Origin: Candidatus Caldarchaeum sp.
Lineage (GTDB): Archaea; Thermoproteota; Nitrososphaeria_A; Caldarchaeales; Caldarchaeaceae
Reading direction: 5' to 3'
Assembly (NCBI GenBank): GCA_038885755.1
Contig: JAVZZH010000003.1
Span: 96,001-160,000 of the forward strand
Length of the DNA: 64,000 nucleotides
The notes under the pieces: model-generated
What the model saw: the letters and a program-made list of their open reading frames with translations, nothing else
The model's database searches: none
What the model was told of the DNA's origin: nothing
Shown: positions 1-64,000 of the stretch, in pieces
How the letters are laid out: every line of letters begins with the position of its first letter
How positions within the stretch are numbered: position 1 is the stretch's first letter
Translations under genes and position numbers: made by a program

Positions 1-372
1 GAAACCAGAGAGCAGCAGATGTGTATTGTAGTAGACAAGCAGATTATAGGATGGCAGTTATTCATCCATAACATCAAGTTATGCTGAACAGCTCTCCCTA
101 GAATATATCATGTCTTAACTCCTCTGGCTCTTTTTCACATTAGTGTATGGAGGTCCTAGTAAGCGATGTGCCAACCCCCTGCTCTTCCCGGTGTAACCGC
201 CAACACAATGTAATTCTGAGAACCGTCTCTACAAACTGCTTTTTGAGAGAATCCTTATTAAACAATTATTTCCCACCAAATGCAGTATTGCGATCGACTC
301 CACAAAGATGTTGGCGTTTATAAAACAACTACATCAGCTAACACTTAAGTAGTCGCCGCCCCAGATGGCATC

Positions 373-1299
373 ATGAACAGCTATCAGAAGCTCAGAGTAG
401 GGTTCATAGGGCTAGGTAAGATGGGTGTACACATGGCCGAAAATATCAAGGCATCTGGATTCCCCCTAACAGTCTGGAATAGGACGCGGGAGAAAGCCCA
501 GTCATTCAGCAGCAGGACAGGGGCATCCATCGCCGAGACGCCGAAGGATCTAGCAGCTGAGAACGACGTTGTGGTCAACATGCTTACAGAGCCATGGATA
601 ACCGAGGATGTGATACTGGGGACGGGTGAGATGAGGGGCAGGGCTGTCATCGATGGAATCAGTGAAGGAAAGGTGGTGATAGACATGAGTACAAATCATC
701 CATCTTCTGTGAAAAGAATGGCCTCGGCGTTACGAGATGTAGGTGGAGCGTTCATCGATGCACCAGTTATGGGTGGACCTTTTGTGGCCTCCCAGAGAAA
801 GCTCACGATTCTCGCAGCAGGCGATGAAAGGGTTTTAGAGAGGGTTCGTCCAGTACTTCTGAGTATGGGTCAGAAAGTTCTTCACGTCGGTGATGTGGGT
901 GCTGGGATGACGGTTAAGCTGCTCCTCAATCTACATCTGTGGGTCATAATGGCTTCCTACGCGGAGTGTGTGGCTATCGGATCGAAACTCGGGATAAATC
1001 CCAGGAAACTCACAGAGATATTCAACAACACCGTCCTCAAGAACTATGTTACAGAGTTCAAGGCGAGAAAGCTTCTGGAGAATGACTGGAAGCCGGACGC
1101 CCACATTTCCATAGCCATGAAAGACCTACGCTTAGTCGCCGAAGTTGCCCTAGAGGCTGAAGCACCCATGCTGCTGGGCTCCATTACAAGAGACCTGTTC
1201 ACGGCGACAATGCAGCAGGGATTCGAAGACTATGACGTGATGGCGATAGCCCTCATGTACTCCAAGATGGCTGGCGTAGATCTCTCAGCCAAGGACTAG
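373..1299 (+). CDS. NAD(P)-dependent beta-hydroxyacid dehydrogenase (3-hydroxyisobutyrate DH/tartronate semialdehyde reductase family)
   Basis: GFIGLGKMG Rossmann motif, WNRT, DAPVMGG, catalytic Lys in VKLLLN, KDL motif. Confidence 0.9.
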   Translation: MNSYQKLRVGFIGLGKMGVHMAENIKASGFPLTVWNRTREKAQSFSSRTGASIAETPKDLAAENDVVVNMLTEPWITEDVILGTGEMRGRAVIDGISEGKVVIDMSTNHPSSVKRMASALRDVGGAFIDAPVMGGPFVASQRKLTILAAGDERVLERVRPVLLSMGQKVLHVGDVGAGMTVKLLLNLHLWVIMASYAECVAIGSKLGINPRKLTEIFNNTVLKNYVTEFKARKLLENDWKPDAHISIAMKDLRLVAEVALEAEAPMLLGSITRDLFTATMQQGFEDYDVMAIALMYSKMAGVDLSAKD

Positions 1300-2207
1300 G
1301 ATAGGAGTTTAGCTGTCTCGAATATTCGCTGGGCTATTCTTATCGTGGCGTCATCAACCATTATACCATCAACTGAAACTGCTCCCAACCCCTCGGCCAC
1401 AGCCCTTTCATAGGCTTCAACAATTTTCCTAGCCTTGTCAACCTCCTCCCTCGATGGTGTGTAAATCCTGTTGCAGGGTTCAATCTGGCTCGGATGTATG
1501 ACCCACTTCCCTTCAAATCCGAGACTCTTTGAGAGCCTAGCCGACTTCTCAAACCCCTCTAAGTCGGTGTACAGTGCGTAAGGCCCGTCTATCGCCTGCA
1601 GACCCGCAGCAGCCGACGCGTTCCTAATTGTGAAAAGTGGGTAATGCCATATATGGCCTGGATATTCCTCCACATGTCCCCCTATCACCAGAGACGACAT
1701 TCCTAAGCTGGCGGCATAGTCTCCCGGCCCGAAGATGAATGATTCAAGGCGCTGGCTGCTGAAGGCTATTTCACCACATCTTAGCAAGCCCTCAGCCGTC
1801 TCGATAATGGCTTCAAGCCCGATAGGCGACTCTATTCCATTCTCATCCTCAAGAACCTTCAGAGCCTTGTCGACAAGCACTATGTCAGCCGCCCTGTTGA
1901 CCTTAGGTACTATAACGCAGTCTATCTTACTGCCAACCCCGCTGATTATGTATTTGAGGTCGTCATACCAGAACCTCGTGTCCACTGCGTTAATTCTGAA
2001 GGCGATAGTTTTCCCTCGGGGCTTCTCAACATCTTTGAGAACCTCGACAACGTTGCGGCGGGCCACATCCTTATGCGAGTCGGGGACTGATGCCTCAAGG
2101 TCGAAGAACACCTCATCAGCTGCGGTCTCCATCAAACCCTTCCTCATCATCTTGGGACTGACGGCGGGTGTTGCCAGCTCGGTTCTCCTTAGCCTGCGGC
2201 GGGGCAT
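1296..2207 (-). CDS. CitE/malyl-CoA lyase family CoA-ester lyase (HpcH/HpaI fold)
   Basis: DLEASV, RIN, PKV, IETAEG, GPGDY, GFEGKWVIHPSQ, GIMVD motifs. Confidence 0.9.
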   Translation of the reverse strand: MPRRRLRRTELATPAVSPKMMRKGLMETAADEVFFDLEASVPDSHKDVARRNVVEVLKDVEKPRGKTIAFRINAVDTRFWYDDLKYIISGVGSKIDCVIVPKVNRAADIVLVDKALKVLEDENGIESPIGLEAIIETAEGLLRCGEIAFSSQRLESFIFGPGDYAASLGMSSLVIGGHVEEYPGHIWHYPLFTIRNASAAAGLQAIDGPYALYTDLEGFEKSARLSKSLGFEGKWVIHPSQIEPCNRIYTPSREEVDKARKIVEAYERAVAEGLGAVSVDGIMVDDATIRIAQRIFETAKLLS

Positions 2208-2254
2208 ATCAGCGGTCAGAATTCAGAGGATTATTTATGGGTTCGCAGAATAGG

Positions 2255-3945
2255 CTATCCACCTCATTCGGGCTTAGACGTGGGAGTGAACCACCTCTGC
2301 ACACTAAGGTCATCCAACAAGACGTTTACACAGTTTTATCCAAGCGCAAACGAAACACTCCCGCTAGGGTGTGAAGTTGATCCCGCAAGATAAAGACCAG
2401 CTGTGGGTGTCCGATAGTTTGAGAGCGGTGGATGGGACCTATTGATGCTCATCTGGTCTGGGATGTAGGCACCAAGGTGTACACTGCCCTCACCCATGCT
2501 GATGCTGTGTCAGAATGTGTCCAGAGTAGAGTATGATGTCTTAGCCAGTAACGAGGTCTTTGGATTTGGCGCATATTCAGACCAGACTCCCAGCAGATAG
2601 CCAACATATCTACCCTTCAACTCATCCCATACCCCTCCAGCGATTCGAAATGGTGCGCGGGGCGCCCAGAAGACCACACGCTGTCCCGCAGGAGCATATG
2701 AAGGGCCCAAAAACGTGTTGCATGTACTATTACCGGCCGGCTTCTCAGGGAGCTCCCCCTACTTCAGCTGTCTATGATTCGCTTCAAGCTTCCTCGAAAC
2801 TTCAACCCCAAAGTAGATGTTGAAGGTCTGGTTGATGAGGGGCCCGGTATTACTAGATGACGTGTAGTTGGGCGGCTCCCTAAGAGTTAGACGTAGAACA
2901 AGCAGACTCCATTTTCACACCATAGCCTTCTGCACGATTTCACTGTCCCAGCTCTCCTCACCTGCCATCCGAACTGTCTGCGGAAAATCAAAAACACTCA
3001 CCACTACCTTCCTATCCTCCACCACACTGCAGTCCGACAACACCCCTCCATAAGCCCCCGTCTTTGACGAAAATCCTATCTACATGCCGTCCAGTCCATA
3101 AACTCCCACCATTCTCCACGATCACTTTCTTGAAGGCTTTGGCAAGGTTTGTTGCCCCACCTTTAACGAGAAAGTGTGTTGATGAGAGCTTTGAGTCTTG
3201 TAAGGGCTCCGCCGGTCATCGGATCGTTGCCAGATTGGAAGCTATGTATTACCAGTTTGAGAAAAGTTCTAACCCTCTTATCTTCAAAATTCTCAGCCAC
3301 AGCATTATACATAGTCATCGTGCTGAACATGATGAACTCCTCACCGAGGTCGCCTTTTATTGTCTTTCTAAGGTCATCTAGTTGGGTTGGAGGATTATAG
3401 GACAGGGATGCTATCGCACTCCCCCTCATCCGGCTGAACTTTTCGTAGAGAGCCCTGTATGTCCGCGCATCCTTTTCAGAGGGTCTTGCCAGCGAACGTA
3501 CTGCGACGTCTATGTCCCCATGCAGGACAACGGCCGTTCCATCCTTGAGTGCGCCGCCAGTGTTGCAGTCAAGCATTATGGCTTGGACTCCATAGTGAGC
3601 CGGTTGGAGATCCCTGAATACCGGATTGTTGGTAAGGTTTACGAATAAGTTGGCGTGTGTGGCATGCTTGAACCCGGGAAGGGTTATCTCCTAAGTCCAA
3701 ACGCCACCCAGCAGAAGATTATGGAGAGTAGATGTTACGTATTCAAGGGCGAAGCCAATCTCCAGACCGGATACGTATAGCCTTTGGGGGATTCAGGATG
3801 TCGCCTAGGTATTTGGGGGGAATAGTGTTGACTGTCCCACATCACTATTCTATCTATGAGGAGGACGCTCGACCGGGATCTGGCGAGATACGCTGCTGCC
3901 GTTGAACCATCAGGCCCCTCGCCTATAACAATAAAGTGGGTGCAC
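2255..3945 (-). pseudogene. Degraded FAD-dependent oxidoreductase (phytoene dehydrogenase-like)
   Basis: Fragments in several frames: FIVIGEGPDGSTAAAYLA, LGGVWT*EITLPGFKH, and C-terminal YRTPTAGLYLAGSTSHP. Multiple stops and frameshifts; ends approximate. Confidence 0.8.
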
Positions 3946-4033
3946 AGCCCGCTGAGTAACTGACTTCGTTTTTTGAGTTGTGTAGTTTCATGTCTGAGCA
4001 AGGTTTATTATCATTTTAGCCGCTGTCGAAGCC

Positions 4034-5080
4034 ATGCAAGAAATGCAGGTGATAGATATTTTCTGCCATATATTTCCAGCCGGCTTCATGCAGGAGCTTA
4101 AGAAAAGATGCCCGCATCTATCATTTAGGCAGGCTGGGGCTGGTAGTGCGTTGAATATTTTCAACGATCAGTCTGGTTACTGGGTGGCTTACGTAATCCC
4201 CGACTCGGCTTTTGATACTCCGGAGAAGCGTATAGAGGATATGGACAGGTATGGTGTCGACATACAGGTTTTGAGCGCCTCACTGCCCGGAGCTGAGCCA
4301 TCATCTCTGTCGGCAACCCCTGAGGACCTGATCAAGATTGCTAGATTTGTCAACGACGCGATAGCAGGAGTTGTAAGCAGGTATCCCGACCGTTTTTTAG
4401 GCGTGGCCGAGATACCTGCGACGGAGGAAGAGAGCGCCTTGGAGGAGTTTGACCGCGCCGTCAATGAGCTGGGTATGAAGGCTGTTCAGCTATATACACA
4501 GATGGGTGGGATGCCTATAGATAACGAGAGGTTCTACCCGTTGTTTGAAAGGGCTGTAAAATATGATTTACCGATACTCCTGCATCCTTCAAACCCGCCC
4601 CCGGCCCAGTCCAGAAGCTATGAAAAAGACTACTCACTCATGCTATTGTTCGGATGGCCATATGAAACAACACTGGCGCTCTCTAGGCTTGTGATATCGG
4701 GAGTCCTTGAGAAGTTTCCAAGACTGAAGATAGTTTCACATCACATGGGTGGGATGATAGCCTATTTCGGGGGGCGGCTTCAGATCTATGAGAACCTAGC
4801 CGCCGTGCGTGGCGTCAAGTATCCCAAGCCACTTCTTGAATATTTCAAAGCATTCTACGCCGACACGGTTCTGGGTGGGCACCTTCCCGCGGCCAAATGC
4901 GGGTACGAGGTTTTCGGCCCTGATCATATTGTATTCGCAACAGACTATCCATTCGGTCCTGAGATTGGCCGAGCTTTCATAAGGCAGGCCATAAACACAG
5001 TCAGAGAACTCAACATACCGGAGGAGGAACAGGCCAAGATATTCCACAAGAACGCACGCGAGCTTCTCAACATACATTAG
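4034..5080 (+). CDS. Amidohydrolase-2 family protein (ACMSD/aromatic acid decarboxylase-like)
   Basis: IDIFCH, LLHP, GWPYETT, SHHMGG, FATDYPF, KNARELL. Confidence 0.88.
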   Translation: MQEMQVIDIFCHIFPAGFMQELKKRCPHLSFRQAGAGSALNIFNDQSGYWVAYVIPDSAFDTPEKRIEDMDRYGVDIQVLSASLPGAEPSSLSATPEDLIKIARFVNDAIAGVVSRYPDRFLGVAEIPATEEESALEEFDRAVNELGMKAVQLYTQMGGMPIDNERFYPLFERAVKYDLPILLHPSNPPPAQSRSYEKDYSLMLLFGWPYETTLALSRLVISGVLEKFPRLKIVSHHMGGMIAYFGGRLQIYENLAAVRGVKYPKPLLEYFKAFYADTVLGGHLPAAKCGYEVFGPDHIVFATDYPFGPEIGRAFIRQAINTVRELNIPEEEQAKIFHKNARELLNIH

Positions 5081-5841
5081 GTCATATCCTCATAGGCTTC
5101 TGACACTCGGCCGGATAGTCTATCAGCCCTCATAACGACGGGTTTTTTCCAAATCTATATCCGCCACCAATACCTCCTCCACATACCCCGCGTCCGCCAG
5201 AGTCTTCACAACCCCCACTCCCCCAGCGGTTTCCCTGACGGTTAGGATTGTGGAAAGGCCACCGTAGAGGTCCGGCAGGATAATGTTGGGAGCAACGAGC
5301 GGATCCTGTTCTCGAAGGCAGCGGACCTCAAGGTACCTTTTCCATGGAGCACAGCCATCCCTGACTATTCTAGATGGGTTGAAGGCTAGCTCAGCGCTCC
5401 TTAGGGCTAGGGTTCTCGCAGCCTCGGGATAGACTATATCATGGCATACCAGCCTTCACACCGTCCATATCAAAAACTTTGAATCGCTTACCATGTCTTA
5501 AGACCGTTTTCTCACCTCTGAAGAGATGAACCTTCTCCTGCAATCATGTCTCCATCAGGTGATATGATGGGGCAACCACACTTGGTCCGTCCCGCGAATA
5601 CAACCCACCTACCACAGCCCACACCTTGTTATTCGCTGCTGACTCCGAGAGTCTTCCCCAGATGATCTCATAGCTGGAGAGCATGGCATCTATGTAGGCC
5701 AGAGGAGTATGGTGAAACCAAGCCTCCGGTAGACAGACGACTGACACGCCTCCATCCCCCTGCTCACTTAACCGCTTTCTCCAGACTCTCCGAAACCGTT
5801 GAAGGTGTTAGCGGTACAGCCGCCACCCTAATACTCCGCAT
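5077..5841 (-). pseudogene. Frameshifted carbon-nitrogen hydrolase (nitrilase/omega-amidase family)
   Basis: MRSIRVAAV start, VVCLPEAW (catalytic Glu), VCHDIVYPEAAR (catalytic Cys), EEVLVADID. Broken by stops and frameshifts. Confidence 0.8.
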
Positions 5842-6010
5842 GAAGTTAACCTCTAGCCAGCTTGGATAAGGATATGCAGGGAGCTTAGGAGGGAAGTTCC
5901 GGACAAGGATAAGATGGCGGGCAGCCAAGCGATCTTCCAGCTGGACATAGTATATGTGATAGCCAACCTACGGCTTGGTATACTAAACCCCTTCTAGGAC
6001 AAGCACATAC

Positions 6011-7399
6011 TCACGGTGCAGCACCACCAGCTACGCAGTGCTTGACTAACTCCCCCACGTCATCCAGCCTGTCAACATTCATGATTATGTCTATCAGCTC
6101 TTCGGCCACCTCATCGGTGACGACCAGCCGTGCATTGCTCCTAAACTTAGCCATTATGTCTATGAGAGCCGGGCTAGCTATATCGGATTTCTTGACGGTG
6201 TACCGGCTTCCGTCGACCATGACTATCTCAATAAGCTCCTTGTCCGGGCTATCAGCCCTCTGAAACCCTATCTTCCTAGATAGGAGGGCAACGTCTCTAT
6301 CTACACCGCCTTCTACATCAAAATCTCGAATGTTGGCCGAGCCTTTCACAAGCACTGTGGCGACCCCATAGGGTAGGCTGAACATCGCATCGTATCTGGT
6401 CTTCGGGTTCAGCTTTCTATCCGCCGGCAGACATATTATGGGTATGGCTAGCTCGCTGACGAAGCAGGTTGCCTCCCTGATGTCACGGTGGCTTATGCGG
6501 TGTTTCTTCTTAATTGCTAGAGCGGCGTGCATAAACTCATGTATGAGATGACAGTTGGGAAAGAGCTTGAACGAGATGTTCATGGTCTCCCACTCCCTTC
6601 CAAGGCCAGCCACCACCTCCTCAAAGCTGGGCCTGAAACCCGCATATGCAGCATATACCCCCCTATCACCCTCGAGTATCCGCGCCGGACCCGATAGTCC
6701 TTGGCCCGCTAGGAGGGCCGCCATAATACCTGCGTGGGCAGCCCAACCCACGTGTAGTGGTTTCACCCATGAACCGTCGGATAAAAACTCCATTAGCCCT
6801 GAGCTCATACTTCCCGCGATCCCCATAGCGCCTGATAGCTGAGCCTTACTATGGTCAAGCAGTTTTCCAGCAGCGAGGGAGCAGCCTAGGACACCGCATA
6901 CTGAAGTAGCGTGAAAGCCCTTCTCATGGAATTTGCCTCTGGAGGCCATGCCTATCCTAGAGTTCACCTCATATCCGGCGACTAGAGCCGTCATGACCTC
7001 AGCGCCTGAAGCGTGTATAGCTTCACCGAGGGATAGGACAGTAGATACCAGCGGTGAACTCAGGTGCATTATTGAGCCGAGGTGGGTGTCGTCATAGTCC
7101 AGCGCATGGGCCATGGAGCCGTTGGCCAGTGCGGCGATGGGGGCTGAGGCCCTGAAACCGTGCCACATAACGGTGCTTTCTCCGGAGCCGGCCGCCTTCT
7201 TCAGGGCTTCCGAGATGGATCGGGATCCAGGCTCCAGAGAACCTGCTGCAGAAACACCGATAGTATCCATTAGATGAAGCTTAGCCCTGGCAATCACCTC
7301 TTCTGGAATATCACTAAACCTTAGACCATCCACGAAGCATGCAAACTCCTCACTCATTGTGTGCAAATTAACACACAAGGCCACGTCTATATCACCCAT
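6011..7399 (-). CDS. MmgE/PrpD family protein (true start may be downstream, e.g. 7357)
   Basis: AHALDYDDTH, GYEV, GFHATS, KPLHVGWAA, FKLFPNCH, FSLPY. Confidence 0.9.
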   Translation of the reverse strand: MGDIDVALCVNLHTMSEEFACFVDGLRFSDIPEEVIARAKLHLMDTIGVSAAGSLEPGSRSISEALKKAAGSGESTVMWHGFRASAPIAALANGSMAHALDYDDTHLGSIMHLSSPLVSTVLSLGEAIHASGAEVMTALVAGYEVNSRIGMASRGKFHEKGFHATSVCGVLGCSLAAGKLLDHSKAQLSGAMGIAGSMSSGLMEFLSDGSWVKPLHVGWAAHAGIMAALLAGQGLSGPARILEGDRGVYAAYAGFRPSFEEVVAGLGREWETMNISFKLFPNCHLIHEFMHAALAIKKKHRISHRDIREATCFVSELAIPIICLPADRKLNPKTRYDAMFSLPYGVATVLVKGSANIRDFDVEGGVDRDVALLSRKIGFQRADSPDKELIEIVMVDGSRYTVKKSDIASPALIDIMAKFRSNARLVVTDEVAEELIDIIMNVDRLDDVGELVKHCVAGGAAP

Positions 7400-7485
7400 T
7401 ATTAAAATATAGCTATGTTAGGACGGCAAAACAATTGCTCGGGATGTTTCGCCGCTCCTTATAGTCGGCCATAGCCCGCTAGGTT

Positions 7486-7620
7486 ATGTACGCCCAAGTT
7501 CAGACGGCTGAGCATATGATGATTAGGAAGGCTGTGAGTGAGCTAGCTTCCAAGTATCTTCCAACATACTTCTCCCTCATCAACACGTCTAACCAGAACT
7601 ATACCGCCTCTCAAACTCAT
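7486..7620 (+). pseudogene. Possible N-terminal relic of an acyl-CoA dehydrogenase
   Basis: TAEHMMIRKAVSELASKY resembles the first helix of acyl-CoA dehydrogenases; the rest is missing. Confidence 0.3.
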
Positions 7621-7736
7621 GGGAAACCTTGGGAAAAAGCCATGCCATGCTCGGACTTGTGGGAGCAGGTTTGTATCCTCTGCTGTGTATTTCTGAAGCT
7701 GAAAAGATTTAAGGTGGATGTGGAGGGTTGACAGCT

Positions 7737-9236
7737 ATGGTGGAGAAGTCTGAAGAGATTCACAGATATGAATTATTCATAAATGGAGAGTGGACCGAGC
7801 CGAGCTCCGGTAATTATTTCAAGGTCATATACCCGTTCAACCAGAAGGTTGTTGCTGAAGTGGCTGAAGCCGCACCAGACGACGTGGAGAGGGCGATCAG
7901 AGCTGCGAGGGAAGCCTTCGATGACGGTCCCTGGCGTAGGATGGCGGCGTCTGAAAGGTCTAGACTTCTCTGGAGGCTGGCAGACCTCATCGAATCTGAG
8001 GCTGAGAGGCTGGCACGTTTAGAGACACTATGCAACGGAAAGCTATACAGGGAGATGCTGGGGCAGTTGAAAGTCATCCCCCACTATTACAGATACTTCG
8101 CAGGATGGGCTGACAAGATACTGGGTGATGCAAAATATCTACCTGACAAACCCAACGTGCTCAACTATACAATGCGTGAGCCATATGGTGTGGTCTCTAT
8201 AATAGTACCTTGGAACTCGCCCATACTTCTTACTACCTTCTCTCTGGCACCCGCCCTAGCGTGTGGGAACACAGTCATAGTGAAACCGTCCAAAAACGCG
8301 CCGCTCGGGGTGCTTGCCCTTGGTGAGCTGTTCCAGCGAGCCGGTTTTCCGCATGGTGTTTTCAACATTGTAACCGGTCCAGGTTCCGTTGGGGAGATGC
8401 TGGCAGGCCACCACTCCGTGGATAAGGTGTGCTTCACAGGTGGAACAGATACTGGCATACATGTGGCTAGGATAACCTCCAGCAACCTAACCAGATACGT
8501 CTTGGAGCTGGGCGGGAAGTCGCCTCAGATAGTTTTTGAGGACTGTGATGTTGATACTGCAGTGAGTGGTGTGGTGTCGGGAATAGTTGCTGCCACTGGT
8601 CAGACATGTGTAGCCGGCTCAAGACTACTAGTCCAGAAGGGATTGTATGAGGAGTTTCTGGAGAGGCTGAGGGAGGTGTTCGGGAGGGTGAGGCTAGGAG
8701 ATCCCATGGACCCGCAGACCCAGATGGGGCCTGTTGCTACACGGGACCAGCTTGAAAAAATACTGTATTACATCGAGTCCGCTAAGAAGGAGGGGGCTAG
8801 ACTGGTCTATGGTGGCGAGAGGCCGAGTGATCCATCACTCTCGGATGGGTTCTTCATACTTCCCACGATCTTCGCCGACGTAACGCCTCGCATGACTATT
8901 TGGCGTGAGGAGATATTTGGCCCGGTTCTGGCTGCCACAAGCTTCGAGACTGAGGAGGAAGCTGTTAAGCTGGCTAACTCGGTTGATTATGGACTTGCTG
9001 CTGGGATATGGACCAGGGATATCTACAAGGCGCACCGTGTAGCGAGGAATGTTCAGGCTGGGACTGTATGGATCAACATGTATAGAAGCCTCTCATATGC
9101 ATCCCCATTCGGCGGCTTCAAGAAGAGCGGGGTTGGTAGAGAGCTGAGCGTCGAGGCCATACGAGAGTTTACACAAGTAAAGAGCGTGTGGGTTGAGCTG
9201 TCGGGTCAAAGGCGCGACCCCTTTATACTCGGTTGA
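7737..9236 (+). CDS. NAD-dependent aldehyde dehydrogenase
   Basis: PWNSP, KPS, FTGGT, LELGGKSP, GQTCVAGSR (catalytic Cys), EEIFGPV, PFGGFKKSG. TATA-like element near 7708. Confidence 0.95.
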   Translation: MVEKSEEIHRYELFINGEWTEPSSGNYFKVIYPFNQKVVAEVAEAAPDDVERAIRAAREAFDDGPWRRMAASERSRLLWRLADLIESEAERLARLETLCNGKLYREMLGQLKVIPHYYRYFAGWADKILGDAKYLPDKPNVLNYTMREPYGVVSIIVPWNSPILLTTFSLAPALACGNTVIVKPSKNAPLGVLALGELFQRAGFPHGVFNIVTGPGSVGEMLAGHHSVDKVCFTGGTDTGIHVARITSSNLTRYVLELGGKSPQIVFEDCDVDTAVSGVVSGIVAATGQTCVAGSRLLVQKGLYEEFLERLREVFGRVRLGDPMDPQTQMGPVATRDQLEKILYYIESAKKEGARLVYGGERPSDPSLSDGFFILPTIFADVTPRMTIWREEIFGPVLAATSFETEEEAVKLANSVDYGLAAGIWTRDIYKAHRVARNVQAGTVWINMYRSLSYASPFGGFKKSGVGRELSVEAIREFTQVKSVWVELSGQRRDPFILG

Positions 9237-9268
9237 AGACTTTTAAAGCCCAGTGACAGCTTGCCTGC

Positions 9269-9514
9269 ATGGTCGGGATATACAAGCTGATTCTCCCCCG
9301 CATCGACGTAGCTATGGAGTCTGGAAGGATTATTGAGTTGTTGAAGAAGGAGGGCGACAAGGTGTCCAAAGACGAGCTGGTGGCCGTAGTTGAGACTGAG
9401 AAGGCGGCTGTTGAGATCAGGTCCGAGGTTGATGGTGTGATAGTTAAGATACTCCATGCTGTTGGTGAGGAAGTTGGGGTAAGTGAGCCAATAGCTGAGA
9501 TAAGAGTAGACTAG
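9269..9514 (+). CDS. Stand-alone lipoyl-carrier domain protein
   Basis: 81 aa; MESGRI, KKEGDKV, VETEKAAVEI (lipoyl-Lys motif). Own TATA (ttttaaa, 9241) and stop codon. Confidence 0.88.
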   Translation: MVGIYKLILPRIDVAMESGRIIELLKKEGDKVSKDELVAVVETEKAAVEIRSEVDGVIVKILHAVGEEVGVSEPIAEIRVD

Positions 9515-9550
9515 CGAAACGCTTATACGCCAAACAGCTGCTGCAAACGT

Positions 9551-10552
9551 ATGTCCCGCGACTTCAGCTATGGTGTTGGGTTGCAGACATACACAGGCGG
9601 CATGTGGGACGGTGGCCAGCCCACATTGGAGGAGCTTGCCAGCTATGTGAAGCGGGCTGAGGAGCTGGGCTACAGTACAATATGGCATACGGATAGGCTG
9701 CTACCAACAGTTCCCCCAGGATACAGCACAGCATGGTATGAGCCCCTAATCACCCTATCCGTTATCATCCCGTACATCAAGAAGGCTGGAATAGGCACCT
9801 CGGCTGTGGTGCTTCCCATGAGAAATCCAATACTGCTGGCTAAGCAGCTGGCCACTATGGATGTTCTGTCTGCTGGTAGGCTGCGGGTTGGGATAGCCAT
9901 GGGATGGTCGCAGCAGGAATATGCCGCCACAGCCACGGATTTCAAGCGCAGGTCCTCGGTTTATAGCGAATATGCTCAGGTCCTCAGCATGTTACTTACT
10001 GGTGAGAAAGTCAGCTTCCAAGGCAAGTATCTCAGCCTCTCGGATGTTGAGATAAGACCACGTCCACTCCAGAGGCCGAGACCGCCGATTTACATGGGTG
10101 GTGGCGGGCCGTGGGTTGGCGTTGACGATGCCACACGTGGGAGGCTTGAGCTGAGGGTTTTCAGCCGAATAGCCGATTATGCTGATGGGTGGATTGCCGG
10201 GGCCCGCATAGACCCAGACAGCGCCCAAAGATACATTCAATTATTGAGAAGACTTCTTTCTGAGAGGGGGAGAGACCCTGAGAAGTTCACGATACTTAAT
10301 CAGAACTTCGTATACGTCTACGGGGTAAGCGGCTCCCCTGAAGAGTTGAAGGCCAAAATCAATAAGATCGTACCCACCCCATTCGATGCAGTCTCTAAGG
10401 TATGGATTATTGGTGAAAAAGCGGATGTGGCGGCTAAGGTAGATAGGATGGTTAAGGCTGGTGTCCAGCATTTCATAGTGTGGCCTGTTGGAAACCATAC
10501 ACCCACCATAGAGTTCCTAGCTGACGAAATATTCCCCAAATATATGAAGTGA
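9551..10552 (+). CDS. Luciferase-like (LLM) flavin/F420-dependent oxidoreductase
   Basis: AEELGYSTIW, EPLITL, LPMRNPILLAKQLATMDVLSAGR, PRPLQRPRPPIYMGG, ADGW. Confidence 0.9.
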   Translation: MSRDFSYGVGLQTYTGGMWDGGQPTLEELASYVKRAEELGYSTIWHTDRLLPTVPPGYSTAWYEPLITLSVIIPYIKKAGIGTSAVVLPMRNPILLAKQLATMDVLSAGRLRVGIAMGWSQQEYAATATDFKRRSSVYSEYAQVLSMLLTGEKVSFQGKYLSLSDVEIRPRPLQRPRPPIYMGGGGPWVGVDDATRGRLELRVFSRIADYADGWIAGARIDPDSAQRYIQLLRRLLSERGRDPEKFTILNQNFVYVYGVSGSPEELKAKINKIVPTPFDAVSKVWIIGEKADVAAKVDRMVKAGVQHFIVWPVGNHTPTIEFLADEIFPKYMK

Positions 10553-11159
10553 GCTTTCCCGGTCAGAATTGTGAAGATTGCTGATGTCAGGAAGGGAATA
10601 GCTGGCAGGCTAGCCTAGTCTACACCAGTCTCCTTATGATTACCATCCAAGCGGAAAACATAATGAGCGCCTATCATAACATGAAGACCGTCTCTGGCCA
10701 GGCGGCTCCAAGCATGACTTCAATAATGGCCCAGATACGCTTTCAAACCCTCAGACGGCACGACTACAACGCTGTGGTAGAAGGGGACGAGGTGAGGATA
10801 AAGTCAACATAGCTGTAGCGGTTGACACTCCGCGTTGGCTCTTTGCGCAGGTTATACGTAAAGCCGATAAGCTGAAGCTTGGGGATGATTGAAGCCATGT
10901 TGAGAAGTGAGAGGGCTGTCTCGGGGAGGATAACCTAAGGAGATCTGACGGGACATACCTTCACCATCTCAAACCTTGGCCATGAAGGAGTGACATACTT
11001 CACGCCTGTGATAAACCTGAAGCATACTCGGGGTTGGAGCGGTGCAAAAGAGTAGTCAGGGTATGGTTGGCCTTCTTAGCATAGTCTTCGACCACAGGGC
11101 TGTTGACGGCGCCCCAGCCGCCAGCCCCCTAGCGTATGTAAGAAAAGCCGCCGAATCTT
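10549..11159 (+). pseudogene. Degraded 2-oxoacid dehydrogenase E2 (acyltransferase) catalytic domain
   Basis: VRKGIAGRLA*, AVAVDTPR, GHTFTISNLG and FDHRAVDGAPAA (HxxxDG catalytic motif) lie in different frames with stops. Confidence 0.85.
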
Positions 11160-12170
11160 TCACTTCACCAGTCGAGTAGCTGCCTCCACAATCTTGTCAG
11201 CAGTGACCATATACTTCTTTTCAAGTTCATGCGACTGGGGGGCTGGCATGGTTGGAGAGTTCAGCCTGATGATGGGCGCCTCCAAGTAATCAAATGCATA
11301 TTCACATACGTAGCTGGCCACTTCAGCCGATATACCGCATGTCTTCACACTATCCTCCGCAACTATTAGCCTGTTGGTCTTCCTCACCGATTCTAAGATT
11401 GTCTGATAATCCATCGGCACTATAGTCCTCAAGTCTATGACTTCGGCTTGGACCCCGTTCCCAGCCAGCTGTTCAGCTGCTGCCATAGCCTCGGAAACGA
11501 CCCTGGAAACAGCTACGATTGTCAGGTCGTCGCCAGACTTCTTCACATCAGCCCTGCCTATGGGTGTCAGATACTCTTCCTCAGGCACAGGACCCTTATA
11601 CCCATAGTATGTTCGGTTCACATATAGGGCTCCTGACTCCACGAATAGGACTGGGTCATCATCCCTTATCGAAGATTTTATCAGCCCCTTAGCATCTTTG
11701 GGAGTGGCGGGTGCCACAATCTTGAGGCCGGGAGCTTGCATGAAAGAAGCTGCTAGGAACTGGGTGTGTTGGCTACCGTACGCCCGGCCGAGGCTATACT
11801 GTGTCCTAACAACTAGGGGAAGCTTAACCTGACCTGCGCTCATGAAACGCATCTTAGAAGCATGTGTAACCAGCTGGTCGAAGGCGATACCTGCGAAGTC
11901 GAAGAACATCAGCTCCGCCACAGGTCGCAACCCGTTAAGAGCAGCTCCTATCGCAGCACCCACTATAGCTATCTCCGAAATGGGTGTGTCCAAGACCCTC
12001 TTGGGGCCAAACTCTTTGAGAAGGTCTTTGGTTACCTTGTAGACGCCTCCCGAGGCTGCCACCTCCTCGCCGAAGACTATCACCCTTTCATCCCGACGCA
12101 TCTCTTCACGAAGCCCCTCATTCAGGGCCTCGACATATGTAAGCTCCCTCACAGCCAACCCTCTACTCAC
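11160..12170 (-). CDS. 2-oxoacid/acetoin dehydrogenase E1 beta subunit
   Basis: GEEV..GGVY, DTPISE, RPVAELMF, DAKGL, IDLRT. Confidence 0.93.
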   Translation of the reverse strand: MSRGLAVRELTYVEALNEGLREEMRRDERVIVFGEEVAASGGVYKVTKDLLKEFGPKRVLDTPISEIAIVGAAIGAALNGLRPVAELMFFDFAGIAFDQLVTHASKMRFMSAGQVKLPLVVRTQYSLGRAYGSQHTQFLAASFMQAPGLKIVAPATPKDAKGLIKSSIRDDDPVLFVESGALYVNRTYYGYKGPVPEEEYLTPIGRADVKKSGDDLTIVAVSRVVSEAMAAAEQLAGNGVQAEVIDLRTIVPMDYQTILESVRKTNRLIVAEDSVKTCGISAEVASYVCEYAFDYLEAPIIRLNSPTMPAPQSHELEKKYMVTADKIVEAATRLVK

Positions 12171-13190
12171 CTACACAGGAGTAGAGTAAACCAGTGAAGA
12201 GAGCTTCTCATATTCGTATACTGGTGAGTTGAGAACCTCATCCACTACAACATCTAGCTGACGGGCGACATCAGCCTCGATCGTCTTCTTCTCCTCGTCT
12301 TGGAGTAAACCAGCTGATTTCATCTTTTCAACCAACATGTCTATTGGGTCTCTTCGCAGCCATTCCTCAATCTCTTCCCTAGGCCTATATCCTGTCCCTA
12401 GGTCATAAGCCCCGTGTCCTTTGAATCGGTATGTCTTACATTCGATGAAAGCCGGGCCGGCGCCGGACCTTATCTTATCCAAGGCTTTAAGGGTTGTTTC
12501 ATAGACTTCTATGACATCATTCCCAAAGGCGGTGTAGGCTGGCATACCATAGCAGGCAGCCCTCGCCATTATGCTTTCGCCTGCAAAGACGGATTTGAGT
12601 GGTGTGGTCATGGCATAGGTATTATTCTCACACACAAAGAGAACTGGGAGCTTCCAAGCAGCCGCTAGGTTAAGCGCCTCATGGAACGCTCCGGTATTGA
12701 CTGCACCGTCTCCGAAGAAGGCGACAGCCACATTCTTACTCTCCCTGTATTTGAACGCCAATCCCACACCCACAGCGATAGGTATGCCGCTGCCAACTAT
12801 AGCTGTCGCGAGCGGGATACCAAGCTCTGCAGAGATCGGGGCATGCATGGAGCCTCCCAAGCCCTTACACGTCCCCACAGCCTTACCCAAAATCTCTCCC
12901 AACATGGCTTTCATCGGTATGCCACGGGCTATTCCATGTCCATGGCCTCTATAAGTTGAGATAATCACATCATCCTTCTCGAGAGCCTCAATAACACCAA
13001 CCGCCACACCCTCCTGCCCAATGTACAGGTGTGTTGGTCCCAGAATACGTCCCTCACGGTATAGCTTCTCCACACGCTCCTCGAACATCCTAATCTCGAT
13101 CATCTTCCGCAACATGCCCAGGAGCTTGTCGCGGGAGATGAGAAGTTGCTGACGAGAACTCATTTGCGGTTGGCTGATTCTCTGAGACAT
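12171..13190 (-). CDS. 2-oxoacid/acetoin dehydrogenase E1 alpha subunit (start may be 13163 given the TATA at 13192-13198)
   Basis: HLYIGQE, YRGHGH, GGSMH, GDGA...ENN TPP-binding motif, TYRFKGH. Confidence 0.93.
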   Translation of the reverse strand: MSQRISQPQMSSRQQLLISRDKLLGMLRKMIEIRMFEERVEKLYREGRILGPTHLYIGQEGVAVGVIEALEKDDVIISTYRGHGHGIARGIPMKAMLGEILGKAVGTCKGLGGSMHAPISAELGIPLATAIVGSGIPIAVGVGLAFKYRESKNVAVAFFGDGAVNTGAFHEALNLAAAWKLPVLFVCENNTYAMTTPLKSVFAGESIMARAACYGMPAYTAFGNDVIEVYETTLKALDKIRSGAGPAFIECKTYRFKGHGAYDLGTGYRPREEIEEWLRRDPIDMLVEKMKSAGLLQDEEKKTIEADVARQLDVVVDEVLNSPVYEYEKLSSLVYSTPV

Positions 13191-13239
13191 ATTTAAAAAT
13201 TGCGGACCCTGCTCAGGAATGATCGCTAGCCGCCATGCT

Positions 13240-14085
13240 CAGTTTGATATGCCGGAATTCTAAGGCGTCTTTCCAACTAACAGGTTCATGCCCGCCGTCC
13301 ATACATGCCTTCTCAAAATAGTCTGCTAAGGCATCCCTAATCCTATCGTGTAATCAGTTCGCTATCATTGCCCTAGCTCTCTAAAAGGATGACATACCTC
13401 TAAGGTCAGCCCACCCATTCTCAGCTACATGTCGATTGATAGAAACTATCCTAGAGAATTTCCCCTCTGAAGCGGTGGATGGAAGAGTGCTGCCAGAGGG
13501 CATGCTCTAGGTTGGGGGTATGGGAAGACCTTAGCTGCCACCCACCAGCAATCTAGCCAAGTATTTCCGTTTCACAGCCCGCAATGTTTAACTCAACAGA
13601 CCCCACTCCACCATAGGCCCCCCGCACCGCTCAGGCTTGTCCGTAACTACAATAGCAGCTATCTTTTTCCAAGGGCATCTCGACACAGGTTCTCCCACCC
13701 TATCCAAGACGTTCTTTATCAGCACAGGCTCGTCATTCCTGATAAGATACGCATCATGCATCATCGGCTTGGAAACATTCACCTCAACCATGGCGGGCAT
13801 TGCATCAATGGATAGGGAGGGTACGACGTCATTCTGGGCCACCCCGGTCTATGTTATGAAGAGCGTGTAAATCTTTTTAGCCTACGGTATCCCTCCACAC
13901 CTTATCAGCCTGCTATACTCCGAGAGCCAGTAGCCGGCAACGCATAAGGCCCCGCTGTTGTCCATATCGCGGGATGTCTTTCCAGAGGCTACTGGATAGC
14001 GGCGGCCCACTTGTATGGATGAGAGCCCTTCCTCAAACAAAGAGGTTGTCGTTCCACCGCGAAGCAATTTGTGTTACCGATATTT
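13240..14085 (-). pseudogene. Degraded acetyl-CoA hydrolase/succinate CoA-transferase family gene
   Basis: Fragments RRYP, YWLSEYSRLIR.G, VVPSLSID..VEVN..MHDAY, KIAAIVVTDKPE, GGHEP. Frameshifts and apparent deletions. Confidence 0.7.
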
Positions 14086-14087
14086 GT

Positions 14088-15062
14088 TCAGTCATATCTT
14101 GGTGCTATCTCGTTAGCAACATACTCCAATACATCCAAATCCCTTGTGAGAGGTATGAGGTTAAAGTGGGTTAGACCCGCTGAAATCTGTTCATCTATGC
14201 GCTTAGCCAGTTCCACTTTATCACATATGAAATACTGTTTCCTAGCCTCCTCGAATGGCATAGCCAAAACCTGTGACACATCCTCTGCAGCTTTGTTCTC
14301 ACGTCCGTCGAGTAGGTAGACGTATTTGTGGGACATCATTGGAAAGTTGCTGTCATCCTTCCTAAGAGACTTGAGATGTTTACGGAGTATCTCTATGCTT
14401 TTTCTGATATATTCCACCGGTACGTATGTCGCTGCATACCAGCCATCACCCAGTTCGGCAGCCCTTCTCAACAGCCTCTCAAACCGGCTTGGGTCGTTCA
14501 ACGACCTGCCGCCGGCTCCAATTATTATTGGTGGGTGGGGTTTCTGGATTGGCTTCGGCTCTAGACGTATATCCTTGAACCTCCAGAATCTACCCTCCCA
14601 ACTGGCTGACTCCTCAGTCCAGAGCAGCTTCATTATTTTTACGGCCTCCTCGAATCTCCTACCCCTCTCCTTCATACTAACTCCCACAAGCTCGTATTCC
14701 TTGTCGAGCCAGCCAATTGCTACACCTAAGATGAATCGGCCGTTGGAGATGACATCCAGGGTCGCAACCTCTTTAGCCAGGACTCCGGGGTTTCTCAAGG
14801 GAAGTATTACTATGGCTGTACCTATCTTCACCTTCTTGACAGCCGAGGATACGGCGGCCATAGTGACTAGGGGCTCGTACCAGCTTGTGGAGAGAAGCGG
14901 TGGGGCCATTACAAAATGTTCTGCATGCCAGATGGATGTGTATCCCAGCCTCTCAACCTCTCGACAGTAAGAGGCCAGCTCCTCACCCGACATGTATCCC
15001 CCCTTCCAAGTTCCGCCACAGTAGTCGGGCAAAACAACTCCGAAAGTTGCTCTATTCCTCAC
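14088..15062 (-). CDS. Luciferase-like (LLM) flavin/F420-dependent oxidoreductase, paralog of 9551..10552
   Basis: GYTSIWHAEH, EPLVTM, LPLRNP..LAKEVATLDVISNGR, PKPIQKPHPPIIIG, GDGW. Confidence 0.92.
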   Translation of the reverse strand: MRNRATFGVVLPDYCGGTWKGGYMSGEELASYCREVERLGYTSIWHAEHFVMAPPLLSTSWYEPLVTMAAVSSAVKKVKIGTAIVILPLRNPGVLAKEVATLDVISNGRFILGVAIGWLDKEYELVGVSMKERGRRFEEAVKIMKLLWTEESASWEGRFWRFKDIRLEPKPIQKPHPPIIIGAGGRSLNDPSRFERLLRRAAELGDGWYAATYVPVEYIRKSIEILRKHLKSLRKDDSNFPMMSHKYVYLLDGRENKAAEDVSQVLAMPFEEARKQYFICDKVELAKRIDEQISAGLTHFNLIPLTRDLDVLEYVANEIAPRYD

Positions 15063-15083
15063 GAGCGGGTTGGCCGCCGGTTA

Positions 15084-16463
15084 TTATTTAACTACTACTT
15101 TTAACCGCCTCCCCTGACTGTACGCCGACCCGGCACTCTGACACTCTCCAGCATCCGGTCTAGTAGCAAGCCATGCCACCACCCTGCATGGAGCAGCCTC
15201 ACAGCCCACAATGGGTATCGGGAAGGCGGTAATCCACACCCTCCTCACCCCGTCCAGCGGTGTTAGATTCAAGTTCTCCAGGATCAATATATCATTAGAT
15301 AGCAGTATCTTGTGGATTGGATAGTCAAATCCATCCTTCCTCATGTGATACGGTATTTCTGGTGTTAGGGTGTCAACACCTATCATACTCACCTTAGCAT
15401 CACACAGCCACCACGCCACTTCCTCGGATATGAAGGGATGTAGATTGTATTCGGGCTGCCTGAAGAAGCCACCCCATCCAGTATTAAAGAATACCATAGA
15501 GTTTTCCCCGACAAGCTCTTCATATCCGCTGACATCACGGAGGGTGATGGGCTGGTTGCAGTTCTTCCTTACCTTGATTATGACACATTCTCCCGCAAAC
15601 CTAGAGAGATCATACTCCTCTATCGTCTTCCCCCTCTCGAAAAACTGTCTAGGCGTATCTACATGTGTTCCTATGTGGGAGGGCATGTAGATATTTGTAA
15701 TGTTGACGGAGTCAACCATCACGTTGCAGGCTGTCCTTATCTGGGGCGGGGTCAGTATCTTGGGAATATGGGGCATTCCATTGAATATTGGTTGGGATAG
15801 ATCTACGATCAGGGGCCTGTTAAGCTTATTCCCCTTGGCTCTCGTGAGGGCGTCCACTCTTCTCCTCAACTCACGTACTGTGAGTGTCTCCTCAACCACC
15901 TGACGGAATAACCTATCCTGCAGCGCCCTATCACGCACCTTTAGTAATACCCTAGCATGTAGAAGCCCGAATCTATTGGTATCGATACTACCGCTCCGGA
16001 CCGCTCTTATGATATTGGGGCTTAGCGACAGCAGCTGCACCCGGTTATAGACGTATTCTTTACGGACACCGACCAACCGCGCAATATCCTCATATGTTCT
16101 GCCAAACCTAGCTTTCCATGTCTCGAAAAGGTCTGCCTCCTCTAGAGGGTTCTTGTCCTTCCTAAACAGGTTTTCCACCGCATTCTGTATGAGAACATGC
16201 TCATCATCGAGCTCTTCCACAATCGTACTGATCTTGTTCAGCCCTGCAAGCATGGCTGCCTCGAGACGCCGCCTACCCCAGACTAGCTCGTAAAACCCGT
16301 CTGCCGTGGGTCTGACCTTTATAGGTACATCCACATCACCCCTCGCCTTAAGGGATTTTGCAAGCTCCACCACATCGCCCAAGTCCTTCCTCTCGGGCAG
16401 CCAGCTGATGAGACGTATCTTCTCGACCGGGATCTTCTTGATTTTAGAGGAGCTATTCATCAC
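15084..16463 (-). CDS. ParB/Spo0J (ParBc + HTH) fused to a C-terminal cyclase/kynurenine formamidase-like domain
   Basis: N half: PIKVR..YELVWGRRRLEAA, ENLFRKDKNPLEEA, HTH TYEDIARLVGVRKEYVYNR, HARVLL, LTVRELR. C half: VDLSQPI, HIGTHVDTP, IGVDT, IHKILL..ILENL, AAPCRVVA. One continuous frame. Confidence 0.88.
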   Translation of the reverse strand: MMNSSSKIKKIPVEKIRLISWLPERKDLGDVVELAKSLKARGDVDVPIKVRPTADGFYELVWGRRRLEAAMLAGLNKISTIVEELDDEHVLIQNAVENLFRKDKNPLEEADLFETWKARFGRTYEDIARLVGVRKEYVYNRVQLLSLSPNIIRAVRSGSIDTNRFGLLHARVLLKVRDRALQDRLFRQVVEETLTVRELRRRVDALTRAKGNKLNRPLIVDLSQPIFNGMPHIPKILTPPQIRTACNVMVDSVNITNIYMPSHIGTHVDTPRQFFERGKTIEEYDLSRFAGECVIIKVRKNCNQPITLRDVSGYEELVGENSMVFFNTGWGGFFRQPEYNLHPFISEEVAWWLCDAKVSMIGVDTLTPEIPYHMRKDGFDYPIHKILLSNDILILENLNLTPLDGVRRVWITAFPIPIVGCEAAPCRVVAWLATRPDAGECQSAGSAYSQGRRLKVVVK

Positions 16464-16551
16464 TTTTTGACGACCTAGGTATATATATAAGCAGTTGGTT
16501 TCGTGCCCCTGCTAGGGCTTTAAGTTGCCGGCTGTTAAACCCGTTATCCTA

Positions 16552-16641
16552 GTGTCCGGATAAGGACGGTATTTAATTACTGGATGGTTTCTCTCCTCTT
16601 GTATGGCTCTAGGCTGGCTGTCAAAAGCGTTATCCGGACAC
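16552..16641. promoter_or_regulatory. Perfect 12-bp inverted repeat GTGTCCGGATAA-N66-TTATCCGGACAC in a divergent promoter region
   Basis: Read directly at 16552-16563 and 16630-16641, between TATA elements near 16480 and 16663. The regulatory role is inferred. Confidence 0.55.
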
Positions 16642-16693
16642 CACCATCCCAGTTTGCACAAGATTTATATGCCTTACAGCGGAGCCACAATCC

Positions 16694-18100
16694 ATGAAGG
16701 AGAAAAACTGTGAAGCCGCTGGAGAGCAACGAATCACCAGACGGAGGGCCATCAGCAATGCTGTAGCCGCAGGCGTAGTGGTCGGTGTTGGGATAGTAGC
16801 CGGACTGGGGGGGTATTTCGCCGGAGCATCGTCAAGCGGTAGGGTTGAAACCGTTACACAGAAGGAGACAGTTGCAGTGGGCGGGCAGACAGTGACCGTG
16901 ACAAACACAGTGACACAGACTACAACAGCCACAGTCACAGGAACCGCGGGATCTGACAAACCTGTGATCATTGGATACACACTACCCAAGACCGGTGGAT
17001 TCGCTGCAAACGGTGTGGTACATGATATCGCTGATGAGGTGGCTATAAGGAAAATAAACGAGACTGGCGGATTCTTAGGAAGACCTGTCAGAAGGCTTGT
17101 CTATGACGACCGCTCCGACATTTCACAGATACCTCCTCTCTATGAACGGCTGATAACACAGGACAAGGTGGACCTCATCGTGGGTCCATACGCTACACCA
17201 TTCATAGCAGCAGCCATGCCTGTGGCGGAGAAATATAGAAAGGTCTACATCTTTGACTCATACACACTTCCCAAACAGGCTACCTATGAATTCGCGTTCT
17301 CCAGCTGGGCCACAGGATACAACACTGACATCGAATGGCCGACTCTATTGTTTGAGGCTTTGCAGAACTCGGCAGGTAAGCTTCCCAAGCGTCTTGTCGT
17401 CGTGCATAGCACGCATCCCGGAGCAACATTCGTGGCCAGCGGTGTCCCCACTGTTGCAGAGAGATTCGGGATCGAGGTGCTTGATGTGATCAGATACGAG
17501 CTGGGTACCACAGACTTCCTACCGATAGCGACACGGCTGAAGGAGCTGAAGCCGGAGTTCCTCCTACAGGCTGGGCTCGTGCTCGATGAGAGTAACATGA
17601 GACAAGCTTTGGACAAAGTTGGCTTCATCCCGTATGGCCATTCAAGTCTCTGGCCTTCGGTGGGCGCATTGCTCGGCCTCGGTCCACTAGGAGATGGGTT
17701 GATAAGCCAGTCTGTCTTCGAGGCGCATATACCGTTTACGCAAGATGCAGAGGCCAGATATTTTGTTGAAAACTACCAGAAGCGGGCGAGAGAGGCTGGT
17801 CTAGCCTACTGGAAAGCTGATACACAGAGTGGCACGAGCTACGCCATGTTCCAGATATTGAGGGAGGCTGTCAGGGGGTCAGGCTCTCTCAACGATGAGG
17901 ACATTGGTAAGTGGCTCAAGAAAAACAAGGTTGATACAATATTCGGAGAGCTCACTTTCGACGGCCCCAACAATTATGGACCCATGAAGACTTGGATAGC
18001 TCAGATTCAGAACGGCGAGCAGATAGTAGTGTGGCCACCAGACTACGCAAAGCCAAGGTCGAAGCTACAGTATCCATCACCACTAGCCAAGGGCTACTAG
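16694..18100 (+). CDS. Liv-type (HAAT) ABC transporter substrate-binding protein with a Tat-like signal and Thr-rich linker
   Basis: ITRRRAI plus hydrophobic helix, T/V-rich linker, INETGGFLGRPV..YDD, DKVDLIVGPY, DTIFG, QIQNG..VVWP. Confidence 0.9.
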   Translation: MKEKNCEAAGEQRITRRRAISNAVAAGVVVGVGIVAGLGGYFAGASSSGRVETVTQKETVAVGGQTVTVTNTVTQTTTATVTGTAGSDKPVIIGYTLPKTGGFAANGVVHDIADEVAIRKINETGGFLGRPVRRLVYDDRSDISQIPPLYERLITQDKVDLIVGPYATPFIAAAMPVAEKYRKVYIFDSYTLPKQATYEFAFSSWATGYNTDIEWPTLLFEALQNSAGKLPKRLVVVHSTHPGATFVASGVPTVAERFGIEVLDVIRYELGTTDFLPIATRLKELKPEFLLQAGLVLDESNMRQALDKVGFIPYGHSSLWPSVGALLGLGPLGDGLISQSVFEAHIPFTQDAEARYFVENYQKRAREAGLAYWKADTQSGTSYAMFQILREAVRGSGSLNDEDIGKWLKKNKVDTIFGELTFDGPNNYGPMKTWIAQIQNGEQIVVWPPDYAKPRSKLQYPSPLAKGY

Positions 18101-18131
18101 TAGGTCGGAACCCACACCAACAGCGGCTCAA

Positions 18132-19001
18132 GTGGATGGCATGGTATCGGTTGCGGGGGTAATCCAGAGCCTCCTGACAGGCACGCTAGTGGGAGGATTC
18201 TACGGCCTGTTTGCGCTCGGACTCTCAATGTCCTGGGGGGTCTTGTACATCATAAACATGTCCTACTTCCCATTCGCCGTCCTGTCCGCCTACATAACAT
18301 ATGCGGTTGTGACAACCCTCGGCTTCGACCCATTCATCTCCCTCATTTTTTCCATCCCCAGTTTCTTCATCATCGGCATCCTCATGCAACTCTTCTTCAA
18401 CAGATTCAAGATAGACATATTCAGGTCGCTGATAATCACCTTCGCCCTATTCGTGGTGGTTGAGAATACACTGATTTATGTATGGACGGCTGATGTTCGG
18501 CGCGTACCAGTGGGACTACTTGGCAGCTCGTTCTTAATCGGCTCCATGTATGTTCCAATAGGCGAGCTCATAGCCTTCTTCATAGGGGTGGCCATAGTTT
18601 TTGCCAACATGTTTATACTGAAGAAGACGAGGTTGGGGCTGGCTCTTAGGGCAGTAGCTGAGAATAGGGAGGCATCAGCCATGTGGGGTGTGAACTATTC
18701 TAGAATAGCCCTAGTAGTCGGTGGCCTGTCAATGTGCTATGTTGCAATAGCTGGATTATTCATCGCAATATTCTTCCCCTTCACCCCAAGCCATGGAAGC
18801 CTCTTCATAGGGAGGATATTCGCAGTTACAATCTTTGGAGGTCTTGGAAGCGTCACAGGAGCCTTCATAGCTGGTATAATACTCGGAGTCGCCGAGTCTG
18901 TGGCCGCCATACTCTTCGCACCGTCATGGTCGCCTCTAGTAGTGTTCCTACTGCTTTTGATTATACTCGTAGTCAAGCCCAGCGGGCTGACGTGGCGATG
19001 A
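18132..19001 (+). CDS. Liv-type ABC permease (LivH-like)
   Basis: YGLFALGL, KTRLGLALRAVAEN, FGGLGS, VKPSGL. Confidence 0.92.
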   Translation: MDGMVSVAGVIQSLLTGTLVGGFYGLFALGLSMSWGVLYIINMSYFPFAVLSAYITYAVVTTLGFDPFISLIFSIPSFFIIGILMQLFFNRFKIDIFRSLIITFALFVVVENTLIYVWTADVRRVPVGLLGSSFLIGSMYVPIGELIAFFIGVAIVFANMFILKKTRLGLALRAVAENREASAMWGVNYSRIALVVGGLSMCYVAIAGLFIAIFFPFTPSHGSLFIGRIFAVTIFGGLGSVTGAFIAGIILGVAESVAAILFAPSWSPLVVFLLLLIILVVKPSGLTWR

Positions 19002-19960
19002 GGGCTAGAAGACAGACAGCCTATACGATTATCATGTTATCCTCATCATTCATAATACTGCTCGCATTACCCTACATGGGGATTTCAGCGTTCATGATAT
19101 CCTTTCTGTTATCCGTATTCATTTGGGTTACGTTGGCGGTCAGCTGGAACATATTATCGGGCTACGTAGGCTACTTCAGCTTCGGACACACGGGGTTCTT
19201 CGGCTCGGGAGCATTCGCATCAGCCGTCACCGACTTCTTCTTCGAGATAGACTACTTCCTAACAATTCCCATAGCTGGTGCTGTTACAACGGCGATGGCC
19301 GCGGGGCTGGGGCTTGTCACATTCAGGCTCAGGAGGCTCCGTGGCGAGCTCTTTGCACTAACAACGCTGGTCCTAACCTCTGTCTCCTCAATAGTAGTGA
19401 TAAACAACTGGGGGAGCGGCATTGTCATGCGCTCAGTTAAGGCCTTCTGGCCATTCATCAGCATACCGCATATTTTCTACACTCTAGCGCTAATATTGTG
19501 TTTTATCAGTATCTATATCTCGGTGGCGATATATCGGTCGAGGCTTGGTCTAAACTTCTTCGCAATAAGGGATGATGAGGAGGCTGCAGAGGCCATAGGT
19601 ATCAACACCTTCAAGAGTAAGATGATAGCTTTTTGCATCAGCTCACTACTGGTAGGTGTGGCTGGAGCGGTCTTTGGCGGCTGGATAAAGTATGTCTGGC
19701 CCGAAACCGTATTCAGCTTAAACTATTCGTTGTATCCCATACTTATGACCATACTGGGAGGTATGGGAACCTGGATTGGGCCAATCGTTGGCGGTGTAAT
19801 CCTCACCACAATCTTCCAAATTGTAGCTGGTGGAGAGGCCGTGCTTAACAACATCATCTTAGGCTCGCTACTGGTGGTCGTGATGATATTCCTACCACGT
19901 GGACTCTTCAACCTTGTACTATCCGGCTACAGGAGAGTCAGGAGTCCAAGGCATCTGTAG
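18998..19960 (+). CDS. Liv-type ABC permease (LivM-like)
   Basis: ATGA overlap with the upstream stop; SWNILSGYVGYFSFGH, AIRDDEEAAEAIG, LGGMGT, PRGL. Confidence 0.92.
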   Translation: MRARRQTAYTIIMLSSSFIILLALPYMGISAFMISFLLSVFIWVTLAVSWNILSGYVGYFSFGHTGFFGSGAFASAVTDFFFEIDYFLTIPIAGAVTTAMAAGLGLVTFRLRRLRGELFALTTLVLTSVSSIVVINNWGSGIVMRSVKAFWPFISIPHIFYTLALILCFISIYISVAIYRSRLGLNFFAIRDDEEAAEAIGINTFKSKMIAFCISSLLVGVAGAVFGGWIKYVWPETVFSLNYSLYPILMTILGGMGTWIGPIVGGVILTTIFQIVAGGEAVLNNIILGSLLVVVMIFLPRGLFNLVLSGYRRVRSPRHL

Positions 19961-20009
19961 GCTTTGCCTGCTAAAACGTTTATAAGCACCATGGGAGCGG
20001 AGAGCGTGG

Positions 20010-20711
20010 ATGTCCCTGCTGAAACTCTTGAATGTGAGCAAGTCATTCGGTGGACTAAAGGCGGTTAACAAGGTTTCGATGGATGTTCCTCCCAACGTAA
20101 TTTTGGGTTTGATCGGGCCCAACGGCTCAGGCAAGACCACATTAGTCAATCTCATCACAGGGTTCTACAGGCCTGATTCGGGCGACATTTTCTTCAAGGG
20201 TGAGAAGATAACAGGACTCAAGCCCTACCATATCGCCAACAGAGGCATAGTCAGGACCTTCCAGCTGACAAGAGTGTTCAAACAACTGACAGTTATGCAG
20301 AATCTGCTGACAGCCTTAAACTCCCACAGGGATTACAACCAGCAGAAGATGTCAGAAATTCTAGCTATGATGGGGCTTCAGCGGAAGGAGCATGTGTTGG
20401 CGGCGAATCTGTCTTATGGTGAGCAGAAACTTCTCGAGATAGGTAGAGCTCTCATGAAGGACCCTGATCTACTTATTTTGGATGAACCTGTCAGCGGGAT
20501 CAGCCCAACCATAATCGAAAGGCTAACCCAGCTGGTAAGGGATTTGAAGGGGTTGGGCAAGACAATCCTAGTCATAGAACACAACCTGAATGTAATTAGC
20601 ACAATATGCGATAGAGTCGTCGTCCTTAATTATGGAGAGAAGATCGCTGAAGGTACCTTCAATGAGATCTCGCAAGACCAACGGGTTATAATGGCATACA
20701 TAGGCGAGTGA
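20010..20711 (+). CDS. Liv-type ABC ATPase (LivG-like)
   Basis: GPNGSGKTT, RTFQ, LSYGEQK, LDEP, IEH, AYIG. Confidence 0.93.
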   Translation: MSLLKLLNVSKSFGGLKAVNKVSMDVPPNVILGLIGPNGSGKTTLVNLITGFYRPDSGDIFFKGEKITGLKPYHIANRGIVRTFQLTRVFKQLTVMQNLLTALNSHRDYNQQKMSEILAMMGLQRKEHVLAANLSYGEQKLLEIGRALMKDPDLLILDEPVSGISPTIIERLTQLVRDLKGLGKTILVIEHNLNVISTICDRVVVLNYGEKIAEGTFNEISQDQRVIMAYIGE

Positions 20712-21460
20712 GTTTCATGAGTTTGGAGATACGGGATCTAACGGCTGGATACGGGCATACTGAGGTCCTGCACGGTGTAGACATCACAGTTGTTGCCGGT
20801 GAGACAACAGCCATGATAGGGCCCAACGGGGCTGGTAAGACAACTCTCCTGAAGACTATAATGGGTCTTGTCAAAGCCCGTAGTGGAACTATCCTCTATA
20901 AGGTTGACGGCAGGATTGAAGACCTTAACCGCTCTGGCCCTCACACCCGTGTGAGGTCTGGGATATGTATGGTCCCCGAGAGCGGGAGAGTCTTCCAAAA
21001 GATGACCGTCCTGGAAAATCTTAGATTCGCTGCTTATACAATCAAGGATAAGGGGATCATTGCTGAGCGCATGAACAGGGTTTTTCAACTCTTCCCCATA
21101 TTAAACAAGAGACGAAATCAGTTGGCCGGTACTCTAAGCGGTGGGGAGCAGGCGATGCTGGCTATCGGGAAGGCCTTGATGCTCAGCCCAAGACTAATCC
21201 TCTTGGACGAGCCCTCGATAGGGTTGGCGCCCAAGGTGGTGAGCGACGTCTACTCTAAGCTGAGGGAGATTAACGCATTAGGTGTAACCCTCTTCATAGT
21301 GGAGCAGAACGTTGATAAAGCTTTGAGCGTTGCGACGCATCTCTATGTGCTCAGCCAAGGCAAGATAGTTTACTCGGGAAGTCCTAGGGATGTTAAGAAG
21401 GAGGAGCTATTCGCCAGATACTATGCCGGCTATGGTGAGGTGACGCAAAAAAATAGATAG
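20708..21460 (+). CDS. Liv-type ABC ATPase (LivF-like)
   Basis: GPNGAGKTT, LSGGEQAML, LDEPSIGLAP, VEQN. Confidence 0.93.
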   Translation: MSFMSLEIRDLTAGYGHTEVLHGVDITVVAGETTAMIGPNGAGKTTLLKTIMGLVKARSGTILYKVDGRIEDLNRSGPHTRVRSGICMVPESGRVFQKMTVLENLRFAAYTIKDKGIIAERMNRVFQLFPILNKRRNQLAGTLSGGEQAMLAIGKALMLSPRLILLDEPSIGLAPKVVSDVYSKLREINALGVTLFIVEQNVDKALSVATHLYVLSQGKIVYSGSPRDVKKEELFARYYAGYGEVTQKNR

Positions 21461-21496
21461 GATGCTGGATGGTGGAGAGTTTGGTGAGCAGTTGTA

Positions 21497-23725
21497 ATGA
21501 TAGGGGACTCTATACCGCCTGAGGAGAACCTCCGTCTAGTCACGGGGAGAGGGGTATACGCTGGAGACATGAATATTCGTGGAGCCCTATATCTAGGTGT
21601 TGTCAGAAGCCCCTATCCACGTGCAATGGTCAGGCGGGTTGATGCCTCCGACGCCTCAAAGGTGTCGAGACTGGTAATCTTGCGGTCTGACCTCGAAACC
21701 ATCTTCAAGACCGTGCTTATGCCTGCGATGGGGTTCCCCGATGTAAAGATGGCTAGGATGCCGATCTTAGCGTCTGACAAGGTGAACTTTGTGGGTCAGC
21801 CTGTGGCGGCCGTCATCTGTGATGACCTTTACACCCTCCAGGACGCAGTAGAGCTTGTGTCAGTTGACTATGACCCACTGGAGCCTGTCGTTGACCCTAA
21901 GAGGGCTCTTGATGGCGGGTCTCCCATTATACATCCTGAGATCGGCTCCAACATATGTGTGTATAGGGAGCTGGGGGGAGACGTTACTGAAGCCTTCCGC
22001 AGAGCTGACGTCGTGTTGGAGGATGAATATGAGATTCATAGAGTAGCTCCCGCACCGATGGAGCCTAGGGCTGCTGTGGCCGTCTATGAAAATGGCAGAC
22101 TCACCCTATATGTAGCGTCGCAGGGAGTCTTCATATTCAAGCAACTTCTGCTGGAAAACCTAGCACTCCAAGAAGATCATGTACGAATAGTTCAGGCTGA
22201 TGTTGGCGGGGCGTTCGGAAGCAAGACACCACCCTATCCAGAGCATCTACTAGCCGTATATGCTTCCATGAAGCTCGGTAGGCCGGTAAAATGGGTTGAG
22301 ACGCGTAGGGAGCATCTGACGGCTTCAAGCCATTCAAGGGATATTCGGGGAAGAATTTCACTGGCGGCCGGCAGGGAGGGGCGCATACTGGGGATAAGGG
22401 CGTCCATAACCGCGGACATCGGCGCATACGCCTTCTTCGTAAACCCCCTGTTCGGAGTCTTTACTGGACAGCAGATAACCGGACCTTATGACGTTAGGGC
22501 AGCCCATGTGGATGTGACCGCTGTCTACACAAACAAGACACCTACAGGGCCATACAGAGGGTTCAGCAGGCCCGAGGCAGCGTTCTTCTATGAGAGGGCG
22601 GTAGACATGCTGGCAGACGAGCTCGGCCTTGATCCGGCTGAAGTCAGGTTAAACAACCTAGTGAAGCTGGAGAGTATGCCATACAAGACACCTCTTGGGC
22701 TTGAGCTTGACCCAGAGGACTACCTTAACATCATGTCGCGAGCGTTAACGCTCTTCAACTATGATCGACTAAAGACGGAGCTGGAGGCTGAGAGAAGAAG
22801 TGGAAGGATGGTGGGAATGGGGCTGGCCAACTATTTCGAGCTAAACAGAGCCAGTTTTGGACGTGGTGAGTCAGGTCTAGCTAGGCTTGAGCGGGACGGT
22901 ACAGTCTCCATAGCGACAGGAGCAGGCCCACACGGCCAAGGACTCGCAACAATACTTCGGCAGATGGCGGCTTGGGAGATGGGCGTAAGCGTTGAGAGGA
23001 CAAGATTTCTAGGCCCAGACTCTGACCTTATGAAGACAGGGGTGGGCACCTTCGGAAGCCGCAGCACGGTAATCAGTGGCGAGGCAGTCATATCAGCTGC
23101 CAAAGCCTTGAAGCGACTCATACTGGAGCGTGCCTCGTCGCTCCTTGGCGTTCCCCTATCCCAGCTCTCATATTCGAATGGATACATAACAACTGCGGGC
23201 AACCCATCCACCACAGTTGACTTGAAATACATAGCTGAGAAGGCAGGACCGCTGGAGGCGCAGGTTTTCGTTGAGGGGAAGGATATATTCTCCTACGGTG
23301 TCCACATGGCTATTGTCGAGGTGGACGGAGAAAGCGGGGCAGTGAGGCTGCTCAGATACGCATGCGTGGATGATGCGGGCCGTGTAGTTAACCCACTATT
23401 AGCTGAGGCCCAGGTTGTAGGTGGTGTAGCTCAGGCCGTGGGGCAAGTATTCTATGAAGAGATATTCTATGACTCAGATGGCCAGCCCCAGAACCTAACA
23501 ATATCAGATGCTGGGTTGCCAACAGCCCTCGAGATGGGCCCAGTAGAATCCATGCTCCTTGAATATCCGTCGCAGTACTCACACGGAGCTAGGGGCATCG
23601 GTGAGGCGGGAACAATTGCCGGTCTACCCACCCTGGTTAGGGCTGTCGAGAACGCGTTGGGCAGGCGGGTCAGGAGCACAAATCTCAAGACTGAAAGGAT
23701 ATGGCGTATGGCAAATTTGGGATGA
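21497..23725 (+). CDS. Xanthine dehydrogenase-family molybdopterin-binding large subunit
   Basis: GGAFGSK, GRPVKWVETRRE, PYRGFSRPEA, HGQG, TFGSRS, QVVGGVAQ, ARGIGEAG. Confidence 0.92.
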   Translation: MIGDSIPPEENLRLVTGRGVYAGDMNIRGALYLGVVRSPYPRAMVRRVDASDASKVSRLVILRSDLETIFKTVLMPAMGFPDVKMARMPILASDKVNFVGQPVAAVICDDLYTLQDAVELVSVDYDPLEPVVDPKRALDGGSPIIHPEIGSNICVYRELGGDVTEAFRRADVVLEDEYEIHRVAPAPMEPRAAVAVYENGRLTLYVASQGVFIFKQLLLENLALQEDHVRIVQADVGGAFGSKTPPYPEHLLAVYASMKLGRPVKWVETRREHLTASSHSRDIRGRISLAAGREGRILGIRASITADIGAYAFFVNPLFGVFTGQQITGPYDVRAAHVDVTAVYTNKTPTGPYRGFSRPEAAFFYERAVDMLADELGLDPAEVRLNNLVKLESMPYKTPLGLELDPEDYLNIMSRALTLFNYDRLKTELEAERRSGRMVGMGLANYFELNRASFGRGESGLARLERDGTVSIATGAGPHGQGLATILRQMAAWEMGVSVERTRFLGPDSDLMKTGVGTFGSRSTVISGEAVISAAKALKRLILERASSLLGVPLSQLSYSNGYITTAGNPSTTVDLKYIAEKAGPLEAQVFVEGKDIFSYGVHMAIVEVDGESGAVRLLRYACVDDAGRVVNPLLAEAQVVGGVAQAVGQVFYEEIFYDSDGQPQNLTISDAGLPTALEMGPVESMLLEYPSQYSHGARGIGEAGTIAGLPTLVRAVENALGRRVRSTNLKTERIWRMANLG

Positions 23726-23758
23726 TGGATGTGTATGTCCAGAGGATAAACACTTGGA

Positions 23759-24221
23759 ATGACGGTGACCCGAATCCGCCACGCAGGACTCACACTGAAA
23801 GACATCAAGAAACACATCGAATTCTTCCAGCAAGTCTTGGGCGCTGAGCTGATACATGTGGGGGAGAGCCGAGACCGGAGGAGGGCATACCTAAGTAGAG
23901 TTTTGAGACGAATACAAATGTGAGGGGGCACACCTGAGATACGCCTTGGCGATACACTATTCGAGCTAATATGCTACATCGACCCGCGGGGAAGGAACAA
24001 AACGTTAACAGTCACAATGATGTAGGAGCTCCACGTTATGCCTTCGAAGTCGATGACATGGACAAGGCTGTGAGAGAGCTTGAGGAGAGAGATGTAAAAC
24101 TACACACAAAACCTTTCAACGTTGTCCGGAGAGAGATAGATGGGGTGTGAAGGGTTTCAAATTCGCCGTCTTCACAGGTCCGGATGGGGAGCTATATGAG
24201 GTCTTCCAAGAACTGAAGTAG
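23759..24221 (+). pseudogene. Frameshifted VOC/glyoxalase family protein
   Basis: IRHAGLTLKD..FFQQVLG, LFELI, AFEVDDMDKA and FTGPDGELYEV lie in changing frames. Confidence 0.82.
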
Positions 24222-24224
24222 CTA

Positions 24225-24880
24225 TAAGCTGGGCTTGAACGGGGACCAGCCGGGAATCTCTCCCAGTAACATCTATGTATAGACTCTCGCTGGTCATGGG
24301 CTTGCCAGCAACTCTGTCATGGAGGAAGTCTGACAAGATGTGGAGCCAGTATACGTTGGGGAGCGCATGTATCTCTCCCTCTACGTCATCGTCTTCTTAA
24401 GCCCCGCAAGCTCTTCATAGAAGGCATACGCATCAGCTATTGGAGCTAGCTCATCATCCTCCCCCGCAATTATTAGGAAAGGTTTTGTGATCTTCTTCCC
24501 AAACCCCTTCAACGTCAACTTAGCGGCGAATGCGTCGAACGTCTCCTCATCGTATATGTCGGTCATGAACATGTACCGCATCTTGAACGATGGCGAAGCC
24601 GAGTTGAGCAGAGTCTTATGGCCGGGCTCAAAGCATGGCATGGCAACCGCCGTTGCCTTGACATACTCGTTGTTATACGAAGCTACTTGGGCAGCCCAGA
24701 ATGAGCCCATGCTCACACCATAGACACAGATGTTATCCGGGTCGACATCCTTCCTACTTTATGCATGTTCGGCCAGCCCTTCCGAAGTTTTCTTCAGTCA
24801 TTGGAATCTTGCGTCTCGGGTTAAGGGATTCTCCTATGCCAGGCCCATCTATTGAGGGGGCGCCCATCCCATCTGCTGGG
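24225..24880 (-). pseudogene. 5'-truncated, frameshifted alpha/beta hydrolase (2,6-dihydroxypseudooxynicotine hydrolase-like)
   Basis: DGPGIGE, DVDPDNICVYGVSMGSFW (GxSxG), AGEDDEL; N-terminal half absent. Confidence 0.7.
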
Positions 24881-24999
24881 GAGCCCATTGGCGGTGAGGG
24901 CGGCCGCAACTTATTTAAGCATTCTTTTTGCCCGGGCCGTTTTACACGTATACCTGTTTGTTCAAAAAATTTAAATGCCCTTATTCACATCGCTACAAC

Positions 25000-26289
25000 A
25001 TGTCCACCTACAACTTGGGGGAGCTGGGGTTTCCAGAGGATACACCGCTGGGAAGACTAGATTATGACAGAATGCTACGGGAGAAGATGGCTAGGGCTAG
25101 GGAGAAGATGCGTCAGTATGGTTTGGGCTCTATCGTATGCATGACCGATATCAATGTGGGATACTGCACAAATATTCCGCCCATATTTCCCGCAGCAGGA
25201 GCAATAGGGGGAAACAGGTATGCACTCTTCCCGATAGAGGGCGAGCCTGTGGCCTTCGAGGAGTGTAACACGGCTTTCGTGCTTAGACAGTGTCTCCCCA
25301 ACATACGTGTGGAGTATGCGATACCTGGGTCAGGCGGACCGCACCTCGCCAGCGCCAAAGAAGCACAGGAATATCTCACTAGAGAGTGGGCTGAACAGAT
25401 AGCATCCATCCTACGTGAGTATAAGCTTGATAAGGAGAGGGTAGGCGTAGACGTTAACTCGCCCCCGCTGATAGAAGCCCTCAAGAAGGCGGGTCTAGAC
25501 GCGACACCTGAGGGTGGAAAAGCGCTACTCGAGGCACGTATGATAAAGACACCCGTGGAACTGCAGTGCATACGGGCCCTGGCAACAATCATAGACGGTG
25601 TTTTCGCCACACTGGCCAAGAACCTGAGAGCGGGCGTAACGGAGAAGGAGATCTACGCCAAATGTATTTCATATGCGATAGAGCAGGGCATAACACCCTA
25701 CGGAGGCTTCATAGTCTCGGGTCAGCACACATGGCCTAAGGACAACTCTAGGCCGTTCAGCGGCAGGCGAATTAGGCCGGGAGAGGTTGTGTACGCCGAC
25801 TTCTTCAACTTCAGCTTCAACGGTTACAAGTCGTGCTACTACAGGACATTCGTGGTGGGCAGAGCTTCCAAGGAACTCAGGGAGACAAATGAGAGGGTAT
25901 ACAACTGGTTAAAAGAGGCTGAGAAGAAGGTCAAGCCGGGAAACACCACGAAGGATGTCGTGGAGAGCTGGCCGGACGAGGGCTACCTCTGGTCTGAGAA
26001 ACCTCCGTTCATAAGAACTGAGAGGGATAAGCTGGCCACCTTCTGGATGAACATGGGCCATGGAATAGGTCTAGGACTATATGAACCACCCTTCTTCTGG
26101 CGGCCGGTTGCTCTGAAATGGCCTCAGAAACTTGAGGCAAATATGGCCATCGCCCTTGAAACCCTCGACTGCACCCCGGACGCCAAGTCCGGTGTCAGGA
26201 TAGAGGACATGATAATAGTGACCGAGAGCGGGCATGAAGTAATCAGCAAGTGGCCGGCCGAGGAGGTCACGGAAGCACCCCTCTTCTAG
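25000..26289 (+). CDS. M24 (pita-bread fold) Xaa-Pro peptidase/creatinase-like hydrolase
   Basis: ARMIKT..E, YADF, GYKSCYYRTF, GHGIGL, ALET, GVRIED. ATG 25000 follows a TATA near 24970. Confidence 0.88.
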   Translation: MSTYNLGELGFPEDTPLGRLDYDRMLREKMARAREKMRQYGLGSIVCMTDINVGYCTNIPPIFPAAGAIGGNRYALFPIEGEPVAFEECNTAFVLRQCLPNIRVEYAIPGSGGPHLASAKEAQEYLTREWAEQIASILREYKLDKERVGVDVNSPPLIEALKKAGLDATPEGGKALLEARMIKTPVELQCIRALATIIDGVFATLAKNLRAGVTEKEIYAKCISYAIEQGITPYGGFIVSGQHTWPKDNSRPFSGRRIRPGEVVYADFFNFSFNGYKSCYYRTFVVGRASKELRETNERVYNWLKEAEKKVKPGNTTKDVVESWPDEGYLWSEKPPFIRTERDKLATFWMNMGHGIGLGLYEPPFFWRPVALKWPQKLEANMAIALETLDCTPDAKSGVRIEDMIIVTESGHEVISKWPAEEVTEAPLF

Positions 26290-26290
26290 G

Positions 26291-26704
26291 CTAGATTACT
26301 GCAATCGCTTCAAGCTCCACCCGAGCTTCCCTGACCACTAGCGACCTAACCTCGACAGTGGTGGTTGTTGGAAGGTTATCGCCAAATATCTCCCACATAA
26401 CCTCGTTCACCTGATCCTGCTCCTCAATCTTTGTAAGGTAGCGTCTCATGGAGACGATGTTCTCAAACCCTCCACCGGCGGCGTTTAGCACCAGCTTTAT
26501 GTTGCTGAAAGCCCGTCTGGTCTGCTCCTTGATATCCTCAGGTATCTTCAGCTCCTCAGGGTCGTGTGGATGCTTGTGATATAGAGGTAGGGCTGTCATG
26601 CCTGCGATGAAAAGCAGCCTACCACCGGTCACCAAGATGCCTGGCACATATGGCATGCGATGCTGAGGTGGCTGTGGATGTATGGCCACCCTGTTCATGC
26701 CCAT
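26291..26704 (-). CDS. Rid (YjgF/YER057c/UK114) family protein
   Basis: LFIAG, EQTRRAFSN, VEVRSL, VELEAIA. Confidence 0.88.
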   Translation of the reverse strand: MGMNRVAIHPQPPQHRMPYVPGILVTGGRLLFIAGMTALPLYHKHPHDPEELKIPEDIKEQTRRAFSNIKLVLNAAGGGFENIVSMRRYLTKIEEQDQVNEVMWEIFGDNLPTTTTVEVRSLVVREARVELEAIAVI

Positions 26705-26789
26705 TCCTTATCTCGAGAAGGATTTAAACGTCCTCCACCTCGTATAGAGGTGTAAGCCTTATAGGGATGGTGGTCGGCAGGTAGCATTT

Positions 26790-27407
26790 GTGAGCAGCAT
26801 AACATCGGACCCACTCTACCACAGGCTCGGGCGGGTTGTGGAAGAAACTAGACGTCTACTGGGAGAAGCTGCGGGTACGCCTGTGAGGATATCCGTCAAA
26901 TCCAACCTAAAGATGATAGGTGTCCAGACCGGTGAGGCTGTGGTGGGTGGTAAGGTGGGCCCGTCTGAGGTCTCATTCACGTTGAGGTCTGATGAGAGGG
27001 AGTTTAGACAAACACCTTCGGAGGTTCTAGGTCCGTATCCTCTTGAATACTTCCTCAGCTCGCTTGGCTTCTGCGAGCTAACACAGTACGGCAGATATGC
27101 GGCTTACCTCGGACTTAAGCTGGATAACGTTTACATTACCGTCAGCGGTGTGTTTGACAAGAGAGGACTATATGGAATAGGCGATATCGACTCCGCATTT
27201 AGCGAGATATCGGTCACCACCAACATGGTGGGCGGCTTAACAGCTGAAGAGGCAGCTGAGCTGGTTAAATGGGTTAGACGATGCTGCGTGGTCTACAACA
27301 CGTTGAAGAAGGCTGTGAAGATTGTGGAGACTATCAGCCTAAACGGAAAAACGTTGGACATCTATGTAAGCTGGCCCGGTCAAGACTCTATTGCACACAA
27401 TCCATAG
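26790..27407 (+). CDS. OsmC/Ohr family protein
   Basis: SDE...GPYPLEYFLSSLGFC and CCVVYNTL (two conserved Cys regions). Confidence 0.8.
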   Translation: MSSITSDPLYHRLGRVVEETRRLLGEAAGTPVRISVKSNLKMIGVQTGEAVVGGKVGPSEVSFTLRSDEREFRQTPSEVLGPYPLEYFLSSLGFCELTQYGRYAAYLGLKLDNVYITVSGVFDKRGLYGIGDIDSAFSEISVTTNMVGGLTAEEAAELVKWVRRCCVVYNTLKKAVKIVETISLNGKTLDIYVSWPGQDSIAHNP

Positions 27408-27410
27408 AAG

Positions 27411-27764
27411 CTACTCCACATCGGGGTTAAGCACTTTACTCTGAAGGTCCTCCCTCCGGGGAACGAGAACCTCGAATAGCATTAGGCCTTTCTCTCCTGA
27501 GAAAAGCCAATGCTCCTCATTAGAACCTATGTAATACATGTCGCCCTCCGCAAGGGGAAACTCGCCGTTCTCAGCCACATACCTACCGCTACCCCTCACT
27601 ATCACACCGTAAGTCACATGTGGGTGTTTATGTTTGGGGAAGTTGGAGTTGGGGGCCAGCTCAACCAGAACAGCAGTGGCTTTGTCGTCTGCCGACGCAT
27701 ACCTACCCCTGAGAGCCTCTGTGACCTGCTTCCAAGCCTCGGGCTTGGGTCTCCAGATCTTCAT
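27411..27764 (-). CDS. Cupin domain protein
   Basis: PKHKHPH...G.G...GDMYYI.SNEEH. Confidence 0.85.
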   Translation of the reverse strand: MKIWRPKPEAWKQVTEALRGRYASADDKATAVLVELAPNSNFPKHKHPHVTYGVIVRGSGRYVAENGEFPLAEGDMYYIGSNEEHWLFSGEKGLMLFEVLVPRREDLQSKVLNPDVE

Positions 27765-27852
27765 ATGCTTCCCAGAGGTCTGTGAGGCTTATAAACGTTG
27801 TCATCAACACTCACTGGATAATTTATTAGTTAACACATCAGGTCTGACTTAC

Positions 27853-28755
27853 ATGGCTGTGCAACAGCAGACGATAGGGTTCATCGGTCTAGGTAATATG
27901 GGGTATCCTATAGCGCTTAACCTTATCAAAGCAGGCTACAGACTCGTTGTATATGACGTTTTGTGGGAGAGGATGGAGAGACTGATTAAGGAGGGCGCCT
28001 CAGGGGCTGGCTCGCCCAAAGATTTGGCTGAATCAGTCAGCCTAGTCATGACATCCCTTCCAACACCCGAGTCCCTCGAACAGGTTGTGGCCGGAAGGGG
28101 CGGTATATTGGAAGGTGCCCGTGAGGGGTCGGTGATTGTGATGCTAGACACGATATCACCCGCTACAGCTAGGCGGCTGGCCTGTGAGGCTGGCAGGAAG
28201 GGTGTCAAGGTGTTGGATGCGCCTGTTAGCGGCGGCCCATACTTGGCGAGGGAGGGCGCCCTTACAATAATGGTGGGGGGTGAGAAGGATGTATTCGAGA
28301 GATGCAGGCCCATACTTGAGGAGATAGGCAAGCATATCTTCTACGTTGGTGAAAACGGGTCAGGTGCTGTGGTGAAGCTCGTCAACAACCTCCTCTCCCT
28401 TGGAAACGTGGTGCTGATGTGCGAGGCGATAGTCCTAGGGGTTTTGGCAGGCGTTGACGGGAAAATACTCTACGAAGTTGTGTCCAAGAGTACTGGGAGA
28501 AGTTTCGCACTAGAGTACAAGCTACCCAACATAATTGCTAAAAGACGTTTCGACGGTGGTTTCGCCATAGACCTTGCCTGTAAGGATTTGGGGATTATTT
28601 CAGACTTGGCAAAGGAGCTGGGATATCCCCTTTTCATGGGCTCAGTTGTTGACCAACTATACAGGCTTGCCAGAATGATGGGGCTGGGGCGGGAGGACCA
28701 CACAGCGGTTGTAAAGATTTTCGAGCGGTGGGCTAATTTGACGCTTGATTTCTGA
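27853..28755 (+). CDS. Second beta-hydroxyacid dehydrogenase (3-hydroxyisobutyrate DH family)
   Basis: GFIGLGNMG, DAPVSGG, VKLVNN, KDL. ATG 27853 chosen over the non-homologous upstream extension. Confidence 0.92.
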   Translation: MAVQQQTIGFIGLGNMGYPIALNLIKAGYRLVVYDVLWERMERLIKEGASGAGSPKDLAESVSLVMTSLPTPESLEQVVAGRGGILEGAREGSVIVMLDTISPATARRLACEAGRKGVKVLDAPVSGGPYLAREGALTIMVGGEKDVFERCRPILEEIGKHIFYVGENGSGAVVKLVNNLLSLGNVVLMCEAIVLGVLAGVDGKILYEVVSKSTGRSFALEYKLPNIIAKRRFDGGFAIDLACKDLGIISDLAKELGYPLFMGSVVDQLYRLARMMGLGREDHTAVVKIFERWANLTLDF

Positions 28756-28792
28756 CAACACTCTATATATATCGGACAACCCATCAGCAGAC

Positions 28793-29185
28793 ATGTCCAC
28801 AAGGGATGAGGTTGTAGAGTATTTCAGGAGAGAGCTCGGGTGGGTTCCAGAGTTCGTGGAGCTTCTGGCCGAGTATACGCCGACGGCCCTTAAGGGGATG
28901 CTGGAGTTCAGACGTGGCTTTATGGCCGAGCCTCCCGCCGGCGCCCTCCCCAAGAAAGTGAAGGAGCTAATCTTCATCGTATTGGACACAGTCTCCAACA
29001 ATGTTGAAGGTGGTAAGGCTCATGCCAGAGCAGCGGTAAAGGCGGGCGCCACCGTGGCTGAGATTGCTGAAGCCTTGGTTATTACCATGTATCTCAGGGG
29101 TGTTCCAACGATGGAGGTGGCTGGAAAAGAGATTCTAAAGGCCGCCATAGAGACGGCGGGGGCAGGTAGGTTAAAGTCAGGCTAG
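28793..29185 (+). CDS. Carboxymuconolactone decarboxylase/AhpD-like family protein
   Basis: GALPKKVKELI, HARAAVKAGAT..EIAEA; no CxxC. Confidence 0.85.
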   Translation: MSTRDEVVEYFRRELGWVPEFVELLAEYTPTALKGMLEFRRGFMAEPPAGALPKKVKELIFIVLDTVSNNVEGGKAHARAAVKAGATVAEIAEALVITMYLRGVPTMEVAGKEILKAAIETAGAGRLKSG

Positions 29186-29199
29186 GGTCATCATAAGAA

Positions 29200-29875
29200 G
29201 AGCGAGCCTTAGAAGCACCATGTTAATCCTGAGACCCGTCTTTTCTGGAGTTTTGGCTGAATTCCATGCTCCGAGCCCCCAGATCCAAATTATCCTGCAT
29301 CATCCGAAGCAGCTTCTTTCCCCTTAGGTTTGAAGTATATGTTGGCGTTGAGAAGTGCAGCCAGCGATGCCAGCCCACCCACTAGGATCATCGCCCCGTG
29401 CCTCGTGCTTATGACTGTTAGTTGAAGTAGCCCCATGTAGAGGACTAGGCCGACGCCGCTCAGCCTGATAGACCATAGCATGTATTCCATGGACTTTTGT
29501 CTCGAATTCCCTAGCGTCGCGGCTTCACCAGATATGTTATTCCGCTACCCTAAACCTCTGGTGGAGCTATTGGGAGGATGAGGTATGGTCTGTTGGTAGA
29601 AGGGGCAGCATCCAGCTCACGGTATGGGCAGCGTCTGACTCTGCGGCTTCCAACCCGACCCTCAACATATCGGGTTTCCCCCTAGGGGCCTTCTAAAGAG
29701 GTCAGGAATAGATGATATTCGCCGGCGTCCAATCTCCGTCATGTCCACCACACCCCCATCATCAACAATCCCTACACGAACACCAACACCGGTCACACGG
29801 AAGCGGACCGGCAGCAGCATCACACCAGCCAATGTTCAACGACCGTAAAGGATTTTTGAAGCTGACGCTTCCACT
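29200..29875 (-). pseudogene. Relic of a membrane-associated gene, divergent from the DtxR relic
   Basis: Short hydrophobic fragments (e.g. 29290..29490) interrupted by stops; family not recognised. Confidence 0.3.
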
Positions 29876-29909
29876 GACTCGAGAATCGGTTGGATAAGCA
29901 AACTTAAAT

Positions 29910-29940
29910 TTAGGCCGAACCTAATTTAGGGCGTGCCTAA
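29910..29940. promoter_or_regulatory. Tandem palindromes TTAGG-N5-CCTAA x2 (DtxR/MntR-type operator)
   Basis: TTAGGCCGAACCTAA (29910-29924) and TTAGGGCGTGCCTAA (29926-29940), directly upstream of a DtxR-family gene relic. Confidence 0.75.
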
Positions 29941-29948
29941 AAATAAAC

Positions 29949-30335
29949 TTGAATCATATTAAGGCTAGGTATCTGTCTGAGATATACCGTATGTTGGAGA
30001 GGCGTGAGGTTGTTGCCGCAGGCGTGTTGGCTGAAATGTTTCGAGTTAAGCCATCCTCGTCGTGGACGTGGTGGAAAGGCTGCGGAGAAAGGGCTTAATC
30101 GAGAGGCCCGCTTGGGGTAGGATGATCCTCGCTAGAAAAGGGTTTGAAACAGCCTCGAAGATTATACATAATCACAGGGTTCTGGAACCTTATTTCAGGA
30201 ACAAGCTTGACCTGCCACCTGAAGAAACTTGCAGTCAGCCCCTCCTTATTGACTATATGATCGGCGACCTTGTAGGTAATTAAAAAGATGTGTGAGAGGC
30301 TTAGCTGGAAGCCCCGAAAATGGCTGGTAAAGGGA
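29949..30335 (+). pseudogene. Frameshifted DtxR/MntR metal-dependent repressor
   Basis: RYLSEIY..LAEMFRVKPSS, frameshift near 30060, VERLRRKGLI..HNHRVLEPYF, second break near 30283. Confidence 0.82.
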
Positions 30336-30497
30336 TGCAAGGATAGGTATGGCGACAAACCGTTTCACGAGGTTCTGGGCAGTATAAGGCTTAAGCTGTC
30401 CAAAACAGTATGGCAGGCTTTATACATACCAGACATAGTTTAAAGGAAGAAATGATGAGAGACCTTTCTTCCATCCCTGATATCCCCACGATATAAA

Positions 30498-30611
30498 ATG
30501 GGGAAAGGATACTGTACCGTATGTGAAGAGACTTACGGGAACATGGATGGATGTCCAAACTGCCACAGAACCCTGAGAAAAAACCCAAGAAAAAAGCAGG
30601 CAGATGAATAA
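30498..30611 (+). CDS. 37-aa CxxC/CPxC zinc-finger microprotein (absent from the ORF track)
   Basis: MGKGYCTVCEETYGNMDGCPNCHRTLRKNPRKKQADE, translated by hand; may be the 3' part of a longer broken gene. Confidence 0.55.
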   Translation: MGKGYCTVCEETYGNMDGCPNCHRTLRKNPRKKQADE

Positions 30612-30618
30612 GGTATAT

Positions 30619-30692
30619 CGCCGGGGGCCCGATTTGAACGGGCGACCGACGGGTTAACAGCCCGCCGCTCTACCAGGCTGAGCTACCCCGGC
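30619..30692 (-). tRNA. tRNA-Asn(GTT), intronless, CCA not encoded
   Basis: GCCGGGGTAGCTCAGCCTGGTAGAGCGGCGGG-CTGTTAA-CCCGTCGGTCGCCCGTTCAAATCGGGCCCCCGGCG folds as a cloverleaf. Confidence 0.97.
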
Positions 30693-30718
30693 TGGTTTTT
30701 GGTTTCCGTTGTTTTTTA

Positions 30719-31555
30719 TTAAGTGTTTATCATGGTGGTTGCGGCTGCGGCCAGCGCTATTCCGGCGGCTCGGCGTTTTCCGAGCTTTTCATGGAGGATT
30801 GTTTTTGCGAGCAGCACCGTTGAAACGGGGTAGAGGGATGAGAGCACGCCTGCTACGTCGAGCCTTCCTGCTTGGCGGGCGAGAAGGTAGAAGAAGCTTC
30901 CAGCCGTGTCGAAGACGCCGGCCGCAACTACGTAGGGCAGGGCCTTGGATAGGGGTGGTGTGCTCTTCACGGATCGTATGACGGCGAAAGCCAGCCCAAC
31001 CGTCAAAAGCCTCGACACCATCAACGGGTAGAGGTAAGAGCCTTCAGACACCTGTCCTAGGAAGACTAGGAAGAGGCCGAAGCACAGCCCGGCGGCCGCC
31101 GGCAGTAAAGATACCGTCCGAGGCCTGAGATGGTCTGTCGAAAACCCGGCCACCAGCGCTATGCTTGCAAAAGCTAGGAAGAAGCCGAATGCTTGCTGCA
31201 CCGAGGGACTCCCCTCCAGAAAAGAGCCCGCAGCCGCAGGCACGACAGCGGTCAAGACGCCTGTCGCAGGCGCTGCGTACCCCATGCTTCCCCTCGACAG
31301 GGCTGCGTAGTAGAAGGTCAGTCCGAGGCCGCTGAAGACTCCTCCCAGCATCGACCAAACCAAATCAGCCAAGCTCGGCGGCTGCTCGCCCGTCCACAAC
31401 GCCAAGAATAGCAGCAGCGTGCATCCGATTGCCTGAGAATACGCAACCACGCCCGAGACACGAGCCTTCATCGAGGCGTAGCCGCCGAAGAAATCTCCAG
31501 CACCCCACGTAAAAGCTGAAGCGAGGCCGTACAGTGTTGCAACGGTTTCGGTCAA
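30719..31555 (-). CDS. DMT/EamA family transporter
   Basis: About 10 TM helices, WGAGDFFGG, SSLYPVSTVLLA..LHEKL. Confidence 0.88.
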   Translation of the reverse strand: MTETVATLYGLASAFTWGAGDFFGGYASMKARVSGVVAYSQAIGCTLLLFLALWTGEQPPSLADLVWSMLGGVFSGLGLTFYYAALSRGSMGYAAPATGVLTAVVPAAAGSFLEGSPSVQQAFGFFLAFASIALVAGFSTDHLRPRTVSLLPAAAGLCFGLFLVFLGQVSEGSYLYPLMVSRLLTVGLAFAVIRSVKSTPPLSKALPYVVAAGVFDTAGSFFYLLARQAGRLDVAGVLSSLYPVSTVLLAKTILHEKLGKRRAAGIALAAAATTMINT

Positions 31556-31627
31556 AACCAGCTACCTCGCATAACGGGGCCCGTAATAAACCGTGAGCCA
31601 AAAACTAAATGATGGATGACATGGTAA

Positions 31628-32350
31628 ATGGTCGTGAATGCTGTCGAGGTCGATGGGCTCTGGCGTTTCTTCGGGCAAACACCTGTGTTGAGGAACGTGG
31701 AGCTGTCGGTCGAGGAGGGCGTGGTTTTCGGGGTGATAGGCCCGAACGGAGCTGGCAAGACAACGCTTTTCAGAATCCTAGCAACGCTTCTGAAGCCCAG
31801 CCGGGGACAAGCCAGAGTCTTCGGGAAGGACGTCCTGAAGGAGCCGGCTGAAGCGAGGAAGCTCGTCTCCTACCTGCCGGAAGAGGCTGGAGTTTACAGA
31901 CACCTGACGGGAATAAGCTTCCTCAAGATGATGAAAACCCTCTACAACATGGACTCATCAGCTGTCGAGAGGGGTGCTGCAGTCTCAGGCCTGGGCGAAG
32001 CTCTGGGCAGGAAGATGGGCGAGTACAGCAAGGGAATGAAGCGGAGAATACTTCTCGCAAGCTGCTTAATGGTCAAGCCACGCTTGGCCATTCTCGACGA
32101 ACCTACCGCAGGCCTGGACGTGGAGCACTCAGTCTACGTCAGACAGGTCGTCAAGCAGTACTCAGCCGAGGGCACGACCTTCCTCGTCTCAAGCCACAAC
32201 ATGCTCGAGGTCAGTTATCTCTGCGACGTCATCGCACTCATAAACAAGGGCATGGTCGTCGAATGCGGCAGGCCTCGACAGCTTCTAGAATCTCACGGCG
32301 TTGAAAACCTCGAGGAGCTTTTCGTCAAGAAGGCCGGTGGCTCGGCGTGA
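31628..32350 (+). CDS. ABC exporter ATP-binding protein (NatA-like)
   Basis: GPNGAGKTT, YSKGMKRR, LDEPT, SSH. Confidence 0.92.
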   Translation: MVVNAVEVDGLWRFFGQTPVLRNVELSVEEGVVFGVIGPNGAGKTTLFRILATLLKPSRGQARVFGKDVLKEPAEARKLVSYLPEEAGVYRHLTGISFLKMMKTLYNMDSSAVERGAAVSGLGEALGRKMGEYSKGMKRRILLASCLMVKPRLAILDEPTAGLDVEHSVYVRQVVKQYSAEGTTFLVSSHNMLEVSYLCDVIALINKGMVVECGRPRQLLESHGVENLEELFVKKAGGSA

Positions 32351-33612
32351 AGGTTTGGCCTCTTCTGGCTAAAGAGATTCGTGAGCTTTTCAACGAGAAA
32401 ACAATCCTCGTCGGAGTGGTGCTGATGCCTTTGGTCGTCTTCCCCCTCCTCGGGGCAGTGTTCACCCTCGCGTCAGAAACAGGAGACGGGCCTCAAGCTC
32501 GTCAGCCCCTGCTCTTCATCGACATGGACGGAGGAAGATACGCCGCAGTCCTGCAACAAGCCTTGAGGACGGCTGGCTTCAACCTAACAGTGCTACACGG
32601 CTCCAGCTTTGAAGTGGTGGGTTCGATGAAGAGCCATCAAGCGAGAGCCGCCTTGGTTGTTGGGCAGGGGTTCACGCAGAGCTTGATCGACGGAAACAGG
32701 GCCGTGGCGGAGCTCTACGTATTGATAACCTCAACCTCGGTCTCCGAGGTTCAGCGTGTCTCATCCATCGAATCACTTGTCCTGAAAGCCATCGAAGCCG
32801 TCGGCGAGGCCATCGCAGCCGAGTCCAACGTCCCAGTCCAGCTATACAAGAAACCCATAGACTTGGCGGGCGGCCTCATCTACAGGGACAGGGTCATCAC
32901 GGCCCAAGAAGCCCAGACGATGTTTCAGCAGTACATATCGACGACTCTGTTCTTTCCGATTGTTCTGCTGATTGTGGTGGCTACGTCTGGAACGGTGGCG
33001 GCCACGAGCGTGGGTCTCGAGAAGGAGGCGAAGACGCTCGAGATGCTGCTGACGCTTCCTATAAGTAGGATGAGCATCCTTGCTGCGAAGCTGATGGGCT
33101 CGACTCTAGTAGCTTTGCTGGGAACGGCCTCTATGATGGCTGGGCTGTACTTCTACTTCTCGAGGATCGCTCCGGCTGCGGGGAACGGTGTCGGCATCCA
33201 ACTCAGCCCGCTCAGCTTCGTCTTCCTCGGCATGGTTCTTTTCGTGGCCATGACTGCGACGCTCGGCATAGGGATTCTCGCCGGAGTGCTGGCTGGCGAT
33301 GTGCGGGGAGGACAGCAGCTCGCAAGCTTGATGCAGATGCCGCTCATCCTGCCCCCATTCCTAGCGTTGATACTTGCGGATATCTCATCCATACCGCAGC
33401 CCTTCTCAACACTGCTGCTTTTAGACCCATACACGCACATCATCATAGCCCTTCAGTATGTTTACGAAGAGGCTTACATGTCAGCGTTCATCCATGTTGC
33501 GGCGATGGTCGTGTTCACGCTAGGAGTTCTCATGCTGGCTGCAGTGCTGTTCAGAGGGGAGAGGCTGATCACCATGCGGATAACTCTGGGAAAAAGAAGA
33601 AGACCCGTCTAG
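32347..33612 (+). CDS. ABC-2 type exporter permease (NatB-like)
   Basis: EKEAKTLEMLLTLP, KL motif, N-terminal TM plus extracellular loop plus further TMs. Confidence 0.88.
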   Translation: MKVWPLLAKEIRELFNEKTILVGVVLMPLVVFPLLGAVFTLASETGDGPQARQPLLFIDMDGGRYAAVLQQALRTAGFNLTVLHGSSFEVVGSMKSHQARAALVVGQGFTQSLIDGNRAVAELYVLITSTSVSEVQRVSSIESLVLKAIEAVGEAIAAESNVPVQLYKKPIDLAGGLIYRDRVITAQEAQTMFQQYISTTLFFPIVLLIVVATSGTVAATSVGLEKEAKTLEMLLTLPISRMSILAAKLMGSTLVALLGTASMMAGLYFYFSRIAPAAGNGVGIQLSPLSFVFLGMVLFVAMTATLGIGILAGVLAGDVRGGQQLASLMQMPLILPPFLALILADISSIPQPFSTLLLLDPYTHIIIALQYVYEEAYMSAFIHVAAMVVFTLGVLMLAAVLFRGERLITMRITLGKRRRPV

Positions 33613-35234
33613 ACGAAGGCCTCGGCCGCCCTAACGTATCTGGCTCTCTCGGCAGCCGCTTTCACGAACCCCAGAAAAGCAGGCTCCGGCCTGTTCGGCC
33701 TAGACAGGTACTCTGGATGGAACTGCGTGGCTAGGAAGAACCTGTGGCGTGGATACTCGATTATCTCGACACGGTCTCCCTCAGGTGAAAAACCTGAAAA
33801 AACAAGCCCATGGTCGACAAGCTGGCTCCAGTACTTCTGGGATACTTCATAACGATGTCGATGGCGTTGACGAATCTCAGTAGCACCATAGAGAGTGTGT
33901 GCAAGCGTTCCCTCGACGATTCTGACGGCCGAGGCTCCCAGCCTCATCGTCCCGCCCAACCCCTTGACTCCACGCTGCTCAGGCATCAAGTCGATCACCG
34001 GATGTGGAGTAGACTGGTCAAGCTCCGTCGAGTTAGCTCCAGCTAGGCCCAGAACGTTCCTGGCGAACTCGACGACGGCGAGCTGTAATCCGAAGCAAAG
34101 CCCAAGAAAGGGGATGTTGTTCTCTCTAGTGTACCTTATGCATTCGATCATCCCCTCCGTGCCTCTTCTGCCGAACCCTCCCGGAACCAGCACGCCGCCG
34201 AACTGCTGAAGCTCCTCGACATTCCTGACTCCCCGCTCAAAATCCTCCGTGTTTATCCACTCGACGCTAACACGGTGGCCGATGTTTACCGCTGCATGGC
34301 TCAACGCCTCCTTGATGCTTACGTAGGAGTCGGCCAGCTTTGTGTACTTGCCGCAAACAGCTATCCTCAACTCGCTGGAGGCGTTCTCGTAAAGATTCAT
34401 AACTCGACGCCATTCACTCCAGTCGGGAGACGAGCACTGCAGCCCAAGCCTCCTGACTATGAAATCCCCCATCCCCTGCTCCTCGAGAATCATGGGAACC
34501 TTGTAGATGAACTCGACGTCGTAGGACGAGAAGACAGCTTTCTCGGAGATCGTTCCGAAGAGAGCGATCTTGCGCCGAGCCTCCAAGTCGACTGGGGTCT
34601 CGCTCCTCGCCACTATGATGTCGGGCTGTATGCCCAGCGCCCTCAGCATGTTTACGCTGTGTTGAAGAGCTTTAGTCTTGAACTCGCCGGTGGCCTTCAA
34701 CGTCAAAACCAAAGCCACGTGGATGAAGAGAGTGTTTTCAACACCTTCCTCCAGCCTCATCTGCCGAACAGCCTCGAGGAAAGGCTGGCCCTCGATGTCT
34801 CCCACAGTCCCGCCCACCTCGACGATCAACACGTCCACGTCTCTCGAAGCATCCCTAATCCGCCGCTTTATCTCGTCGGTGATGTGGGGAACTATCTGGA
34901 CGCACTGGCCGAGGTAGTCGCCCCGCCTCTCCCTGCTGATGACCTCGGCGTAAACCTGCCCGGTGGTTATGTTGTTGAGCTTCGTCGTCCTGATGTCTAA
35001 AAACCGCTCGTACCATCCAAGGTCTAGGTCTGTCTCCCCGCCGTCGTCTGTCACGAAGACCTCGCCGTGTGAGAAAGGGTTGAGAGTTCCGGCGTCAACG
35101 TTGACGTAAGGGTCTATCTTGACGAAGCCTGTCTTGACTCCTCTGGTTTGGAGAATTTTACCGACGGAGGCGGCGACGGTGCCCTTGCCCACGCTGCTTA
35201 CTACGCCGCCGGTTACGAAGACATACTTCTGCAT
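33609..35234 (-). CDS. pyrG: CTP synthase
   Basis: GGVVSSVGKG, DPYVNVDAGT, GGTVGDIE, PGGFG, GLCFGLQ, RHRHRYE, QFHPE. Confidence 0.98.
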   Translation of the reverse strand: MQKYVFVTGGVVSSVGKGTVAASVGKILQTRGVKTGFVKIDPYVNVDAGTLNPFSHGEVFVTDDGGETDLDLGWYERFLDIRTTKLNNITTGQVYAEVISRERRGDYLGQCVQIVPHITDEIKRRIRDASRDVDVLIVEVGGTVGDIEGQPFLEAVRQMRLEEGVENTLFIHVALVLTLKATGEFKTKALQHSVNMLRALGIQPDIIVARSETPVDLEARRKIALFGTISEKAVFSSYDVEFIYKVPMILEEQGMGDFIVRRLGLQCSSPDWSEWRRVMNLYENASSELRIAVCGKYTKLADSYVSIKEALSHAAVNIGHRVSVEWINTEDFERGVRNVEELQQFGGVLVPGGFGRRGTEGMIECIRYTRENNIPFLGLCFGLQLAVVEFARNVLGLAGANSTELDQSTPHPVIDLMPEQRGVKGLGGTMRLGASAVRIVEGTLAHTLYGATEIRQRHRHRYEVSQKYWSQLVDHGLVFSGFSPEGDRVEIIEYPRHRFFLATQFHPEYLSRPNRPEPAFLGFVKAAAERARYVRAAEAFV

Positions 35235-35273
35235 AGGTAGGTTTGTTCGTGGGTAGATAAAGACCTTTCGAGC

Positions 35274-36710
35274 CTATACCTGTTTTGTGCTTGACAGTTT
35301 GACGTTGGGGATGAAGAGGTAGAGGACTAGGGTTGTCAAGGCTGCGGCTAGTGCGATTATCATGGAGTAGCTGAGGGCTGAGACGAACTGGGCTTTTTCG
35401 AGGGCCGTCAACACCACTTGAGCGTCTCCAACTCCTTCAACCCTTCTCACGACCGATGACAAAGGTATCCACATCACAGCCGCGGCTATGGCTCCTCCAA
35501 TCAGACGCAGGAAGCTGAGAAGAGACGTGGCCACGCCTAGGACGCTGCGGGGTACGAGAGTCTGAGTGGTTATGAGGAACGTCGAGACCGTGAACCCCAT
35601 TCCCAAACCTATCAGGGCCAGACCCGTGAGGGTGACTGGGAGGCCTAAGCCCAGCATGGTCAGCAAGGCTGCGCCGGCCACCAGTGCGATGCCGCTAACG
35701 TAGACGGGTGTTTTTACGCTGGATCTGACGACGACTCTGGCGGCCATGTTCGCCGCAGCAACCCATCCGAGAACCAGCGGCAGCAACAGCATCCCTGAGT
35801 TGGTTGCTGAGAAGCTTAGAGCCCACTGGAGGTAGAGCGGCATGTATGCTATGACTCCGAAGAAGATGAAGCCGGCGAGGAAGTTGCCCATGAAGCCCGT
35901 TCTGAGAACCTTTTCTTTGAAGAGCTGCAGAGGTATCAGAGGTGCCTCCGACCTTCGTTCGTTGTAGAGGAAGACCGTGAACGCCGCCCCCGACAGTAGA
36001 AGCATGAGCACGAGAGGACCGCTTGCTTGCACCTCGTTCAGATAAATCAGGAGCGTCGTCGCCGCCAACATGAACAGGACAGCTCCCTTCACATCGACCC
36101 TCGCCTTGTTGTCGACGGTGTTTTTCAACTGCTTCAGACCGATCAGCATGCAGACAACTCCTGCGGGAATGTTTATCAGGAATATCCACCGCCAGCCGAC
36201 GGAGTCGACTATCAGACCTCCCAGCGGAGGGCCTACGATGCTGGCTGAAGCCCATACCGAGGAGGTGTACCCCGTCGCCCTAGCCCTCTCCTTAAGGCTG
36301 AAAAGCTCCCCGATCAACGTGAACGTGAGTATCAGCAGGGCCCCTCCTCCAAGCCCCTGAACCGCCCTGAAAACTATCAGCTGAAGCATGTCTGACGCCA
36401 AGCCGCAGAGAAGACTCCCAGCCAAGAACAACGCCAGCCCAACTAGGTACACTGTCTTCCTGCCATAAACATCGCTGAACCTGCCCCACAAAGGCCCTGA
36501 AACAGTCGAGGTGAGTATGTAAGCCGTGAACGCCCAGCTGTATATCTCCAAGCCACGCAGAGAGCTTACTATGCTGGGCATGGCGACGGCCACTACGGTC
36601 GAGTCGACGGCTGCTAGGAAGATTCCCAGCAACAGCCCAGCTAGCAGCAGTCGTTGACGGCTTTCAGCCATTAGTTTCATCGATGGAGCGCTTGGATTTA
36701 ATTGTGTCAT
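35274..36710 (-). CDS. MFS transporter, 14-TM DHA2 (EmrB/QacA-like)
   Basis: DSTVVAVAMP, GRFSDVYGRK, RAVQGLGGG, GPPLGG, WRWIFLINIP. Confidence 0.92.
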   Translation of the reverse strand: MTQLNPSAPSMKLMAESRQRLLLAGLLLGIFLAAVDSTVVAVAMPSIVSSLRGLEIYSWAFTAYILTSTVSGPLWGRFSDVYGRKTVYLVGLALFLAGSLLCGLASDMLQLIVFRAVQGLGGGALLILTFTLIGELFSLKERARATGYTSSVWASASIVGPPLGGLIVDSVGWRWIFLINIPAGVVCMLIGLKQLKNTVDNKARVDVKGAVLFMLAATTLLIYLNEVQASGPLVLMLLLSGAAFTVFLYNERRSEAPLIPLQLFKEKVLRTGFMGNFLAGFIFFGVIAYMPLYLQWALSFSATNSGMLLLPLVLGWVAAANMAARVVVRSSVKTPVYVSGIALVAGAALLTMLGLGLPVTLTGLALIGLGMGFTVSTFLITTQTLVPRSVLGVATSLLSFLRLIGGAIAAAVMWIPLSSVVRRVEGVGDAQVVLTALEKAQFVSALSYSMIIALAAALTTLVLYLFIPNVKLSSTKQV

Positions 36711-36775
36711 ATGGGTTTGGATGTTTGTTTTCAGGAAAGGCTTTAAATCCCAGCGACAAAACCATGCATTAAAGT

Positions 36776-37372
36776 ATGCCTAAGAAGAAGCGTGGCAGCG
36801 AGACATCTTTCAGAACCTACTTGGCGTTCGTGCCGGCGGGTTTACTGGTCGCTTTTATCGTGTACCTAGTGGCTGTTCCACCCTCTCCCAACATCTCGAC
36901 AACCGGTGGCACGGTCCAGAACACGGTTGCTACAGGTTCTCAGGCTCCTGCCTTCAGCCTCAACCTCATAGATTCAAACGGTCTCAAGAACGAGGTCTTC
37001 GAGTTTAACCCGGCAAGCGGGAAACTCGTCTTCGTCGACTTTATTCACGAGTGGTGCGGCCACTGCCGCAACATGGCCCCAGTCATAGAAAGGCTGTACG
37101 AGAACTACAAGGACAAGGGGGTCGAGTTCATCACGGTTGCTGGGGGGCACAACACTGATGCGCAGAAGACGTCTGACTACTTGCGACAGTTCGGAGTTAG
37201 CTGGACGACGGTTTTCGACCAGCAGCTCAGCGTCTTCAACAAATACGGCGTTAGAGGAACGCCCACCTACTTCATCATAAGCCCCGGCGGCTCTATATTA
37301 GCCAAGTTTGAGGGGGAGCAGGCTTACGAGACGCTCGCCCGAGAGCTCGACAAGTATGTGGTCGTGAGGTAG
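36776..37372 (+). CDS. Membrane-anchored TlpA/thioredoxin-like redoxin
   Basis: N-terminal TM, WCGHC, YGVRGTPT. Confidence 0.9.
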   Translation: MPKKKRGSETSFRTYLAFVPAGLLVAFIVYLVAVPPSPNISTTGGTVQNTVATGSQAPAFSLNLIDSNGLKNEVFEFNPASGKLVFVDFIHEWCGHCRNMAPVIERLYENYKDKGVEFITVAGGHNTDAQKTSDYLRQFGVSWTTVFDQQLSVFNKYGVRGTPTYFIISPGGSILAKFEGEQAYETLARELDKYVVVR

Positions 37373-37373
37373 G

Positions 37374-37811
37374 GTGCTCTCTCTCCATCTGGCTGCAGCC
37401 TTATCTCTGGCCGGCTTGGTTCTCTCGCTCTACCTGACTGTAGCTCCTGTTCCAGAGTTCTGCGAGATCACGTCATTCGTTTCATGCGACCGAGTTCTAT
37501 CAAGCCCCTACGCCAAGCTTCTAGGAATCCCAACCGCCATGTACGGAGCCGCTTGGTTCGCAGCCGCCTCCTCTACCGCTCTTCTGGCCGTTGACAGGAG
37601 GCCGGCTCTGAAGCTGTTGGTTGCGTGGTCGGCTGCAGGCGCTGCTGGAGTCGCTGTGCTTGTCTACGTCGAGCTCTTCCTCATAAACGCTGTATGCCTG
37701 CTCTGCACGGCCGCCCACGTCTTGATACTGGCAGTTCTCGGGTTGTCGGTTTACGAGCTCCGCCGACAGCAGCTAACGTTCACGACGAAGCAGACAACAC
37801 AAGCGTACTAG
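37374..37811 (+). CDS. Vitamin K epoxide reductase (VKOR) family protein
   Basis: FCE....SCDRVLSSPY, GIP, CLLC..AH. Confidence 0.9.
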   Translation: MLSLHLAAALSLAGLVLSLYLTVAPVPEFCEITSFVSCDRVLSSPYAKLLGIPTAMYGAAWFAAASSTALLAVDRRPALKLLVAWSAAGAAGVAVLVYVELFLINAVCLLCTAAHVLILAVLGLSVYELRRQQLTFTTKQTTQAY

Positions 37812-38127
37812 CCGATGCGGCTACGATGAAAAAAGAAAGCCCTAGATGTATCAGTGAGGCTGCTTCGACCTCTGCGAGTATGAACAACCCAGCGATGCCC
37901 TGAACGACGAAAAGAAGGGTGAGGAACGCCACATCGGCTGAGATGCGTAGTTTTTCACGCCTCGTGCTTCTCGTCAAGCCCATGAGGATGAGGAATGTGA
38001 CTACTCCCAGACCTATGTGAGCGGGAGTTGCCACGGCTGGGTCGGCTAGGTTCATTCTCATGGCTATTCCCTGCGCGAGTTGGGCAGCGGCCAGGGCTAG
38101 GACGAGTGCCAAGGCTCGGATTATCAT
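37780..38127 (-). CDS. Small 4-TM hypothetical membrane protein
   Basis: Hydrophobic helices with QG/H repeats; TATA tttaaaaa near 38151. Confidence 0.65.
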   Translation of the reverse strand: MIIRALALVLALAAAQLAQGIAMRMNLADPAVATPAHIGLGVVTFLILMGLTRSTRREKLRISADVAFLTLLFVVQGIAGLFILAEVEAASLIHLGLSFFIVAASASTLVLSASS

Positions 38128-38294
38128 GGTTTGACGGATGTTTGAGGCTGTTTAAAAACCTAAAACACGGCGAATCGTTAAAAAGACGTGAATAAGCGTG
38201 TTTCGTTGTAAATTTGACGAACCAAACGAATAAATATCGGCTTATTACCATAGTTCTTCTTGTTGATGGGGCGGACGGAAACATGCAGGAAGCC

Positions 38295-39737
38295 ATGCCT
38301 AAACAATGGTCGATGACTGTGGAGGATGTTTTCAAGGCTGTCGAGAAGAACGACATCAAGTTCATAGACCTTCAGCTCACCGACCTGCTGGGCAAGCTGC
38401 ACCACATAACCATTTCAACACGCTACATGGATGAGAAGACTTTCACGGAGGGGGTTGCGAAGCTCGACGGCTCCTCAATCAGAGGGTTCGCCGAGATACA
38501 CGAATCGGACATGCTGCTCAAGCCAGACCCGTCGACGTTCGCCGTGATTCCATGGAGCCTAGACGGAAAGAGAACAGCCCGTATGCTGTGCGACGTTTAC
38601 AAGGGATACGGCGGCGGAAGGTTCAGCAGAGACCCGCGCTACGCAGCTCAGAAAGCCGAAGAATACCTCAAGACCCTCGGCTACGACACATCCTACTGGG
38701 GGCCCGAGATAGAGTTCTTCGTCTTCGACAGAGTCCAGTGGGATGCGACATCGCCCTACCAGGGAGTTAGCTACAAGATCGAATCACGGGAGGCTGCTTG
38801 GAACGGCGACGGAACATCCCTGCCCATCAGGTTCAAGGAAGGCTACTACCCTGCGCCGCCTCAGGACACGTTGATGGAGTACAGGAACGAGGTCTGCCGA
38901 GTTCTCACGGACTATTTTGGAGTGGAGATAGATGCTCACCATCACGAGGTTGCGACAGCTGGGCAGTGCGAGATAGACATGAGGTTCGACACACTGGTCA
39001 AGATGGCTGACAAGGCCCAGACCTACAAGTACGTCGTGAGAAACGTCGCAAGCCAGATGGGTATGGTGGCTACCTTCATGCCTAAGCCGATCTTCGGCGA
39101 CAACGCTTCAGGCATGCATGTACACGTAAGCCTGTGGAACAAAGGCGTCAACCTATTCTACGACGAGAACGACGAATACGCCGAGCTCAGCCAGACGGGT
39201 AGGTACTTTGTGGGAGGGCTGCTGGAGCACAGCAGGGCCCTTACAGCCATAACAAACCCGACAACAAACTCTTACAGAAGGCTCGTCCCCGGCTACGAGG
39301 CTCCCGTGTTCATAGCTTGGAGCAGGTCCAACAGGTCCGCCAACATAAGAGTGCCAGTCTACTACCGCGGCCGTGGAGGAAGCAAGAGCAAGCGTATTGA
39401 GTTCAGGACTCCAGACACCTCCTCAAACCCCTACCTTTGCTTCGCGGCTATAGCTGCTGCCGGGGCCGACGGAATCAAGAAGAAGATCGACCCCGGGGAT
39501 CCGGTCAACGAGGACATCTACAAGCTCAGTCCTGAGAGGCGTCGCCAGCTAGGCATACGAGAGCTTCCGGGGAACCTCAGGGAGGCTGTTGAGGAGCTGC
39601 TCAGCGACAACGAGTTCCTGAAACCCGTCATGTCCGATGACCTGCTGGAAGTGATGACCGAGCTACAGCTGAAATCCTTCATAGACGTCAGCACAAAGCC
39701 GCACCCCTACGAGTTCTACCTCTACTTCGACGTGTGA
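38295..39737 (+). CDS. glnA: Glutamine synthetase type I (start 38283 or 38295)
   Basis: [59 protein letters not shown]. Confidence 0.98.
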
Positions 39738-39743
39738 AGCCGT

Positions 39744-39998
39744 ATGGTAAAGGCCTACGTTCTGGTCTCGACGAAGCCAGGGACGTCTGAGGAGGTTACC
39801 AACTATCTCAAGGAAGCGCGAAACATCAAAGGCGTTGTCTCAGCCGACTCCGTCTTCGGAAGATACGACGCGATAATAACGGTTGAGGTCGACGGCTTGG
39901 CTGAGCTCTCGCAGCTCATATACAAAGTGATCGAGAAAGTCCCCAACGTCGTGCGGACTGAGACGTGTATCGTTTTGTTCAGCGAGTCGGGAAGATGA
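39744..39998 (+). CDS. Stand-alone Lrp/AsnC ligand-binding (RAM) domain protein
   Basis: AYVLV..PG, VFGRYDAI, VVRTET; no HTH. Confidence 0.88.
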   Translation: MVKAYVLVSTKPGTSEEVTNYLKEARNIKGVVSADSVFGRYDAIITVEVDGLAELSQLIYKVIEKVPNVVRTETCIVLFSESGR

Positions 39999-40361
39999 AT
40001 GACCAAGATAATGGCTTACGTGCTTGTTAAGACAGAGCCCGGAACCTCTCATGAGATAGTGGCTTCCCGCAGCCTACCCGGAGTCAAAATGGCTCACAGC
40101 GTTTTCGGACGATACGACGCCGTCCTCGTCGTGTCCGCCGACAACCTTTCAGACCTTTCGAACAAGGTTTACGAGGCTGTGGGCAAGCATCCCCGCGTGG
40201 TCAAGGTGGAGACGCTTGTATGCATGCCTACCGTCGTCGAAGAGCCTCCCAAAAAACGGGAGGAGCTTCGCCTCGTCACCTCCTTCCACTGCCCCAGCTG
40301 CCGGTCTTTGAACGAGGTCGGGTCGAAGGTCTGCTTTTTCTGCGGCTACAGTTTTGCTTGA
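39999..40361 (+). CDS. Lrp/AsnC RAM domain with a C-terminal zinc ribbon
   Basis: AYVLV..PG, VFGRYDAV, VETL, then CPSC-x10-CFFC. Confidence 0.85.
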   Translation: MTKIMAYVLVKTEPGTSHEIVASRSLPGVKMAHSVFGRYDAVLVVSADNLSDLSNKVYEAVGKHPRVVKVETLVCMPTVVEEPPKKREELRLVTSFHCPSCRSLNEVGSKVCFFCGYSFA

Positions 40362-40405
40362 CACATGTTTATATTAACGTCTGTCGGGGTTTATTGGAGG
40401 AGTGC

Positions 40406-40636
40406 ATGCCCATAGCTTTTCTCCTACTCAACGTTAAGCTCGGACACGAAGAGGATGTAATAAACTCCCTCAAGTCTGTCAAGGAGGTGAAGTATGCTCA
40501 GCGTGTTTACGGTGTTTACGACACGGTTGTGAAGGTGGAGGCTGATTCGATGGACGCCCTCAAGCAGGTTGTCAACATGAAGATTAAGAAGATCGAGAAC
40601 ATCACGTCGGTTGTTTCGTTGATCGTTATGGGTTGA
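40406..40636 (+). CDS. Third stand-alone Lrp/AsnC RAM domain protein
   Basis: MPIAFLLLN, VYGVYDTVVKV; own TATA-like element near 40368. Confidence 0.85.
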   Translation: MPIAFLLLNVKLGHEEDVINSLKSVKEVKYAQRVYGVYDTVVKVEADSMDALKQVVNMKIKKIENITSVVSLIVMG

Positions 40637-40677
40637 CGGAAGTGGGTTCGCCAGCCCTCTCAGAAGGGTAGTGAAGT

Positions 40678-42258
40678 ATGTCTGCTGTACGGAGGTTTGC
40701 GATACCGAGGGGGGAGGTAAACAACATAGAGTTCAAGGAGCGTCTAGTCCCAGAGCTGCATCTGAGGGTTGAGAAGAGACAGAAGCTCGCCAGCCAGATG
40801 AAGCATCGCCTTGAGCTAGGCGACGGGACTGCGGTCTACATCCTCGGAGTGAGGAACGACGGCAGCTCGGCCGGGGTGTCGGAGATCGAGATGGAGGAAA
40901 GCCTCGGGGTGCTGAAGCAGATTGCGGCCGACTGCGGCGCCTCGGTCGTAAAGGTTGAGAGGTTTAGCGAAAACGGCGGCGTTATCGCTAAGGTGGTTTT
41001 GTCGTCCTCTGCCGAGCCCAGCAAGAACCATGTAGTGGTTTCGGTGGCGGGGCATGTGAACCACGGCAAATCCACTTTCCTAGCCTGCCTCATAACCGGT
41101 GAGAGGGACGACGGGAAGAAATGGCTGTATCTCGACACGCTGCCCCACGAGGTGGAGAGGAACTTGTCGGCAGACCTTCACTTCGCCGTCTTAGGGTTCA
41201 GGGGGAATCAGCCGCAGTTTTTGAAGAACCCGCTGGACCGGAACGAGAGGATCAGGGTCATCAGGGAGTCTGAGAGGATTGTCAGCTTCGTCGACACGGT
41301 GGGTCATGAGCCTTGGCTGCGGACGACGATAAGGGGGCTGCTGGGTCAGGAGATTGATTATGGTTTTTTGGTCGTTTCCGCGGACGACGGCCCGACACAC
41401 ATCACCAAGGAGCATCTCGGGATTATGCTGGCGATGGAGCTGCCTGTGGTTGTTTGCATAACCAAGACCGACAAAGTGAAGGCGGAGAGGGTTAAGGCTG
41501 TCGAGGAGGAGATAAGCGCCCTTCTCAAGCGAGTGGGCCGTGTACCGATATCCGTCAAGTCTGAGGACGACGTCAACCTCGTAGCCGACAAGCTTTCCGT
41601 GGTGGTTCCCGTGCTCAAGACTTCGGCGGTTTCGAGGGAGGGCTACGACTTGGTTTACTCGCTCCTCCGCTCCCTCCCCGTAAGGCCCAGAAGCCACGAC
41701 CAGCCTTTCCTGCTGTACGTCGACAGAGTATACAACGTTGAGGGTGTTGGCGCTGTGGTGTCGGGCTCAGTCAAGCAGGGCAGGCTGAAGGCCGGTTCAG
41801 AGCTGTTGGTCGGGCCTACCGTTAAAGGCGAGTATGTGAAGGTTAGGGCTAGGAGCATAGAGATGCATTACACAAGGCTGACGGAGGCTCAGCCGGGATG
41901 CATCGTCGGCATAGCGGTTAAAGGTGTTCGAGAGGACTTGATAAGACGTGGAATGATTCTCTGCGACCCGTCGCTGGAGCCGGCCAGCGTCTGGAGCTTC
42001 GAGGCCGACGTCACTGTTCTGTCGCATCCTACGAGGATTGGAGACGGGTACGAGCCGATAATCCACGCCCACACGATAGCCTCGACGGCCCGCCTCAAGA
42101 TGCTCGATAGACCATACCTCAAAGCCGGAGAATCGGGCAGGGTCGAGGTTAGATTCAAGTACAGGCCTTTCTTCATCCAGCAAGGCGACAGGTTTGTTTT
42201 CCGCGAGGGGAAAACTAAGGGGATTGGAGAGGTCGTTAAGCTGGTTGACGTTAACTAG
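40678..42258 (+). CDS. Archaeal GTPBP1-family translational GTPase
   Basis: NIEFKE N-domain, GHVNHGKST, DTVGHEPWLRTT, TKTD, EF-Tu-like domains II/III, FREGKTKG. Confidence 0.92.
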   Translation: MSAVRRFAIPRGEVNNIEFKERLVPELHLRVEKRQKLASQMKHRLELGDGTAVYILGVRNDGSSAGVSEIEMEESLGVLKQIAADCGASVVKVERFSENGGVIAKVVLSSSAEPSKNHVVVSVAGHVNHGKSTFLACLITGERDDGKKWLYLDTLPHEVERNLSADLHFAVLGFRGNQPQFLKNPLDRNERIRVIRESERIVSFVDTVGHEPWLRTTIRGLLGQEIDYGFLVVSADDGPTHITKEHLGIMLAMELPVVVCITKTDKVKAERVKAVEEEISALLKRVGRVPISVKSEDDVNLVADKLSVVVPVLKTSAVSREGYDLVYSLLRSLPVRPRSHDQPFLLYVDRVYNVEGVGAVVSGSVKQGRLKAGSELLVGPTVKGEYVKVRARSIEMHYTRLTEAQPGCIVGIAVKGVREDLIRRGMILCDPSLEPASVWSFEADVTVLSHPTRIGDGYEPIIHAHTIASTARLKMLDRPYLKAGESGRVEVRFKYRPFFIQQGDRFVFREGKTKGIGEVVKLVDVN

Positions 42259-42613
42259 CTCCTAGCTTTACCTTCAAAAAATCGGGTATGGCTCCACGTT
42301 TGGCTAGCTCGAGAGCTTGGTTGTGTGTGAACCTCCACCACACATCACCACGGCTCTCCTTCTGAAAATCCCATGGAGAGACAAGGACGAGGTCTCCTTC
42401 TTTAATCCATATACGTCGTTTCAACTGCCCCCTGATCCTACAGATCCGCTGCTTACCGTCGGCGCAGTCCACCAACAACCTGTCATAGCCATACATCTTG
42501 CTCACCACGCCGTAGACATCGCCCGGCCCCGGCTCAACCATCTTGTCAAGCTCATCCGGCTCCGAGACTATCTTCCGCTTACCCATCGAGTTGACACCGG
42601 AGATCAACACCAT
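42251..42613 (-). CDS. eif1a: Translation initiation factor aIF-1A (start probably 42586)
   Basis: C.DGK.R.CRIRG..KRRIWI..GD.VLV.PWDFQ..RGD. Confidence 0.95.
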   Translation of the reverse strand: MVLISGVNSMGKRKIVSEPDELDKMVEPGPGDVYGVVSKMYGYDRLLVDCADGKQRICRIRGQLKRRIWIKEGDLVLVSPWDFQKESRGDVWWRFTHNQALELAKRGAIPDFLKVKLGAS

Positions 42614-42729
42614 TCAGCGGTATTTAGGCTAATAATTCCTGAAGGCTGGTTGGGCGGGATGGCGAGGGTCTACGCCGCCTCCCGTCAAGTTTAAAACAAC
42701 CCTCAACCTCTCAGCAAGCTTACAGGCCG

Positions 42730-42882
42730 CTACCGTCGGTCTCCATGTCTACGTCCGGCACCAGCGCTGAGCCTGTCTTTCAGCAGGCTGAAGGGCTTCT
42801 CGTCGCGAGTAGACCAGCGGGGTTGGCCGGAGGCTCCGCTCGTGATTTTTCTCGCCCTGTTAACCTCGTCTAGCGTAATCAT
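42730..42882 (-). pseudogene. N-terminal relic of a threonine/serine dehydratase-like PLP enzyme
   Basis: ATGA-coupled to the MFS stop. MITLDEVNRARKI, then after a frameshift LRPTPLVYSRR; remainder missing. Confidence 0.55.
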
Positions 42883-44030
42883 GTATTCGCCGCTGACTTG
42901 TGGCGCCTCACCGCTTTGAAGAAAACCAGAAGGGCTACTGCCTGTACGGCCACTGCGTAAGCCAGCATGAATGAGACAGGCGTGTTCGTCTCTATCAGCG
43001 AGCCGTATGCTAGGCCTGCGGCTGCGCTGCCGAGACCTATTCCAAGCCCGTAAATGGCGTAGGCGTTTCCCAGCCCATCCTTTTCAGACAGCTGCGCGAC
43101 AACCGCCCTGAACACAGACTCCTGAGCGCCGACGACCACGCCTACGAGCAGAGCGCAGACCATAAGCAGCGACACCGGCGAATAGATAAACAAAGGCGGC
43201 AGAACAGCGATGAGGAAAGCTGAGACAACCACCTTGACTCCATACTTGTCGAAGGACCTTCCCAGAACGAGGCCTGCCGCGGCGTCCACTATCATCGCAA
43301 CGGTGTAGGCCGCTGGCACAAGCCATGAGGACGAGCCTGATGTGTAAGAGACCATGTAGAGAACTAGGGGCAGGGGCAGCAGGCCTGCGCAGTTCAACGC
43401 AACCGCCGCCGAATAGAGCAACACGGGCTTCGACGGTCTTAGTTTTGAAGCTTCTCTAGCTGGCTCGCTGTAGCTGGGGAGGATAGCCAAGGCTGCCACT
43501 AGGATTGCGTATGGTATTGCTAGGGATATGAAGACGAGGGGTGTCGAGGCGAAGAGCGTCAAAACAACTATGGCTAGCAGCGGCCCGGCGGTGGCGCCGA
43601 CTTGGTCCATCAACTCGTGTATGCCGAAAGCCGTGCCCAGACCCACTTCTCCCCTCATCCTAACGAGCATAGCGTCTCTGGGAGGCACTCGGAGACCCCT
43701 AAACACTCTTTCGGCGAAGGCGAACAGCACAACCATGAACCATACGGGGATGAACCCCATCAACGGAATGACGAACAACCCTCCGTACCCCGCCTTCACG
43801 AGCGTCGAGTATTTTCCAGTCCTGTCAGCTATCAGGCCTCCGAGGGGTCTCGCAGCCCATCCCGCAAATTCAGCCAAGCCTAGAGAAGCTCCGACGATGA
43901 ACGCATTCATGCCGAGCTGCCGCATGTAGTCGGGCAGGACAGCCCTACCGCCCTCGTAGACAAAATCCCCGAGAAGGCTAACTAAACCTATCAACAGCAC
44001 AGCCCGCAGGCCTGAAGCCGTCTTAACCAT
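42879..44030 (-). CDS. MFS transporter
   Basis: About 12 TM, GGLIADRTG, RGLRVPPRD, AFGIHELMDQ.GA. Confidence 0.9.
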   Translation of the reverse strand: MVKTASGLRAVLLIGLVSLLGDFVYEGGRAVLPDYMRQLGMNAFIVGASLGLAEFAGWAARPLGGLIADRTGKYSTLVKAGYGGLFVIPLMGFIPVWFMVVLFAFAERVFRGLRVPPRDAMLVRMRGEVGLGTAFGIHELMDQVGATAGPLLAIVVLTLFASTPLVFISLAIPYAILVAALAILPSYSEPAREASKLRPSKPVLLYSAAVALNCAGLLPLPLVLYMVSYTSGSSSWLVPAAYTVAMIVDAAAGLVLGRSFDKYGVKVVVSAFLIAVLPPLFIYSPVSLLMVCALLVGVVVGAQESVFRAVVAQLSEKDGLGNAYAIYGLGIGLGSAAAGLAYGSLIETNTPVSFMLAYAVAVQAVALLVFFKAVRRHKSAANT

Positions 44031-44031
44031 T

Positions 44032-44820
44032 CTAGCTCTTCAACCTATGAAGTGTCCTAATAAGTTCTATCACCTCTTCGAGCTCATTTTCAGACAGCTT
44101 CTCAACCATGTCCAGTTTCTTCTTGATGACTTTCTTGACCTCCTCTGATGTTGATGAGCCTGTGTTGCCGGGCGTCGTGAGTATAGCTGAGGCGAGGGTC
44201 GAGATGAAGACGCCGACAATCGCGATTCCCGTGATCATCAACACGGAGCCAACAACCCTTCCCGCGGCGCTCACAGGCACAACGTCTCCGTAACCGACAG
44301 TGGTGACGGTGGCTAGGGCCCACCAGAAAGCATCGCTCCAATCCCTGATCCTAGATTCGGGAAGGTCTGACTCCAGCAGGTAGGCCGCCGAAGTCCCGAT
44401 GAAGACAACAGCAGCAGCGAAAGAAGTCAGGTAAAGCAGGCTGCTTCGTCTCAGTATGTCGGAGTACCGTTTGAGAGTTCTTCCCGTCCTGATGACGACG
44501 AGGCCGAACCTGACTATCCTGAACAGCCGGAAGCTTCTCATCACGGCTCCGATGACTGTCTGGGTCTCGAGGGCGTAGAACAACGCCAGCGGGAGAAGAG
44601 CCAGAACCTCGTACCAGTTTTTGGCAAGGTATCTGGAAAGGCTCCCCGAAGCCCTTGCCCGTGAATAAAGGTCTGCGGCAAGAACCAACACTATCAGCCC
44701 GTCCGCAGCCATCAAACTCAGACCTTGTTCGAAAGTCAACTCCATCAAGTAGTCGAGTATTATCAGAACTATCGAGACGACGCTTAGAGAGCTGATCACT
44801 ATTTCCTTCGAGGAGACCAT
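44032..44820 (-). CDS. Voltage-gated-type potassium channel
   Basis: S4-like [10 protein letters not shown]; [15 protein letters not shown] selectivity filter. Confidence 0.93.
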
Positions 44821-44834
44821 GTTCTCGAGGGTTG

Positions 44835-45872
44835 CTACTTTGCGTAAAAAGTTTTTTTAACGATGACGCTGCCGGGGCCCGTCGCTATGAAGCAAGCCAC
44901 GGCGACCACCGTCAACAAGCCTGAAAGACTCCACAGGCCGAGCTGGACTGTGTAGGCCGACGCAACCCGGGCGATGGTTGAAAGCTGGAGTAGTGTGAAA
45001 GGAATGTAGAGGATTGGGGTGTAGAAATGGCTTATCTTCATGATGGCTGGGAAGATGATGGGGGCGTGGGCGAAGACCATAGAGCCTACGAAGCCTAGGA
45101 ATATCGAGTGAAGCATGGCGTCGGTCGAGGAGGACGTGGCCCAGATCAAAGCCGCTACGGCGAGCCAAGCGTAGGCGACGGTAAGGCCTAGGGCCAAGTA
45201 TCTGCCAAACCCCCTCCGCCCGAGGAACTTTAGAGCGACGTCATGTTTCACCGCTGTGATGAGCAGCGTCGTGAAGGCTGCTGCGAAGAAAAGCTTCTCA
45301 GCAAGGGCAAGGCCCATGAACAGAAGGGGTATGCTGAGCGAGGCTATGAGGTAGGTATAACGGCTTGCCTTAGCTATCTTCAGCATGTCCATCCTCTCGC
45401 CTAATATGAAGGTTATGAAGAACCCTGCCCATGCAAAGACGTAGTAGGTAGTGGGATAGTCGAGGATGAAGAACGTGTTCCCGGTCAGCAGGAGGATGCT
45501 GGCCGCTGCGAAGAATAGGTTGGAGAAGTTTTTACGGAATTTGATCACCATCCACAGGGCCCACAGAGCGAATGACAACCCTCCTCCAAGCCATAGGACT
45601 GCTGTGAGGAAATCTGATGAAAAAACCAGCAATAGACCGCCGCAGCTGAAGAAACCGCTCGCCACTTGCATGAACACGTTGTTCAAGGCTATGGCTCGTT
45701 CAGCGGCTATGAGGGCTGCGAGAAAACCCACAACCAGCAGAGGGCCGTGGTAGAGAACTATCTGCTGGGAGGGTGGTTGGATAACTCCCATCCTTGAAAG
45801 GCCGCCGGCCAAGCTTAAAGCGAGGCAGATGAATGAGGGAGGAAGCAGAAGCCTTCCATGGCGGCTGTTCAT
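44835..45872 (-). CDS. Polytopic membrane protein, NnrS-like
   Basis: [40 protein letters not shown]. Confidence 0.65.
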
Positions 45873-45889
45873 TCTTACACGGAATAAGC

Positions 45890-46918
45890 TTAAAGCTTCT
45901 TAAGAAGGTTCTCTAAATCCTGAACCTCTCTAGCAACCCGCTTCTTCGAAAGCCTGTTCAGATGGTTTTCTATGGCCGTCTTTGACTTCTCAAGCAAGTC
46001 TTCCGCCGAGTCGGAGCTGATGACCTCTAGGTTGAAGGTTTTAGCCAGCTTGAGAAGCCTTTCATCAACTTGGCTGGTCGCCAGCAGAAGCGTGGCTCCT
46101 GCTTTCACGTCAAAGCTTTTGGTGAAAGACTCGTAGATTTTAGACTCGTTCGCCTCGGAGACTATGTCGGCGACAACGCCTGTGGACGGGTCTTCCTTGA
46201 ACTTGTTGACGTACAGCGTGAATTCGTGTAGTATTCCAGACAACCCGGCTAGAGTTGCTGGGCTGGCTATGTAAATTTGCTTGGAGGCGAAGTAGCTGAT
46301 CAGAGGCGAGAGGTCGATGTAGGCTCCGTAAAACTTAGACAGATTGTCGGGCAGAACAACATACCTGTAGATTCCCGTTAACGTCAGCTCCTCTTCGGCG
46401 CTGGCTCGGAAACACTTGTTGCAAACATACCTCTTGACAGTTATACCCGAAACACGTCCACACGCCAAACATTTGTAGAAAACACCTGCACGTCTGTAGT
46501 CCACGCCCAGTGCTTGAAGCTGTTTCTTGCATTTAGGACATTCAAAGGCTTTTTTGTAGAACTCTTGCTCAAAGTCGACGTGGCCGCATACGAGGTGTTC
46601 GACCACGTTGCCCCTCAGAAGCCTTCCTGAACCACACGTCGGGCATGCAGGCTTCAGCGAAAGGTAGATGTTGTTGCAGTCGGGGCAGGACATCACAGAC
46701 TCGATGAGTATCTTGTCAAAAACCCCCTTCTCATGAAGTTGCTCCAGTATTTGGACGGCTTTTGAGCTGTCCACGTTAAGCTTCTTCTCGATGAGGATGT
46801 ATCTGTAGCCTGTCTCGTCCAGCGTGGGCTCGATGCTCTCGATCTTGGAGTCGATTAAAAGCTTCGCGACTTGGCTCAACCACGACCCGTCAACCACCAC
46901 TCTTGTCTCATAACTCAT
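45890..46918 (-). CDS. TackOD1-like multi-zinc-ribbon protein with a C-terminal restriction-endonuclease-like domain
   Basis: CPDC, CPTC, EHLVCGH, CPKC..L..LGVDY, CLAC, CNKC; then GLSGILHEF. Confidence 0.72.
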   Translation of the reverse strand: MSYETRVVVDGSWLSQVAKLLIDSKIESIEPTLDETGYRYILIEKKLNVDSSKAVQILEQLHEKGVFDKILIESVMSCPDCNNIYLSLKPACPTCGSGRLLRGNVVEHLVCGHVDFEQEFYKKAFECPKCKKQLQALGVDYRRAGVFYKCLACGRVSGITVKRYVCNKCFRASAEEELTLTGIYRYVVLPDNLSKFYGAYIDLSPLISYFASKQIYIASPATLAGLSGILHEFTLYVNKFKEDPSTGVVADIVSEANESKIYESFTKSFDVKAGATLLLATSQVDERLLKLAKTFNLEVISSDSAEDLLEKSKTAIENHLNRLSKKRVAREVQDLENLLKKL

Positions 46919-47540
46919 CTACTAGCCGCTCCTTCAGACTCCTCAGTTTCCTATGCAGTAGATCCTTTAGTAGTTTTCTCGAAAGGTCGTCTATTCCATG
47001 ACCAAGCTTGGCGGAGGTTTCGAAGTAAGCTGTGTTCGTCTCTTCGCTTATCTTGGCGGCCTCTTGGTAGGCGACTTGCCTGCTAGACTCGTCGAGTTTA
47101 TTACCGATTATGTAAACTAAAGCATCAGAGCCCGCCTCACGAACCCTTCTAATGTAGTGGACACTCTTGATGAAGGTGATGCGGCGCGTGAGGTCGAAGA
47201 CGACGAGAGCAGCGTCAAAACCCCCCTCACCATCCACAAACCCCTTGGCAAGCTCCTTAAACCCGAGGTTGATTTCAAACCCGTCAAGCCTCACACTCTT
47301 CGCCAACTCCTGCGACGAACTCGGTCGTTCGCTTGCCCCAGCCAGTCTATTTATCAGAGTCGTCTTGCCGACTTCATCCTCCCCGACCACGATAACCGTG
47401 AAGCTGTAAACATACTTGGCTTGTACGGGCCGTTCCAAACCTGCGGGAGTAAGCGGCTCCCCGCAGCGCATGCAGTACTTTCCTGAAATCGTTCGAGAGC
47501 CGCATTTGCTGCAGACCACCCAAGACCATGCAGAGCTCAT
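46908..47540 (-). CDS. Zinc-ribbon-fused Ras/Rab-like small GTPase
   Basis: CSKC..CMRC, GEDEVGKTT (G1), VFDLT, GNKLD (G4), ETSAK (G5); G3 DxxG not recognisable. Confidence 0.82.
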   Translation of the reverse strand: MSSAWSWVVCSKCGSRTISGKYCMRCGEPLTPAGLERPVQAKYVYSFTVIVVGEDEVGKTTLINRLAGASERPSSSQELAKSVRLDGFEINLGFKELAKGFVDGEGGFDAALVVFDLTRRITFIKSVHYIRRVREAGSDALVYIIGNKLDESSRQVAYQEAAKISEETNTAYFETSAKLGHGIDDLSRKLLKDLLHRKLRSLKERLVDEL

Positions 47541-47622
47541 GTCCTCCTGAACTCTGCATTACCCCCTCTTTGATGCATAAAAATATATAGGTGCCCGGAT
47601 TTCACCGGGTTCGTCGGCTCTT

Positions 47623-47913
47623 CTACTTCTTCGCTGTCTTAGGCTGCGACAAGATTATCTCTATGGTGCTGACGTTCCGCTGTCTGCCGTCGTTCCCCAC
47701 TCTCCCCTCCTCTGTTCCTATGTTGACCTTCTCGACGACTGCGTTCTGGACAAACCGTCTACGCACGACCTCGACGACGTCAACCGCCTTGGCTATGGCT
47801 CGTCCACGGGCTTTCAGCACTACTCGTTTGCCTTCAGCGAGAGGTAGAGTGGTGGCCAGCACGTAGTTCATCGTTGGTTTCTTTCCTATCAGGACAACGG
47901 AGTCTTCGACCAT
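47623..47913 (-). CDS. albA: DNA/RNA-binding protein Alba
   Basis: IGKKP.MNYVLA, KARGRAI.KAVDV, VSTIEI. Confidence 0.97.
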   Translation of the reverse strand: MVEDSVVLIGKKPTMNYVLATTLPLAEGKRVVLKARGRAIAKAVDVVEVVRRRFVQNAVVEKVNIGTEEGRVGNDGRQRNVSTIEIILSQPKTAKK

Positions 47914-47962
47914 TCGTGTCGCCTCTGGCGCTTTATAGCTATGATATGCGTCGATAAAAATG

Positions 47963-48721
47963 TTAACGCAGGCCGGTTAACAGGCTTTGAACAAGCTGCG
48001 ACGAGGGCCGTGGCTCAGCGTCGTTTAAAACTTTTAACACGGTCTCGCCGTTCACCCGGATCGCTGGCTCTCGAAGGCTCTCGGCATGGTCTTGGCCGAG
48101 CAGGGAGACTACCGGGAACGGCTCGCCGCCGGGCTGGAGCCTGTAAGCAACATCTCTCTGGACGTGGGCGGTGAGCGGCTTGGATGATGAGGGTGGTTTG
48201 AACGAGTATAAATATGAGAGGCTTGTCCGGCCCCAGCTTACGGTTATCGAGACAGCTGAGTTGGGCCTTGCCTCGACCTTAACGAATCCGGAGGCCTTTT
48301 TTTCATCGACGCTGACGTGCTGATACAGCTTCAGGCCTTCCCATTCGACGGGGTTGCAGTCGATGGTTTCGTCGCTGTGTGCTGTGGGTTGTTTGTGGCT
48401 GAAGGTTATTTCGTTGTATGCAACGGCTTCCTCGAGAAGCGGAGTAGCCCTCGTCACGTGGAGAGTCGGGGTTTTGAATAACTGCCCGCCGAACGTGCAA
48501 GCGGTTATCTCGGCCTCTGAGTGGCGGCGCGGCTCAACTCCCAGCTCCGATATGAAGAACTCGGGGAGGAGGGCGAAGGGGAATAAGCCGAGACGTCTCC
48601 TAGGACAGACTAGCATGACGCGATAACCTTCCCTAGCAAGCCTCACCGCCTTGGCGACAGCGAATACCGACCCTCCAAGAACCAGCAAGAACTCGGCGGA
48701 AACACTTGACCGCATCGGCAT
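47963..48721 (-). CDS. Hypothetical protein with a degenerate FAD-binding (Rossmann-like) N-terminus
   Basis: LVLGGSVFAV..A..LAREGYRVMLV; remainder unrecognised. Confidence 0.45.
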   Translation of the reverse strand: MPMRSSVSAEFLLVLGGSVFAVAKAVRLAREGYRVMLVCPRRRLGLFPFALLPEFFISELGVEPRRHSEAEITACTFGGQLFKTPTLHVTRATPLLEEAVAYNEITFSHKQPTAHSDETIDCNPVEWEGLKLYQHVSVDEKKASGFVKVEARPNSAVSITVSWGRTSLSYLYSFKPPSSSKPLTAHVQRDVAYRLQPGGEPFPVVSLLGQDHAESLREPAIRVNGETVLKVLNDAEPRPSSQLVQSLLTGLR

Positions 48722-48778
48722 AAAAGGTTGACGTAGGCCGTGTCATGTTTTTTAACATCTCCATCCAGCCTATTCACC

Positions 48779-49651
48779 GTGATTTCCCCGTACAGGGAAG
48801 CGTCCGAAGAGGACTTGGCCAAGGCGTGTCTTCCGAGACGGGTGTCGTCTAGGAAAGGCGAGAACGGCGTTGTACTCGTGGTTGGTGGGAGCTGGCTTTA
48901 CCACGGAGCTCCATACCTTGCAGCCATCGCTGCCATGCGCACGGGCGTCGACCTCGTCTACGTAGCGGTCCCCGAGAAAATAGCCACAGCCATCCGCGCG
49001 ATGTCGCCGTCCCTCATAGTTTTCCCGCTTCCCGACTCAAAGCTTACAGCCCGGAGCATAGACAGGTTGGGCAAAGCTCTGGACGACGCAACCGCTGCAG
49101 CTGTGGGTCCGGGGTTGGCGAGGGGCAGTGAGAAAGGGTTGCTGAAGCTCGTCGGACACCTGTCCGAGACCGGCATCCCCATGGTCCTCGACGCCACCGC
49201 ACTATTCGCCGAAGTACTCCTGCGTGTTTCTGGAAGAAAGTGCGTGCTGACCCCTCACGCAGGCGAGTTCAGAAGGCTTTACGGCTCTGACCCCGGGTCG
49301 GAAGTGGAGCAGAGAGTTGACAGAGTGCTCGAGGTCAGCAGGCTGCACAAGGTGGTGACGATTCTGAAGGGCCCTGTGGATGTTGTTTCGGACGGTGTCG
49401 AAGCCGTCGTCAACCGGAAACCAGCCATAGCTGCAGCCATGACTGTCGGCGGGACCGGCGACGTATTGACAGGAATTGTCGCCGGCTTCTTGGCGAAGAA
49501 AGTTCCCGAGATGAACGCCGCAGTGGCGGGTGTTTACGCCAACGGCCTCGCAGGCGTTGCCGCTGCGCAGAGGAAAGGCCTCCACATAACTCCGGAGGAT
49601 GTTTTGGAGGAGATTCCGCTTGTTTTGAAGAAATACGACCATGTTGTCTGA
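48779..49651 (+). CDS. nnrD: ADP-dependent NAD(P)H-hydrate dehydratase
   Basis: KGENG.VLVVGGS..Y.GAP, GPGL, LDA, LTPHAGEF, LKG, GGTGDVLTG. Confidence 0.93.
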   Translation: MISPYREASEEDLAKACLPRRVSSRKGENGVVLVVGGSWLYHGAPYLAAIAAMRTGVDLVYVAVPEKIATAIRAMSPSLIVFPLPDSKLTARSIDRLGKALDDATAAAVGPGLARGSEKGLLKLVGHLSETGIPMVLDATALFAEVLLRVSGRKCVLTPHAGEFRRLYGSDPGSEVEQRVDRVLEVSRLHKVVTILKGPVDVVSDGVEAVVNRKPAIAAAMTVGGTGDVLTGIVAGFLAKKVPEMNAAVAGVYANGLAGVAAAQRKGLHITPEDVLEEIPLVLKKYDHVV

Positions 49652-49708
49652 CCTCTAGAACGTGCATAAAGTTTTTCACAGACTAAAACCTTCTGTAGAC
49701 GTGCCGGG

Positions 49709-50926
49709 ATGACCGTCCGAATAGGGTTAATCGGTAAAACCAACACGGGCAAGACCACTTTCTTCAACGCAGCCACCCTCCAGTACGCCGAAGTCTCCTC
49801 CTATCCTTTCACCACGAAACAGCCGAACTACGGAACAACCTACGCGATAACTCCCTGCGTCTGCAGAGAGTTCAACGTCAAAGACAACCCGCGCAACTCT
49901 CTGTGCGTAGAGGGGTACAGACACATCCCGGTCGAGCTCATCGACCTTCCCGGTCTGATCAAGGGCGCTTGGGCCGGTAAGGGGTTGGGCAACCAGTTTC
50001 TCTCGGTCGCGTCTCAAGCCGACGCCCTCATCCACGTCATAGATGCTTCGGGCAGCGTTGACGAAGAGGGCCGCATCACCAAGATGGGCGTGGGCAACCC
50101 GCTCGCCGACTTCTACGACATTCAGGAGGAGCTGGTGATGTGGTTGATGCGGCTCATCGACAGGCAGGAGGACAAGATTCTGCGGAGCCTGAAGTCTGGA
50201 AAGGCGCTTCCCGAAGCCATGGCGGACGTCCTCCACGGCATCAAGATAACCAGTGCTCACGTGTCCACGGCTCTGAAGAGCTCCGGACTCCAAGACAAGG
50301 ATTTCGAAAGCTGGACGATGATCGAGGACAAGAAATTCGCCGAGAGATTGCTGGAGGTGTCCAAGCCGATGATAGTGCTTGCTAACAAGATGGACTTGGA
50401 GACCGCTTCATCGAACTTCGAGGTCCTGCGTGAAAGCCTCACGAACTACATGGTTATTCCGGCGAGCGCAGAGGCGGAGCTTGCCCTCCGCAGAGCCGTT
50501 CAGAAAGGCTTCATCAAGTACATCCCCGGGCAGGAGGATTTCGACATAGTAAAGCCTGAGATGCTGACAGACGAGCAGAAGAAGGCGCTTGAGTTCATAG
50601 AGTCTAGGGTTCTGGGCGAGTACATGCGGACGGGTGTACAGTTCGCCATAAACGTGGCGGTGTTCAAGCTTCTCGGCATGGGTGTGGTGTACCCTGTCTC
50701 CGACGCTGCCAAGCTCTCAGACAAGTCCGGCAACGTTCTTCCAGACGCCTACCTCATGCCTCCCAACTCAACGGTCAGAGACCTCGCCAGAAGCATCCAC
50801 TCAGAGCTCGAGAAGGGCCTTCTCTACGCGGTAGACGTCAGAACCGGTCTTCGTCTGCCCGGAGACTACAGGCTGAAGGACCGCGACGTGCTGTCGATCG
50901 TTTCAGCTCTCCGCAGAGCTGGCTAG
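49709..50926 (+). CDS. ychF: Obg-family YchF/YGR210-like ATPase with TGS domain
   Basis: GKTNTGKTT, YPFTT, DLPGL, GLGNQFL, NKMD, LPDA..IHSEL. Confidence 0.9.
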   Translation: MTVRIGLIGKTNTGKTTFFNAATLQYAEVSSYPFTTKQPNYGTTYAITPCVCREFNVKDNPRNSLCVEGYRHIPVELIDLPGLIKGAWAGKGLGNQFLSVASQADALIHVIDASGSVDEEGRITKMGVGNPLADFYDIQEELVMWLMRLIDRQEDKILRSLKSGKALPEAMADVLHGIKITSAHVSTALKSSGLQDKDFESWTMIEDKKFAERLLEVSKPMIVLANKMDLETASSNFEVLRESLTNYMVIPASAEAELALRRAVQKGFIKYIPGQEDFDIVKPEMLTDEQKKALEFIESRVLGEYMRTGVQFAINVAVFKLLGMGVVYPVSDAAKLSDKSGNVLPDAYLMPPNSTVRDLARSIHSELEKGLLYAVDVRTGLRLPGDYRLKDRDVLSIVSALRRAG

Positions 50927-51459
50927 ACGGGCTCGAGATAGTAGGTGAAGAATCCTTCCGGCTCTCTCCTTTTGACCACGAGCCTCACAGGCATGCCTAT
51001 TTTCAGCGTCTTCACGTCTTCCACAGCCATCCAGCACAGCAGGTTGAAGCCTTCCTCCAGCCTCGCGATTGCCACCACGTAGTCGGGGTAGTGGAGGTAG
51101 CTGGCAGGCTTGACGTTGATCACGGTGTATGTTAATAGTTGGCCCTTCCCGGACAACTCAACCCATTCCAAGTTCTCGTCCATGCATGCGGGACAGTCGG
51201 CTTGAGGTGGGAAGTAGTAGACATTGTTGACCGGGCAGCGTGTTGCGTAGATTTTCCCCTCCCGCAGACCGTCGAAGAACCTCTTGATCCGTGCTATCGG
51301 CAGAAGATATTTGAGCCGGAGCTCTCTCACGTCAACCCATAGAGGGTCTCCTGTCTTCTCGTCAGGAACGACTGGAAGCCCTTCACTGCGTGTAATCTGC
51401 TCAACGGTCTCAAGCCACGCCTTAACCATCTGGTCGACCGCCTCCTTCGAAAGGCTCAT
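50923..51459 (-). CDS. DUF35 Zn-ribbon/OB-fold thiolase partner
   Basis: TRCP....YFPPQADCPAC; adjacent to the thiolase. Confidence 0.9.
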   Translation of the reverse strand: MSLSKEAVDQMVKAWLETVEQITRSEGLPVVPDEKTGDPLWVDVRELRLKYLLPIARIKRFFDGLREGKIYATRCPVNNVYYFPPQADCPACMDENLEWVELSGKGQLLTYTVINVKPASYLHYPDYVVAIARLEEGFNLLCWMAVEDVKTLKIGMPVRLVVKRREPEGFFTYYLEPV

Positions 51460-51463
51460 CGAA

Positions 51464-52648
51464 TCACCCGTTCTTCTTCAGCGAGAAGACGGAGACGTAG
51501 GCGTAATGTCCTGTTCCGCCGACGTTGTGGGCGAGACCAACACCGTTAACCACGTCCGCCTGCCTCGCCCCTCCAACCTGCTGGCGGAGCTGCTTGGTTA
51601 TCTCAGCAGCCATGCTTATGCCCGTAGCTCCTATGGGATGGCCCTTCGCCTTGAGCCCGCCATCCAGATTAACGGCGATCAAACCGCCCTTGTAGGTCTC
51701 CCCCTCCCGTGCGAGAAGATAGCCTCCGCCGCGTTGGGCGAAGCCGAGGTCTTCGTAGGCAAGGATCTCCGCTATCGTGAAACAGTCATGCACCTCCGCG
51801 ACGTCTATCTGCTTGTGAGGCCTGGAAGGGTCGATTCCCGATTTTTTGTAGGCTTGAGCTGCCGCGTCCCGGGCTGCTCTGAGGCCTAGGAAGTGGGGTC
51901 GTTTGCTCAGGTTGGAGGTGTCTGAACCATAGCCTATCCCCCTTATCCACACAGGTGTGTCTGTGAGCTTTCGAGCTGCTTCAGCCGATGCCAACACCAC
52001 TGCAGCCGCCCCGTCCGTTATGGGGCTGCAGTCGTAAAGCTTCAACGGCCATGCAACATACTTGCTTTTCATCACATCCTCGACAGTTATCTTCTTCCTG
52101 AAAGAAGCTATCTCGTTGAATGAAGCGTAGTAGTGGTTTTTCACTGCCACGGCCGCCAAGTCCTCCTCCCTCGCCCCGTATTCGTTCATGTAAGCTGTTG
52201 CGTACAAGGCGTAGTATCCGGGGAACGTAAGGCCGAACTGGCTGAACTCCCAGAAGTAGTTTCCAGCCCTGCCTATCAACTCGACAGCCATCGGCGTGGG
52301 CACTTCGTTCATCTTCTCCACCCCCACGGCTAGGGCGATGTCTGCGTTCCCTGAGGCGACCATGCTGTGAGCCGTCGCAAGGGCCGCTGAGCCCGACGCG
52401 CATGCTGCCTCGATGCGGTACGTCCCGACGCCTGAAAGGCCTGAATACTCGTTTACAGCGATCGCCGGTAGGGGCTCGGCGCTCCATCCGCCGACGTTGG
52501 AGAACGAAACCATCTGAACGTCTTTCTGTGTTATGCCTGCGTCCTGCAGCGCCTTCTTGACCGCCTGCCACGCCAGCTCGGCGAGTGTCATGTCGGTGAT
52601 GCGCCCGAACCTTGACTGGCCGACGCCGACTATCGCTACATCTCTCAC
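51464..52648 (-). CDS. Thiolase (acetyl-CoA acetyltransferase, SCP-x type)
   Basis: EAACASG, GVEKM, KNH, DGAAA, EVHDCF, GHPIGATG, HNVGG. Confidence 0.95.
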   Translation of the reverse strand: MRDVAIVGVGQSRFGRITDMTLAELAWQAVKKALQDAGITQKDVQMVSFSNVGGWSAEPLPAIAVNEYSGLSGVGTYRIEAACASGSAALATAHSMVASGNADIALAVGVEKMNEVPTPMAVELIGRAGNYFWEFSQFGLTFPGYYALYATAYMNEYGAREEDLAAVAVKNHYYASFNEIASFRKKITVEDVMKSKYVAWPLKLYDCSPITDGAAAVVLASAEAARKLTDTPVWIRGIGYGSDTSNLSKRPHFLGLRAARDAAAQAYKKSGIDPSRPHKQIDVAEVHDCFTIAEILAYEDLGFAQRGGGYLLAREGETYKGGLIAVNLDGGLKAKGHPIGATGISMAAEITKQLRQQVGGARQADVVNGVGLAHNVGGTGHYAYVSVFSLKKNG

Positions 52649-52710
52649 AGCAGTACAAGTTTATCATGCACTTATTATGGATACTTATCGGTTGAGGGGT
52701 ATACGATGGA

Positions 52711-55176
52711 ATGGTGAGGAGTTCGGCGATTGTGGTATTCGACCTCGACGGAACTCTGACGGAGTTCAAGCTAGAATTAGCCACGGCACGTAGAAAAATA
52801 GCGGAGACGGCGAAAGGCTACGGCCTCGAGATGCGTGATAGAGAATCGATTCAGGAACTCCTCGAAAAAGCCAGCCAGACTCTCTCACCCGAACAGCTGG
52901 AAACGCTGAAGCAGCAAGTGATGAGCTTGATGGCTGAGAGCGAGATGAAAGCAGCTGGCGAGGCTGCGGCTAGGAGAGACATTCCCGAGGTGCTGGAGAA
53001 GCTGAGGAGAGCTGGGTTCAGGCTGGCTGTCGCAACTAACACAAACGAGAAGGCTGCCGCCGAGACGTTGGCAAGGACAGGCCTTGCAGAGTTCTTCGAA
53101 ACAGTCGTCACAAGGAACGACGTTGAGAGGATGAAGCCACGGCCTGACGTCTTGCTTGAAGTTGCTAGGAGGATGCAGGTTCCTCCCTCCGAGCTTGTTT
53201 ACGTCGGGGACAGCGTCAACGACTACAGGGCCGCCGTCGAGGCTGGGGCCCGTTTCATAGGACTTGACGGGGGCGTACACAGCAGTGAAGAGCTGAAGGC
53301 CGCCGGAGTCAGGGATGTGGCCTCCAACCCCGCCGAGCTTCTCAACCATCTAGGCGTAGAGAACAGACCGAAGCTTGTCGTCCCAGACACGTCGGTAATA
53401 ATAAACGGGACGATAACCCAGCTTGTTGAAAAAGGCGAGCTCGACAACTCAGAGCTGGTTATCCCGGTCGCTGTCATAGACGAACTCCAAGCACAGGCCT
53501 CCCAGAAGAGGGAGCCGGGCTTCATCGGGTTGAACGAGCTGAAGAAGATTAGGGCTTCCGCAGAGCAGTACGGCTTGAGCATCAGGTTTTCAGGGGAGAG
53601 GCCTAGCTTGGACGACATCAGGCTCGCTAGGAAGGGGAGGATAGATGCTCTGATCAGGGAGGTGGCCGGTAAGGAGGGAGGTGTTCTCTACACTTCGGAC
53701 TACGTCCAAGCCCTGGTGGCTGAAACCGAGGGCGTGGCCGTCCGCTACTTCCCGCCCAGCGAGCTGCCGTCCATCATGTCCTTTGAGCAGCACTTCACGG
53801 ACGAAACTCTCAGCCTCCACTACAAGGAGGGGGCGCCGCTGATGGCCAAGAGAGGAAAGCCCGGCAACTTCCAGCTCGTCAGGCTTGGCGAAAAACCGCT
53901 CGACGCAGCTGAGCTCAACAACCTCATCAGAGAGATAACCGAGCACGCTAGGCTGAGGCCTGATGGAAGCATCGAGATAGTGAGGAGCGGGGCCTTCGTC
54001 GCACAGATAGGCAACTACCGGATCGCTGTGGCGAGGCCTCCTTTCAGCGACGGGCTGGAGGTCACGATCGTGAGGCCGATAGTCAAGCTGAGGCTCGACG
54101 ACTACAGGCTTCCGCAGAAGCTGATGGAGAGGTTTGAGAAGAGCGCCGAAGGAATCTTAATCGCAGGACCGCCTGGGAGCGGGAAGTCGACCTTCGCCGC
54201 AAGCCTAGCCGAGTTCTACGGTTCGAGAGGCAAGATAGTCAAGACGCTCGAATCCCCCAGAGACCTCCAAGTAGGGCCTGAGATAACCCAGTACGGGCCT
54301 CTGGAGGGTGATTTTGAGAAGACGGCTGAAATACTGCTGCTCGTCAGGCCTGACTACACGGTTTATGACGAGATAAGGAAGAACAAGGATTTCATGATAT
54401 TCAGCGACATGAGGCTGGCAGGGGTTGGAATGATTGGCGTGGTTCACTCGAGCAACGCCGTCGGCGCCATCCAGCGGTTCATAGGCAGGGTTGAGCTGGG
54501 GATGATACCCCACATAATCGACACGGTGGTGTTCCTCGAAGCCGGACGCGTGTCTAAGGTCTACACGCTTTCGCTCGTAGTTAGAGTTCCGACAGGCATG
54601 ACGGAGTCCGACCTAGCGCGGCCGCTTGTCGAGGTGAGGGATTTTCTCAACGACAGACTGGAGTATGAAATATACACCTACGGAGAGGAAAACGTGATCA
54701 TCCCCGTCGGAAAGGTTTCGGAGGATTTGAGGCAGGAATATCAGGAGCTGGAGCAGAGGATTAAGAAGGCGCTATCGAGGTTCGACGAAGAGGTTGAGGT
54801 GAGGATTGTCGGTAGGAACAAAGCCGTCGTGCGTGTTGACAGGGCTGTCATGCCGAAGCTGATTGGCCGTAAGGGTGAGAATATAAAAAGGCTGGAGGAG
54901 GAGCTGGGGGTCTCGCTCGACGTTGAGCCGAAGATAACAAGCTTGGGAAGCGAGCTGGCCTGCGAAGTGCGTGAGAGCGGCAACACCATACGGGTGGAGG
55001 TCGGCGAGGATAACGCAGGCAGAAAAGTCAACGTATACGCAGGAGACACATACCTCTTCTCAGCCACCGTCGGGAGGAAAGGCGTCATAGCTGTCAGAAA
55101 GAACTCCGAGAACGGCAGGTCGTTGGTGAAGGCGCTCCTAGCCGGCGAATCCATACGAGTGATTAAAACGGACTGA
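52711..55176 (+). CDS. HAD phosphatase fused to a PINA-type PIN/ATPase/KH protein
   Basis: FDLDGT, TN, KPRP, VGDSVND (HAD motifs I-IV); then VPDTS (PIN), GPPGSGKST, ESPRDL, YDEIR, LIGRKG (KH). Single frame. Confidence 0.9.
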   Translation: MVRSSAIVVFDLDGTLTEFKLELATARRKIAETAKGYGLEMRDRESIQELLEKASQTLSPEQLETLKQQVMSLMAESEMKAAGEAAARRDIPEVLEKLRRAGFRLAVATNTNEKAAAETLARTGLAEFFETVVTRNDVERMKPRPDVLLEVARRMQVPPSELVYVGDSVNDYRAAVEAGARFIGLDGGVHSSEELKAAGVRDVASNPAELLNHLGVENRPKLVVPDTSVIINGTITQLVEKGELDNSELVIPVAVIDELQAQASQKREPGFIGLNELKKIRASAEQYGLSIRFSGERPSLDDIRLARKGRIDALIREVAGKEGGVLYTSDYVQALVAETEGVAVRYFPPSELPSIMSFEQHFTDETLSLHYKEGAPLMAKRGKPGNFQLVRLGEKPLDAAELNNLIREITEHARLRPDGSIEIVRSGAFVAQIGNYRIAVARPPFSDGLEVTIVRPIVKLRLDDYRLPQKLMERFEKSAEGILIAGPPGSGKSTFAASLAEFYGSRGKIVKTLESPRDLQVGPEITQYGPLEGDFEKTAEILLLVRPDYTVYDEIRKNKDFMIFSDMRLAGVGMIGVVHSSNAVGAIQRFIGRVELGMIPHIIDTVVFLEAGRVSKVYTLSLVVRVPTGMTESDLARPLVEVRDFLNDRLEYEIYTYGEENVIIPVGKVSEDLRQEYQELEQRIKKALSRFDEEVEVRIVGRNKAVVRVDRAVMPKLIGRKGENIKRLEEELGVSLDVEPKITSLGSELACEVRESGNTIRVEVGEDNAGRKVNVYAGDTYLFSATVGRKGVIAVRKNSENGRSLVKALLAGESIRVIKTD

Positions 55177-55181
55177 AAACC

Positions 55182-55427
55182 TCACTGCTTCAGCTTACAG
55201 TAAGGGCATATGCCTGCATCAGCAGGTATCATCTCGTAGCAGTACCAGCAGAATTTCTTACCTTTCTCAGGCTCAACAGAGGGTGGGGGAGCGATGAAGA
55301 ACCCCAGCACGGTCATGATAAGCCCTGAGAATATGAAGATGTAGGAGAAAGGCAGGCCGGCTATTGCTAGGAAGACCCCGAACAAAAACACTATCCCGCC
55401 TGAGAAGAGGAGAGGCGAGCGTTTCAA
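55182..55427 (-). CDS. Small 2-TM protein with a C-terminal zinc ribbon
   Basis: Two hydrophobic helices, CWYC-x10-CPYC. Confidence 0.75.
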   Translation of the reverse strand: MKRSPLLFSGGIVFLFGVFLAIAGLPFSYIFIFSGLIMTVLGFFIAPPPSVEPEKGKKFCWYCYEMIPADAGICPYCKLKQ

Positions 55428-55672
55428 GCTCTCATCCTTCTCTCCAGACCAGCGCAGTGGACGACTCCCCTAACTCTCCTGATGTGGCTTACGCAGACAA
55501 AGCAGCTGAGGAAAGGCACCTGAGCACCTGCCACCGGGCAGTCAACATACTCCTTCTTCATCCGGGCCAGCATCTTCCCCTTGACAACCCCCTTAACCGT
55601 TTCCAGAACATCCGCATCAGCCTTCAACGCCTTTTCAGCAGTCTTGACCTCGACGTAGAATTTGGTCTCCAA
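55424..55672 (-). CDS. Small Cys-rich hypothetical protein
   Basis: VDCPV..FLSCFVC..RRVRG.VHC; coupled to the next gene by overlap. Confidence 0.7.
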   Translation of the reverse strand: METKFYVEVKTAEKALKADADVLETVKGVVKGKMLARMKKEYVDCPVAGAQVPFLSCFVCVSHIRRVRGVVHCAGLERRMRA

Positions 55673-55733
55673 ACCGTCAAAAGCTGGAGCAGGCCTAAAT
55701 ATAAGCCGGAGCTCGTCTGTTGAAAAACGGGTG

Positions 55734-57113
55734 ATGTCTGTAGATTACCTGGCCGCTAAATTAAGGGACGGAGAGATAACCTGCAGAGAGGTCGTGGCAT
55801 CCTGCTTGGAGATGCTGGCCGGGAGGAATGCTTCGCTGAATGCGTTCGTGAAAGTTCTTCACGAGGAGGCTCTGAGGGAGGCTTCCAAGGCCGACGAGGA
55901 TCTGAGGGCGGGCAGGTACAGAGGGCCTTTGCACGGCATACCTGTCTCGGTCAAAGACGTCTTCCACGTCAGGAACGTGGCATGCACGGCTGGGTCGAGA
56001 CTCCTAGCTGACAACATTCAGGCACGGGACTCGACGGTGGTAAGGAGGCTGAGGGAGGCTGGGGCGATAATCGTGGGGACGAACAACCTAGACGAGTTCT
56101 CGCTAGGGGTTGCGGGCCTGAACCCTTTCTACGGCCCCGTCAGGAACCCTTGGAACCCGGAATACTTGGCCGGAGGGTCGAGCGGCGGCTCGGCGGCTGC
56201 TGTGGCTGCGGGGCTTGTCGCCGTGGCTATCGGAACCGACGCGGACGGGTCTGTCAGAATTCCCTCGTCTTTCTGCGGAGCGGTCGGCTTCAAGCCGAGC
56301 TACGGTCGGGTAAGCATGAACGGCGTACTACCGGTTTGCCGAAGCCTCGAAGCGGTGGGGATAATCGCCTCCACCGTGAGAGACGTCGCCATCGTCCTCA
56401 AACATGTCGCTGGATACGACCCGGAGGACGATTCAACAGTCTACGCAGAGGTCGAAGACTACACCGCACTGCTCAGCCATGACGTGGATGGGGATAAACT
56501 GTGTATGCCTGAGGAGGTTGGTGGATGCAGCCGTGACGTCGTGGCCAAGTTCATGGACTTCGTCAGGGTTCTCGAGAAAGTCGGGGTCGTCGTGGAGGCT
56601 GTGAAGCTCAAGCATTCAGACTATTTCGATTTATTCAGCCCTTTGATGTTCGGAGAGGCTGCGGCCATACATGATGAATGGTTCACGGTCAACTCGGATA
56701 GGTACGGTGAATCGGCTAGGATGGCGGTGGAGTATGGTCGCCGTGTCTCGGCGGTTGAGTATCTGAAGGCATGGGATGGGGTTCGGAGTTTGAAGAGAGA
56801 GTTCCACAAACTACTGGAACAGTACCACGGCGTCGTCTGCCCAACCACTCCCACGCCGGCGGTCAAGCCGGCAGATCTGGAGACAAAAAGCCTCGACACC
56901 TACAGGAAGCTGGCATCCTACACGATTCTATACAACTTGACCGAGCTGCCGGTCATATCGATACCTGTCGGCCTGTCATCTCAGGGACTTCCCGTCGGAG
57001 TCCAGATAGCTGGCCGGTTTTTTGACGAATCTAGAGTTCTGAGGATAGCTCATCAAGCCATGAAGAGGGTCGGTTTTACTCCGAAAGCTAGCCCTGCTTC
57101 TTTCCCCGGTTGA
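55734..57113 (+). CDS. Amidase-signature family enzyme
   Basis: GPLHGIPVSVKD, GGSSGGS, GTDADGSVRIP, GFKPSYG, GLPVGVQ. Confidence 0.92.
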   Translation: MSVDYLAAKLRDGEITCREVVASCLEMLAGRNASLNAFVKVLHEEALREASKADEDLRAGRYRGPLHGIPVSVKDVFHVRNVACTAGSRLLADNIQARDSTVVRRLREAGAIIVGTNNLDEFSLGVAGLNPFYGPVRNPWNPEYLAGGSSGGSAAAVAAGLVAVAIGTDADGSVRIPSSFCGAVGFKPSYGRVSMNGVLPVCRSLEAVGIIASTVRDVAIVLKHVAGYDPEDDSTVYAEVEDYTALLSHDVDGDKLCMPEEVGGCSRDVVAKFMDFVRVLEKVGVVVEAVKLKHSDYFDLFSPLMFGEAAAIHDEWFTVNSDRYGESARMAVEYGRRVSAVEYLKAWDGVRSLKREFHKLLEQYHGVVCPTTPTPAVKPADLETKSLDTYRKLASYTILYNLTELPVISIPVGLSSQGLPVGVQIAGRFFDESRVLRIAHQAMKRVGFTPKASPASFPG

Positions 57114-57747
57114 AATTCATCAAGACGCCGAGGTTCTTGAAAACACCTCTCCAGCCCGACTCCCTCACAATCTTGAGGGCCAGCTCCCAGTCGACGCGCA
57201 GGAGTATCACCGTTATCACCGTCATGGCTGCTATGGCGAAGATGACGGAGATTAGGCTTGACTCGCCCAGAAAGATCGCTGTGTAGTGGAAGTAGGTTCT
57301 GCCGAGGTAGGCCACGGCTGTGGCGAGGAGGATCTTTCCAAGAGTGTTGGCTATCAGAAACCTTGCGAAGCTTAGCTTAATCATCCCCGCCGGTATGATG
57401 TAGACGTCGTCGGGCAGCGGAGTCAGAGCGAACACAAACACGCCCACGTCGCCGTACTTTCCGATGATCTCCCTCAACGCATCCATCCTGTTCTTGCTAC
57501 CCTGTCCGAGGAACCGGTAGCCGAGCCTGCCCAGTGTGTAGGAGGTTATCTTGCCCAGAGAACCGCCCACGCCGGCGACCAACCCCAGTATCAACGGGTC
57601 GATGGTTTCGCTCAGCAAAACAACCACGAACAAGTAGGGGACTGGGAGAAAGGGTATCAGGCTTCCTAGAACAGAGACGGCGAAGACGCCGGCGGGGCCG
57701 TATGTGAGAGCCAGCTCGTTTAACCAGTTCAACCCGTCCCGAGGCAT
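57088..57747 (-). CDS. VTT/DedA (SNARE-associated) membrane protein
   Basis: PFLPVPY, GG.LG...Y.LGR, FALTPLPDD, GK. Confidence 0.85.
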   Translation of the reverse strand: MPRDGLNWLNELALTYGPAGVFAVSVLGSLIPFLPVPYLFVVVLLSETIDPLILGLVAGVGGSLGKITSYTLGRLGYRFLGQGSKNRMDALREIIGKYGDVGVFVFALTPLPDDVYIIPAGMIKLSFARFLIANTLGKILLATAVAYLGRTYFHYTAIFLGESSLISVIFAIAAMTVITVILLRVDWELALKIVRESGWRGVFKNLGVLMNFNRGKKQG

Positions 57748-59105
57748 GAAATCTCCTCGGTTATTAAACGCTCCCCAAGCTTCCGCAGCTCCTCAAGCCT
57801 GCCGACCGTAGTAGCCTCGGCGCTCATCTTAACTTGGGGCATCGTGTTCGAGGCTCTTACGAGAATCCACCCGTCCTCGGCATACGCCTTCACCCCGTCC
57901 AGCCTGCTTGTTCTGAAGCCCATGCTTTCAAGCCGTGAACTAATCCTCTCGACTACCCTAAACTTGTGTTCGTCGGGGCAGTCGAAGACGATTATAGGGG
58001 TGGCTGGGTAGGAGGGGATTTCGTCGACGTGGGCTGAGAGAGGTTTTCGGCTCGTGTGTAGAAGCTCAGCCATCTTGAGGGCTGCGTAGACGGCGTCGTC
58101 GTCGCCGTCCAGCTCTCCGAAGTAGATGTGGTTGCTCTTCTCACCCCCAAGCACGGCTCCCAGCTCCTTGACCTTCCTCTGGATGAAAGCCCTGCCGACC
58201 TTCCACTCAACGGGAATGAACCCGAGCCTCTCAGCCACGTGTCTTAGAGCCGTTGAGGAGTTCACGTCGTAGACTACGTAGCCCTTGAGCCTCATCGTTT
58301 TTAGCAAAACGGCCACCGCCACGTCTCCTGCGAGAACCCTTCCAGCGTCGTCGACGAAAACAGCTCTGTCGGCGTCGCCGTCGAATGAGACCCCCATGTC
58401 GAAACCCTTGTCCACGACGAGTTTTCTCAGGGGTTCGATGTTCTTCTCAGTCGGCTCCGGCTCATGGCTTCTGAACAAGCCGTCCGGATTGTTGTTCAAA
58501 GCCACGTAATCTATTCCGAGGGCTTTTAGGATGTCTGGAAACACAAGCGCCGCTGCCCCGTCGCTCAGGTCAACCGCAACCCTGAGGCCGTCCATTCTCG
58601 GGAATGATTGAATCAAGTGGTCTGAGTAGATTTTTAGGAGGCCTACCCCTGTTATCGTTCCCTTCCTGTCCGAAGCCGGGCCGTAAGCCTCGTTCATCAC
58701 CATGTCGCGTATTGCTTCCATCCCTGCTCCCTCTGAAATTGTCTCGCCGTTGCCGAGGAACATTTTGAAGCCGTTCCATTCCCGGGGATTGTGGCTGGCT
58801 GTTATCATCACTCCACCAAGCGTTTTGAAGTGGCGTGCTCCGAAGTAGCATGATGGCGTGGTGCACATGCCTGCGTCGAGGACGTCGACACCCGAGTCGG
58901 TCAACCCCTCGGTCAAAGCTCTAGCCAGCCTAGGCCCGCTGGTTCTTACGTCTCTGCCCACGATAGTCAACCCTCCAACCCTTTTACCGAAAGCCCTACC
59001 AACCTTGTAGGCGACATCCTCGTCGATGTCTCTGCCGTAAACGCCCCGTATGTCGTAGGCTCTGAAGATGTGCGGCGAAGGCCTCAAAACCCCCATTTCC
59101 TCCAA
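57729..59105 (-). CDS. Phosphomannomutase/phosphoglucomutase
   Basis: FRAYDIRG, TASHNP, DGDADR, GEKSNH, RASNT. Confidence 0.95.
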   Translation of the reverse strand: MEEMGVLRPSPHIFRAYDIRGVYGRDIDEDVAYKVGRAFGKRVGGLTIVGRDVRTSGPRLARALTEGLTDSGVDVLDAGMCTTPSCYFGARHFKTLGGVMITASHNPREWNGFKMFLGNGETISEGAGMEAIRDMVMNEAYGPASDRKGTITGVGLLKIYSDHLIQSFPRMDGLRVAVDLSDGAAALVFPDILKALGIDYVALNNNPDGLFRSHEPEPTEKNIEPLRKLVVDKGFDMGVSFDGDADRAVFVDDAGRVLAGDVAVAVLLKTMRLKGYVVYDVNSSTALRHVAERLGFIPVEWKVGRAFIQRKVKELGAVLGGEKSNHIYFGELDGDDDAVYAALKMAELLHTSRKPLSAHVDEIPSYPATPIIVFDCPDEHKFRVVERISSRLESMGFRTSRLDGVKAYAEDGWILVRASNTMPQVKMSAEATTVGRLEELRKLGERLITEEISCLGTG

Positions 59106-59743
59106 ACAGCGTCGTCTCTTAAACCCGTCACTCTAAGCCCTGCATCGCTCAGCCCGTACCTTTTGTTGACGCCTATTAGGAAGCGGGTGAAAGCCTCCCC
59201 ATACTTGGAGTTTTTCAAAGGCCCGCCGTCGACAGGCCGGAGACCCGAGATCTGGCGGAGCAGCCCGACGACCGTCCTCTTCTCATCGAACCCGTCCCCG
59301 AAGACAAACGTGTCGGAGTCAATAGGCCTGTCTAGGTCTTGGATGATCTGGGCGCTCACCGTATGGAGGGCGGCGACGACTTTGACTGATTTGGGCAGGC
59401 GTTCAGCTAAAAGCTCAGCGGCCGAACCGTTGACGCCGGCGGGCGGCACGATGCATGAGACTGCGATGCAGTCCTGCTCAAGGCCTGCGGCCACGTCGTC
59501 CACGATCGGGGCTAAAGCCTCGTATGGGATGGTGAAGAAGACGACCCTGCATCCCTTCACCGCATTTCTGTTCGAGGCCCCTGAAACCACGGCGCTCCCC
59601 AATATTTCAACCGCCCTCCTAGCGGCCTGCGATGCCCTCCCTTCATCCCTCGACCCGATCACAACCTCTACACCTGCTCTGGCGAGCCTGAGCACGAGCC
59701 CGAAACCGAGGTCGCCCGTCCCGCCTACTACACCGACCTTCAT
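59084..59743 (-). CDS. npdG: F420-dependent NADP+ reductase
   Basis: GGTGDLGFGL, IGSR, SAAE, VVAALHTVSA, DGGPL.N, INKRY-like motif. Confidence 0.9.
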   Translation of the reverse strand: MKVGVVGGTGDLGFGLVLRLARAGVEVVIGSRDEGRASQAARRAVEILGSAVVSGASNRNAVKGCRVVFFTIPYEALAPIVDDVAAGLEQDCIAVSCIVPPAGVNGSAAELLAERLPKSVKVVAALHTVSAQIIQDLDRPIDSDTFVFGDGFDEKRTVVGLLRQISGLRPVDGGPLKNSKYGEAFTRFLIGVNKRYGLSDAGLRVTGLRDDAVWRKWGF

Positions 59744-59848
59744 CAGCGGTTACGGCGATGAAAATTATTTAAACACATCAGGATGTTTAGTGGCCGGGCT
59801 GCTTGCTTTTGGATACAGTATAAAAGCTGGCTTTGCGATGTTTGAAAC

Positions 59849-60466
59849 ATGGACGACACAGTGCTGGCCGTCTCGATGATTTTGATCGTGATGGGTGTAG
59901 CTGGAATATTCATACCGTTCTCCGGAATCTCGGAGACTATGAGGCCGCTGGCCGAGTTCTCAGGCTTCATGCTGGCTCTGGGCGTCATCATGCTGCCCAT
60001 AGGCTTGTTCAGGGGAGGGCTTCCGCAGCTGAGCAGCGGTAAAACATATGTTTTGACATCGCTGGGGATAGGGCTTGTTTCCTTCGTTCTTGTCTCCGCA
60101 GCTCTCCAAGTCGGTCCTTTCACCAAAATAGAGAAGTTAGAAGCCACAGGCCCTACGCCGTTCAACGTCACGGTTATCATCCTCCCCGGCTCGTTCGACC
60201 CGAGCGCTACGGAGACATACTCCCCGGCCAGCGTTAAGGTGCTCGCAGGATACAACAGCACCGTGATATGGATTAACGCCGAGAACGTCAACGTAGCCCA
60301 CACAGTCACGTCCGACCAAGGGCTTTTCGACTCAGGGTTGTTCGGCTCGAACGAAAGGTGGGTGTTTACGTTCGCCAGAGCCGGAATATACCCGTACCAC
60401 TGCACACCCCATCCGTGGATGGTTGGGACGGTGACGGTAGTCGAGGGGCCGATGCCGGAAGGGTGA
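59849..60466 (+). CDS. Membrane-anchored plastocyanin/cupredoxin
   Basis: 3 TM helices, then HTVT and YHCTPHPWM type-1 Cu ligands. Confidence 0.9.
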   Translation: MDDTVLAVSMILIVMGVAGIFIPFSGISETMRPLAEFSGFMLALGVIMLPIGLFRGGLPQLSSGKTYVLTSLGIGLVSFVLVSAALQVGPFTKIEKLEATGPTPFNVTVIILPGSFDPSATETYSPASVKVLAGYNSTVIWINAENVNVAHTVTSDQGLFDSGLFGSNERWVFTFARAGIYPYHCTPHPWMVGTVTVVEGPMPEG

Positions 60467-60469
60467 ATC

Positions 60470-61762
60470 CTAGCAGGCTTGGACGAGACGAGCCTTTAGA
60501 TAGGTTTTCTCAGCTTCGACCACTTCGGCTTCAACAAACCTGCCCAGCAGGTTTTCCCTCGTGTTCAGGATTATCGGTCTGTAGGCGTGGTTCCTAGCGG
60601 CCATAAAGCCGTTCTTCCCAACCTCGTCCACGAGCACCTCTCCAGACCAGCCCACCCATCTCTCGTTGAGCTTCAGCTGAACCTCTTCAACCAGCTCTTT
60701 GACAGCGGCAACTCTACGGGCCACCACGCTGTGCGGCAGCGGCTTAAGCTTCTCGGCGGGGGTGTCGGGACGTGGAAAGTAGCGTGAAATGTTGACCACG
60801 TGAGGCTTGGCCCTCTCGAGGAGGCGCAGCGTCCGCTCAAAGTCGTCGTCATCCTCCGTCGGATACCCGACTATGATGTCCGTCGCAAGAGTTAGGTCTG
60901 GAATTTTTTCACGGAACCTCTCCACTATTTGGATGAACATGCTTGACGTGTGGCCGCGATTCATGTCTCGGAGCACTTTGTCCGAGCCGGACTGCACGGG
61001 CAGATGTATGAACTTGAAAACTTTCTCGCAGAGGTATGCCTCGACAAGCTGGGTCAGTATGGGGTTGAGGTATATGGGGTTCATCATCCCCACGCGGACG
61101 TAGAACCGGCCCTCCACAGCGTTGACGGCTTGCAGCAGCTGGGGAAGCAGGTTTTTTCCCGACTCAAGGCCGTAGCTGCCCATGTCTTGGCTGGTCAGCC
61201 AAACCTCCCTGCATCCCTCTGACACGCTGCGGCGCACCTCCTCCACGACCGCCCTGACCGGGTAGCTCTGGTAGCCGGGCCTTGTGTTGGGGACGATGCA
61301 GAAGCTGCACCTACTCCAGCGACAGCCCTCCGAGACAGGAACGATCGAAACAACAGGGTTGCGTCTAACCCTCGGCAATCCCGTCTTCAACACAGCAGGC
61401 TCGCCCGCATCCACGCCTCCAACCATCTCAGCGATGGCTGTGATTTTCTTGGGAGGTATCAGCAAGGCTTCCGGAGCTGCTCTCCTAACCCTCTCTCCCT
61501 CGCCCGAAACCATGCATCCAGCCACAACCAGCCTGCTGCCCATCTTAGCGAACCGCCTGACCCGGGAGACCATACGGTCGGCGGTGGGTTTCTTGACGGC
61601 GCAAGTCACCAAAACAACGTAGTCGGCTTCCTCCGGCTTCTCCACAACTTTGTACCCCCTACTCCTCAGCAGGCCTAGGGCTATCTCGCCGTCGGCTTGG
61701 TTGGCTGAGCAGCCGTAAACCTCTGCGTAAACCCTTCCAGCAGCACCCTGCAAGGCCCGCAC
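60470..61762 (-). CDS. tRNA t6A methylthiotransferase (archaeal MtaB-type radical SAM, UPF0004 + TRAM domains)
   Basis: YGCSAN, TCAVK, AGC, C..CSFC, SQDMGSYG, HLPVQSG, TDIIVGYP. Confidence 0.92.
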   Translation of the reverse strand: MRALQGAAGRVYAEVYGCSANQADGEIALGLLRSRGYKVVEKPEEADYVVLVTCAVKKPTADRMVSRVRRFAKMGSRLVVAGCMVSGEGERVRRAAPEALLIPPKKITAIAEMVGGVDAGEPAVLKTGLPRVRRNPVVSIVPVSEGCRWSRCSFCIVPNTRPGYQSYPVRAVVEEVRRSVSEGCREVWLTSQDMGSYGLESGKNLLPQLLQAVNAVEGRFYVRVGMMNPIYLNPILTQLVEAYLCEKVFKFIHLPVQSGSDKVLRDMNRGHTSSMFIQIVERFREKIPDLTLATDIIVGYPTEDDDDFERTLRLLERAKPHVVNISRYFPRPDTPAEKLKPLPHSVVARRVAAVKELVEEVQLKLNERWVGWSGEVLVDEVGKNGFMAARNHAYRPIILNTRENLLGRFVEAEVVEAEKTYLKARLVQAC

Positions 61763-62055
61763 CTAGAAGCCGGGTCTTTTTAATAAGTGCGTCGCAAGCA
61801 TTCAATAAATGTAGCGGTTGACGCGGCCGGAATGGGGTGAAGGACCGCTTCAGGAAGTTATACCAAGAAAGATGAGACAAGCCTGAAGGCAATTACCATC
61901 TTTGCGTCTGCAGGATGCCTAGGAGCTGTCTGTGTTGTGGCTAGTCATTAAGTTCAACCCAAACATGATGATCGCTTGGATGTAATGCGGGTTGAGCTGT
62001 CCCTTCCTCTGGTGTCCATGCTGCCCGCCGAAGTAAGTGTGCATCCATGATGCTG

Positions 62056-62664
62056 TCAAGATATGGTGCAGAAATTTTTGACGGCCTCTACTATCTTTTC
62101 CTCTTCAAGCCTTGACAACGACGCCAGCTGCTTGACCGCTTCGTCCACCCCGTATTCTTCGACAAAAATCTTAGCAACCGCCTTCACCGTCTCCATCCTC
62201 TCCCATGGAAAAACAATCCATGCATCGGTTGACTCGACGACGTAGTCGGGGCGCATGCGGCTCCAAGGCTTTACAAGCAGGGTCGCGGTTCTAACAGCTT
62301 CTGGTTGACGGGGTTTCAAAACCATGTTTACCGCAGCATCTAGAGTTGCCCCTGTGTCGGCCACGTCGTCGACCAGCAGTATGTTCCTGCCTGTTAAATC
62401 TCTCAGCTCGAGGTCGTGGTAGATCTTAAGATCCTTCCTCTCGGTGTCTGAGTATGACTTGCATCCCACTACGTAGACCTCCCTGACTCCGAGAACGTCG
62501 GACAGAAGGTTGGCCACGACCATCCCGCCCCGCAGAACTCCTACGATTGTGTCGACGCAGTAGCCGTCCGATTCTATCAGTCGTTCAAGACGGTCCACAA
62601 ACATCTCCACGTCCGTCCACGTAAGAACAAGGAATTTCCGCCGCCCGACGGCTTTCGTCTCCAT
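62056..62664 (-). CDS. Type I phosphoribosyltransferase (purine PRT-like)
   Basis: LRGG, LLVDDVADTGAT, WIVFPWE. Confidence 0.92.
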   Translation of the reverse strand: METKAVGRRKFLVLTWTDVEMFVDRLERLIESDGYCVDTIVGVLRGGMVVANLLSDVLGVREVYVVGCKSYSDTERKDLKIYHDLELRDLTGRNILLVDDVADTGATLDAAVNMVLKPRQPEAVRTATLLVKPWSRMRPDYVVESTDAWIVFPWERMETVKAVAKIFVEEYGVDEAVKQLASLSRLEEEKIVEAVKNFCTIS

Positions 62665-62757
62665 GTTAACCTTATCCAGCCGGCTGAATTTTAGTTATCC
62701 TGCCCAGCTGCTCTAGCCGCTAATATCTATTTATGATGACTCTTCAAGCATAACTCT

Positions 62758-64000
62758 ATGAGCAGCGGTAGTCTCTTTCTTAGAAACACGCTAGAATCAG
62801 TCCGTCAAGCTGTTGAACATCTAAACATAGACCCCGGTATTCAAGAGGTTCTCAGGACTCCAAAAAGAGTCGTGGTGGTGTCGTTGCCTGTGAAGATGGA
62901 CGACGGCTCTATCAAAGTCTTCACCGGGGTGCGGGTTCAGCATTCTAACGCTAGAGGTCCTTACAAGGGTGGAGTTAGATACTACCCGACGTTGGATGTC
63001 GACGAGGTTACTGCTCTGGCCATGTTGATGACTTGGAAATGCGCTGTCGTCGACCTTCCTTACGGCGGTGCCAAGGGAGGTGTTGCATGCGACCCCAAGA
63101 ACCTCAGCAAGTCAGAGCTTGAACGGATAACTCGGCGATACACGGCCATGATTTACGAGGTCATAGGCCCTTACGTCGACATCCCCGGCCCAGACGTCTA
63201 CACCGATGCTCAAACCATGGCTTGGATGGTTGACACCTACAGCATGATGCGAGGTGTTTTCACTCCCGAGGTTGCGACCGGCAAGCCCGTAAGCCTTTAC
63301 GGGAGCTTGGGGAGGTTGGAGGCAACCTCTAGAGGCTTGACGATCGCGATGAGGGAGCTGGCGAGGACCATGAACAAGCCCCTGAAGGATGCGAGGATAG
63401 TCGTCCAAGGGTTTGGAAACGTGGGGTACAACGCAGCAAGGATTCTCCACAACGAATACGGGGCCCGGATAATCGCTGTCAGCGACTCGAAAGGCGGCAT
63501 ATTCAGCGAGAGGGGTTTGAACCCTGAGGCTGTCAGCGAGCATAAGTCTAAGACAGGGTCTGTGGTTGGGTTCAAGGACTCTAAGCCTGTTTCGAACGAA
63601 GAGTTGTTGACGATTCCATGCGACTTTCTCATCCCGGCTGCCTTGGAGAACGTGATAACCAAGGAGGTGGCTGAGAAGATTGAGGCCCGTGCCGTGGTCG
63701 AAGGTGCCAACGGGCCAACCACCTCCGAGGGAGACAGAGTCTTGAACGAGCGCGGTATTCCCGTGGTTCCCGACATACTGGCGAACGCCGGCGGCGTGGC
63801 TGTCAGCTACCTCGAATGGGTTCAGAACCTTAAAAGGGAGAGCTGGAGCCTCGAGGAAGTCAACTCTAAATTGGAGGCCAAGATAGTCAAGGGCTTCAGA
63901 GACACGCTGGAAACGTCGAGGAAACACGGCGTCTCTATGAGGCTGGGCGCTATGGTCCTCGCGGTGGGGAAGGTCGCGGAAGCCATTAACTACTTGGGGA
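62758..64000 (+). CDS. gdhA: Glutamate dehydrogenase (Glu/Leu/Phe/Val DH); runs off the window end and is absent from the ORF track
   Basis: Hand translation: MSSGSLF.., RVQHSNARGPYKGGVRY, MTWKCA, PYGGAKGG, DIPGPDV, QGFGNVG, EGANGP, PDILANAGGV..SYLEWVQN. Confidence 0.95.
   Translation, partial: MSSGSLFLRNTLESVRQAVEHLNIDPGIQEVLRTPKRVVVVSLPVKMDDGSIKVFTGVRVQHSNARGPYKGGVRYYPTLDVDEVTALAMLMTWKCAVVDLPYGGAKGGVACDPKNLSKSELERITRRYTAMIYEVIGPYVDIPGPDVYTDAQTMAWMVDTYSMMRGVFTPEVATGKPVSLYGSLGRLEATSRGLTIAMRELARTMNKPLKDARIVVQGFGNVGYNAARILHNEYGARIIAVSDSKGGIFSERGLNPEAVSEHKSKTGSVVGFKDSKPVSNEELLTIPCDFLIPAALENVITKEVAEKIEARAVVEGANGPTTSEGDRVLNERGIPVVPDILANAGGVAVSYLEWVQNLKRESWSLEEVNSKLEAKIVKGFRDTLETSRKHGVSMRLGAMVLAVGKVAEAINYLG

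Follow-up and report, generated by a model that had tools for sequence, protein, structure and literature searches.

That clamps of the ParB-CTPase type can regulate transcription has emerged only recently, from a few proteins of bacterial mobile elements (KorB, VirB, and BisD); in all of these, to our knowledge, the tuning comes from partner proteins or temperature, and in none from a small molecule. KorB from plasmid RK2, VirB from Shigella, and BisD from ICEclc have in common with the protein analyzed here a ParB/Srx domain with a GxRR motif and a ParB-type HTH, are not dedicated segregation factors, and act on distant promoters from a specific DNA site, as described in PMC11790492, PMC12409273, and PMC10770331. 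KorB is modulated by its partner proteins KorA and TrbA. A survey by Kaljevic et al. in 2025 (main text of PMC12704722) describes orphan ParB folds fused to lineage-specific domains, names CBS, ASCH, and MT-A70 as archaeal partners, states that archaeal HTH-containing ParBs are rarely accompanied by ParA and are unlikely chromosome segregators, and finds that the nucleotide specificity of the ParB fold is not predictable from sequence. The ParB-cyclase fusion that we describe here, from a 64,000-nucleotide stretch of DNA of the hot-spring archaeon Candidatus Caldarchaeum sp. (hereafter the window), fits the general pattern of that survey, the main text of which makes no mention of cyclase, kynurenine, formamidase, or PF04199, and the supplementary datasets of which might list the fusion. 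Our literature search (ParB with cyclase, kynurenine formamidase, archaea, or Caldarchaeum) found no published description of this architecture, as an earlier reading of the DNA made from its letters (hereafter the sequence-only reading) had presumed; a Caldarchaeum paper that it retrieved mentions only a prophage ParB, and in a paper retrieved for ParB and cyclase the latter word denotes a nucleotide cyclase.

The fusion gene occupies positions 15084–16463 on the minus strand and is, as had been proposed, one frame of 459 aa from a GTG with no internal stop. Translation probably begins at the ATG at 16460, giving 458 aa, and the database version of the protein (P0002) also has 458 aa and begins at the ATG one codon in. 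The two parts claimed earlier, a ParB and a cyclase, were both recovered by Pfam. All on the minus strand, the successive parts of the protein are a ParB_N (ParB/Srx NTP-binding) domain (residues 7–99, 16167–16445, E 1.8e-13), an HTH_ParB DNA-binding domain (residues 103–206, 15846–16157, E 3.5e-18), a short linker (residues 207–217, 15813–15845, with low model confidence at 209–215), a domain with the cyclase/kynurenine-formamidase fold (residues 218–434, 15162–15812, with a predicted homodimer interface), and a poorly conserved, low-confidence C-terminal tail (residues 435–459, 15087–15161). The Pfam Cyclase match itself (PF04199) covers residues 220–368 (E 3.7e-27, 95.7 bits), and the match to the cyclase fold reaches approximately residue 432, beyond the Pfam end at 368. 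The Arg patch GRRRLEAA (63–70) and the box motif ENLFRKDKNPLEEA (97–110) are present where they had been recognized, and GxRR (63–66) and ENxxR (97–101) are kept in ParB_N. Scores exceed the cut-offs for PF02195 (50.8 versus 26.3 bits), PF17762 (66.1 versus 22.6 bits), and the TIGR00180 domain model (90.3 versus 58.45 bits), and fall short of that for the Noc model (111.6 versus 315). The nearest matches of the N-terminal half are chromosomal ParB and Noc (1vz0, E 3e-23), and over residues 8–213 chromosomal ParB/Spo0J and Noc match best in both sequence and fold; KorB is only weakly similar in sequence (8qa8, E 7e-6). KorB, VirB, and BisD differ in being bacterial proteins, plasmid- or ICE-borne, with small helical C-terminal dimerization domains; the fusion is archaeal, and in their place it has an enzyme-fold domain of 215 aa that contains a ligand pocket.

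The fusion is not peculiar to the window, a possibility that the sequence-only reading, which also suggested a search for the architecture and its gene neighborhoods, had raised against itself. The ParB_N + HTH_ParB + Cyclase architecture occurs in 25 protein clusters among 101 proteins with E ≤ 0.001, and the best 150 of 1.84 billion representatives include nine full-length fusions. Full-length matches are found in 12 of the 76 genomes of the class (11/18 in the window's family and 1/19 in a second family), a patchy distribution that lies nearly entirely within one Caldarchaeales family. Altogether there are 41 loci from many assemblies, every one with the fused frame intact. Five synteny types recur among them, each of which is catabolic or transport; we defined these types ourselves, and kin share labels. 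Types I, III, IV, and V each form one clade (SH-aLRT 99–100 in a quick tree); type II shows rearranged flanking blocks, with which the fusion gene nonetheless remains. The subfamilies track distinct catabolic or transport clusters, and in one genome (G013) two fusion paralogues lie each in a different cluster. Universally conserved columns number 23 in ParB_N, 15 in the HTH, and 14 in the cyclase, and only three positions, an uninformative result, passed a strict rule for specificity determinants (fixed within each of the five types, with at least three states). The domain arrangement is genuine and conserved, and it is subject to selection. Two cyclase-only entries (P0018 and P0264), considered as separate genes, are short members or fragments of fusion clusters. 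The host organism is known from metagenome assemblies only, and a look for RNA sequencing runs found none.

The explanation that we favor, with moderate confidence, is that the fusion is a one-component, ParB-type DNA-binding regulator specific to Caldarchaeales, NTP-gated, and equipped with a pseudoenzyme as its dimerization and sensor domain. We infer DNA binding at a palindrome described below, nucleotide binding, ligand sensing, and a regulatory output. The HTH domains of a dimer would recognize a subfamily-specific 14–16-bp palindrome in cis, within the regulator's own gene (subfamilies I–IV) or in the spacer of an adjacent operon (V). The N-terminal ParB/Srx domain would bind a nucleotide triphosphate, probably CTP, with closure of the N-gate, and this step would be a slow or binding switch as in VirB rather than a cycling CTPase, because both hydrolysis residues are missing. 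The cyclase-fold domain would be a constitutive dimer in place of ParB_C, and the pocket at its interface would bind a substrate or intermediate of the neighboring pathway without turnover. The output would be control of the flanking catabolic and transport operons, and since the promoters lie ~0.5 kb from the site, control could be exerted either by sliding from a loading site (as for KorB and BisD) or by a roadblock combined with autoregulation.

The earlier claim that a cyclase sits in place of the ParB C-terminal dimerization domain holds: PF04199 matches there, and ParB_C (PF23552) is absent from the window protein and from the Pfam lists precomputed for each of the 25 fusion clusters. 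In Foldseek comparisons, the cyclase part matches 4co9 (TM 0.85 on target), 1r61/3krv, 8hmo, and 5nmp (range 0.82–0.86), and it has the fold, the dimer mode, and most metal ligands in common with structures of KynB, isatin hydrolase, and metal-dependent hydrolases/cyclases. Dimerization through this domain, for which a structure prediction had been suggested, is indeed predicted, with an ipSAE of 0.88 against 0.00 for the best control (a mark that 20 of 30 solved homomers attain, as does 1 of 23 single chains), contact agreement between runs of at least 94%, and pLDDT of at least 88. The predicted interface (252–263, 272–276, and 412–429) is as described for KynB, and the pass may reflect the model's memory of solved KynB dimers. 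The metal-ligand equivalents in the window protein are H263, H267, D269, H384, and E396, of which H267 and E396 do not vary among the fusions, and conservation of D269 and H384 is 90% or higher. By contrast, the catalytic His, His60 of BaKynB, corresponds to Q273 and is found in 0/29 fusion proteins and 0/41 locus copies, its place in HxGTHxDxPxH being taken by Q, L, F, K, E, A, or Y, whereas 109 of the 110 nearest stand-alone cyclases with a recognizable core retain it (98/99 and 11/11). According to the part of PMC4243253 that sets out residue roles in KynB, this His is strictly conserved in 336 KynB sequences. Its loss from the fusions fits a binding rather than a catalytic role. Since the catalytic His is lost and most metal ligands are kept, we propose binding without turnover.

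The same retention of metal ligands means that the domain could still be catalytic using another base, in which case the fusion would be a trigger enzyme, an active metal-dependent amidohydrolase of the neighboring pathway whose catalytic state is coupled by the ParB half to DNA binding. The conserved H267, D269, H384, and E396 equivalents, the His found one position ahead of the lost catalytic one in several subfamilies, and a fully intact fold (TM ~0.84 to solved hydrolases) would suit such an enzyme. We nevertheless consider it unlikely in view of the complete absence of the catalytic His from the fusions against its near universality in stand-alone cyclases and KynB sequences, of subfamily II, which additionally lacks the His50 ligand (the first His) and the Gly of the motif, and of the arylformamidase equivalog TIGR03035, for which the score is far under the cut-off (59 versus 223 bits). 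The fusion differs from KynB in lacking the catalytic His and in having its cyclase behind a DNA-binding module. A sensor copied from a neighboring enzyme was also considered and rejected, as the stand-alone cyclase adjacent to the fusion gene in type V is only 28–29% identical to the fused cyclase domains.

Testing the ParB half against residue roles assigned in MxParB (results given in bioRxiv 10.1101/2021.05.05.442810) highlights both a similarity and a difference. The equivalents of R94, R95, E126, N127, and R130, for nucleotide binding and gate closure, are kept in 29/29 fusions. At the two hydrolysis positions, the Q52 equivalent is Q in 0/29 (L in 24, I in 2, A in 1, V in 1, and one gap) and the E93 equivalent is E in 0/29 (R in 20, K in 3, Y in 3, and F, H, and W in 1 each), the window protein having L22 and R64; a comparison set of 91 ParB hits has Q in 67 and E in 71. 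Both hydrolysis residues are therefore missing family-wide, so nothing beyond a binding switch, with a CTPase that is weak or absent, is expected. VirB, a ParB-type regulator that lacks one of these residues, binds CTP and has weak CTPase activity (as stated in a portion of PMC10770331), whereas the fusion lacks both. The CTP-gated DNA clamp of the usual kind that the sequence-only reading expected needs correction on this point.

The fusion is not a partition (ParABS) protein. The ParA-binding motif is present in 0/29 fusions versus 54/91 ParB hits, whole-genome searches with the ParA families PF13614 and PF01656 gave no match inside the window, where the absence of parA had been claimed, and no ParA was seen among the neighbor clusters scanned in the 41 loci. 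Canonical parS (consensus from Table 1 of PMC7022226) is absent at ≤2 mismatches from the 1.33-Mb genome, which is 86.5% complete, and has five matches there at 3 mismatches. Compared with chromosomal ParB, then, the fusion lacks ParB_C, a ParA partner, the ParA-binding motif, and canonical parS, and its hydrolysis residues are replaced. Searches with PADLOC defense-system models returned no family for P0001 and P0021 and one marginal 19-bit match for P0026.

The genes around the fusion are those of a catabolic and transport cluster. A Liv-type ABC importer (substrate-binding protein [SBP], two permeases, and two ATPases; 16694–21460, plus strand) is divergent from the fusion gene, as had been noted, with the SBP gene starting at 16694, and every type-I locus with sufficient flanking sequence shows importer and fusion gene in synteny. 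On the fusion gene's own strand (11160–15062, minus), in an order conserved in type-I loci, there follow downstream a luciferase-like monooxygenase (14088–15062), then a decayed CoA-transferase (13213–14073), E1 alpha, and E1 beta. A scan of 23 window ORFs between 1 and 31.5 kb found a DNA-binding Pfam domain in the fusion gene alone, in agreement with the earlier statement that no other intact DNA-binding regulator was recognized, although such a scan could overlook small or unrecognized regulators. This cluster lies in a ~40-kb low-GC stretch that ends at a tRNA-Asn. Together with the patchy distribution of the fusion, the presence of one palindromic site per genome within the cluster, and the frequent ties of orphan ParBs to mobile elements reported in the 2025 survey (PMC12704722), that setting could point to a module of the ParB/parS kind, working without ParA, that would mark, compact, silence, or help to maintain a horizontally acquired island, with the cyclase serving for dimerization only and sensing nothing. 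We regard this as improbable: the scan of window ORFs showed no integrase and no genes for replication or transfer, paralogues in the same genome sit each in a different catabolic cluster, and dimerization alone leaves the kept pocket, the metal ligands, and the subfamily-specific motif variants unexplained.

Where a regulator of these operons would bind is suggested by the DNA itself, and not at the place first proposed. The divergent promoter region (16464–16693), put forward by the sequence-only reading as the DNA target, contains two conserved TATA-like boxes, at 16480–16492 for the fusion gene and at 16653–16673 for the SBP gene, and no conserved palindrome was found in it. It also holds a window-specific MITE-like insertion (16550–16641) that is bounded by inverted GTGTCCGGATAA ends and is not part of the system; the inverted GTGTCCGGATAA pair was rejected as an operator because it represents the ends of a multi-copy MITE-like element and is absent from orthologous spacers. 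Upstream alignments in the five synteny types, in which ORF starts are uncertain, revealed the TATA-like boxes in type I, and in the other types no shared element emerged. The best candidate is instead a dyad-symmetric 16-mer at 15976–15991, inside the fusion gene, which is new in this analysis. Overall, what the sequence-only reading observed is confirmed, and what it made of the observation is supported in part.

This 16-mer lies in the HTH-coding part (codons 158–163, GSIDTN), and a 14–16-bp palindrome of subfamily-specific sequence occupies the same codon position of the fusion gene in subfamilies I–IV. The position ranks top of 1,200 (mean of 6.44/8 pairs, z 7.6; runner-up 4.31), and at least 6/8 pairs are formed in 32 of 34 sequences. 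The window copy is imperfect (6/8 pairs, P 0.032 on its own), 4/8 type-I sequences have a central or arm mismatch, and the type-IV site is a perfect palindrome. The 14-nt core (15977–15990) is the sole such site in the 1.33-Mb genome, and the palindrome occurs once per genome in four genomes. Between subfamilies both arms change together, which preserves symmetry. In type V the palindrome is in the intergenic spacer of the adjacent operon, where it alone is conserved and its flanks are not; at the homologous place, subfamilies VI and VII, each represented by a single locus, lack a palindrome, with 0 and 2 of 8 pairs. The palindrome exceeds coding constraints and is a strong candidate for the cognate site of the fusion protein. 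In the window, the flanking promoters are ~0.5 kb away, which is not a classical operator position. A site inside its own ORF sets the fusion apart from KorB, VirB, and BisD; in Bacillus subtilis, however, a parS likewise lies within spo0J.

Its location in coding sequence, and the possibility of a 6-bp stem with a 4-nt loop in RNA, could also mean that the palindrome is an mRNA hairpin or a by-product of coding, with the protein binding elsewhere or binding no DNA specifically. Several observations make this very unlikely. First, the symmetry of types I, III, and IV continues across the center (TCGA, GCGC), where a hairpin loop needs none. Second, synonymous sites are constrained, since codons for the same amino acid are identical in 298/352 pairs (85%) inside the palindrome versus 9,757/23,265 (42%) elsewhere, these pairs being non-independent, which inflates the Fisher P. 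Third, the symmetry is above expectation given the amino-acid sequence and codon usage (P 0.0007–0.056 per sequence). Fourth, a related palindrome lies between genes, with unconserved flanks, in subfamily V, where that loop is missing. As for an artefact, a frameshift or misassembly that joined two separate genes is already refuted: the stop or frameshift at the junction that had been named as a danger is not there, the 41 loci with an intact fused frame in many assemblies make a stronger case than the contigs of four runs (14900–16800 covered, 0 differences, 0 indels), which are not independent evidence because this DNA may itself derive from those runs, and no relative was seen with the two halves as adjoining separate genes.

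A more ambitious version of the one-component regulator is possible, if rather doubtful. The fusion would then represent a new archaeal one-component class in which a metabolite-binding cyclase/KynB pseudoenzyme forms the fixed end of the clamp; the clamp would load at the palindrome in its own gene, hold unhydrolyzed NTP, and slide to the promoters, the ligand in the pocket would set loading or release, and the paralogues would have co-diversified in pocket, palindrome, and cluster.

If the regulator that we propose is borne out, it would provide a natural "hydrolysis-dead" ParB and a natural ParB clamp with a ligand-pocket domain as its dimerization end. The family is tractable, with one short subfamily-specific site per genome per paralogue and thermostable proteins, and its five paralogous sets permit specificity swaps. 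The public labels of the fusion proteins ("chromosome partitioning protein" or "cyclase family protein") mislead metabolic reconstruction of Caldarchaeales, where, if our reading is correct, regulation by ParB clamps would extend to archaea and to the ordinary control of catabolic genes.

The first important finding of this analysis is that the ParB-cyclase fusion is a conserved family and no accident. The gene, at window positions 15084-16463 on the reverse strand, is one uninterrupted reading frame of 459 aa in which Pfam models for ParB_N (residues 7-99), HTH_ParB (103-206) and Cyclase (PF04199; 220-368) all match well over cut-off, and both sequence and fold searches divide the protein cleanly in two. 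Residues 8-213 resemble chromosomal ParB/Spo0J and Noc structures (1vz0, E 3e-23; 6t1f, 7bnk and 6sdk), and residues 219-432 the cyclase/kynurenine-formamidase fold (1r61, E 3e-19; 8hmo and 4co9), with a Foldseek TM on target of 0.82-0.86 for the cyclase half. An AlphaFold2 model of the protein (24-row alignment) has a mean pLDDT of 82.8 and a pTM of 0.50, weak confidence being confined to the termini, the 209-215 linker and two loops. The single fused frame proposed by a sequence-only reading is thereby confirmed, and the motifs and neighbouring genes that it listed were found as described. The architecture, which that reading had singled out for a database search, recurs in 25 clusters carrying all three domains at 39-100% identity (word-indexed search, 101 proteins at E <= 0.001), whose source names are Candidatus Caldarchaeum, Nitrososphaerota or 'archaeon HR01', while the best 150 matches of an exhaustive search of 1.84 billion representatives comprise nine full-length fusions, the remainder being ParBs or stand-alone cyclases of ~220 aa. 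A metagenome scan gave 117 pattern matches, of which 37 were confirmed, at 36 loci; overall, the fused ORF is intact in 41 loci, with 23 groups below 85% identity. As for a possible frameshift at the junction, Logan contigs from four runs show zero differences across 14900-16800, although these runs may be the window's source DNA. Full-length matches occur in 12 of 76 genomes of the class (11/18 in the window's family, 1/19 in a second and 0/39 in the other two), and one genome, G013, carries two paralogues. Since the window query has no match in two congeneric genomes that are 99% complete, the fusion gene is an accessory gene.

The ParB half appears to keep one part of the ParB nucleotide machinery and to have lost another. 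MxParB is reported to require Q52 and E93 for CTP hydrolysis, R95 and R130 for nucleotide binding, and R54, R94, E126 and N127 for ring closure (bioRxiv 10.1101/2021.05.05.442810). When 29 fusions were aligned with 91 ParB hits, equivalents of R94, R95, E126, N127 and R130 were present in 29/29 fusions (their presence in 91/91 ParB hits is by construction, these having been chosen by GxRR and ENxxR). The Q52 column holds L, I, A or V in the fusions and Q in none (0/29; 67/91 in the ParB hits), the E93 column holds R, K, Y, F, H or W and E in none (0/29; 71/91), and the R54 column varies, with Arg at the next position in 28/29. Because the residues for binding and closure are kept and the equivalents of Q52 and E93 lost, we infer that the module would bind nucleotide and close, with poor or no hydrolysis. 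A documented parallel is VirB, which lacks one hydrolysis residue, binds CTP and is a weak CTPase (PMC10770331). A 2025 survey of ParB-CTPase fold fusions warns that nucleotide specificity is not predictable in ParB folds (PMC12704722), and CTP is therefore our default guess. The ParA-binding motif, as used in that survey, occurs in 0/29 fusions and 54/91 ParB hits. Two proteins of the representative library, P0108 (345 aa) and P0158 (280 aa), combine ParB_N and HTH, show the fusions' changes at the hydrolysis residues (hydrophobic-P-x-R, G[K/Y]RR) and have non-cyclase C-termini, one with Cys in its end and a long linker rich in Pro and Glu. The ParB module lineage thus seems broader than the cyclase fusion, which hints that archaea have a larger family of ParB modules deficient in hydrolysis whose C-terminal domains have been swapped. 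Separately, the window's own genome (G000) encodes, adjoining an E1 alpha gene at C1:127146-128000 (L002 1459-2313), a 284-aa protein that a direct scan assigns to no Pfam family and whose ParB_N-like match is weak (20 bits, sub-cut-off); ~287-aa proteins like it are found in many genomes of the class.

The second module retains a cyclase pocket and has lost its catalytic base. BaKynB is described as an obligate dimer whose partner subunit completes the pocket, with a first Zn site at His50/His54/Asp56, a second at Asp56/His161/Glu173, and His60 as strictly conserved acid/base (PMC4243253). Mapped through phmmer alignments, the metal ligands correspond to H263 (His in 22/29 fusions), H267 and E396 (both invariant in the family), and D269 and H384 (both at least 90%), and His60 corresponds to Q273. 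The catalytic position is His in 0/29 fusion proteins and 0/41 locus copies, and in 98/99 (strict core) and 11/11 (DAAxH variant) of the nearest stand-alone cyclases of 170-300 aa, a count leaving out 17 ParB-only hits and five without a recognisable core. The motif variant differs subfamily by subfamily, and the score against the arylformamidase equivalog model is 59 bits vs a cut-off of 223. Conservation of a metal-lined pocket with loss of the catalytic base is as would be expected of a ligand-binding pseudoenzyme; that the fusion is a trigger enzyme we consider improbable. For the pseudo-cyclase, the dimer envisaged in the sequence-only reading is supported by prediction: residues 212-440 scored 0.88 as a homodimer (best of three controls, 0.00), the dimer mark being reached by 20/30 solved homomers and 1/23 single chains, with contact agreement between runs of at least 94% and pLDDT of at least 88. 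As such dimers have already been solved, the score expresses likeness to solved cyclase-fold dimers rather than proof for the window copy. The predicted interface (the 252-263 hairpin, 272-276, which includes Q273, and 412-429) is the same as that described for KynB. MxParB without its C-terminal dimerisation domain is reported to no longer accumulate on DNA (10.1101/2021.05.05.442810); the cyclase domain occupies the exact place of ParB_C and, if modelled correctly, can supply a fixed dimer. The cyclase fold is also fused to other partners, as in P0206 (499 aa) of the representative library, where PF04199 follows a 3-hydroxyisobutyrate-dehydrogenase-type NAD-binding module.

Clustering of neighbours across the 41 loci gave five recurrent synteny types, labelled ahead of the tree. 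In type I, that of the window, a Liv-type ABC importer is divergent and a luciferase-like monooxygenase, CoA-transferase and E1 alpha and beta lie downstream. Type II has LigAB extradiol dioxygenase, FAA hydrolase, HAD, a Rieske protein, alpha/beta hydrolase and a PEP-utilising/PPDK_N pair; type III, 3-hydroxyacyl-CoA dehydrogenase, two luciferase-like monooxygenases, CMD, an M29-like protein, a Bmp-type SBP and MBL; type IV, a divergent ABC SBP and permease, a 177-aa protein, monooxygenase, UbiD decarboxylases and a CoxL-like hydroxylase; and type V, a stand-alone cyclase with intact motif, M24 creatinase-like, M20, amidohydrolase and isochorismatase. Types VI and VII are single loci. In a quick IQ-TREE analysis (40 rows, one 382-aa partial left out), types I, III, IV and V each form one clade (SH-aLRT 99-100), and the type II clade contains VI and VII. 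Because kin carry common labels, the tree is mainly evidence of old paralogous subfamilies, each of which has kept to a single cluster. Around a stationary type-II fusion gene, the PEP-utilising pair and the LigAB block exchange sides and strands, which argues for functional linkage. Profile search found no ParA-family match anywhere in the window, as previously claimed, nor were ParA, replication or transfer genes seen among neighbours scanned in the 41 loci; a ParB that organises the island seems to us as improbable a reading as the trigger enzyme. Stand-alone cyclases with the complete HxGTHxDxPxH motif directly adjoin the fusion gene in type V (L056 756-1499, L058 711-1457, L077 430-1110), as does a further one at L059 4577-5539; of these, the L056 copy was compared with the fused domain and shares ~28% identity with it.

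Another significant finding, from per-locus scans for palindromes common within a type, is a 14-16-bp palindrome inside the fusion gene of types I-IV: TAGTATCGATACTA in type I, TTCCTACCGATAGGAA in type II, TT[C/A]GTAGCG[A/C]TACGAA in type III and TTCGTAGCGCTACGAA in type IV. It lies ~470-560 nt from the called start at a constant alignment column, corresponding to window residue 161 in an HTH-domain loop, and the peptides encoded across it differ (GSIDT, PTDR, SSAT, RSAT). Changes between subfamilies fall on both arms, so the symmetry is preserved. Of 1,200 positions compared across 39 non-identical coding sequences, this column ranks first in mean self-complementarity (6.44 of 8 pairs in the 34 sequences having it; z 7.6; next best 4.31), with at least six pairs in 32/34, the exceptions being types VI and VII; five type-V sequences have a deletion there. 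Same-amino-acid codons are identical in 298/352 comparisons inside the palindrome vs 9,757/23,265 outside (within-type pairs below 85% protein identity, which are non-independent). With the amino acids and subfamily codon usage taken as given, the pairing seen has a probability of 0.0007-0.056 in individual sequences; for the window copy, which is imperfect, it is 0.032. In the 1.33-Mb genome the type-I core has a single occurrence. Three genomes of 1.7-1.8 Mb each contain one match to the type-IV 16-mer (<= 2 mismatches), in every case within the fusion gene, and none to its reversed control; in 485 kb of locus sequence, a generalised core has nine matches that lie outside fusion genes. Type V carries TCCTAGCGCTAGGA in the isochorismatase-amidohydrolase spacer ~5 kb away, in 3/3 loci reaching that far, with unconserved flanks and one copy ending ...AGTA. 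A non-protein role such as an RNA hairpin is unlikely, as the symmetry includes the central bases and the site in type V lies between genes. We read the palindrome as a candidate cognate dyad-symmetric site of the HTH dimer. At two type-II loci (L075 and L076, ~10253-10310), just past the LigA gene, there are two more palindromic cores ~42 bp apart, GAGTATCGATACCC and AA[T/G]TAGCGCTATTT, resembling type-I and type-III/IV sites.

The surroundings of the window gene bear marks of decay and of possible acquisition. Window 1-30700 (G000 C3: about 84000-126700) belongs to a ~40-kb stretch with a GC of 0.48-0.52 vs a genome mean of 0.547, ending at tRNA-Asn (30619-30692, reverse strand), which points to a possible catabolic island gained by horizontal transfer; among the ORFs scanned, none was seen to encode an integrase. 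An acetyl-CoA hydrolase/transferase gene at 13213-14073 (reverse strand) survives as fragments in three frames, orthologous loci having it intact at 484-490 aa (L040 6803-8269). A second decayed gene is the 111-aa C-terminal piece of an FrsA-like alpha/beta-hydrolase at 24381-24716 (reverse strand), which has 412 aa in an orthologous locus (L040 18339-19577). A MITE-like family with ~16-nt inverted ends containing GTGTCCGGATAA has copies of ~90-100 bp and ~340 bp at window 16550-16641 and G000 C2:210697-210791, C1:163435-163786 and C3:95188-95529, and a solo end at C2:228341; the two long copies have common internal sequence in opposite orientation, and the window copy is an insertion, orthologous spacers being without it. 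No other ORF with a DNA-binding Pfam domain was found among 23 window ORFs scanned (1-31.5 kb), in line with the initial impression of no other intact DNA-binding regulator in the island.

The best explanation, which we hold with modest confidence, is a ParB-type regulator held by a pseudo-cyclase dimer and acting on the flanking operons. The protein would load at its single cis site, gated by nucleotide binding with little or no hydrolysis, and the pseudo-cyclase dimer, which probably binds a pathway compound, would serve as the holding element. In the window, divergent promoters lie 0.5 kb from the palindrome, and comparison of upstream regions of the synteny types found no operator at the promoters; action on them could be via sliding, as reported for KorB and BisD (PMC11790492, PMC12409273), or via a roadblock. 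We found no description of a ParB-cyclase architecture in the literature, nor a mention in the main text of the 2025 survey, whose supplements may list the Pfam pair (PMC12704722). ParB-type regulators are already known; what is new is that the host is an archaeon, that the proposed sensor and dimeriser derives from an enzyme, that both hydrolysis residues are missing throughout the family, and that a candidate site which has diversified alongside the paralogues lies inside the regulator's own ORF.
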